DNA of 24,000 nucleotides from Methanocorpusculum sp. UBA424 (GTDB taxonomy: Archaea > Halobacteriota > Methanomicrobia > Methanomicrobiales > Methanocorpusculaceae). Both the position numbers and the translations under genes were made by a program. The notes beneath the pieces are model-generated. The model was given only the letters and a program-made list of their open reading frames with translations, was not told the DNA's origin and did not search any database. Where the stretch lies: the NCBI GenBank assembly GCA_002498375.1, contig DAHC01000002.1:15860-39859 (forward strand). Reading direction: 5' to 3'. Numbering within the stretch: position 1 is the first letter of the stretch; each line of letters begins with the position of its first letter. Below are positions 1 through 24,000 of the stretch, piece by piece.

Positions 1-512
1 GAACAGGAAGGACCAAGATCCGCAGAAAGGTCACGGTCAATGTTCCGGCAGGCATGGACAGCGGCATGCGTCTTCGCATGGAAGGATACGGCGAGGCAGG
101 AGATTACGGAGCGAGAAACGGCGATCTGTATATCGAAGTCTATGTCGTGGCAAATCCGAAGTTCGACCGCGAGGATGACAATCTGATCACGCAGTATGAG
201 ATCTCGCCGGCACAGGCGGCTCTCGGCTGCGAGGTGGAGATCGAGACGATCGACAGAAAGAAGGTCATGCTCAAGATCCCGGCAGGAATCTCCTACGGAA
301 CCCGTCTTAGAATCGCCGGCGAAGGTGTTCGAAGACGCGGCAACTACGGAAATCTGCTGGTTCGAATCGTGATCGCGACCCCAAAGAAGCTCTCCTCGGC
401 TGAAAAAGAGCTGTATCAAAAGCTGCTCAAGGCCGAAGGAAACGCCGGCTCTTCTTCCTCGAAGGATGACGAGAAGGAAAGCCGCAGCAAAAAGCGCGGG
501 ATTTTTAAATAA
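1..512 (+). CDS. dnaJ: DnaJ/Hsp40 co-chaperone, C-terminal part (5' end outside the window; codon phase starts at nt 3)
   Basis: The frame is open from nt 3. The translation ...VTVNVPAGMDSGMRLRMEGYGEAGDYGARNGDLYIEVYV...FDREDDNL... matches the DnaJ C-terminal substrate-binding region (G-x-GEAG ... GDLY). Stop TAA at 510-512. Confidence 0.9.
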   Translation, partial: TGRTKIRRKVTVNVPAGMDSGMRLRMEGYGEAGDYGARNGDLYIEVYVVANPKFDREDDNLITQYEISPAQAALGCEVEIETIDRKKVMLKIPAGISYGTRLRIAGEGVRRRGNYGNLLVRIVIATPKKLSSAEKELYQKLLKAEGNAGSSSSKDDEKESRSKKRGIFK

Positions 513-657
513 GTGAGGATGGAGTGATGGGAACCATCACTCCATCCGAAACGGGGAGCAAATCTTTGATTTGCGACTGCGGGTCGGATGCGAAGCAGAC
601 GACCTAAGCTGAGCAAACCAAAGGTTTGCGACCAAGTGAGGAAATCCCCTCCTCACT
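513..657. repeat. Mosaic hairpin-repeat element, a copy of the family also present at 21.6-22.2 kb
   Basis: Contains a perfect 14-bp stem with a GAA loop (517-547), two GAGCAA-NNC-NNN-GNN-TTGCG hairpins (556-576, 611-631) and an 8-bp stem (635-657). The modules agtgaggat / agcaaatc / gagcaaRccaaaggYttgcg occur in the same order as at 21987-22036. Confidence 0.7.
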
Positions 658-817
658 GACGATTATCTCCCACTACAATATATATGTAAACACCCCCGGA
701 TCGGTGCTCTTTGCAAAGGAGCATCTCCGTCTCACCCCTCTTTTTTTGCCTTTCATCACCCTGATCAAAACAGAAAGTGCCACCCTTAATTAACCCGCGC
801 GTCTATAGTAATAGATA

Positions 818-2311
818 ATGACTCTTGCACTGCTCTCAGTCTGGGATAAGACCGGGATCCTTGATCTCGCCCGCGTCCTGACTGCAAACAACATTGGGAT
901 CCTAAGTTCCGGAGGGACTGCCAAGGCTCTGCGTGAAGCCGGCATTCCTGCAAAAGACGTTTCAGACTACACCGGTTTTCCCGAGATGATGGACGGTCGC
1001 GTAAAGACCCTCCACCCGAAAGTCCACGGCGGTCTTCTCGGCCGCAGAGGCACCGATGACGATGTTATGATGAAACACGGCATCGAGAGAATCGACATTC
1101 TCTGTGTCAATCTGTATCCGTTCGAGGAGATGTCGAAAAAGAATCTCCCGCTCGAAGAACTCATCGAGTTCATCGACATCGGCGGCCCCGCAATGATCCG
1201 TGCAGCATCCAAAAACTACAAGGATGTTGCCGTTTTAACCGATCCGTCGGATTATCCGATGGCGATCGAAGCGATCAAAACCGGCGGGTTTACCCCGGAG
1301 CAGAAACTCCGTCTTGCGACCAAAGCATTCACCCGTACGGCGGGATACGACGCTGCGATCTCCAATTATCTCAACGGGATCGACAAGGAGTTCCCTGATG
1401 TGTACACAGTCCAGTTTGGCAACGGCAGAAAACTCAGATACGGAGAAAACCCGCATCAGAAGGCCGCCGTCTACGGTACCTCCGGCATCGCCGGTCAGGT
1501 CGCTCTGCAGGGCAAAGAGATGTCCTACAACAATTATCTCGATGTCCACGCAGCGGTCAGTCTCTGCAGAGAACTACCCGGATTTGCGACGGTGATCGTA
1601 AAGCACAATAATCCGTGCGGTGTTGCTCTTGGGAAAAACCAGCTTGAATCGTATATCAAGGCACGGGATGTCGACCCGGTCTCGGCTTACGGTTCGGTCG
1701 TTGCGATGAGCACGCACGTTGATACCGATATCGCGAAGGAGATCTGCTCGACCTTCGTTGAGGTCCTGATCGCTCCGTCGTTCAGCGACGAGGCACGCGA
1801 GATGATGAAGAAGAAGGAGAACATGCGTCTCTTAATTCTCCCGCCTGCAGAGCCTGCTGATGAGATCCGCACGATCGACGGCGGCATTCTTGTCCAGAGG
1901 ACCCCGGCATACACCGAGGACTGGAAGGTCGTTTCCAAGCGTGCTCCGACCCCGGACGAGGTCGAGGCACTCAAACTTGCCTGGAAGGTGGTTGAGTATG
2001 CGAAAAGCAATGCCATCATCTACGCGAACAAAACCGAGACGGTCGGAATCGGCGTCGGTCAGATGAACCGCGTGGACTCGGCGAAGATCGGGATCCAGAA
2101 GGCTGCGGAGTTCGGCAGAACGATGGAAGGAACCGTGATCGGGTCCGATGCGTTCCTGCCGTTTTCAGACACGCTGGAAGTGGCGGCCGCTGCAGGAGCG
2201 ACGGCGCTTATCCAGCCGGGCGGCTCGATTCGTGACAATGAAGTGCTCGCAAAGGCCGATGAGCTGGGTATCGCGATGGTGTTCACCGGAACCCGGCACT
2301 TCAGACATTAA
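818..2311 (+). CDS. purH: Bifunctional AICAR formyltransferase / IMP cyclohydrolase
   Basis: 497-aa ORF with an ATG start. N-terminal MGS-like domain (LLSVWDKTG...GGTAKAL...VKTLHPKVHGG) and AICARFT domain (LRYGENPHQ, KHNNPCG, GGSIRD). The TATA-like ttaattaa at 786-793 fits a leaderless transcript. Confidence 0.95.
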   Translation: MTLALLSVWDKTGILDLARVLTANNIGILSSGGTAKALREAGIPAKDVSDYTGFPEMMDGRVKTLHPKVHGGLLGRRGTDDDVMMKHGIERIDILCVNLYPFEEMSKKNLPLEELIEFIDIGGPAMIRAASKNYKDVAVLTDPSDYPMAIEAIKTGGFTPEQKLRLATKAFTRTAGYDAAISNYLNGIDKEFPDVYTVQFGNGRKLRYGENPHQKAAVYGTSGIAGQVALQGKEMSYNNYLDVHAAVSLCRELPGFATVIVKHNNPCGVALGKNQLESYIKARDVDPVSAYGSVVAMSTHVDTDIAKEICSTFVEVLIAPSFSDEAREMMKKKENMRLLILPPAEPADEIRTIDGGILVQRTPAYTEDWKVVSKRAPTPDEVEALKLAWKVVEYAKSNAIIYANKTETVGIGVGQMNRVDSAKIGIQKAAEFGRTMEGTVIGSDAFLPFSDTLEVAAAAGATALIQPGGSIRDNEVLAKADELGIAMVFTGTRHFRH

Positions 2312-2321
2312 AGACGGATTC

Positions 2322-2348
2322 TTTTTGGGATCCCTCCCTGCTTTTTTT
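2322..2348 (+). terminator. Oligo-T terminator candidate after purH
   Basis: T5 (2322-2326) and T7 (2342-2348) lie within 40 nt of the purH stop. Archaeal RNA polymerase terminates at oligo-T tracts. Confidence 0.45.
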
Positions 2349-2661
2349 GATCGAGGCATCAGCCGGAATCGAATAGTTCCGTGCGATACGAAGACTGCAT
2401 GCGTGGTCGGGGAAGAAATGCTTCAATTTCACGTGTATTTAACATTCTGACAAAGGTATCGGCATATCCGATTCTTGCCGGAAAATGAATCAAACCTACC
2501 CAAACATCAGTCGAATCAGCTGTTTTCATCTGGAATTATACGGAAAACGGACCGTATAAGGCAACCGTTTTCCTATCGGAGCAAATTCAACGGGTATATT
2601 AGTATGAATTTCCCATATCTTCGGATGAAATATTATTGGAAACTGGCGTTTCGGTAATATA

Positions 2662-3600
2662 ATGGAGAATAGTATGGAAGAAGGGAAATGCCCTATATGT
2701 GGACAACATTGTTATATACATTCAAGAGCCGGGAGTAATGTTCCCACATACAAATGCGATTTCTGTTTTGCCTATGAACTTGCAGAAGAGGATATACCTC
2801 TGGCCCAGAAGCACAAGGTGATTCTTGCCGGGTATCTGTTTGAAACCCGCGGGAGATCGCATTCGATACGGATCAACGCAGCTACTCTTCCCATCATACT
2901 ATCCGATTCGCGTATCCCAAAAACTCCCCTGCAGAAACTGGATAAACTTGTTTTGTCGATTTACGATCTCGGATCGGGATTCAAGAACCATATCTCGAAA
3001 CTGGCAAAATACCCTCCGGCAGTATGCTATGCAGAAGATGCTGCCGAGTTCAACCTCATGGTTTCCACACTGAACGATATCGGCTATCTCCGGGAACGTC
3101 AGGCCCGTTTCGGCGAATACGACTGTGGATATTTTATCACCATCGAGGGGATGAAATACGCTGAATCTCTTCTTTCGGGCAATTCCAGGTCCACTATCGT
3201 GTTTGTCGCCATGCAGTGCTCCGCTGATCATGGGTCGGTGTACGAACAAGGGGTCAGGGCCGCGTGCGATGTGTTCGGTCTTTCCATCTCGATCGTCGAT
3301 ACACCTGAAAACGATGAGAATATTGCGGATAAAATCATTGCCGGCATTAAAACCAGCCGGTTTGTTATCGCAGACTTTACCAATAATGATCTCGGCGTCT
3401 ATTATAAAGCCGGATATGCCAAAGGACTCGGGCGTGAAGTAATTAAAACCTGCAGAAAGGCATGGTTTGAAGAGGAAAAAGACGGGAAACGGGTAAACCA
3501 GCTCTACTTCGATATGGAACGCGACAACCTTATTTTATGGCAGGATGAAAAGGATCTGAAAAGGAAGCTTGAGGATCGTATCCGTGCGGTGCTTCTCTAA
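2662..3600 (+). CDS. Hypothetical protein: N-terminal zinc ribbon, a central wHTH-like segment, and a C-terminal nucleoside 2-deoxyribosyltransferase-like / TIR-like Rossmann domain
   Basis: 312-aa ORF with an ATG start. It has CPICG...(x18)...CDFC near the N-terminus and ...IGYLRERQ...YFITIEGMKYAE in the middle. The C-terminus reads IVFVAM-x-S...VYEQGV...IADKIIAGIKTSRFVIADFTNNDLGVYYKAGYAKGLGREVI...FDMERDNLILW. That follows the pattern VFVAMPF...I..A.lVIADLT..NpNVfYElGyA.alGK.VI of NDT-like domains. Confidence 0.75.
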   Translation: MENSMEEGKCPICGQHCYIHSRAGSNVPTYKCDFCFAYELAEEDIPLAQKHKVILAGYLFETRGRSHSIRINAATLPIILSDSRIPKTPLQKLDKLVLSIYDLGSGFKNHISKLAKYPPAVCYAEDAAEFNLMVSTLNDIGYLRERQARFGEYDCGYFITIEGMKYAESLLSGNSRSTIVFVAMQCSADHGSVYEQGVRAACDVFGLSISIVDTPENDENIADKIIAGIKTSRFVIADFTNNDLGVYYKAGYAKGLGREVIKTCRKAWFEEEKDGKRVNQLYFDMERDNLILWQDEKDLKRKLEDRIRAVLL

Positions 3601-3634
3601 AAGTCTCCCCAAAAACGGCTTTTACAAAAAGTAA

Positions 3635-3651
3635 TTTTTTTTCAAAAAAAA
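3635..3651. terminator. Bidirectional oligo-T terminator between convergent genes
   Basis: The sequence T8-C-A8 (ttttttttcaaaaaaaa) lies between the stop at 3600 (+) and the stop at 3666 (-). It supplies a T8 tract on each strand. Confidence 0.5.
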
Positions 3652-3665
3652 TATGCAGAAAATAA

Positions 3666-4643
3666 TCAGGGAAGTCTGATCGTCCCGACGATCCGGAGTT
3701 TGCCCCCGTCCAGATAATGGATCACCGCGGTGTCGCCGGGTTTGTAGACAAGCGGCGTCTCCATCTCGAGAGTCAGCTTCGGAACATGCCAGTCCGATCC
3801 GTTGTCCACCTTCGTGATCCGTGCAGATAAGAACTGCATCCAGTGTCCAACGGACACGACCATCTGCTCTTTGATCTCTGACGGCCAGTACTTCACCAGA
3901 CGGGCATCGCCGGTGACCGTCGTCGTGTGGGTCACTTTCGGGTCGGTCGTGAGAACGAAGCCTCTGTCAAGTTCCTCGGCATCAATGTCTTTCAGGGCAC
4001 AGCCGACACGGTCGCCTGCATACGCCCAGGCGAAGTCGTCGTCATGCTTCTGGACCGATCTGATCTGTGCGGTTTTTCCGAGCGGTTCGACCCGCATCTT
4101 ATCGTGTTTTTTGATCCATCCGTCCGCAACGCATCCAAGGATGACTGTTCCAATACCCCGTACATTGAAGTGGTGATCGATCGGGACCGATCCGACTGCC
4201 CCTTCCTTCGGCTCGATGTCGGGCTGGTTTGCCGCACGTTCAAGAAGTTCGGCTGAAAGTCCGATGAAATCCTCTTCCATGATCTTATAGGCTTCAAGCA
4301 CCGTTCCCTTGGTCAATGGAGCAATCTGATTGGGCTGGATATAATTTTTGAGAACGATCGTTCCGTTTTTGACCCCGGCGCAGTCCAGCATCAGGATCCA
4401 CTCGGCAAGCATCGGGGTGATCTCCGAGACAACGACGATCGCCTCGTGGGCCATTGAAACAACATAGAACAGCGGAGCGAGTCTGTCCGGATATCTGGTC
4501 GGCTCCAGGAATGTTACGGTATCGTGACCTTTTTTCAGATTGTAGAAGGTGATATCGGTACTGGTTCCTTTTTTCCCGAGATCGCGGGCATATCCGTTAG
4601 GAGCCAGAACGGCGACGGTTAAGTTCGGCATGGTTATACTCAT
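3666..4643 (-). CDS. EF-Tu/SelB-like translational GTPase paralogue with a degenerate G domain
   Basis: The family-like sequence starts at MSITMPNLTVAVLAPNGYARDLGKKGTSTD (ATG at 4643, alternative at 4631). The longer track ORF to 4916 adds non-homologous sequence. An EF-Tu domain-II-like block is present (PIDHHFNVRGIGTVILGCVADGWIKKHDKMRVEPLGKTAQIRSVQKHDD...AGDRVG). A canonical GxxxxGK(S/T) P-loop is absent. Confidence 0.75.
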   Translation of the reverse strand: MSITMPNLTVAVLAPNGYARDLGKKGTSTDITFYNLKKGHDTVTFLEPTRYPDRLAPLFYVVSMAHEAIVVVSEITPMLAEWILMLDCAGVKNGTIVLKNYIQPNQIAPLTKGTVLEAYKIMEEDFIGLSAELLERAANQPDIEPKEGAVGSVPIDHHFNVRGIGTVILGCVADGWIKKHDKMRVEPLGKTAQIRSVQKHDDDFAWAYAGDRVGCALKDIDAEELDRGFVLTTDPKVTHTTTVTGDARLVKYWPSEIKEQMVVSVGHWMQFLSARITKVDNGSDWHVPKLTLEMETPLVYKPGDTAVIHYLDGGKLRIVGTIRLP

Positions 4644-4779
4644 TGGTGTTTTCGCATCATTATATTTATGGGTTTTATCGTCCGCATCCCCTTCCCACTC
4701 AGTACACACGGTCCAAAAAAACCAAATTTCCGATAAAAATCCCACAACATTTATCTCTTCATCATGCACATTATCAGAT

Positions 4780-4962
4780 ATGAAAAATGTGAAAACGTCA
4801 GTTGATGGAGATATTCTTACAATTACGGTCGATCTTTCCCAGGAAGTAGGCCCCTCATCCTCAGGCAAGACCATTATCATTGGGTCCAGCATGGGAAACA
4901 AACCCATTGACCGCAAACACCCCGACGTCCGTGTTGGTGTAAACGTTTATAAAAAGATTTAA
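4780..4962 (+). CDS. Small hypothetical protein (60 aa)
   Basis: ATG at 4780 gives MKNVKTSVDGDILTITVDLSQEVGPSSSGKTIIIGSSMGNKPI...VGVNVYKKI, which has a globular-looking composition. The upstream part of the track ORF (4549-4779) is antisense to the EF-like gene start and looks spurious. Confidence 0.45.
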   Translation: MKNVKTSVDGDILTITVDLSQEVGPSSSGKTIIIGSSMGNKPIDRKHPDVRVGVNVYKKI

Positions 4963-5025
4963 GACGTTACGATCTATTCTCTTTTCAATGATCCGTCTAC
5001 GTCTGCGTGTCTCTAAGGTAACTGT

Positions 5026-5703
5026 ATGCGTCCGTATGTGATAATCAACGCAGCCATGAGTGCTGACGGAAAACTCGCCACCCGGGAAAGGAAACAGACC
5101 AAAATATCAGGTCACGACGATTTTTTGCGGGTGGACCGTCTTCGTGCCGATTCGGACGCGATAATGGTGGGTATAGGAACCGTCCTCTCCGACGATCCGT
5201 CTCTTCGTCTCAAAAGCGAGGAGCATGCCGGCGTGCGCAAAGCGAACGGCAAGGATCCCCATCCGATGCGGGTCGTGATCGACAGTATGGCCAGAATGCC
5301 TGCAGACGGCGATATGTTCAAAAAAGGACTGGGCCGTGTGGTCGTTTTCGTTTCTGAAAAGGCCCCAAAGGAAAAATGCGACTCCTTGAGAGAAAAAGCG
5401 ACCGTGATCCCGGCAGGTGCGGATTCGGTCGATCTGAAGATCGTGTTGGACGAGCTCGCAAAACTCGGGGTCAAACAGCTGATGGTCGAAGGAGGAGCTA
5501 CCCTGTTATGGTCGTTTATGAGCAGCGGTCTCTTTGACGAAATACGCATATATATCGGAGCGCTGATCATTGGCGGAAAAGATGCTCCGACACTTGCCGA
5601 CGGACAGGGTTTCACGAATCCCGACGAGTTCCCCCGTCTCACGCTCAAAAATGTTGAACCAATCGACGACGGTGTCCTGCTGACCTGGGGAAAAAAAGCG
5701 TGA
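5026..5703 (+). CDS. 2,5-diamino-6-(ribosylamino)-4(3H)-pyrimidinone 5'-phosphate reductase (RibD C-terminal-type, archaeal riboflavin pathway)
   Basis: 225 aa. MRPYVIINAAMSADGKLA...DAIMVGIGTVLSDDPSLRL...MVEGGATLLWSF...DEIRIYI is typical of the RibD_C/MjaRED reductase family. Confidence 0.85.
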   Translation: MRPYVIINAAMSADGKLATRERKQTKISGHDDFLRVDRLRADSDAIMVGIGTVLSDDPSLRLKSEEHAGVRKANGKDPHPMRVVIDSMARMPADGDMFKKGLGRVVVFVSEKAPKEKCDSLREKATVIPAGADSVDLKIVLDELAKLGVKQLMVEGGATLLWSFMSSGLFDEIRIYIGALIIGGKDAPTLADGQGFTNPDEFPRLTLKNVEPIDDGVLLTWGKKA

Positions 5704-5706
5704 ATA

Positions 5707-7266
5707 TTATTTTACCAGCCGCTTTTTCCGAAGCAGCCTGTTATATGTAATTGCAAATCTGTGTGCCTCGTCCCGTATCTCCTGGAGGTACATGTTTGCC
5801 TTCGTCTTTTTTCCAAACGGCAGCGGGAACGGCACGCCTGATACGAATACTTCTTCTTCCGCTTTCGCGAGGGAGATGAGGGGGATATCGGCATCGAGCT
5901 CATCCAGGATCCGTTTGGCTGACGAGAGCTGCCCTTTCCCTCCGTCGATCACGATCAGATCGGGAAGAGGTTTTTCCTCTTCGATCAGGCGGCTGTATCT
6001 GCGGCGGACGACTTCTGCCATCGAAGCGAAGTCGTCGATCCCCTCGACCGTTTTGATTTTGAACCGCCGGTAGTTTCTCTTATCCGGCCTGCCGGCTCGA
6101 AACTGGACCATGGAGGCGACCGTATCGGTTCCTGAAAGGTGGGAGATATCGAAACACTCGATGACATTCGGCGGTGTCTTGAGATGAAGGGCAGCCTGGA
6201 GTTCCATGACCTTTATTTCGTCGCCGAAGTGGACCGTCTCGATATTCTTTCCCGCAAGTTCGAGCAGTTTTTTCTTGGCTCCCTGTTTCGGGACGGTGAT
6301 TTTGACCACATGTCCCGCAACATTTCCAAGATACGCAGCGAGCGCTTCGTCCAGCTCCTCCTCGACGATTATCTCCTTTGGAGCCGGATTTTCTGTGTAG
6401 TATCTCGCAACGAACTCCTCGAAAAATCCGTCGGAGGCATCGAAAATGAACTCGTCCCTGCCGCCGAGCGTTCCTTTGTAGACATGGAAGACCATCAGAT
6501 ACACCGTTCCGTCAGCCACGCGGTAGGCAATCACATCCTCGTCATGATCGGTTTTTCTCGCGACATACTGGCGGGAGGAAAGATTCTCGACCGCCGTGAT
6601 CATATCCCGGCAGAGAAGGGCAGCTTCGAACTCCATATCCTTCGAATACTCTGCCATCTCCTCTTCGAGTTTGGTTTTGATCTCCTTTGTGCTGCCTTTC
6701 AGGACATCCGCGGCATAGCTGCACTGTTTTGCATACTCCTCGAAGGAGACATGCCCTCCGCAGGGCCCTGTGCAGTTGCCTATATGATAGCGAAGGCAGG
6801 GTCTGTTCTTCGGCATATTTTTACAGGACCTGAGTCTGAAGGTTTTTTTCACGACCGAGAGCACATAGTCCCGCTCCTTTGCCGAGACGAACGGCCCGAA
6901 AAACTGCCCGTTCCCGCGGGTGTTTCTCGCGATGGTGATACGCGGATACGGCTCTTTCGTGAGTTCGATGTATGCATAGGATTTTGCATCCTTGAGGTCG
7001 ATGTTGTACTTTGGCTGGTGATGTTTGATGAGCGTATTTTCCAGAAGATATGCCTCTTCATCGGTCGCGGTGATGATGTACTCGACTGATCTGATCGCCG
7101 CCACCAGTTTTTGCGTTTTTGGATCGTGATCCTTTTTCTGAAAATAGGAAGAGACGCGTTTTCGCAGATCTTTTGCTTTTCCGACGTAGATAATCGTCCC
7201 TTCGCTGTTTTTGTACAAGTAGCAGCCCGGCGAATGGGGAATGTCGGCAAGATCGATGGGGGACAT
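5707..7266 (-). CDS. uvrC: Excinuclease ABC subunit C, short form that ends before the usual C-terminal (HhH)2 domain
   Basis: 519 aa with an ATG start. GIY-YIG domain (PGCYLYKNSEGTIIYVGKAKDLRKRVSSYF), Cys cluster (CLRYHIGNCTGPC), UVR-like helix, and RNase-H-like endonuclease domain (IECFDISHLSG...VIDGGKGQL...EAHRFAITYNR). The ORF stops 8 codons after the HRFAI motif. Confidence 0.9.
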   Translation of the reverse strand: MSPIDLADIPHSPGCYLYKNSEGTIIYVGKAKDLRKRVSSYFQKKDHDPKTQKLVAAIRSVEYIITATDEEAYLLENTLIKHHQPKYNIDLKDAKSYAYIELTKEPYPRITIARNTRGNGQFFGPFVSAKERDYVLSVVKKTFRLRSCKNMPKNRPCLRYHIGNCTGPCGGHVSFEEYAKQCSYAADVLKGSTKEIKTKLEEEMAEYSKDMEFEAALLCRDMITAVENLSSRQYVARKTDHDEDVIAYRVADGTVYLMVFHVYKGTLGGRDEFIFDASDGFFEEFVARYYTENPAPKEIIVEEELDEALAAYLGNVAGHVVKITVPKQGAKKKLLELAGKNIETVHFGDEIKVMELQAALHLKTPPNVIECFDISHLSGTDTVASMVQFRAGRPDKRNYRRFKIKTVEGIDDFASMAEVVRRRYSRLIEEEKPLPDLIVIDGGKGQLSSAKRILDELDADIPLISLAKAEEEVFVSGVPFPLPFGKKTKANMYLQEIRDEAHRFAITYNRLLRKKRLVK

Positions 7267-7309
7267 TTTCGGCAGGTTAATGTATGGGGGTGAATGTATC
7301 TTTAATCAT

Positions 7310-7537
7310 ATGGTTGTTCCTTGTTTAACCTGTCTGCATATGGATTCTCATGAATATACCTACGACAAAGAGCGGGATTTTTACAACTACCGTATCACCT
7401 GCAAACTAGGTATCGTTCTGCCCGATCCAATGCCGAAATCAGGATTCACCTGCGATAAATATGAAAATAAACTTGCGTCGATGCCGCGGATCAGAAGGAG
7501 TTCCTGTGCGATCGATGTCGAACAGGTTAAAAAATAA
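7310..7537 (+). CDS. Small Cys-containing hypothetical protein (75 aa), tentative
   Basis: ATG at 7310 gives MVVPCLTCLHMDSHEYTYDKERDFYNYRITCKLG...FTCDKYENK (CxxC plus two further Cys). It occupies an otherwise empty 280-nt gap between two minus-strand genes. The TATA-like ttaatgtat at about 7277-7285 fits a leaderless start. I recognise no homology. Confidence 0.35.
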   Translation: MVVPCLTCLHMDSHEYTYDKERDFYNYRITCKLGIVLPDPMPKSGFTCDKYENKLASMPRIRRSSCAIDVEQVKK

Positions 7538-7546
7538 TTTTTTTGT

Positions 7547-9277
7547 TTACAGCACGATCATGCAGACGACCATGATCAGCAGAAATGCCGTGGTCAGCAG
7601 AAGTGTTGCAAGAGGGAGCAGGTTTGTTACGATAGCGTTCACGGTCGAAGTCAGCTGAACGATCCTTGATGGACCGAACACCTCGACCTCCTCGCACATG
7701 TTGGTGGCTGCTCCTCCCGACGCAGGCGAGAGATCTTCGACCGCTTTTAAAACCGCTTCCGAGACATACGGGATGATCTCGCTCGGCGAGACCGCATCGC
7801 CGATCGGGTTTCTGCCTGAGACCGAGTTCACCACATGCGAATCGGTGGTTAGGATCTCGACCTCGTCAAGGCCAAGTCCCAGGACCGCGTTTTGCAGGGT
7901 CTCTCGAACACCCATCTGCACATTGTTTCCGTCAAACAGGACATACGCCGTTTTTATTCCGGCGACGTCGGTCACCATCGCGAGGATCCCCATGTCGGCG
8001 AATCCTTCGCCCCGTCCAAAGGGCGGGATGACCTGTGCCGCTCCAACGGAGAACGGCAGCATCTCGGCATCGAGCATGCCGTTCATCGCCTCGTCTGCTC
8101 CGGAGATGAACTCGTTTCCGGTTTTGGTCGAGGGGTAGATGATGTTGGTGACCGACGTCATACAGTTGTGGGCATCAACGAATCCGATATTTTCGTATCT
8201 CCCTTTACTCTCTCCCATGACGATCCGGCCGATTGAGTAGTCCATGTCCTCCGTCATCTCGGGAGACCGTGTCGTGATCATCAGAAGAGAGTCGCCGAAT
8301 CTCTGGGAGAGGATCGAGACCGTGCCGAAACTCGTTCGCACCGGGCGGCTTGCAAGTCCCGTGTACTCGACTGAATCCAGACTTTCGCGGATCGCTTTTG
8401 TGATGCTCTTTGTTTCACGGTTGGAGATCAGGTTCAGATCATGACTTGCGCATCCGTGGGATACGATAACGACCGCCTCGTCGGCAAAAACGTCGTGAAG
8501 GATCTTCGGGAAATTACTGCCGCCGATCTCAGCCATCGGACCCGGGTGCAGGTTCGGGATGACGAACCAGATATCGGGTTTGCCGGCACGTTTGAAGAAG
8601 AACGTCGTTTCGGGGACCGAGACATACTCGCTGATGTGATGGAAATACTCCTCGAGATCGTTGGATCCGTTCGTCAGATGGGCAAGAAACGCATTGACGA
8701 AATGCATCGCACCGACCCCGCTCGTCCGTTTCATCGGCAGATCGAACAGCAGTAAAAATACAATGACTCCTACTGAGAATACCACAATCGAAACGACGAC
8801 CGGAATGATGAATCCCGGACCGAAGTACCAGACACCGACGATCGCTCCCGCGAAGGTCTGGATGGCGGCAGGCGCATACATCCGCCCGAACCGGTAATCG
8901 GCGACGGCGGCGAGAACCACCAATCGGATCGCGAGGATGAATCCCACGCCGAAAACATAGGCAAATCCTATGCCAAGGAAAAGGGCGGTGATCATCCACA
9001 GAAGCATGAATACTTCAGACGCGAGTGCAAGCAGGCCCGACCGGTTCCAGGTAAATTCCTGCCGGGCGGTCGCGCTTACGAAGGGTTTGGTGAGGATCAG
9101 CGCAGCGACGCCGGGGATCGAGAAGGCAAATCCGATCCACCAGATCTTGCCGGTAAAGAGGAACGCTACCCCGTCGGCTGCCAGGCCGAGCAGGATTATC
9201 AAGACCAGCGATACTCCCCATTTCGGAGCGTCGAAGAGATATTTGGTCAATGACTCGGTTTTTACTTCGCGTTTCAT
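7547..9277 (-). CDS. Archaeal integral membrane protein, DUF2070-like
   Basis: 576 aa with an ATG start. The N-terminal third has multiple TM helices, followed by a large soluble domain and a C-terminal TM anchor. Size and architecture match my recollection of the archaeal DUF2070 family; the family name is less certain than the CDS call. Confidence 0.8.
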   Translation of the reverse strand: MKREVKTESLTKYLFDAPKWGVSLVLIILLGLAADGVAFLFTGKIWWIGFAFSIPGVAALILTKPFVSATARQEFTWNRSGLLALASEVFMLLWMITALFLGIGFAYVFGVGFILAIRLVVLAAVADYRFGRMYAPAAIQTFAGAIVGVWYFGPGFIIPVVVSIVVFSVGVIVFLLLFDLPMKRTSGVGAMHFVNAFLAHLTNGSNDLEEYFHHISEYVSVPETTFFFKRAGKPDIWFVIPNLHPGPMAEIGGSNFPKILHDVFADEAVVIVSHGCASHDLNLISNRETKSITKAIRESLDSVEYTGLASRPVRTSFGTVSILSQRFGDSLLMITTRSPEMTEDMDYSIGRIVMGESKGRYENIGFVDAHNCMTSVTNIIYPSTKTGNEFISGADEAMNGMLDAEMLPFSVGAAQVIPPFGRGEGFADMGILAMVTDVAGIKTAYVLFDGNNVQMGVRETLQNAVLGLGLDEVEILTTDSHVVNSVSGRNPIGDAVSPSEIIPYVSEAVLKAVEDLSPASGGAATNMCEEVEVFGPSRIVQLTSTVNAIVTNLLPLATLLLTTAFLLIMVVCMIVL

Positions 9278-9278
9278 G

Positions 9279-9935
9279 TTACCAGAACCTCTCGATCATG
9301 ACTTCGCCGCGAAGGCCTTCATAGCTGAACTTCATTTCGGAACAGTGTATAGGTTCTGAAAAACAGGGTGCATTCAGTACGAGCGATTCATACTCCCCGC
9401 CCTCTCCGGCGATATGGATCCGTCTGGATTTGTGAACCGAAAGCAGTACGTCGATCAGTTTTTCATCGATCGTTTTCCCGAGAACGTTATCGCCGAGTCC
9501 GTCTGCGGCGCAGACAACGATCACGGCGTCAAGACGGGAAGCCACTTCGTGCATAAGGGTGAGAGGGTCCAATTTCCAGAGCGGAGCAAAAAGCTTCAGA
9601 CCAAGCCGGTCACAGACCGCGGCGACTCTCGACCGCTGATACTCGGACTCGATCGCCCCGACGATGATCCCCTCGACACCGAGGTTAGAAAGACCCATTT
9701 CAAGGTCCTCGACCTCCTGTTCCTTCACGCCTTTCGATCGTATTTCCACATATTCGGCCCCGCAGCGGTCAGCCATTACGGGGACTGCCTTAAGATTTGC
9801 CGAGTGGAACATATACGACTCGGTATTTTCCGGCACGACCGTGACCAGATGCGTGACCTGCATGCCGGCGTCGATCGCTTTTTGTACGGCAAGGATCGAG
9901 TCCTTACCTCCTGAAGTGAGTGCTGCCCAGCTCAT
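9279..9935 (-). CDS. Dph6-like N-type ATP pyrophosphatase (MJ0570 family; diphthine-ammonia ligase-like)
   Basis: 218 aa. AALTSGGKDS PP-loop motif, ...ESYMFHS..., ...AGEGGEYESLVLNAP..., collinear with the MJ0570 family. Confidence 0.8.
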   Translation of the reverse strand: MSWAALTSGGKDSILAVQKAIDAGMQVTHLVTVVPENTESYMFHSANLKAVPVMADRCGAEYVEIRSKGVKEQEVEDLEMGLSNLGVEGIIVGAIESEYQRSRVAAVCDRLGLKLFAPLWKLDPLTLMHEVASRLDAVIVVCAADGLGDNVLGKTIDEKLIDVLLSVHKSRRIHIAGEGGEYESLVLNAPCFSEPIHCSEMKFSYEGLRGEVMIERFW

Positions 9936-10831
9936 TACTGCTCCAGTTTTCCAAATACGGATTTGTAGCGCCCTGCCATACGTTCCCAGTCGGGAAGGTT
10001 GGTCTGCGTCCCAATCATCTCCACGACAAACGACGAGGTAACTGCGCCGATCTTCGCGCAGGTGACCGGGTCATATCCTCTTTTCCATGCGGTGAAAAAC
10101 CCTGCCCGGTATGCATCTCCTGCGCCGGTCGGATCCTTTGCTTCGACCGATACCGCAGGGATCTGCTCGGTTTTTCCATCGAAGTAGAGACTGCTGCCTG
10201 CTTTTCCATGGGTGATGATGGTAAACGGCACCGAGTCGAGAATATCTTTTTCGCTGCAGGAAAGGGTCTTTTTTATGATATCTATCTCATAATTATTGCA
10301 GATGAGCATATCGATCTCCCCAAGAAGGGTCGTGAGGTCGTCGGCGGTATAGTATTTTACGTCCTGGCCCGGATCAAGGGAGGCAAACTCCGCCTGCCTG
10401 GCGAGATTGATATTGAAGGCGGCGTCGCCCGTTGCCATATGGACAAACTCGCGTTTCGGCGGAACTGACCTGGCGAAGGCTTCTCCTGCTCCCCACTCGA
10501 AGTAGGTCACCTGGTCTCCGGCGGCATTGTTCACCATAAATGCGGTCGAACTGTTCTTCTCACTTCTGAAGAGTGTCGTTTTCACGCCGAGATCTTTCAG
10601 ATATTTTTCGTATTCGCTGCCCGGGAAGTCGCACCCGACCGCACAGATGAGTTCGGCCTGACCGCCGAGTCTGGCGATGCCGGCGGCGATGTTTGCCGCC
10701 CCCCCGCCGAAGTATATCCTGCGTTCCGAGACTCTCCTTGATTCGCCGATCGGCGGATACTCGTCTACGGTGATGATGTAATCTACGCAGAGATGACCGG
10801 AAACCGAGATCGTTTCACTCGGCAACGTCAT
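9935..10831 (-). CDS. PfkB-family carbohydrate/nucleoside kinase
   Basis: GGGAANIAAG near the N-terminus and a DPTGAGDAYRAGF anion-hole motif near the C-terminus. The track start at 10834 is GTG; ATG at 10831 is preferred. The stop overlaps the downstream Dph6-like ATG by 1 nt (TAATG). Confidence 0.88.
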   Translation of the reverse strand: MTLPSETISVSGHLCVDYIITVDEYPPIGESRRVSERRIYFGGGAANIAAGIARLGGQAELICAVGCDFPGSEYEKYLKDLGVKTTLFRSEKNSSTAFMVNNAAGDQVTYFEWGAGEAFARSVPPKREFVHMATGDAAFNINLARQAEFASLDPGQDVKYYTADDLTTLLGEIDMLICNNYEIDIIKKTLSCSEKDILDSVPFTIITHGKAGSSLYFDGKTEQIPAVSVEAKDPTGAGDAYRAGFFTAWKRGYDPVTCAKIGAVTSSFVVEMIGTQTNLPDWERMAGRYKSVFGKLEQ

Positions 10832-11174
10832 CACCTTCGATCAGTTCTACGGAATAGGTCGAAAGAGACACGTCACGAAGTGCTCTGCCTATCACCGATT
10901 TGGCAATGTGTACTGCGTGTTCGGGGTTTTCGGCTTTGAAGACCTTCATGGAAAGAAGAAGGCCGACCAGGCCCGTTCTCGCGATCACCAGAGCGGTATT
11001 GATATCTTTTCCACAGTATGGACAGGGCATATTCATCACGTCCACGTCAACAAACTTTGCTGACGGGTGCAGGCGTTTTCCTGCTTCACTCACGGCTATT
11101 CCAATGGCATCCTGAACGGACTCAACATCCTTAACCGTCCATCCTGCCTCCAGCGTCACTCGATAATCCGACAT
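10815..11174 (-). CDS. UPF0212/DUF555 family protein
   Basis: MSDYRVTLEAGWTVKDVESVQDAIGIAVSEAGKRL...CPYCG...LVGLLLSMKVFKAENPEHAVHIAKSVIG matches the small archaeal UPF0212 family as I recall it (MJ0068-like). The track start at 11180 is TTG; ATG at 11174 is preferred. Confidence 0.8.
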   Translation of the reverse strand: MSDYRVTLEAGWTVKDVESVQDAIGIAVSEAGKRLHPSAKFVDVDVMNMPCPYCGKDINTALVIARTGLVGLLLSMKVFKAENPEHAVHIAKSVIGRALRDVSLSTYSVELIEGDDVAE

Positions 11175-11333
11175 TTTCAACTCGCTGCGTATATATTATC
11201 GCTTTAGGATAATGGAATTTGCGGGTTGACTAACTTTTGGTCCGTGTTTTGATTTCATGCATCCGGTTTTAAGCCGAGGCGGCACGACCTATGAAATTCA
11301 CAAAATAGGGGGTTGAGACGGGAAAAAATAGTA

Positions 11334-12469
11334 TGAGAATATCTATCAACCCATTTTTTAACGCGAATCATGATTTAATGAAGATTGGCTACATCCCTAC
11401 ACCCTCATCCCCCCCAAAAAAAAGAAAAAATACCCATTATTCCTTGACGTTTTTTTTATTTACACTCTGTTTTGAATCGTTTTCACCTGATAGATATTAT
11501 AACAAAATGCAGCCAGCATATTTTTCACTCGTACTCTTTGCAGCGTTGTTACCTTCACCAACCCTGCATGAAAGATATTTTTGATCACTGCATAGGGTCT
11601 TTCCCCCTTTGATCTCTTCCTGCTTATTCGCATATTTCTGAGTTTATCTCGTATGCTAATGGGATGTCCCCTCGCTCCCCGTTTCATTGTCGCACTATAT
11701 CCCTTGCATTTCGCTCCCTGATATCCCCGATCCCGATAGACCACTTCTCCTTTTTCTGACAGATCCACCTGACTATCATGAACATTTGCCGTGGTGGTTT
11801 CAATGCGTCGAATAAGATCGTGCGTCGTATCCATGATGGTATGAAGTTTATAGCCATAGTGCATTTTGCCGTTCTTGGACATGATTTTTCCATCTTTATC
11901 CCGTCGTGTTTTTGCCTGCTCTCCTCGCGGCGTGTCTTTCTTACAATGACCGGGTTCAGCATACACAAACGTTGCATCCTGGATCATTCCTTTCTCGATT
12001 ATCAACCCTTTTGATTCTAATTGTCGCTGGAATTCTTCCCAAACTAATGTATCAACGCCTGATTCGGACATACGCTCCCGAAATAACCAGATCGTTGAAT
12101 TGTCGGGTATTTTGTCAGGACACCCAAGGAAATGCCAAAAAGAAAGACGATCATAAATTTCACGTTCAACGGCGAGATCAGACAGATTATACCAGACTTC
12201 CAGAAGCTGAATCTTGAACATAAGTATGACATCGACATTGGGATGACCGCCCTTGCCGGATTTATTTGCATACATGGATTCAAGAAGAGGGCGAAACACA
12301 TCCCAATCAAGTGTTTTTCCAACGTCGGAGAGACGGTCGCCAAGTTTTTCATAACGTTCGTGATAGGCCTGGTTGAGACCAAAGCTGCTGAAAGTCCCCA
12401 TACATACTACTCAACGTACGAAAAGAAAGTACTTTCTGTCGAAAAAAAAAAGGTTGTTAGAAATTCTCA
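11334..12469 (-). mobile_element. IS5-family insertion sequence, apparently intact (1136 bp)
   Basis: The terminal inverted repeats are tgagaatatctatcaacc (11334-11351) and ggttgttagaaattctca (12452-12469), matching at 16 of 18 positions. The trinucleotide GTA flanks both ends (11331-11333 and 12470-12472), a possible 3-bp target duplication. A single DDE transposase ORF lies inside. Confidence 0.8.
11460..12401 (-). CDS. IS5-family DDE transposase
   Basis: 313 aa with an ATG start. N-terminal InsH/DUF772-like region (FRPLLESMY...GGHPNVDVILMFKIQLLEVWYNLSDLAVEREIYDRLSFWHFLG). DDE_Tnp_1 region (IQDATFVYA ... YGYKLHTIMD ... VYRDRGYQG ... RSKGERPYAVIKNIF, i.e. the Y-R-E-K signature). Confidence 0.9.
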   Translation of the reverse strand: MGTFSSFGLNQAYHERYEKLGDRLSDVGKTLDWDVFRPLLESMYANKSGKGGHPNVDVILMFKIQLLEVWYNLSDLAVEREIYDRLSFWHFLGCPDKIPDNSTIWLFRERMSESGVDTLVWEEFQRQLESKGLIIEKGMIQDATFVYAEPGHCKKDTPRGEQAKTRRDKDGKIMSKNGKMHYGYKLHTIMDTTHDLIRRIETTTANVHDSQVDLSEKGEVVYRDRGYQGAKCKGYSATMKRGARGHPISIRDKLRNMRISRKRSKGERPYAVIKNIFHAGLVKVTTLQRVRVKNMLAAFCYNIYQVKTIQNRV

Positions 12470-12492
12470 GTATTGTGTATTTCCGGGTTTGG

Positions 12493-12834
12493 TCAGCGTT
12501 TTATCTGCTGGACCGTGTTCACGACCTTCTCGATCTCGGCAAACTGTACGTCCGCCATGCCATTTTTGGTGATCCCTATCTCCGTTGCGATCAGATGGTG
12601 ATCGGGGGCGAATCCTGCCTCGGCAAGCTTCTTCTTTGCACAGCAATCAGTGCAGCCGTCAAGCACGATCACCTCGTCCACATCTTCGATTTCGTCGGCA
12701 ATCCTATCGGCGCCCTGCTCTGCGCGCACCCAGATATACCCTCCCGGTCTTCTCTGCAGAAGAGCCAGGGCCGCCTGGGTGGTCAGTTTTCCGGTATTCG
12801 AAATACCCGAACAGGTAACTAATGTAATCGTCAT
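12493..12834 (-). CDS. DGC-domain putative metal-binding protein
   Basis: 113 aa. VTCSGISNTGKLT...VIVLDGCTDCCAKKKL is typical of the DGC family often encoded in ars operons. The ATG overlaps the ACR3 stop (ATGA). Confidence 0.75.
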   Translation of the reverse strand: MTITLVTCSGISNTGKLTTQAALALLQRRPGGYIWVRAEQGADRIADEIEDVDEVIVLDGCTDCCAKKKLAEAGFAPDHHLIATEIGITKNGMADVQFAEIEKVVNTVQQIKR

Positions 12835-13898
12835 GAAGAATCACCCGGCGTATTCCCGGGAAATTTGGTTCGCGTCGCGTTCGCAAATTTAACGAGCATG
12901 AGCATCACCGGCACTTCGACGAGCACTCCGACGATCGTCGCGAGAGCGACCGGACTTCCGGTCCCATACAACGCAATGGAAACGGCGACGGATAATTCGA
13001 AGAAGTTCGAAGCGCCGATCATGCCCGCCGGGGCTGCAATACTGTGAGGGAGTTTCAGGAACCATCCCGCGCCGTATGCAATACAGAAGATCAGGATCGT
13101 CTGAATGATCAGCGGTACGGCGATCAGAAGAATGTGCAGCGGATTTGCCAGAATCACACTTCCCTGGAAGGAAAAAATGATCACGAGGGTAAGCAGCAGA
13201 CCGATGATGGTGATGTTGTCGAACTTCGGGACGAATGTATTCGTGAAATACTCCTCCCCTTTTTTCCTGATGAGATACACCCGGGTGGCCACACCGCCGG
13301 CAAGCGGGATCACGACGAACAGAACCACCGAAAGAAACAGGGTTGCCCACGGGATGCTGATCCCGCCGATCCCGAGCAGGAATGCGACGATCGGCACGAA
13401 CGCGACAAGAATGATCAGATCATTGGTCGCGACCTGAACGACCGTGTAGGCGGCGTTTCCTTTCGTCAGATAACTCCATACAAACACCATTGCGGTACAC
13501 GGAGCTGCGCCTAAAAGCACGGCGCCGATCAGATAATCCTGGGCGAGTTCAGGAGGAATGAGGGCGCTGAACACGAAATAGAAAAAGAACCAGGCGATCG
13601 CAAACATCGTGAACGGTTTGATCAGCCAGTTCACGACCCAGGTCAGAACGAGTCCTTTCGGATTTTTTCCGACGTATTTCACGCTCTTGAAATCCACCTT
13701 CAGCATCATCGGGTAGATCATGACCCAGATCAAAACGGCGATCGGGATAGAGACGCTGGCATACTCGAACGTTCCCAGAAACTCCGGAACGAACGGCAGG
13801 AATCTGCTGATCAAAACGCCGATGATCATGCATATTATAACCCAGAGGGTAAGATATTTGCTGAAAAATCCGAGTCCGCCGTTCGTTTTCTGTGCCAT
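12831..13898 (-). CDS. acr3: ACR3-family arsenite efflux transporter
   Basis: 355 aa with about 10 TM helices. The N-terminus LGFFSKYLTLWVIICMIIGVLI and the GAAPCTAMVFVW segment (conserved Cys in TM4) are characteristic of ACR3. Confidence 0.88.
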   Translation of the reverse strand: MAQKTNGGLGFFSKYLTLWVIICMIIGVLISRFLPFVPEFLGTFEYASVSIPIAVLIWVMIYPMMLKVDFKSVKYVGKNPKGLVLTWVVNWLIKPFTMFAIAWFFFYFVFSALIPPELAQDYLIGAVLLGAAPCTAMVFVWSYLTKGNAAYTVVQVATNDLIILVAFVPIVAFLLGIGGISIPWATLFLSVVLFVVIPLAGGVATRVYLIRKKGEEYFTNTFVPKFDNITIIGLLLTLVIIFSFQGSVILANPLHILLIAVPLIIQTILIFCIAYGAGWFLKLPHSIAAPAGMIGASNFFELSVAVSIALYGTGSPVALATIVGVLVEVPVMLMLVKFANATRTKFPGNTPGDSS

Positions 13899-13911
13899 TT
13901 TCTTCAGTTCC

Positions 13912-14643
13912 TTACGTGTTCATCGGGTGAAACGGGCATTCGTCCAGAAGGCATTCCTGATTTCGTCCGGAATACTCGCAGACGATCTTCTCAGGCATGG
14001 TCATATTGATGCCGAGATGCTTTGCGACAAACTCCACCGCGGTCTGCATGGCGATATACGTATCGCGTTTACAGCAGCGTGGTCCGCCGATCGAACCGAT
14101 CTTTATCAGGCATTCACCCGTCAGAAGGTTTCCAAGCGCCCAGTTTTTCTCTGAAAGAGGGTTGGTTTTCAGCGCGATCGAAAGAAAAATGCCCGCACTT
14201 ACTGCAGCCCCGCAGGTCCCGGCAAGTCCGCAAAATCCACCCGGAACCATTTTTCCTCTGTGCTCCATCGAGGTGAGCGCAGTTGGAAGATCCAGATCCC
14301 CGCCGGCATTTTTATACGCGGCGAGAAGAGCTGCACCGGTAAGGATGTGGTGTTCGGGCCCGTGCATATGTACAGCGTCTGAGTCCATGATCTCCGTGGC
14401 GATGGAAAAGGGATCCGTCGATGCAGTATGCAGGCAGACGTATCTGATCACGGCAAATGAGGGGGAGGCATGACATTCATCGCAGACGAAGTGCCCTTTT
14501 GTGCATTTTGCGTTGCTCAAAAAGGTCTTTCCGCAGACTGAGCAGGTCATCTCTTCCTCTTTCTCGCAATATTCCAGCGGAGCTCCGCAGATGAGGCATG
14601 CCGGATTCTGGTCGCTGGTTGTGGCTGGCATTAATGGGTTCAT
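13912..14643 (-). CDS. Cys-rich putative metal-binding protein (zinc-ribbon N-terminus; DUF5714-like by recollection)
   Basis: 243 aa with about 17 Cys, including CLICG...CSVCG, CDEC, GFCG, GTCG, PRCCK and ECLLDECP. The ATG overlaps the arsC stop (ATGA). The family assignment is from memory only. Confidence 0.7.
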   Translation of the reverse strand: MNPLMPATTSDQNPACLICGAPLEYCEKEEEMTCSVCGKTFLSNAKCTKGHFVCDECHASPSFAVIRYVCLHTASTDPFSIATEIMDSDAVHMHGPEHHILTGAALLAAYKNAGGDLDLPTALTSMEHRGKMVPGGFCGLAGTCGAAVSAGIFLSIALKTNPLSEKNWALGNLLTGECLIKIGSIGGPRCCKRDTYIAMQTAVEFVAKHLGINMTMPEKIVCEYSGRNQECLLDECPFHPMNT

Positions 14644-15020
14644 TCCTTTAGTAATGTTCTAATATTATCTTCTATGTGTATTAGTGTCATCCAATACGCC
14701 TCCTCGCCTTTTCCGACCGGGTCGTCGATGTGCCATTCGATCCGCTGTGTTCCGGGAATGACGGGGCAGGCGATCCCGCAGCCCATCGTGACGATGATGT
14801 CGATCTTTGGCAGATCAGAGATCTTTTTCGGCCGATTCGTCGAAAGATCGATCCCGTAGATCTCCTGCATGAGGCGGACGGCTGTCGGATCGACGTTTTC
14901 GCCCGGCTCGCTCCCGGCCGAGTAACAGGTGAACCTGTCGCCGCCGAGATGCCGGCAGAGTGCTTCTGCGATCTGGGATCTGCAGGAGTTTTTGATGCAG
15001 AGAAAGGCGATCCGTTTCAT
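14640..15020 (-). CDS. arsC: Arsenate reductase, LMW-PTPase (thioredoxin-coupled) type
   Basis: 126 aa. The N-terminal CX5R P-loop is FLCIKNSCRSQIAEA, with downstream Cys pair GCGIACP and DP motif WHIDDP. Confidence 0.88.
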   Translation of the reverse strand: MKRIAFLCIKNSCRSQIAEALCRHLGGDRFTCYSAGSEPGENVDPTAVRLMQEIYGIDLSTNRPKKISDLPKIDIIVTMGCGIACPVIPGTQRIEWHIDDPVGKGEEAYWMTLIHIEDNIRTLLKE

Positions 15021-15898
15021 ACGATCACCTGGACGGCAAGGCCCGTCACCACAGCCGCAATAAATATCGTTGCGACAAACACCAGAACGAGCTGTTTTTT
15101 GAATATCGCGGAAAGCATCGTGATCTCGGGAATACTCATACCTGCGCCGCCGATCAAAAGAGCGGCCACGGTCCCCACCCCCATCCCTTTACTCAAGAGA
15201 GCGGCGCTGATCGGGAGGATCGTCTCCGCTCTGATATAGAGCGGGATCCCGATGATCGCGGCGATGGGGATCGCAAACAGATTCTCTGGTCCCGCGACGG
15301 CCAGGATCCAGTCGGCAGGCAGAAATCCGTAGATGAATGCGCCGATCGCGGCTCCAAGCAGAAGGTAGGGGCTCATCTGCCGAAACGTCATCCAGGCAAA
15401 CCGTACGATCCTCTGGAGTTTCGTGCCGCTCTCTTCGGTCATTCCTTCGACGGCGACCGGTTTTACATATTTTTTGAACCCGAGCCGCTCAAGAGTAAGG
15501 CCGATGAGGACGGCAGCCGTGAACATCAGGACCGCATATATGATAGTGATTTTTGGTCCGAAGATGACAAGCATCATCGCGATTATCACCGGGTTCAAAA
15601 GAGGGGAGACGAACAGAAAGGACATGGCGCTCGAAAAGGCCACGCCGGATTTCAGAAATCCGAGCGTTACCGGAATCGTCGAGCAGGAGCAGAACGGCGT
15701 GATCGCTCCAAAAGCGGCGCCGATAACGCTTCCTCTGACCGAGCCGGAATGCCCGAGGACTTTCTGCATCTTCTCTTTAGGGACATAGACATTGAGCGCC
15801 CCGACGATCAGACAGACGACGATGAAAAGCGCCGTAAGTTCCAGAGCTATGATCAGGAAATACTGACCGGCCGCGAGGAGCGTTTCTGCAAAATTCAT
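15017..15898 (-). CDS. ArsP-like / DUF318-family permease
   Basis: 293 aa, polytopic. The GAITPFCSCSTIP motif is typical of the PF03773-type permeases found with ArsR, of which the organoarsenical exporter ArsP is a member. ATGA overlaps occur at both ends. Confidence 0.8.
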   Translation of the reverse strand: MNFAETLLAAGQYFLIIALELTALFIVVCLIVGALNVYVPKEKMQKVLGHSGSVRGSVIGAAFGAITPFCSCSTIPVTLGFLKSGVAFSSAMSFLFVSPLLNPVIIAMMLVIFGPKITIIYAVLMFTAAVLIGLTLERLGFKKYVKPVAVEGMTEESGTKLQRIVRFAWMTFRQMSPYLLLGAAIGAFIYGFLPADWILAVAGPENLFAIPIAAIIGIPLYIRAETILPISAALLSKGMGVGTVAALLIGGAGMSIPEITMLSAIFKKQLVLVFVATIFIAAVVTGLAVQVIV

Positions 15899-16071
15899 TC
15901 AGATTTTCCGGAACAACAGCAGTTTTCTCCGCATTGATCTTTCGATCCGGCTTCTTCATCGCAGCAGGATTTTTCCGGCACGATTTTCACATTGCAGCAG
16001 CACGAGCAGTTTTCTGCGGTGATGGCTTTTTTCAGCTTTCCAAATATCGAGGTCTTTTTTTCTTCGGTCAT
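15895..16071 (-). CDS. Poly-cysteine mini-protein (58 aa from ATG 16071; 61 aa if GTG 16080 is used)
   Basis: M(SIM)TEEKKTSIFGKLKKAITAENCSCCCNVKIVPEKSCCDEEAGSKDQCGENCCCSGKSE has 10 Cys in clusters CSCCC, CC, C and CCC. It fits exactly between arsR and the permease: its stop overlaps the permease ATG (ATGA), and the GTG start would overlap the arsR stop. Confidence 0.6.
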   Translation of the reverse strand: MTEEKKTSIFGKLKKAITAENCSCCCNVKIVPEKSCCDEEAGSKDQCGENCCCSGKSE

Positions 16072-16076
16072 GATAC

Positions 16077-16430
16077 TCACATCTTTTCACAGGGTCGTGT
16101 TTCTCTAAGTCTTTTCAAGGTGTCTTTGTCGGTTTTTGTCATCGGCAGTTCGGCGCAGATCTTTTCCAGGGCAGTGCACAACGCGGGATACTGGGCGAAA
16201 AATTCATCGCTGATTTTGTAGTATGCCCATTGTGCCTGTTTTCTGCTCTGGATGATGCCGGCGTTTTTCAGGATCGCGAGGCTGCGCGAAGCGTTCGGCT
16301 GGGAGAGGGAGAGTGCTGCTTCGATCTCACAGACGCATAATTCATTACCCTGCAGGAGTGCAAGGATTCGAAGTCTGGTCGCATCGCCGCATGCTTTGAA
16401 GATCGTTTCCGGATCACTCATCGCATTCAT
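16077..16430 (-). CDS. arsR: ArsR/SmtB-family metalloregulator
   Basis: A wHTH with FKACGDATRLRILALL and the As(III)-site motif ELCVCEI. The likely start is ATG 16430 (MNAMSDPE) or 16421. The track ORF to 16514 would overlap the upstream gene by 100 nt. Confidence 0.88.
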   Translation of the reverse strand: MNAMSDPETIFKACGDATRLRILALLQGNELCVCEIEAALSLSQPNASRSLAILKNAGIIQSRKQAQWAYYKISDEFFAQYPALCTALEKICAELPMTKTDKDTLKRLRETRPCEKM

Positions 16431-16743
16431 ATCCGGGAATACAGCAGGAGCAGCAGTGGGTTTTTCGTTCGATGAGGTGGTCGGAGACATGCAGGATCTG
16501 TTTGATCTCTTCATCGGTCGGATACCTGCCGGTGATCATGACAAAGTCATTGACAACGACGGCCGGGAGGATTTTCTCGCCGTGCCGTGACATAAGACGG
16601 ACGATGTTTGGGTTGGCATCGCATGTTGCCCGCTCTATCAGAATGCCTTTGGGTTTGAGCCGGTCGATGATCTCAGTGATCCGGATGTACTCGGGATCGG
16701 TCGTGTCCGGGTCTTGTGCTTCGTAAAGACACATTGATGACAT
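16414..16743 (-). CDS. ArsD-like protein lacking the N-terminal Cys triad
   Basis: GILIERATCDANP...LPAVVVNDFVMITGRYPTDEEI aligns with the ArsD core (IERFNLAQQP...LPLLLLDGETVMAGRYPKRAEL). The C-terminal tail is HCCSCCIPGYECDE. Alternative ATG at 16734 (MCLYEAQ...). Confidence 0.7.
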   Translation of the reverse strand: MSSMCLYEAQDPDTTDPEYIRITEIIDRLKPKGILIERATCDANPNIVRLMSRHGEKILPAVVVNDFVMITGRYPTDEEIKQILHVSDHLIERKTHCCSCCIPGYECDE

Positions 16744-16752
16744 ATATTATTA

Positions 16753-16765
16753 TATTCACATATTT
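16753..16765 (-). promoter_or_regulatory. AT-rich promoter box (TATA candidate) for the arsD-like/arsR unit
   Basis: The plus-strand sequence tattcacatattt is 12/13 identical to tatttacatattt at 18579-18591, upstream of the AbrB-like gene. Its centre is about 26 nt from ATG 16734, consistent with a leaderless transcript. Confidence 0.4.
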
Positions 16766-16815
16766 GCATATAATGATTTTCAAAAGGTGCGGGTGAGGGC
16801 ACCCCCAAATCCCGT

Positions 16816-17166
16816 TTACCGCTCCTTCTTCCCGCAGTCGCAGACCGCAGCTTTTTGTTTCGGTGCGGAACTTCCGCAGCAGGAACTTCCCTCGCCGCAG
16901 CAGGCTTCGGTGTCCATGTCCTTTCCCCGGAGTGCGGCGCCGATCATCCCCCACGCACAACCGACCCCGCTTTGAACGATGATAGCCTGGACAGGGCAGT
17001 TGAGAGCGCAGGCTCCGCATTCCATGCAGGCAGAAGGCCGGTCGAGGATCACACGGGTCCGGCCTGCAGTAAAAACTGCATGGGGACAGACCTGCGTGCA
17101 GCGTCTGCAGTTTATACAAAGTGCCGGATCAAAGGAAAGACTCGTTTCGGTGTAGGAATTAAACAT
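16816..17166 (-). CDS. hgcB: Mercury-methylation ferredoxin HgcB (2x[4Fe-4S]) with an extended Cys-rich C-terminal tail
   Basis: There are two CxxCxxCxxxCP motifs (CINCRRCTQVCP, CMECGACALNCP), and it lies immediately downstream of hgcA. ATG 17166 is preceded by GGGGTGATC, complementary to the 16S 3' end. The track start at 17196 is TTG. The tail is EACCGEGSSCCGSS...CDCGKKER. Confidence 0.88.
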   Translation of the reverse strand: MFNSYTETSLSFDPALCINCRRCTQVCPHAVFTAGRTRVILDRPSACMECGACALNCPVQAIIVQSGVGCAWGMIGAALRGKDMDTEACCGEGSSCCGSSAPKQKAAVCDCGKKER

Positions 17167-17170
17167 CAGA

Positions 17171-18235
17171 TCACCCCAGAATTCTGGATACGCCAAGGAT
17201 AATACCGCTTATCACGCCGAGCGCCGCCATTCCCGCCATGACCTTGACATACGAAAAGATCTCCTTCTTGACCCCTGTTCGTGAGGTAAACGGTGTGCAG
17301 CCGGTGAAGTTCAGGGCAAGATACGAGATAACCGGCGTGATGAGAAGGAAGGCCGCAGCGGCTGAAAGGACGCCGGCCCATACCGGCAGGTTCGGATCTG
17401 TGCCAAAAACATACGCGAAGGGGAGCGATACGATCATGCCAAGGATCATCCCTTTGGTCGAAAAGTCCCGTGTCGGGAGAACGGGCAGAAGCAGAGGAAA
17501 AAGCACGGTGCCTGCAAGGACTGCGGATAGTGCGGCAAGCGATGCGACGGGTCCGGCAAGAAACCAAAGTGCCGCGGCGGCTGCAAGAGCCGGAAGCGCC
17601 GCGTGCATGAACTCGACAGGCGTCAAAACGAGCCGGTCCCGCAAAGAGAATTCGACACGCCGCATGGCAGGCGTCGCCGTGTGCGTTTTCAGATACTCCG
17701 GCAGATCGTCTGCACGGACCGGGCCGTACTCGACGATGAACTTCGTCCTCTGCGCCACTTCCTGCCAGGAGACACCGGGCGCTCCAAGCTGGGGAACGAT
17801 GATTGTCCTGTGCGAGACGAGCGAAGCAAGGCCTGAGGATTCTATTCTGCGGACGAGTTCATCCGTTCCAAACGTTCCCTTTCCGGCGGCGCACCAGACG
17901 TTGATCCCCTTCGTGTCCAGAACAAGGATCCATGCATCGATTCCTGCAAGCGCTGAACGGAGGGCATCAAAACTGAGAGAATAGTTTGCCGAGGCAAAAG
18001 CCGGGGATTCTGTATTTGGATCCCCGAGCTGATACAGGCCGGGTTCGACACGGTGCTCTGACCGGCGCCAGCCGAATCTGGCCAGAAGATGGTCGAGCCT
18101 GTCAGAAAAGGTGATGATGCCCGTGGTCGTTTTAATCTCCGGGGATCGGGAGCTTTTTTCAGCGCATCCGCAGCTCTGTCCTCCGGACGTCGATGAGCAG
18201 GAGCAGCAGGAGCCGGATGTTTCGGTTATTTTCAT
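17171..18235 (-). CDS. hgcA: Mercury-methylation corrinoid protein HgcA
   Basis: The diagnostic cap-helix motif N-V-W-C-A-A-G-K is encoded at 17879-17902 (GINVWCAAGKGTFG). A corrinoid-binding-like domain is followed by a C-terminal half with about 5 TM helices. ATG 18235 is preferred over the track GTG at 18250. The N-terminus carries SCCSCSSTSGGQSCGC. Confidence 0.92.
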   Translation of the reverse strand: MKITETSGSCCSCSSTSGGQSCGCAEKSSRSPEIKTTTGIITFSDRLDHLLARFGWRRSEHRVEPGLYQLGDPNTESPAFASANYSLSFDALRSALAGIDAWILVLDTKGINVWCAAGKGTFGTDELVRRIESSGLASLVSHRTIIVPQLGAPGVSWQEVAQRTKFIVEYGPVRADDLPEYLKTHTATPAMRRVEFSLRDRLVLTPVEFMHAALPALAAAAALWFLAGPVASLAALSAVLAGTVLFPLLLPVLPTRDFSTKGMILGMIVSLPFAYVFGTDPNLPVWAGVLSAAAAFLLITPVISYLALNFTGCTPFTSRTGVKKEIFSYVKVMAGMAALGVISGIILGVSRILG

Positions 18236-18246
18236 GAATAGGTCCC

Positions 18247-18543
18247 TCACGACCGGTCCTGTTCGTTTAGGAGCGGGCCGAGAATATCCTTTACCATGCA
18301 GCTCAAATTGTCAGCTTTCATCAGAGCAAGACAGCAGATGCTGCCGTTTTTCTCCCAGCTGATGAGTGCGAGTTTGTCTCCGTTTCGGATGCCGGCTTTT
18401 TCCCGCACGTCTTTTGGCAGGACCATCTGCCCGCGTTCATCGACGCTGAGTACTGCTTCGATCCGGCAGCCCGTTTCACAACTGCACCCGCAGTCTGAAT
18501 CATTTTTTTGTGATGATGGATCTTCGGTATTTTTTTGGGTCAT
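18247..18543 (-). CDS. Cys-rich AbrB/SpoVT-type DNA-binding protein upstream of hgcA
   Basis: From ATG 18543: MTQKNTEDPSSQKNDSDCGCSCETGC, then a SpoVT/AbrB swapped-hairpin motif (VDERGQMVLPKDVREKAGIRNGDKLAL). The stop lies 11 nt before the hgcA ATG. The longer track ORF (to 18639) runs into the promoter region. Confidence 0.75.
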   Translation of the reverse strand: MTQKNTEDPSSQKNDSDCGCSCETGCRIEAVLSVDERGQMVLPKDVREKAGIRNGDKLALISWEKNGSICCLALMKADNLSCMVKDILGPLLNEQDRS

Positions 18544-18571
18544 AGAGAACTCTTTACTCACGACATAGGCA

Positions 18572-18613
18572 TTCTGACTATTTACATATTTCTGAAAAAT
18601 CAGAATTTTCTGA
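18572..18613 (-). promoter_or_regulatory. Promoter/operator candidate of the AbrB-like-hgcAB unit
   Basis: TTCTGA occurs at 18572, 18590 and 18608 (exact 18-bp phasing), with an inverted TCAGAA at 18600. These interleave with the AT-rich box tatttacatattt (18579-18591), 36 nt upstream of ATG 18543. Confidence 0.4.
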
Positions 18614-18780
18614 ATTGCCGGAGTCTCTCTGTTAAGCAATGTCGGGGTCGGGATCCCCGCCGGCGGTGTCAGGCTGATCGCTTTTGTGCGGGAGGAACGG
18701 GTGTGAAAGAAAGAGGAGGAGCTGTATTCTCCCGATCCAACTCATTGCCTTAATAAACACCGCTCACCCATATTTTGCTA

Positions 18781-20295
18781 ATGATAACTGGTGATCTGAA
18801 GAATAAAATCGACGCGCTCTGGAATATATTCTGGACGGGGGGATTGACCAATCCCCTGGATGTGATCGAACAGATAACCTATCTGATGTTTATCCATGAT
18901 CTGGATGAGATGGATAACATCAAATCGAAGGAGTCGGTGATGCTGAGTGTCCCTTATACGAGTATTTTTGCGGGCGAGATTAAGATTAAGCGGGAGATTA
19001 AGAATGATGAGGAGCCGATTCCTGCAACTCAGCTGAAGTGGTCGGTGTTCCGCGATTTTCCGGCTGCAAAGATGTATGATATCATGCAGCTTGGTGTATT
19101 CCCGTTTATCAAAACATTGCATGCGAATAAGAACAGCGCTTATTCGAAGTATATGGATGACGCGATTTTCAAGGTGCCGACTCCGCAGAAGTTGTCCCAG
19201 ATCGTTGATGCGCTGGATGATATTTTTGCGATGGTGAAATCTGATGCGAAGGATGATACCCGCGGGGATCTGTATGAGTATCTTCTTTCGAAGATTTCAA
19301 CGGCAGGAACGAATGGTCAGTTTCGAACACCGCGTCATATTATCCGGATGATCGTCGAGATGATGGCTCCAAAGCCGGGAGAGGTCATCTGCGATCCGGC
19401 ATGCGGGACGGGCGGGTTTCTGGTGTCTTCGGTGGATTATCTCAAAGAGAAGTATCTGAAGGAGATCTTTTACGATAAGTTGCAGCTTGCGCATTTCAAT
19501 AAGGAAATGTTTACGGGGTTTGATATGGATCGGACGATGCTTCGTATCGGGGCGATGAATATGATGACGCACGGGGTGGAGAATCCAAGAATCGGGTATC
19601 GGGATTCTTTGTCGGATCAGAATCCCGATTTGAATAAGTATTCGCTGATCATGACGAATCCGCCGTTTAAGGGGAGTCTGGATTATGATATCGTTTCTGC
19701 GGATCTTTTGCGTGTTGCGAAGACGAAGAAGACGGAGCTTTTGTTTCTGGCGTTGTTTTTGCGGATGCTGAAGATCGGGGGGCGCTGTGCGTCGATCGTG
19801 CCGGACGGGGTTTTGTTTGGTTCGTCTACGGCGCATAAGGCGGTGCGGCAGGAGATCATTGAGAATAACCGGCTGGAGGCAGTTATTTCGATGCCGTCCG
19901 GGGTGTTTAAGCCGTATGCCGGGGTGTCGACGGCGATCCTGATCTTTACGAAGACGAATCACGGAGGTACGGATAAGGTGTGGTTCTATGATATGGAGGC
20001 GGACGGGTTCAGTCTTGATGATAAGAGGAGTCAGACGAAGGAAAACGATATTCCGGATATCGTTTCCCGGTTCCATGATCTGGCGAAGGAGGAGACACGC
20101 GAACGAACGGAGAAGAGTTTCTTTGTCCCAAAGGCGGAGATCGCGGCGAATGCGTATGATCTTTCGATCAATAAATACAAAAAGGTCGTGTATGAGAGAG
20201 TCGAGTATCAGTCGACGTCGGAGATTTTGTCGGAGCTGAAAGTTCTCGAAGAGGAGATCTCCTACGGGATCTCGGAACTGAAGAGGATGGTGTGA
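18781..20295 (+). CDS. hsdM: Type I restriction-modification system, N6-adenine DNA methyltransferase subunit
   Basis: HsdM N-terminal domain (LWNIFWTGGLTNPLDVIEQITYLMF). SAM motif I (VICDPACGTGGFL) and catalytic motif IV (IMTNPPF). ATG 18781 is preferred over TTG 18775. The TATA-like ttaataaa at 18750-18757 fits a leaderless start. Confidence 0.93.
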   Translation: MITGDLKNKIDALWNIFWTGGLTNPLDVIEQITYLMFIHDLDEMDNIKSKESVMLSVPYTSIFAGEIKIKREIKNDEEPIPATQLKWSVFRDFPAAKMYDIMQLGVFPFIKTLHANKNSAYSKYMDDAIFKVPTPQKLSQIVDALDDIFAMVKSDAKDDTRGDLYEYLLSKISTAGTNGQFRTPRHIIRMIVEMMAPKPGEVICDPACGTGGFLVSSVDYLKEKYLKEIFYDKLQLAHFNKEMFTGFDMDRTMLRIGAMNMMTHGVENPRIGYRDSLSDQNPDLNKYSLIMTNPPFKGSLDYDIVSADLLRVAKTKKTELLFLALFLRMLKIGGRCASIVPDGVLFGSSTAHKAVRQEIIENNRLEAVISMPSGVFKPYAGVSTAILIFTKTNHGGTDKVWFYDMEADGFSLDDKRSQTKENDIPDIVSRFHDLAKEETRERTEKSFFVPKAEIAANAYDLSINKYKKVVYERVEYQSTSEILSELKVLEEEISYGISELKRMV

Positions 20296-20352
20296 TGGTG
20301 GTTTCTGCGTTGACGTTTGGTTCTGCAGTTATGCGTTTTGGCGGTCGAACCG

Positions 20353-20388
20353 ATGTCGGTATAAATGTCGGTATAAATGTCGGTGTAA
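20353..20388 (+). repeat. 12-bp tandem repeat x3 in the hsdM-hsdS linker
   Basis: The units are atgtcggtataa / atgtcggtataa / atgtcggtgtaa. Each unit reads ATG-TCG-GTR-TAA in the hsdS frame. Confidence 0.9.
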
Positions 20389-20406
20389 ATCCGGGGCGGG
20401 TATGTT

Positions 20407-21555
20407 GTGGGGTGTGTTGAGTTGAGGAGAGAGAATTGGAAATATCTCCAGTTTGAAGATGTTTTTGTGGATGTTTCTAAGAGAGGAAAGAAAATTCCTA
20501 AAAGTGATTATTTGTCCGAAGGACGTTTTCCGATTATAGATCAGGGTCAGAAATATGTTGCTGGATATTCAAATTCATCTGAAAAATTGTATTCAGATGT
20601 TCCTGCGTTGATATTTGGAGACCACACACGCATAATAAAATATGTAGATGTACCTTTCTTCTTGGGTGCAGATGGTGTTAAACTGTTAAAATCTAAATTA
20701 TCCGACGTTGATTATAAATTTCTTTATTATGTCCTCTCCCAATTACACATAATTGACACTGGATATAATCGGCATTTCAAGTATCTAAAGGAACAAATCA
20801 TACCTCTCCCGCCCCTTGACGAGCAGAAGCGGATCGCCGACGTGCTCGACAAAGCGTCTGAGCTGATCAAAAAACGCAAAGAGCAGATCCGGCTGATGGA
20901 CGAGCTTGCGAAAAGCCTCTTCATCGAGATGTTCGGCGACCCGGTGGAGAATCCGATGGGGTGGGATGTAAAAAAATTAGGTGATTTGCTTTCTGATTCT
21001 CCTCAAAATGGATTATATAAACCATCTTCAAGCTATGCAAACGGAGATGAAGGTACCCCAATACTGAGAATAGATGCATTTTATGATGGGAAAATTACTG
21101 ATTTATCTCAATTGAAACGGTTACATTGTAATGAAAATGAGATAATACTCTATAGTTTAGAGGAGGGGGATATTGTTATTAATCGCGTAAATAGTATGGA
21201 ATATCTTGGTAAATGTGCTTACATTCCAGTGCTATGTGAGAGTACTGTTTTTGAATCGAATATGATGAGATTGAAAATACAAAGAGATATTCTCCATCCA
21301 CGATATGCTGTATTCTTATTATGTTCCAAATTTATTCAACAACAAATCATGAGTCATGCAAAAAAAGCGGTGAATCAAGCAAGCATTAATCAGACAGATG
21401 TAATGGATTTTAATTTTCATATTCCCCCCCTCTCCCTCCAAAATGAATTCGCCGACCGTATCAACGTGATCGAACAGCAGAAGGCCCTTTTGCAGAACGG
21501 GCTCGCCAAAATGGAGACCGCGTATAAGGCATTGATGCAGGAATACTTCGGGTGA
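20407..21555 (+). CDS. hsdS: Type I restriction-modification system specificity subunit (two TRDs)
   Basis: 382 aa. There are two variable target-recognition domains. They are separated by conserved helices (IPLPPLDEQKRIADVLDKASELIKKRKEQIRLMDELAKSLFIEMFG) and followed by a similar C-terminal helix (PPLSLQNEFADRINVIEQQKALLQN...). There is no ATG near the start; the candidates are GTG 20407 or TTG 20422. Confidence 0.88.
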   Translation: MGCVELRRENWKYLQFEDVFVDVSKRGKKIPKSDYLSEGRFPIIDQGQKYVAGYSNSSEKLYSDVPALIFGDHTRIIKYVDVPFFLGADGVKLLKSKLSDVDYKFLYYVLSQLHIIDTGYNRHFKYLKEQIIPLPPLDEQKRIADVLDKASELIKKRKEQIRLMDELAKSLFIEMFGDPVENPMGWDVKKLGDLLSDSPQNGLYKPSSSYANGDEGTPILRIDAFYDGKITDLSQLKRLHCNENEIILYSLEEGDIVINRVNSMEYLGKCAYIPVLCESTVFESNMMRLKIQRDILHPRYAVFLLCSKFIQQQIMSHAKKAVNQASINQTDVMDFNFHIPPLSLQNEFADRINVIEQQKALLQNGLAKMETAYKALMQEYFG

Positions 21556-21560
21556 AAATC

Positions 21561-21568
21561 TTTTTTTT
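21561..21568 (+). terminator. Oligo-T (T8) terminator candidate after hsdS
   Basis: A T8 tract lies 6 nt after the hsdS stop codon. Confidence 0.5.
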
Positions 21569-21607
21569 AATTCGATTACATGCATGAGAAACCTCTGCCT
21601 TAAAAAA

Positions 21608-21814
21608 TAAAACCAACCGCGAATCGGCGCGAATCCCGCCCTTCGGGCTCCCAGAATCGGATTTGCTGCTCCTCACTCTCGCTCGTTGGGTCTAATCGCA
21701 AGGCAAAGCCTTGCTCAGCTGAGGGCGAGCCTATCGGCTCACCCCGCTCGACCCAACAGCTCGTCCCTTCATCGGGACCGTTCGGGCAAATCCTGTCGGC
21801 GCCCCAGCGCCTCC
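21608..21814 (-). repeat. Structured repeat, copy L (207 bp), left arm of a long inverted repeat
   Basis: It is collinear with the reverse complement of 21909-22064, in three near-identical blocks of about 30, 20 and 55 bp. These are separated by two replaced segments that are themselves hairpins. On the minus strand it ends in T4-A-T6. Confidence 0.85.
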
Positions 21815-21908
21815 TGTGAGCAGGATACTTAATGAGCAGTCCTAAATTTGTAAAATGTGTCCATTTACTGACAATCTTGAGATGGAATGAGAGGAGATAT
21901 TATCGTCG

Positions 21909-22064
21909 GGAGCCGCTGGGGCGGCGACAGGATTTGCCCGAACGCTCCCGATGAAGGGACGAGCAAGACAGCGAAGCTGGATTGCGAGAGTGAGGATAAG
22001 CAAATCCGATTCTGGGAGCAAGCCAAAGGCTTGCGGGATTCGCGCCGATTCGCGGTTGGTTTTT
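21909..22064 (+). repeat. Structured repeat, copy R (156 bp), right arm of the long inverted repeat
   Basis: See copy L. On the plus strand it ends in a T6 tract (22060-22065). Confidence 0.85.
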
Positions 22065-22102
22065 TCTCACGTGTCCACACTTTCCCCTCCTCCTTCCGAA
22101 TT

Positions 22103-22184
22103 GGATTCGCGGCGATTCAAGCGAGGGCTGAAAGCCCGAAGCGGAGAGCAAAGCGAAGCTTTGCGGTTCGCAGTTTGTTTTTTT
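22103..22184 (+). repeat. Rearranged partial third copy of the same repeat family
   Basis: It shares ggattcgcgNcgattc, the gagagcaaagcgaagctttgcgg hairpin module, and the ttcgcRgttNgttttttt end (T7 at 22178-22184), but in a different module order. Confidence 0.65.
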
Positions 22185-22209
22185 CATGAGTCCAAAGCAG
22201 ACCGTTGAT

Positions 22210-22254
22210 CTTCCCGAATCGGGTGACCAGTGACCAGTGATCAGTGATCACCTG
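22210..22254. repeat. Left arm of a 45-bp inverted repeat containing four GTGAYCA heptads
   Basis: The arm reads cttcccgaatcgg-gtgacca-gtgacca-gtgatca-gtgatca-cctg. It matches the reverse complement of 22437-22481 at 40 of 45 positions. Confidence 0.9.
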
Positions 22255-22322
22255 CGAAATGCCGAAAGGAGATGGTAGGGGTAATTCGGATCTCAGCCCT
22301 GTTTCTGCTTTTTGTAATTAGT

Positions 22323-22335
22323 TAAATATATATAC
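22323..22335 (+). promoter_or_regulatory. Strong TATA-like box in the AT-rich core between the heptad repeats
   Basis: The box is taaatatatatac. Its centre is about 26 nt upstream of nt 22352-22356. It could drive a long hsdR leader or the 22352 ORF; orientation is not proven. Confidence 0.35.
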
Positions 22336-22436
22336 TTTTAGAAATAAATAAATGATACAAGAGTGTTTCGGCAGCCAATCTCTCACGAAGGAGAGTGCGG
22401 CTGAAAATATTCCGGGGTATCTTTTTTTCCAAAAGC

Positions 22437-22481
22437 CGGGTGATCACTGGTCACTGGTCACTGATCACACAATTCGGGAAG
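22437..22481. repeat. Right arm of the 45-bp heptad inverted repeat
   Basis: The arm reads cgggtgatcactggtcactggtcactgatcacacaattcgggaag. Confidence 0.9.
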
Positions 22482-22647
22482 GAGTTTGTTGGGAGTGGAG
22501 ATCTCATGTGTCCGCATTTCACCCATACACAAAATCGAAGTACATCTGTCAGTACGTCAGCTATTTCTGTTATGATCACACAGAAAATCATCCCGTTTCG
22601 CCCTATATTTTAAATCATAGCACTCCGATATACTACATAATCAACCC

Positions 22648-24000
22648 ATGACCAGGACCAACTTCGACTACCTTTCAGCAGACCCCGGATTCTCCTCCTT
22701 TTCTGACACCGCGATCTCAGCAGAGAAGATCTACTCAATCGACACCGCCGCCTGTGTCGTAAACTGCAGAAGGGCACTTGAATTTGCCGTCAAATGGTTA
22801 TACTCCGTCGATACATCCCTAAAACTCCCCTATCAGGACAACCTTGCCACCCTCATCAACACCGAAGAATTCAAAAAACTCATCAGCTGCGATTTAAGAA
22901 AACGCATCAGCTTCATCCGGGTCCTTGGAAACAACGCCGCCCACGGCTCAGCCCAATTCACCCCCGACCAGGCGGAACTCGCACTCGAAAATCTCTTCAT
23001 CTTCCTTGACTTCATTGCTTACTGTTACAGTCCGGCCTACAAACCGCGGACCTTTGACCGGACGCTCCTCAAAAATCAGGACACGACCCTCCCTCCTCTC
23101 AAAGAAGAAACGCCCCTCGCCCGGCTCATCAATGAAAACAAACCGCTCAAAAATGAACTCACCGCGAGAAGAACACAACGCGAACCCTCCTACGTAACAA
23201 AACCCCTCGAAATATCAGAATACAAAACCCGGAAAATCTACATCGACACCCAGCTCATCGACGCAGGCTGGGAAAAAGGCAAAGACTGGCTCGACGAATA
23301 TGAACTGCCCGGCATGCCGAACAGCGGCGGAGTAGGATACGCCGACTATGTCCTCTTTGGAGACGACGGCAGACCCCTCGCCCTCATCGAAGCGAAAAAG
23401 ACCTGCAAAGACCCCGCAGTCGGACGTCAGCAGGCAAAACTCTACGCCGACCTCCTCGAACAGAAATTCGGCAAACGGCCCGTCATCTTCCTCACCAACG
23501 GCTTTGAAACCCGGATCTGGAACGACACCAAATACCCTGAACGAAAAGTCTCCGGCATCTACGCAAAACGTGACCTCGAAAAAGAGTTTGCCAAACTCGC
23601 ATTCAGAACCTCCCTTGAAAACATACAGATCAACACATCCATCTCCGGCCGCTACTATCAGATGGAGGCCGTAAAAGCTGTTTGCAGGGCATTTGACACG
23701 GAAAACAGACGAAAAGCCCTCCTCGTCATGGCAACCGGCAGCGGAAAAACGCGAACCGTCATCTCCCTCGTCGACATCCTCATCCGGCACGGCTGGGTAA
23801 AAAACGTCCTCTTCCTTGCCGACAGAAACCTCCTTGTCACCCAGGCAAAACGGTCATTCAATGCACTCCTCCCTGACCTCTCACTCACCAACCTCGGTGA
23901 AGAAAAAGACAGCCTTTCCGCACGGGCAGTCTTTTCCACCTACCAGACAATGATCAACGCCATCGACGATGTCAAAGATGAAAACGGCGGCAGACTATTC
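22648..24000 (+). CDS. hsdR: Type I restriction enzyme R subunit, N-terminal 451 codons (3' end outside the window)
   Basis: This ORF is not in the supplied track because it has no stop in the window; I translated it by hand. From ATG 22648: MTRTNFDYLSADPGF...LRKRISFIRVLGNNAAHG (DUF4145-like N-terminus). Next comes a PD-(D/E)xK nuclease core (GYADYVLFGDDGRPLALIEAKK), then helicase motif I (LLVMATGSGKTRT) and LFLADRNLLVTQA. Confidence 0.9.
   Translation, partial: MTRTNFDYLSADPGFSSFSDTAISAEKIYSIDTAACVVNCRRALEFAVKWLYSVDTSLKLPYQDNLATLINTEEFKKLISCDLRKRISFIRVLGNNAAHGSAQFTPDQAELALENLFIFLDFIAYCYSPAYKPRTFDRTLLKNQDTTLPPLKEETPLARLINENKPLKNELTARRTQREPSYVTKPLEISEYKTRKIYIDTQLIDAGWEKGKDWLDEYELPGMPNSGGVGYADYVLFGDDGRPLALIEAKKTCKDPAVGRQQAKLYADLLEQKFGKRPVIFLTNGFETRIWNDTKYPERKVSGIYAKRDLEKEFAKLAFRTSLENIQINTSISGRYYQMEAVKAVCRAFDTENRRKALLVMATGSGKTRTVISLVDILIRHGWVKNVLFLADRNLLVTQAKRSFNALLPDLSLTNLGEEKDSLSARAVFSTYQTMINAIDDVKDENGGRLF

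Follow-up and report, generated by a model that had tools for sequence, protein, structure and literature searches.

The window analysed here is a 24,000-nt stretch of Methanocorpusculum sp. UBA424, in which positions 18543 to 12493 are occupied by 11 co-directional minus-strand genes, hgcC being the first and a DGC gene the last. According to the ORF coordinates of this single Methanocorpusculum window, the order from 18543 to 12493 was HgcC, HgcA, HgcB, ArsD-like protein, ArsR, poly-Cys peptide, ArsP-family permease, ArsC, DUF5714 protein, ACR3 and DGC protein. The genes and the candidate regulatory regions were as follows.

18572..18613, minus strand: hgcC promoter region with candidate HgcC operator (inverted repeat, TATA-like element, conservation)
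18247..18543, minus strand: hgcC, AbrB/SpoVT-type HgcAB-associated protein (NF040962 128.8 bits, cut-off 70; PF04014 30.7 bits)
17171..18235, minus strand: hgcA, corrinoid mercury-methylation protein (NF040863 432 bits, cut-off 275)
16816..17166, minus strand: hgcB, 2x[4Fe-4S] ferredoxin partner with Cys-rich tail (NF040864 104.5 bits, cut-off 99)
16744..16781, minus strand: candidate ars promoter and operator (BRE/TATA geometry, palindrome, conservation)
16414..16743, minus strand: ArsD-like thioredoxin-fold protein (PF06953 50.7 bits; NF033727 38.9, cut-off 90)
16077..16430, minus strand: arsR, ArsR/SmtB repressor with ELCVCE site (PF01022, HTH_5, 58.6 bits; NF033788 89.9, cut-off 55)
15895..16071, minus strand: poly-Cys peptide, 58 aa (MTEEKKTSIFGK...CSCCC...CC...CCC; conservation)
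15017..15898, minus strand: ArsP-family permease with PFCSCS vicinal-Cys motif (PF03773 206 bits)
14640..15020, minus strand: arsC, LMW-phosphatase-type arsenate reductase (PF01451, LMWPc, 71.4 bits; TIGR02691 73, cut-off 174)
13912..14643, minus strand: DUF5714 Cys-rich protein (PF18978 225 bits)
12831..13898, minus strand: ACR3 arsenite efflux permease (TIGR00832 372.7 bits, cut-off 282.8)
12493..12834, minus strand: DGC-domain Cys-rich protein, last gene of the unit (PF08859 97 bits)

All 11 ORFs of the initial annotation were present, and its four ATGA overlaps (12831-12834, 14640-14643, 15017-15020 and 15895-15898) were borne out by the ORF coordinates. The motifs it had quoted were all found, namely the cap-helix motif NVWCAAGK of HgcA (nt 17902-17879), two CxxCxxCxxxCP motifs in HgcB, ELCVCE, PFCSCS and the P-loop CIKNSCRS of ArsC. 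Its gene identities proved essentially right in Pfam and NCBIfam profile searches; for arsD and arsC the Pfam matches stood, whereas both proteins fell under the NCBIfam equivalog-type cut-offs. The peptide gene probably does not begin at the GTGA overlap suggested at 16077-16080, since its orthologues were called from the ATG at 16071. The widest intergenic gap was 72 nt (16744-16815, between hgcB and the arsD-like gene), and the block was flanked by an IS and by type I R-M genes.

The first three genes, hgcC-hgcA-hgcB, are a canonical archaeal mercury-methylation module. The AbrB-like gene noted upstream of hgcA is the HgcC of NCBIfam, and an AbrB-like gene upstream of hgcAB has been proposed as an archaeal regulator (PMC10349881). 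Two Cys motifs of HgcC, the cluster DCGCSCETGC in its N-terminal part and a vicinal Cys-Cys pair, were kept across about 30 homologues. HgcA showed an N-terminal GSCCSCS...CGC motif and a membrane domain at the C-terminus, and among named proteins it was closest to its counterparts in M. parvum and Methanocorpusculum spp. The hgcA start was preceded by GAGG, and the dN/dS of the gene was 0.15-0.28.

In the hgcC promoter, the inverted repeat TCAGAA-AA-TTCTGA was located at 18613-18600, together with additional TCAGAA hexamers at 18595-18590 and 18577-18572 and a TATA-like AAATATGTAAATA at 18591-18579; this block was kept in the relatives L085 and L088. When up to two mismatches to TCAGAAnnTTCTGA were tolerated, a similar box (TCAGAA-N2-TTCTGA) was found 5' of hgcC at 24 of 32 hgcC loci, bacterial ones included, compared with 5 of 589 control segments. 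It is proposed that hgcCAB is transcribed from its own promoter containing this widely conserved box, which may be the operator of the Cys-rich AbrB-type HgcC.

Among the ars genes, the ArsD-like protein differed from ArsD in lacking the N-terminal Cys12/13/18 site. Its PF06953 match began at profile position 21, a weak match to TIGR00412 (MTH895/ArsE) was obtained, and a conserved C-terminal C-x-CC-x5-C (..HCCSCCIPGYECDE) was seen in an alignment of five orthologues. Its gene overlapped arsR by 17 nt. The poly-Cys peptide gave no Pfam or NCBIfam match and belonged to no known family; its orthologues (57-58 aa, starting MTEEKKTS...) were 75-91% identical in four species, and the first 21 aa were invariant. 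The permease scored far under the cut-offs for SO_0444 (104 bits, cut-off 300) and SaoE (99 bits, cut-off 325), and a search for a relative with a solved structure returned none. ArsC also held a GCGIACP Cys pair, and its best PDB matches were arsenate reductases throughout (3t38, E 3.5e-21, then 1jl3, 2l17 and 1y1l). The DUF5714 protein combined N-terminal zinc-ribbon-like CxxC pairs with an MbdU-like region (NF045648 161 bits, cut-off 600 for MbdU); its gene was present in L083 and absent from L086, L088 and M. parvum. Judged by family membership, ArsC would reduce arsenate and ACR3 would export arsenite, the ArsP-family permease may export a second thiophilic species, e.g. methylarsenite from neighbours, and the ArsD-like, poly-Cys, DUF5714 and DGC proteins may buffer the metal(loid) or pass it on.

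The same gene set could be read as a module for mercury, not arsenic, in which the permease (vicinal-Cys CxC motif) exports MeHg or Hg-thiol complexes made by HgcAB, with the Cys-rich proteins as carriers of Hg(II). There is no known MeHg exporter, and export is tightly tied to methylation (cited in PMC7438021). PF03773 also covers exporters linked to Cu/Zn and to organometals, SO_0444 and SaoE among them, hgcCAB is flanked by ArsP, Trx3 and DGC genes in Methanoregula, and DUF5714 resembles the metal-binding MbdU. However, the unit includes genuine arsenic genes: its ACR3 passes the equivalog cut-off, its ArsC is of the arsenate-reductase type and its ArsR of the CVC type. In addition, few hgcA loci have ArsP-family genes, and PF03773 has no experimental tie to Hg. 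A mercury module was thus considered quite improbable.

Within the gap between hgcB and the arsD-like gene, a BRE-like GAAAATCA (16781-16774) was followed by a TATA element, TTATATGC, at 16773-16766, which is -30 to -23 from the ATG at 16743. A 32-nt palindrome (16746-16777, 81% complementary) overlapped this promoter as a candidate ArsR operator; promoter and operator were assigned as candidates by geometry and conservation. The block GAAAATC-ATTATATGCAAATATGTGAATATAAT-AATAT-ATG was invariant in three Methanocorpusculum species, while the intergenic DNA around it diverged, and one copy per ars operon was present in all six Methanocorpusculum loci. No Shine-Dalgarno sequence was found before the ATG at 16743, and therefore a leaderless transcript is predicted. 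The element also differed from the hgcC promoter box. An eight-gene composite arsenic/soft-metal(loid) resistance operon would be transcribed from this leaderless BRE/TATA promoter; the CVC-type ArsR, product of its second gene, would use the palindrome as operator and be released by As(III).

Earlier, hgcAB had been described as fused to an arsenic-type unit in a single 11-gene cluster, and as heading an ars module. All genes run in one direction with little space between them, and no terminator-like site was found in the 72-nt gap, so transcription could continue past hgcB into the ars genes. Nevertheless, 'fused' is an overstatement, because hgcB is separated from the ars genes by the conserved promoter-like block; in relatives the two units are also parted by a Sel1 gene (L088) or by 183 nt (L086). 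With the ars BRE/TATA element and palindrome set against a separate hgcC box, one 11-gene unit is unlikely, and the ars genes probably have a promoter of their own. Joint ArsR/HgcC control of hgcAB was not indicated in this window, where hgcAB precedes the candidate ArsR operator; nor did the window indicate arsenic control of hgcAB itself.

The adjacency was not confined to this strain; it was conserved in the genus and recurred in other lineages. Linkage of hgc and ars genes was detected in five other Methanocorpusculum genomes (L083, L086/87, L088, L089 and the cultured M. parvum, L092), hgcB and the ars genes being 183 nt apart in L086. In sister strains with type-2 loci, hgcC was lost and a second, decayed copy of the ars promoter/operator block lay upstream of hgcA, as part of a decayed P_ars-arsD'-arsR'-peptide' duplicate fused to hgcA. 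The N-terminus of type-2 HgcA derives from the 5' end of the poly-Cys peptide gene. With a dN/dS of 0.16-0.20, type-2 hgcA is still under purifying selection.

Mobile-element traffic could have joined two accessory modules in a variable 'island' by DUF555, the adjacency then being functionally meaningless. Consistent with this are the IS and R-M flanks, a recombination mosaic at the hgc end of the block, and L085, where hgcCAB, surrounded by at least six IS copies, has no ars module next to it. At the M. labreanum Z syntenic site, the hgc and ars units were both absent, and RT and TA genes stood in their place. From its codon use, hgcAB had been judged not to look like a very recent import: in their codons hgcCAB and the ars genes did resemble housekeeping genes and differ from the IS and hsdS, but the M. 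labreanum Z site and the mosaic hgc end call for some qualification of that judgement. Among 80 diverse hgcA loci, 67 had no module gene nearby, at least one non-regulator module gene was found near hgcA at 13, at least two at 5 and an ArsP-family gene at 4, and the enrichment estimated from them assumes typical genomic copy numbers and ignores kinship.

Against accidental adjacency, hgc/ars pairing recurred with other gene orders in Methanoregulaceae, Syntrophobacterales, Syntrophaceae and Phycisphaerales, and arsC immediately followed hgcB at four Methanoregula/Methanomicrobiales loci. Methanoregula L091 was arranged ArsP-x-Trx3-DGC-DGC-DUF166-hgcCAB-GCAxxG-x-ACR3-MtrA, and in L090 the same gene set was placed 5' of hgcC. 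From these genome comparisons, the linkage appears to be selected, not accidental, because of its genus-wide retention, the joint absence at the M. labreanum Z syntenic site, the Methanoregula clusters and the promoter capture in type-2 alleles. A chance association is therefore unlikely.

An hgcAB-ars arrangement had been regarded as not established, which is wrong as a general claim, because co-location and arsenic co-induction are already in print. Genes flanking hgcAB include acr3, arsC, arsM and arsR (McDaniel et al. 2020, PMC7438021). In ND132, ArsR controls hgcAB (Gionfriddo 2022/23, bioRxiv 10.1101/2022.10.17.512643), and arsenic co-induces hgcAB with the arsR-acr3-arsC and arsR-arsP-arsE-DGC operons (bioRxiv 10.1101/2022.10.17.512643). 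That hgcAB is unlinked to these operons in ND132 and still co-induced also argues against meaningless adjacency. The ars unit here corresponds to the two operons combined in one and, like the ArsR5-ArsP-ArsE-DGC operon of P. mercurii ND132, ends in DGC; DGC genes were also found in the Methanoregula hgc clusters.

It had further been proposed that HgcA methylates As(III) or another soft metalloid and that its product leaves the cell through the ArsP-like permease and ACR3, which would make the region a single operon of 11 genes. A profile search of the window confirmed that an ArsP-family permease is present and arsM is not, type-2 relatives place hgcA behind an ars promoter, and the ND132 hgcAB deletion strain is more sensitive to As(V). 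Methanogen extracts are also said to methylate arsenic in a methylcobalamin-dependent manner, as McBride and Wolfe reportedly described in 1971. However, in non-methylating organisms ArsP confers MAs(III) resistance by itself (PMC11653729), ArsP without ArsM is common, mono- and dimethylarsenicals were not detected in ND132 cultures, and an ArsP-family gene accompanies only 4 of the 80 hgcA loci. It does not follow from the missing arsM that HgcA supplies the methylated substrate, because ArsP works alone and ND132 yielded no methylarsenicals. This proposal, including its single operon, was judged very unlikely.

The preferred reading, with a probability of roughly 0.65, is that of two adjacent co-directional units, hgc and an eight-gene ars unit, whose linkage is selected and in which HgcAB takes part in a thiophilic metal(loid) response. 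HgcAB is most likely a functional part of this response of the cell, any chemical coupling, such as arsenic methylation by HgcA, being hypothetical. That hgcAB and arsenic genes are linked had been published before, and what this region adds is the regulatory detail.

The eleven co-directional minus-strand genes described in the initial annotation, from 18543 to 12493, were recovered by ORF listing and minus-strand reading, and the quoted motifs were all found again in the sequence, together with the four ATGA overlaps and a largest gap of 72 nt. The gene identities were checked with HMM searches, by which families were assigned for ten of the eleven genes, the poly-Cys peptide being the one left without a family.

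Genes of the hgc and ars units, 5' to 3' along the minus strand, with profile scores
18247-18543 (-), hgcC: NF040962, 128.8 bits (cut-off 70)
(-), hgcA: NF040863, 432 bits (cut-off 275)
(-), hgcB: NF040864, 104.5 bits (cut-off 99)
(-), ArsD-like gene: PF06953, 50.7 bits; NF033727, 38.9 bits (cut-off 90)
(-), arsR: HTH_5, 58.6 bits; NF033788, 89.9 bits (cut-off 55)
15895-16071 (-), 58-aa poly-Cys peptide: no family match
15017-15898 (-), ArsP-family permease: PF03773, 206 bits
(-), arsC: LMWPc, 71 bits
(-), DUF5714 gene: PF18978, 225 bits
(-), ACR3 gene: TIGR00832, 372.7 bits (cut-off 282.8)
(-), DGC gene: PF08859, 97 bits

HgcA scored above the NF040863 equivalog cut-off, carried the cap-helix motif N(V/I)WCA(A/G)GK with its Co-ligating Cys as NVWCAAGK (17902-17879), and had a hydrophobic C-terminal half where the C-terminal membrane domain is expected; by profile and motif it is a predicted mercury methylation corrinoid protein. 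HgcB exceeded the NF040864 cut-off with both CX2CX2CX3CP [4Fe-4S] motifs, and its Cys-rich tail held two CC pairs (EACCGEGSSCCG) and CDCG, the C-terminus not being the CC that usually makes up the last residues. HgcC was above its cut-off and lay directly 5' of hgcA with an 11-nt gap between them. On the ars side, ACR3 exceeded the TIGR00832 equivalog cut-off, and the ArsR/SmtB-type protein, above the NF033788 cut-off, is a predicted As(III)-responsive repressor whose ELCVCE site we take to provide two of the three R773 cysteines. A true ArsD metallochaperone was ruled out by the NF033727 score (38.9 vs 90) and by the lack of a Cys12-Cys13-Cys18 site. The Pfam match of the ArsD-like protein started at profile position 21, its N-terminal Cys was not kept among orthologues, and a C-terminal C-x-CC-x5-C was conserved in the alignment of these orthologues; the protein is predicted to resemble ArsD in fold only. 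No ArsA gene was found within the window by profile searches. The GTG at 16080 had been offered as a possible start of the poly-Cys peptide; the orthologues pointed to the ATG at 16071, which is most likely the start. The arsC product scored 73 bits against TIGR02691, below the equivalog cut-off of 174.3, and contained the P-loop CIKNSCRS (pattern CX5R(S/T)) and a downstream Cys pair, GCGIACP; the top 15 of its 17 PDB matches were arsenate reductases or LMW-phosphatase-family proteins, with 14 named arsenate reductase/ArsC. The permease was a PF03773 member with a PFCSCS motif, presumably the equivalent of the C. jejuni ArsP Cys pair, and is a candidate MAs(III) transporter; its assignment to SO_0444 or SaoE was ruled out by profile search. 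PDB sequence searches with DUF5714 and with the permease gave no meaningful relatives.

The region had been regarded as one 11-gene unit, a view that was abandoned because the ars genes had their own conserved promoter-like block and hgcC had a different one; it probably consists of two regulatory units, hgcC-hgcA-hgcB and the ars operon. The 72 nt separating hgcB from the ArsD-like gene held the block GAAAATC-ATTATATGCAAATATGTGAATATAAT-AATAT-ATG, which was identical in three species, with divergence of the other intergenic DNA and the coding flanks in the alignment. Inside this block were a 32-nt palindrome (16746-16777) and TTATATGC at -30..-23 from the ATG at 16743, with a purine-rich BRE-like GAAAA just before the latter element. 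No Shine-Dalgarno preceded this ATG; hgcA, in contrast, had GAGG ahead. ArsR/SmtB operators are palindromes, and based on this and on established archaeal promoter architecture the block was read as a promoter/operator, in which a repressor site would lie over the TATA box and start of a leaderless archaeal mRNA, with ATCATTATATGCAAATATGTGAATATAATAAT as the candidate ArsR operator. The block was present at every ars operon of six Methanocorpusculum loci and was absent from 80 other hgcA loci (the best 80 of 600 matches). The hgcB-to-ars spacing was wider in relatives, with a Sel1 gene in between at one Methanocorpusculum locus (L088) and a 183-nt gap at another (L086). A sigma-70/intrinsic-terminator scan, which is uninformative for an archaeon, gave no terminator-like site (hairpin-plus-T-run) in the 72-nt gap, so that read-through from hgcB into the ars genes is possible but unproven.

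Upstream of hgcC (18572-18613), a conserved TCAGAA-AA-TTCTGA, more TCAGAA hexamers and a TATA-like element were observed. The box (TCAGAA-N2-TTCTGA or repeated TTCTGA) adjoined the TATAAATA element. In 24 of 32 loci, archaeal and bacterial, a TCAGAAnnTTCTGA-like box with at most 2 mismatches lay 60-135 nt ahead of hgcC, compared to 5 of 589 random segments from the same loci. The loci with the box were the window, the comparison loci L003, L006, L010, L011, L014-L016, L021, L057, L062, L085, L088, L090 and L091 and others, and included Actinomycetota and Syntrophales. The box is a candidate HgcC operator with the sequence TCAGAAAATTCTGA(N4)TCAGAA, and no description of it was found in the literature searched. 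A single ArsR operator shared by both units in the window was rejected, since the best match of the ars-palindrome 15-mer upstream of hgcC (18579-18593) needed 3 mismatches and the conserved hgcC box was a different motif. In HgcC and about 30 homologues, cysteines were kept in a cluster near the N-terminus (CGC...C or CC), and a vicinal CC was invariant in G(S/E)(I/V)CC(L/I). These cysteines suggest that HgcC may be a thiophilic-metal-sensing AbrB-type regulator and not an antitoxin. No toxin gene was adjacent to hgcC.

Close Methanocorpusculum relatives were found through exact-protein look-ups, and the hgc and ars genes were linked in the window and in six related Methanocorpusculum loci.

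Gene orders at comparison loci of Methanocorpusculum and Methanoregula
L083 (same species as the window, flanks 98-100% identical): Sel1-hgcA-hgcB-ArsD-like-arsR-peptide-ArsP-ArsC-DUF5714-ACR3-DGC-DUF555...
L086/87 (Methanocorpusculum sp.): order of L083 without DUF5714, then arsR(-)-ArsP-Trx3-DGC-DGC
L088 (Methanocorpusculum): hgcC-hgcA-hgcB-Sel1-ArsD-like-arsR-peptide-ArsP-ArsC-ACR3
L092 (cultured M. parvum): hsdS-hsdM / hgcC-hgcA-hgcB-ArsD-like-arsR-peptide-ArsP-ArsC-ACR3
L085 (Methanocorpusculum): hgcCAB without ars genes, amid many IS copies
L093 (M. labreanum Z): syntenic site without either unit, with RT, RNase T and TA genes next to DUF555
L091 (Methanoregula): arsR(-) / Cupin-ArsP-x-Trx3-DGC-DGC-DUF166-hgcC-hgcA-hgcB-GCAxxG-x-ACR3-MtrA-CDF
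L090 (Methanoregula): ArsP...Trx3-DGC-FeThRedB-DGC-DUF2703-DUF166-GCAxxG(x2)-ACR3-LMWPc(x2)-MtrA-hgcC-hgcA

Based on the gene orders across Methanocorpusculum, both units behave as one accessory block within a variable region. In M. labreanum Z (CP000559.1, 1-8463), DUF555-PfkB-Dph-DUF2070-UvrC was kept with no hgc or ars genes upstream of it, and the variable region held a 1084-aa reverse-transcriptase-domain protein, RNase T and a HepT/nucleotidyltransferase pair.

The genes flanking the window cluster were archaeal housekeeping genes (DUF555, PfkB, diphthamide synthase, DUF2070, UvrC), and the DUF2070 protein clustered with its M. labreanum Z counterpart. An identical HgcA was found by exact-protein look-up on metagenome contigs with an identical cluster, and the 90%-identity cluster of HgcA took in M. 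parvum and Methanocorpusculum sp. GPch4. On these grounds the window was assigned to a Methanocorpusculum chromosome. The hgcCAB and ars genes were like the housekeeping genes in GC3 and in their use of synonymous codons; the IS transposase (GC 0.44) and hsdS (GC 0.39) looked foreign by composition. The 1134-bp IS (11335-12468; DDE_Tnp_1 + DUF772 transposase) had inserted between the DGC gene and DUF555, where a 5-bp target duplication was present, and L083 had an empty site. The same IS was present in at least 6 copies of ~92% identity in L085, in which the ars module beside hgcCAB was missing. The type I R-M genes hsdM and hsdS (18775-21555, +) were divergent from hgcC; the GC skew of hsdM was extreme (0.26-0.35; third-position G 0.48 vs C 0.15), and the hsdS-hsdM/hgcC junction was common to the window and M. 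parvum and was not present in L083, L086 and L088. A 191-aa ORF at 23215-23790 (-) had no Pfam match and was located in a stretch of strongly negative GC skew (-0.24 to -0.30). No match was obtained when the window was scanned in full for Rfam families and tRNAs, and no riboswitch or RNA element was evident.

Sequence comparison revealed two kinds of HgcA N-terminus in Methanocorpusculum. Type 1 (MKITETSGSCCSCS...) was the form in the window, in M. parvum and in L085 and L088, always with hgcC directly ahead, and type 2 (MTEEN(T/N)T...), which was without the GSCCSCS motif, was found in L083, L086, L089 and others, at loci without hgcC. Upstream of type-2 hgcA was a second copy of the ars promoter/palindrome, then what is left of the ArsD-like gene and of arsR, and hgcA itself was fused in frame to ~20 codons from the 5' end of the peptide gene (decayed duplicate at L083 8891-9003, L086 8801-9003, L087 947-1150 and L089 8722-9003). 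The type-2 hgcA genes were intact with dN/dS of 0.16-0.20, indicating purifying selection. By the simplest route, [hgcA...peptide 5'] would have been duplicated in tandem in an ancestor resembling L088, after which the first hgc copy would have been lost and the duplicated arsD and arsR would have decayed; a Sel1 remnant was still present after hgcB in L089. Type-2 hgcAB sits behind a predicted ars-type promoter/operator, and its intact hgcA there argues that expression together with the arsenic regulon may be tolerated or favoured. Between the window (12469-18178) and L083 (9058-14767), two strains of one species, an identity gradient was observed, from 99-100% between 12469 and about 14800 (the 3' half of the ars operon) to 87-95% in the hgcA 5' half, with no homology upstream of 18178. 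As judged from the alignment, the hgc end is a recombination mosaic with its breakpoint inside the hgcA N-terminal region, and no clear donor of the divergent hgcA 5' segment was found among the sampled genomes. Type 1 and type 2 HgcA failed to form clean clades, and no direction of transfer was therefore inferred.

Outside the genus, HMMs built from the window module proteins were run on the best-scoring 80 of the first 600 hgcA matches in genome contigs, a non-random set with no Methanocorpusculum among them. In this best 80 of 600, at least one non-regulator module gene was present in the flanks of 13 loci and at least two in 5, the latter from Methanoregulaceae, Syntrophobacterales, Syntrophales, Syntrophaceae and Phycisphaerales; ArsR-family genes were present in 20 loci and HgcC in 27. 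As a rough, uncorrected estimate, which assumes one or two genomic copies per ars gene and a ~3-Mb genome, less than one match per family was expected by chance in the 1.18 Mb surveyed. An LMW-phosphatase-type arsC followed hgcB directly on the same strand in four Methanoregula/Methanomicrobiales genomes of the same best 80 of 600 (L003, L006, L009, L010; about 290-345 nt past the hgcA end), and no further ars genes were detected near it. The neighbourhood survey proposed in the initial annotation thus revealed an adjacency that recurs beyond this strain, in related Methanocorpusculum loci, in Methanoregula and in the diverse loci, and we conclude that the hgc-ars linkage is real and selected. 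A free-standing gene for an MtrA-like corrinoid-binding methyltransferase subunit was also seen beside ACR3 or hgcC in Methanoregula hgcAB clusters (L090 7954-8637; L091 11292-11990; about 420 nt upstream of hgcC in L016). Its product might be a methyl-donor component for HgcA; the gene was absent from the window.

A link between hgcAB and ars genes is already published as a general association (PMC7438021; 10.1101/2022.10.17.512643), so that no new principle follows from the locus. In McDaniel et al. 2020 (mSystems, PMC7438021), acr3, arsC, arsM and arsR flank hgcAB, and a putative regulator lies upstream of hgcA in 112 genomes. The window is like these loci (PMC7438021, Fig. 6; Gionfriddo et al. 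2020) in having acr3, arsC and arsR within a few ORFs and a putative regulator directly upstream of hgcA, but its host is an archaeon (Methanocorpusculum), arsM is missing, and its ars genes make up a complete composite operon of eight genes, the ArsP-family, ArsD-like, poly-Cys peptide, DUF5714 and DGC genes among them, with a defined conserved promoter/palindrome. ArsP confers MAs(III) resistance on its own (PMC11653729), so its occurrence without arsM is not anomalous. In the bacterium Pseudodesulfovibrio mercurii ND132 (Gionfriddo et al., bioRxiv 10.1101/2022.10.17.512643; AEM 2023), hgcAB is under the control of an ArsR-like regulator and is induced by arsenic along with arsR-acr3-arsC and arsR-arsP-arsE-DGC, and the hgcAB deletion strain has higher As(V) sensitivity. 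The window gene sets match these Operons B (arsR-acr3-arsC) and C (arsR-arsP-arsE-DGC), which are dispersed in ND132 but merged and adjoining hgcAB in the window. ND132 has an ArsR/SahR-like regulator directly upstream of hgcAB, whereas the window has HgcC there, with the arsR gene and candidate operator downstream of hgcAB.

In PMC10349881 (2023), an AbrB/PrlF-like gene is proposed as the archaeal hgcAB regulator, archaeal TA-like and bacterial ArsR regulation are contrasted, and supplementary tables place ACR3 beside hgcAB in archaea; the searched text of this source contains no description of the TCAGAA/TTCTGA box. As in most Methanomicrobia, an AbrB/SpoVT-domain gene (NF040962 HgcC) is directly upstream of hgcA in the window, but unlike the contrast drawn there, the window locus has both AbrB-type and ArsR elements. 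Since sister strains have swapped hgcC for an ars promoter copy, archaeal hgcAB can be connected to an ArsR-type operator as well, and our results qualify the published view of archaeal hgcAB as being under an AbrB-like gene instead of ArsR. Compared with classical ars operons (arsRDABC of R773; arsR-arsC-acr3 of Gram-positives and archaea), the window unit shares ArsR with an ELCVC site, a putative LMW-phosphatase-type ArsC and ACR3, and its PF03773 permease has a CxC motif that is presumably like that of Campylobacter jejuni ArsP. It differs in the absence of ArsA and ArsB, in an 'ArsD' without the Cys12/13/18 metallochaperone site, in extra Cys-rich genes and in an apparently leaderless archaeal promoter.

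The interpretation first placed on the cluster was thus partly supported. Methylation of arsenic by HgcA, which formed part of it, found no support here and meets some evidence against it elsewhere, no methylarsenicals being formed in ND132. That HgcAB belongs to the ArsR regulon, with HgcA converting As(III)-thiolates to MAs(III) or Hg(II) to MeHg by corrinoid-dependent methyl transfer and the adjacent ArsP-family CxC permease exporting the product, is considered unlikely, at roughly one chance in eight. No paper on Methanocorpusculum hgcAB and arsenic was found in the literature search. New here are candidate operators for ArsR and for HgcC and an ars operon of merged B+C type; new too are the finding that hgcCAB is embedded, across Methanomicrobiales, in clusters of ArsP, DGC and ACR3 genes and the observation that hgcA has captured an ars promoter in sister strains. 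As an archaeal case the locus is compact and tractable: the two units are adjacent in cultured M. parvum, each has a sharply defined candidate promoter and operator, and close strains naturally differ in having hgcAB behind hgcC or behind a captured ars promoter. Because of this cultured host, the candidate operators and the natural strain differences, the questions of whether hgcAB is in the arsenic regulon and whether a methylated product is handled by the ArsP-family permease are directly testable. If the regulon reading were true, mercury methylation would represent one side of an ancient route of detoxification or warfare by methylation and export, and the type-2 alleles, with hgcA under a captured ars promoter, would be a natural experiment showing regulon membership. 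The physiological role and regulation of hgcAB bear on predictions of environmental methylmercury production.

Follow-up and report, generated by a model that had tools for sequence, protein, structure and literature searches.

Inverted structured arms between hsdS and hsdR of Methanocorpusculum sp. UBA424: a probable decayed unit of a dispersed mobile repeat family

The window considered here, a 24,000-nucleotide stretch of Methanocorpusculum sp. UBA424 (contig DAHC01000002.1, positions 15,860 to 39,859), comes from a genus important in digesters and animal guts and includes the S gene and the 5' part of the R gene of a type I restriction-modification system. The two genes are separated by a repeat-filled gap of 1.09 kb (1092 nt; Table 1), and the placement between S and R proposed by an earlier note on this DNA, made from the sequence alone, is correct. 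The same hsdS and the same 1092-nt gap are found in two other assemblies, and the full hsdR in locus L240 encodes 1102 aa with DUF4145, HSDR_N, ResIII and EcoEI_R_C domains. Within the gap two inverted arms, L and R, flank a short spacer, and a repeat search recovered the three shared blocks described previously, collinear and at 94-100% identity: 21609-21639 with 22033-22063 (31 nt, 100% complementary), 21647-21682 with 21984-22019 (36 nt, 94%) and 21759-21814 with 21909-21964 (56 nt, 95%). Sequence and fold also agree with the claim that the copies differ by alternative hairpins. The first difference is GCCC-TTC-GGGC in L versus GCAAGCC-TTT-GGCTTGC in R, and the second is a long insert in L closed by the stem GTTGGGTC / GACCCAAC; the module inserted in L has approximately 90 matches in other loci. 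Arm L (fold z = -3.97) has the tail AACCGCGAATCGGCGCGAATCC followed by oligo-T, the ends T4AT6, T6 and T7 are present as the note gave them, and arm R, at 169 bits with nhmmer, is the top-scoring of all arms.

Long inverted repeats can come from assembly errors, and one might regard the pair as such an artefact, or as a chance palindrome or cruciform-forming sequence with no biological meaning. The sequence of the pair is, however, identical in three independent assemblies, its block patterns are confined to these sites in the window where shuffles expect 0 matches, and the hundreds of related copies and the compensatory changes described below likewise speak against an artefact, which we consider vanishingly improbable.

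Table 1. Features in and around the hsdS-hsdR gap, in window coordinates
Feature	Positions	Strand	Basis or remark
hsdS, left neighbour of the repeat-filled gap	20407..21555	+	Pfam Methylase_S, E 2.6e-27
Left-arm outer flank remnant, degenerate (TTCGATTACATGCATGAGAAAC...)	21572..21608	-	By eye against flank A of complete copies
Arm L, long form	21609..21814	-	nhmmer arm profile, 133 bits, model positions 1-155
Arm L hairpin-module block, 57 nt	21693-21749	-	Inside variable hairpin 3 (closing stem 21685-21692 / 21750-21757)
Central spacer, 94 nt	21815..21908	.	'Empty' class; AT-rich, asymmetric, family-conserved
Arm R, short form	21909..22064	+	Near-consensus; T6 end; first row of alignment A2
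Conserved post-tail segment (CTCACGTGTCCACAC...), then flank B-like start (CCTTCCGAATTGGAT)	22065..22102	+	Tail-flank listing
'Third copy', 3' tail arm fragment (GGATTCGCGGCGATTC ... TTCGCAGTTTG + T7)	22103..22186	+	nhmmer model positions 81-155
Flank B-like outer segment (CTTCCCGAATCGG)	22187..22262	+	Inverted repeat, heptamer matches, by-eye flank B comparison
Inverted mirror of 22187..22262: degenerate terminus, heptamers, flank B, no arm	22439..22502	-	Flank B match 22470-22482
Flank A-like segment, no arm (TCTCATGTGTCCGCA...ACACAAAATCGAAGTACATC...GTCAGC)	22503..22600	+	blastn with flank A consensus
Promoter-like box CTATATTTTAAATCATA upstream of hsdR	22603..22619	+	Similar box in L243
hsdR 5' part, runs off the window	22648..24000	+	Translation

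Conserved repeat sequence runs past the oligo-T ends to about position 22600, which the earlier note overlooked. In a tail-flank listing of 174 arms the oligo-T is followed by CTCWTGYGTCCACAC. The rearranged third copy that the note had placed at 22103-22184 is real, but it is merely a 3' tail fragment with two extra inserted hairpin modules, an arrangement that recurs inside a full arm at L240 17229-17300; it has about 38 matches in other loci. In the outer segment that follows it, a run of four GTGAYCA heptamers takes the place of the usual outer part and the terminus is degenerate. Within the inverted mirror of this segment, 22470-22499 matches arm-adjoining sequence in L018 and L108, and the adjacent flank A-like segment (flank A consensus by blastn at 22526-22581, 86%, E 4e-7) matches sequence beside arms in L043 and L044; mirror and flank A-like segment together are an arm-less derivative. 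At the left arm the canonical flank and the outer terminal repeat are absent, and the window holds 0 matches to this terminal repeat at <=3 mismatches, so that the window copy itself lacks the terminal repeats of a miniature element. In a sister strain, the same hsdS stop is followed after 27 nt by an intact terminal repeat and flank B. The window pair is thus probably a decayed empty unit that has kept both arms and the spacer and has lost its outer ends.

We propose, with a probability of roughly three in four, that the pair is one unit of a previously undescribed, high-copy mobile repeat family of Methanocorpusculum. The search for further copies that had been recommended recovered many, dispersed across the genus: the nhmmer arm profile finds at least 241 arms and 84 head-to-head pairs in 625 kb of Methanocorpusculum DNA, and copies lie in unrelated gene contexts in six species-level genomes and in more than 120 metagenome loci, counts that are inflated where a metagenome holds several related strains. 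Long contigs carry several copies each, for instance nine arm matches in 14.5 kb of L146 and two to three arm pairs in each of L129, L195 and L219. The window spacer has about 107 matches in other loci, and 61 of the 84 pairs have spacers of 43-106 nt, most commonly 90-94 nt; the conservation of the spacer in the family was judged by eye from an oriented alignment. Loci L120-L239 were picked by a 24-mer in the arm tail, and the invariance of that 24-mer among them is therefore by construction. A first scan with a 16-mer, a sequence too short for the purpose, gave 119 matches that were mostly chance hits in unrelated bacteria; the six Methanocorpusculum loci alone were real, and a Methanotrichaceae match (L074) had no further similarity and was dropped. 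No family matches were found in viral contigs, a phage collection or a plasmid collection, and we found nothing in the literature on Methanocorpusculum repeats.

The complete copies reveal how such units are bounded. Complete empty copies measure 555-715 bp and carry the outer terminal inverted repeats ATAGGAGTTACGCGGTG / CACCGCGTAACTCCTAT, and the 36 unique complete elements with both ends span 142-714 bp, the shorter of them (142-528 bp) being derivatives that lack arms or have internal deletions. Of these 36, 14 are flanked by a perfect 4-nt duplication, compared with a permutation mean of 1.7 (maximum 7 in 2000), while offset controls give 0-1 and a 5-nt match occurs in just one element. 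The short empty units with outer flanks and 17-nt terminal repeats insert at T-run/A-run sites with this 4-bp duplication, and one pair of occupied and empty sites was found (L193 vs L195 / L131). Miniature inverted-repeat elements (MITEs) are short, non-coding, intergenic sequences of high copy number that are bounded by terminal inverted repeats and duplicate a short stretch of the target. The family's complete copies are MITE-like because of their outer terminal inverted repeats and 4-bp target duplication; they are also short, gene-free, numerous and dispersed. The earlier note, which favoured a pair of RNA genes, had itself named target duplications at other copies as the sign of a MITE, and these are what was found. 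Short empty units that carry their outer flanks and terminal repeats behave as MITEs. Compared, from general knowledge, with the Correia elements of Neisseria, pneumococcal BOX and RUP and enterobacterial ERIC, the family is alike in its modular mosaic copies that decay in place, its predicted stable RNA hairpins and predicted terminator-like effects on neighbouring genes. It differs in that each end carries several helices over 150-210 nt, which covary and show strand-specific G·U pairs and go well beyond a repeat that a transposase would bind, in that the centre is an exchangeable slot, and in that the 625 kb yielded no parent insertion sequence sharing these ends. Nor did the 625 kb contain a terminal-repeat pair enclosing a transposase-like ORF; candidates for a parent transposase among cargo, multi-copy ORFs and neighbouring genes were likewise rejected, as was the IS5-like gene of the window, the ends of which differ from those of the family.

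The family's distribution bears directly on whether the element belongs to the restriction locus. One could imagine an element specific to this type I system, for instance a terminator, attenuator or antisense regulator of the hsdR:hsdMS ratio: it sits between hsdS and hsdR, the T6 ending arm R would stop read-through, and the sister strain also has an element directly after hsdS. However, the same element adjoins uppS, htpX, mfnA, fdhD, acyl-CoA synthetase genes and others, the homologous restriction-modification loci L243 and L244 have accessory genes in the hsdS-hsdR gap and no element, and hsdR has a promoter-like box of its own, with a similar box, AATATTTAAATCATA, at a comparable distance before the homologous hsdR of L243. 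This distribution disfavours an element dedicated to restriction, an idea to which we give very little credence. Rather than two unique genes linked to restriction, the arms are the halves of a single unit, and its family is dispersed over many unrelated loci; the suggestion in the earlier note of a link to defence was right for the family, which carries defence genes as cargo, and the position between hsdS and hsdR is incidental. Synteny of the window with L145 / L199 ends at window position 3659, and no empty site for the window element was found. The box upstream of hsdR suggests that this gene may be transcribed on its own; hsdR would then be expressed from that box, and the window copy would probably have little role except to stop hsdMS transcription at the T6 of arm R.

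The slot between the arms differs in content from copy to copy. It may hold a 57-nt or 92-nt spacer, a nuclease gene or a single anti-phage defence gene; among the genes held are Kiwa, Dsr1, dGTPase, PDC-S06, PDC-S31 and other defence genes, and whatever the content, it joins the arm precisely at (G)GAGSCGC. The nuclease gene is a clear member of the GxxExxY family (E 5e-39; TIGR04256, Pfam PF13366 PDDEXK_3), and all GxxExxY genes in our loci, more than 20 in number, are enclosed by arm heads, each with its stop codon abutting an arm. Content also changes at a given site: L145 and L204, from two strains, differ in content at the same site, and L146 3211-4064 matches L178 2756-1908 and L221 904-1716 in reverse relative to the flanks, which are collinear, so that the family includes invertible segments; for the window copy no such inversion was seen. 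An outer terminal repeat was seen in four of 22 gene-carrying pairs, on one side only, many such pairs lying at contig ends. The 57-nt and 92-nt spacers share with the GxxExxY cassette short AT-rich matches only; a derivation as remnants of a deleted cassette was rejected on this ground, and since no likeness is detectable the 'empty' forms are not simple deletion products. A fixed association of hairpin type with one side of the spacer was also rejected (L,R 12; R,L 9; L,L 8), the mixed order being explained by inversion.

In a unit, two inverted arms of about 155-210 nt face the central slot with their heads and point outwards with their oligo-T tails. In the presumed parental form the slot would hold the 150-aa GxxExxY (PD-(D/E)XK_3) nuclease gene with its stop touching an arm head. 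As there is no room for a terminator between stop and arm, the arm would serve as a structured 3' UTR ending at its own oligo-T. Being long inverted repeats, the arms allow the enclosed segment to flip, as it does between strains, and either arm can therefore take this part; exchange of contents would most likely proceed by recombination between conserved arms of different copies.

Alternatively, the arms might be DNA-level recombination sites of a dedicated cassette system, in which the GxxExxY nuclease (or another enzyme) would recognise both the folded arms and their short tandem sub-repeats and cut at the arm heads, genes would be captured, swapped and inverted, and the conserved fold would be a single-stranded DNA or protein-binding feature instead of an RNA. 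The fixed (G)GAGSCGC junction and the exchange and inversion of content between strains are compatible with such a system, as are the arm tail and the flanks of short tandem sub-repeats, which resemble the surroundings of bacterial and phage GxxExxY genes, and a confident model of the nuclease (pLDDT 93.7) with a minimal Cas4 / lambda-exonuclease-like PD-(D/E)XK core. On the other hand, ordinary homologous recombination of 150-nt arms at about 90% identity accounts for inversion and swapping with no need of a dedicated enzyme, a nuclease gene is missing from most pairs, and the two arms draw on opposite strands of the DNA, which sets them apart from single-strand transposition systems. In a cruciform G·T and A·C should be disfavoured alike, whereas the asymmetry observed is 79 to 5. 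We regard a dedicated cassette system as conceivable but rather unlikely.

That asymmetry comes from the arms themselves, which are conserved and structured as the earlier note had claimed, with a secondary structure that shows compensatory substitutions. Across the 28 base pairs of the arm 99.4% of cells are paired, versus 97.5 ± 0.2% in shuffles and 26-47% in slid controls, and five base pairs show compensatory changes, a number reached by 0 of 500 shuffles; at base pair 8/19, for instance, GC (60) and CG (58) are almost equally common. Two variable hairpins occur in 46 and 47 sequence variants, nearly all of which fold, so that pairing is kept across unrelated sequences; these were scored sequence by sequence because pairing registers differ between hairpin types, and a single consensus was dropped for that reason. 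Variable cells contain 79 G·U versus five A·C, a count of cells and not of independent events, and two G·U pairs are invariant; moreover, for 119 of 120 arms folding favours the sense strand. The wobble-pair asymmetry and the folding energies assign the fold to the outward-reading strand that ends in oligo-T, which fits an RNA. No Rfam model covers this structured archaeal element of about 150 nt, hitherto undescribed and marked by clear covariation and strand asymmetry: the whole window gave no match at the gathering thresholds, and at E up to 10 there were just two chance-level matches, both outside the arms.

Whether the two arms are then independent, divergently transcribed small RNA genes acting in trans in regulation or defence, with a bidirectional promoter in the spacer and oligo-T ends, is a separate question. 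The strand-specific structure ending in oligo-T accords with this, as do the AT-rich box conserved in the spacer (taaatttgtaaaat, 21843-21856), about 18 solo arms with a conserved A/T-rich leader of their own just before the arm head, and the approximately 94% conservation of arms in decayed copies such as the window's. The hundreds of copies with target duplications, however, behave as mobile DNA, genes replace the spacer wholesale in other copies, so that no promoter there can be obligatory, and Rfam offers no match. The TATA-like element reported at about 26 nt from the inner end of copy L is loosely conserved and centred at about 35 nt, and no convincing archaeal promoter for the suggested divergent transcription was found in the spacer; the box and the solo-arm leader are only suggestive as candidates for separate small RNA promoters. 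We consider such a gene pair unlikely. An arm has a firm route into a transcript only as a 3' UTR, downstream of a gene enclosed by the pair, and the window copy encloses none. RNA expression of any arm is a prediction.

For the mobile unit favoured here, the GxxExxY gene offers a further lead. Its family, PDDEXK_3, is listed as of function unknown in a survey of PD-(D/E)XK proteins (PMC3424549); we found nothing on GxxExxY function in the literature, no relative in the PDB by sequence, and by fold search a generic PD-(D/E)XK likeness to Cas4 and lambda exonuclease. GxxExxY genes of two bacterial and four phage loci sit between inverted repeats that are only about 16-35 nt long and built of short tandem sub-repeats. 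The Methanocorpusculum family likewise has the gene flanked by inverted repeats of sub-repeats, with the difference that a large structured arm separates the gene from a GTCCAC + CACGAA-type repeat; since the window copy has arms and flank motifs and no gene, it is at most a derivative. We tentatively speculate that a widespread and as yet unrecognised class of nuclease-driven mini-elements may have, in the arm pairs, its elaborated archaeal form, in which GxxExxY acts on its own iteron-like inverted repeats. In Methanocorpusculum these would have become a cassette platform, with arms (as RNA and/or DNA) that bound a slot where Kiwa, Dsr1, dGTPase, PDC-S06, PDC-S31 and the like are captured, swapped, inverted and insulated by terminators, and with MITE-like empty copies, the window's included, that seed new slots. 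GxxExxY / PDDEXK_3 is a large family in bacteria, archaea and viruses with no listed function, and our observations suggest that it may be the resident nuclease of small mobile elements with inverted repeats as their boundaries.

Several known systems resemble the family in part. Mobile insertion cassettes, such as MIC231 of Bacillus cereus, hold passenger genes within inverted repeats and no transposase, and here too transposase-free inverted repeats enclose genes unrelated to transposition; in contrast, the gene-carrying arm pairs mostly lack outer terminal repeats showing target duplications, one site shows an exchange of cargo while the arms stay in place, and the cargo consists mainly of anti-phage defence genes. 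Integron cassettes, which in some integrons include single defence genes, are comparable as promoter-poor single-gene units bounded by a recombination site, attC, whose structure is conserved over its sequence. The arms of Methanocorpusculum are, however, inverted and not direct, 150-210 nt long with several helices, and the elements are dispersed singly and not in arrays; no integrase was found among cargo or neighbours, and no attI was seen. As with invertons and shufflons, a segment between inverted repeats occurs in both orientations in related strains; here no invertase gene lies nearby, the length of the repeats suffices for homologous recombination, and no on/off logic is evident because a whole gene with its own promoter-like box flips. 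In this archaeon, conserved arms appear to permit the exchange, loss or flipping of single defence genes at fixed sites, an outcome comparable to integron cassettes or defence hotspots in bacteria.

A practical point concerns annotation. The ORFs in the window copy are repeat artefacts only, as the earlier note had held, and the same is true of ORFs called across other copies of the repeat. Contigs of Methanocorpusculum also tend to break at copies of this repeat.

The inverted pair between hsdS and hsdR belongs to a mobile, MITE-like family rather than being the private pair of small RNA genes that the earlier note had proposed. Much of what that note saw in the pair itself was borne out: a repeat search of the window recovered the three shared inverted blocks, collinear between the long-form arm L and the short-form arm R, with no further occurrence in the 24-kb window and zero matches in shuffles; the two places of divergence are indeed alternative hairpins, the long insert of arm L being closed by the stem GTTGGGTC / GACCCAAC; all three copies end in oligo-T; and the location between the two genes, a 1092-nt gap, was correct. 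The AT-rich box taaatttgtaaaat had been misplaced: about 35 nt separate its centre from the end of copy L, against the 26 nt given. Rfam and tRNA scans of the window, the first of which had been suggested, were empty. Assignment of the window to Methanocorpusculum is based on gene content (CdhD, DUF2070) and later sequence matches.

The search for more copies, likewise suggested, was productive. A first search, with a pattern that was too short, gave genuine copies (75-95% identity) in six Methanocorpusculum species-level genomes, in unrelated contexts adjoining uppS-like, htpX-like, mfnA-like and acyl-CoA synthetase genes. A 24-mer of the arm tail matched at least 120 metagenome loci and zero viral contigs, and an arm profile search of 625 kb of collected loci yielded at least 241 arm matches, among them at least 84 head-to-head pairs with tails outward; because the metagenome loci were picked by this 24-mer and include several related strains, copy numbers are inflated and the tail is invariant by construction. 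About 18 unpaired arms (e.g., those of loci L003, L123, L144, L166 and L226) carry, immediately ahead of the head, a conserved A/T-rich leader (ACCCCRAAATATAACCAAAAAATATCCATTTATCCTTAYGG), which may be a promoter of an arm RNA. Another solo arm, of about 300 nt and swollen by several inserted hairpin modules, stands about 8 kb beyond the window in the same genome (L240); its neighbours are a gene for a 4HBT thioesterase and a large gene with a SACS domain.

Similarity among copies extends past the oligo-T: each tail is followed by CTCWTGYGTCCACAC and then by one of two types of outer sequence, flank A or flank B, and complete copies terminate in CACCGCGTAACTCCTAT, mirrored on the opposite side. 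Elements with both ends measure 142-714 bp; standard empty units among them have 555-714 bp. A perfect 4-nt direct repeat flanks 14 of the 36 unique both-end elements (permutation mean 1.7, maximum 7; offset controls 0-1) and a 5-nt match one of the 36; in one occupied/empty site pair TTAT is duplicated, and insertion sites are T-run / A-run junctions. These terminal repeats and 4-nt duplications are the hallmarks of a MITE, which the earlier note had named among its alternatives. No transposase with the family's terminal repeats was found among multi-copy ORFs and neighbouring genes in the 625 kb of loci. The window's own IS5-like transposase gene (DDE_Tnp_1 + DUF772), which lies in a low-GC stretch just after the point (11226) where synteny with a related contig, L199, stops, was rejected for this role since its ends differ from those of the repeat family.

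The RNA-like fold had been guessed correctly, as indicated by covarying pairs and strand asymmetry in an alignment of 120 distinct short arms. The RNAalifold consensus of 28 pairs, from which the doubtful pair 4/23 was left out, is 99.4% paired, as compared to 97.5 ± 0.2% in shuffles and 26-47% in slid controls; compensatory changes occur in five pairs, and at pair 8/19, 60 rows have GC, 58 have CG and 2 are broken. At two further hairpin positions the sequence is freely replaced (the 46 and 47 variants fall into several unrelated types, and nearly all fold), and L and R of the window differ by two such replacements. In long arms, extra small GCAA...TTGC hairpin modules sit within the loop of hairpin 3. 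Because G·U greatly exceeds A·C (79 to 5, counted as cells and not as independent events, with two pairs invariant G·U) and in 119 of 120 arms the sense strand forms the more stable fold (-60.7 vs -52.3 kcal/mol for the complement), the structure is that of the strand running outward, from centre to oligo-T. Such asymmetry would be expected of an RNA, unlike a cruciform. We note that an intergenic run of small GCAAnnn-loop-nnnTTGC modules elsewhere in the window (GAGCAAATCTTTGATTTGC, GGGTCGGATGCGAAGCAGACGACC, GAGCAAACCAAAGGTTTGC) is of the same kind as the inserts of arm L and of the third copy; these modules recur beside arms in many loci and may be a mobile mini-hairpin family in their own right.

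In 61 of the 84 pairs the arms are separated by a short spacer of one of two classes, about 57 nt or about 92 nt long, the window's 94-nt spacer being of the longer class. Twelve pairs enclose a 150-aa GxxExxY gene of the PD-(D/E)XK_3 nuclease family (PF13366, E 2e-38; TIGR04256, E 5e-39), and ten have other cargo: KwaA + KwaB, Dsr1 (1290 bits), a defence dGTPase, PDC-S06 / AAA_13, PDC-S31 / DUF2971, a DUF4062 protein, an Upx-like protein and one unknown. Cargo takes the place of the spacer completely, the junction always being (G)GAGSCGC, and outer terminal repeats are mostly absent from gene-carrying pairs. All GxxExxY genes in the collected loci, including Mlab_1033 of M. labreanum Z, lie between arm heads, with a TATA-like box ahead of the start and a stop codon abutting one arm, so that this arm would form the 3' UTR of the gene. 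Locus L151 has a tandem duplication of 294-nt period between a full GxxExxY gene and a full arm, its unit joining a 3' fragment of the gene to the initial 42 nt of an arm head.

At one orthologous locus with collinear flanks the arm-bounded segment is reversed in L178 and L221 relative to L146, and because this segment inverts, the hairpin types of oriented pairs are not tied to one side of the spacer. Loci L145 and L204, collinear on both flanks, hold at the same site a 2027-nt gene cassette and a 57-nt spacer, respectively, for which reason the arms are the fixed borders of a slot with changing content; L120 and L135 differ in the same way on the one flank available. Slot content is most likely exchanged through recombination between conserved arms of different copies, this being the simplest mechanism. 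MITEs, passenger cassettes and invertible segments are already known; what appears to be new is the large, covarying module that forms the arm, its association with GxxExxY nuclease genes and its use as an exchangeable defence-gene slot in an archaeon.

A terminal-repeat search of the window found none of the terminal repeats of complete elements at its own copy, which is truncated on the left against hsdS (hsdM lying upstream) and continues on the right into an arm-tail fragment, a flank B segment bearing GTGAYCA heptamers, and a unit that lacks arms. The central unit, though it cannot move, is intact, and its arm R has the top score among all arms. The unit's likely effect would be on hsdMS transcripts, which would stop at the T6 of arm R. 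In a sister strain (HsdM 93% identical) an intact terminal repeat and flank follow the same hsdS stop codon. The gap is a tolerated landing place, since related type I R-M loci (L243 and L244, HsdM 75-77% identical) carry three or four accessory genes there and the promoter-like box before hsdR is similar in the window and L243; the window's gap contains repeat debris only. The heptamers stand where flank B normally has its outer part; none of the other copies examined showed them. A Schlafen / AlbA_2 gene of L243 sits between hsdM and hsdS, and no toxin partner was called adjacent to the window's MazE-like gene.

Features of the window and of compared loci
Feature	Sequence	Position (strand)	Remark
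Hairpin-module run	window	548-622	intergenic
IS5-like transposase gene	window	11460-12401 (-)	
MazE-like antitoxin gene	window	18247-18543 (-)	98 aa; directly upstream of hsdM; weak Pfam match
hsdS	window	20407-21555	left border of gap
Arm L	window	21609-21814 (-)	
Arm R	window	21909-22064 (+)	
Inverted block 1	window	21609-21639 / 22033-22063	31 nt, 100% complementary
Inverted block 2	window	21647-21682 / 21984-22019	36 nt, 94%
Inverted block 3	window	21759-21814 / 21909-21964	56 nt, 95%
AT-rich box	window	21843-21856	
Third copy	window	22103-22186 (+)	arm-tail fragment
Heptamers GTGACCA / GTGATCA	window	22223-22250 and 22441-22468	four in tandem per side; 43-nt inverted pair
Further repeated segment	window	22320-22430	5 matches (76-86%) in other Methanocorpusculum loci (L216, L197, L189, L167, L232); hairpin CAGCC...GGCTG; sole Rfam signal a chance-level DnaX frameshift match (E 1.2)
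Arm-less flank B / flank A unit	window	22439-22600	right part of gap
hsdR	window	from 22648	right border of gap
Accessory genes of hsdS-hsdR gap	L243; L244	7159-10017; 10815-14465	DUF4238, AAA_15 / AAA_21 ATPase, unknowns
Solo arm with A/T-rich leader	L003	3765-3805	
Solo arm, swollen	L240	17229-17529	
Tandem duplication	L151	1951-3142	
GxxExxY loci of phage contigs	L248, L250, L251	~1000-1660	IMG/VR

The GxxExxY family is listed as of unknown function in a PD-(D/E)XK survey (PMC3424549). The confident model of the protein (pLDDT 93.7) is a minimal PD-(D/E)XK core, nearest in a fold search to Cas4 SSO0001 and lambda exonuclease; a sequence search found no relative of solved structure. Around two bacterial GxxExxY genes lie inverted repeats that consist of GTCCAC and three CACGAA(T/G) units, and Methanocorpusculum flank A has the same build just past the arm tail, GTGTCCACACGAAT...ACACGAAT...ACACGAAATCGAAG. 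Phage contigs contributed five loci, including two near-duplicates. In all four examined, the gene lies inside the best local inverted repeat, which has two or three sub-repeats of 8-10 nt; their sequence varies from locus to locus, and one, AACCGCGAAAAGCGCTAAAATCGCGAAAG, is similar to AACCGCGAATCGGCGCGAATCC of the arm tail. As a lead from six loci examined, the sub-repeats may be iteron-like putative binding sites co-varying with the GxxExxY protein. The three phage contigs of the table are homologous, with the gene at the same intergenic site, and their flanking sub-repeat motifs (ACCAGATGAACC, CAAATGAAAC and CGCAGAAA, respectively) differ as if co-varying with the protein.
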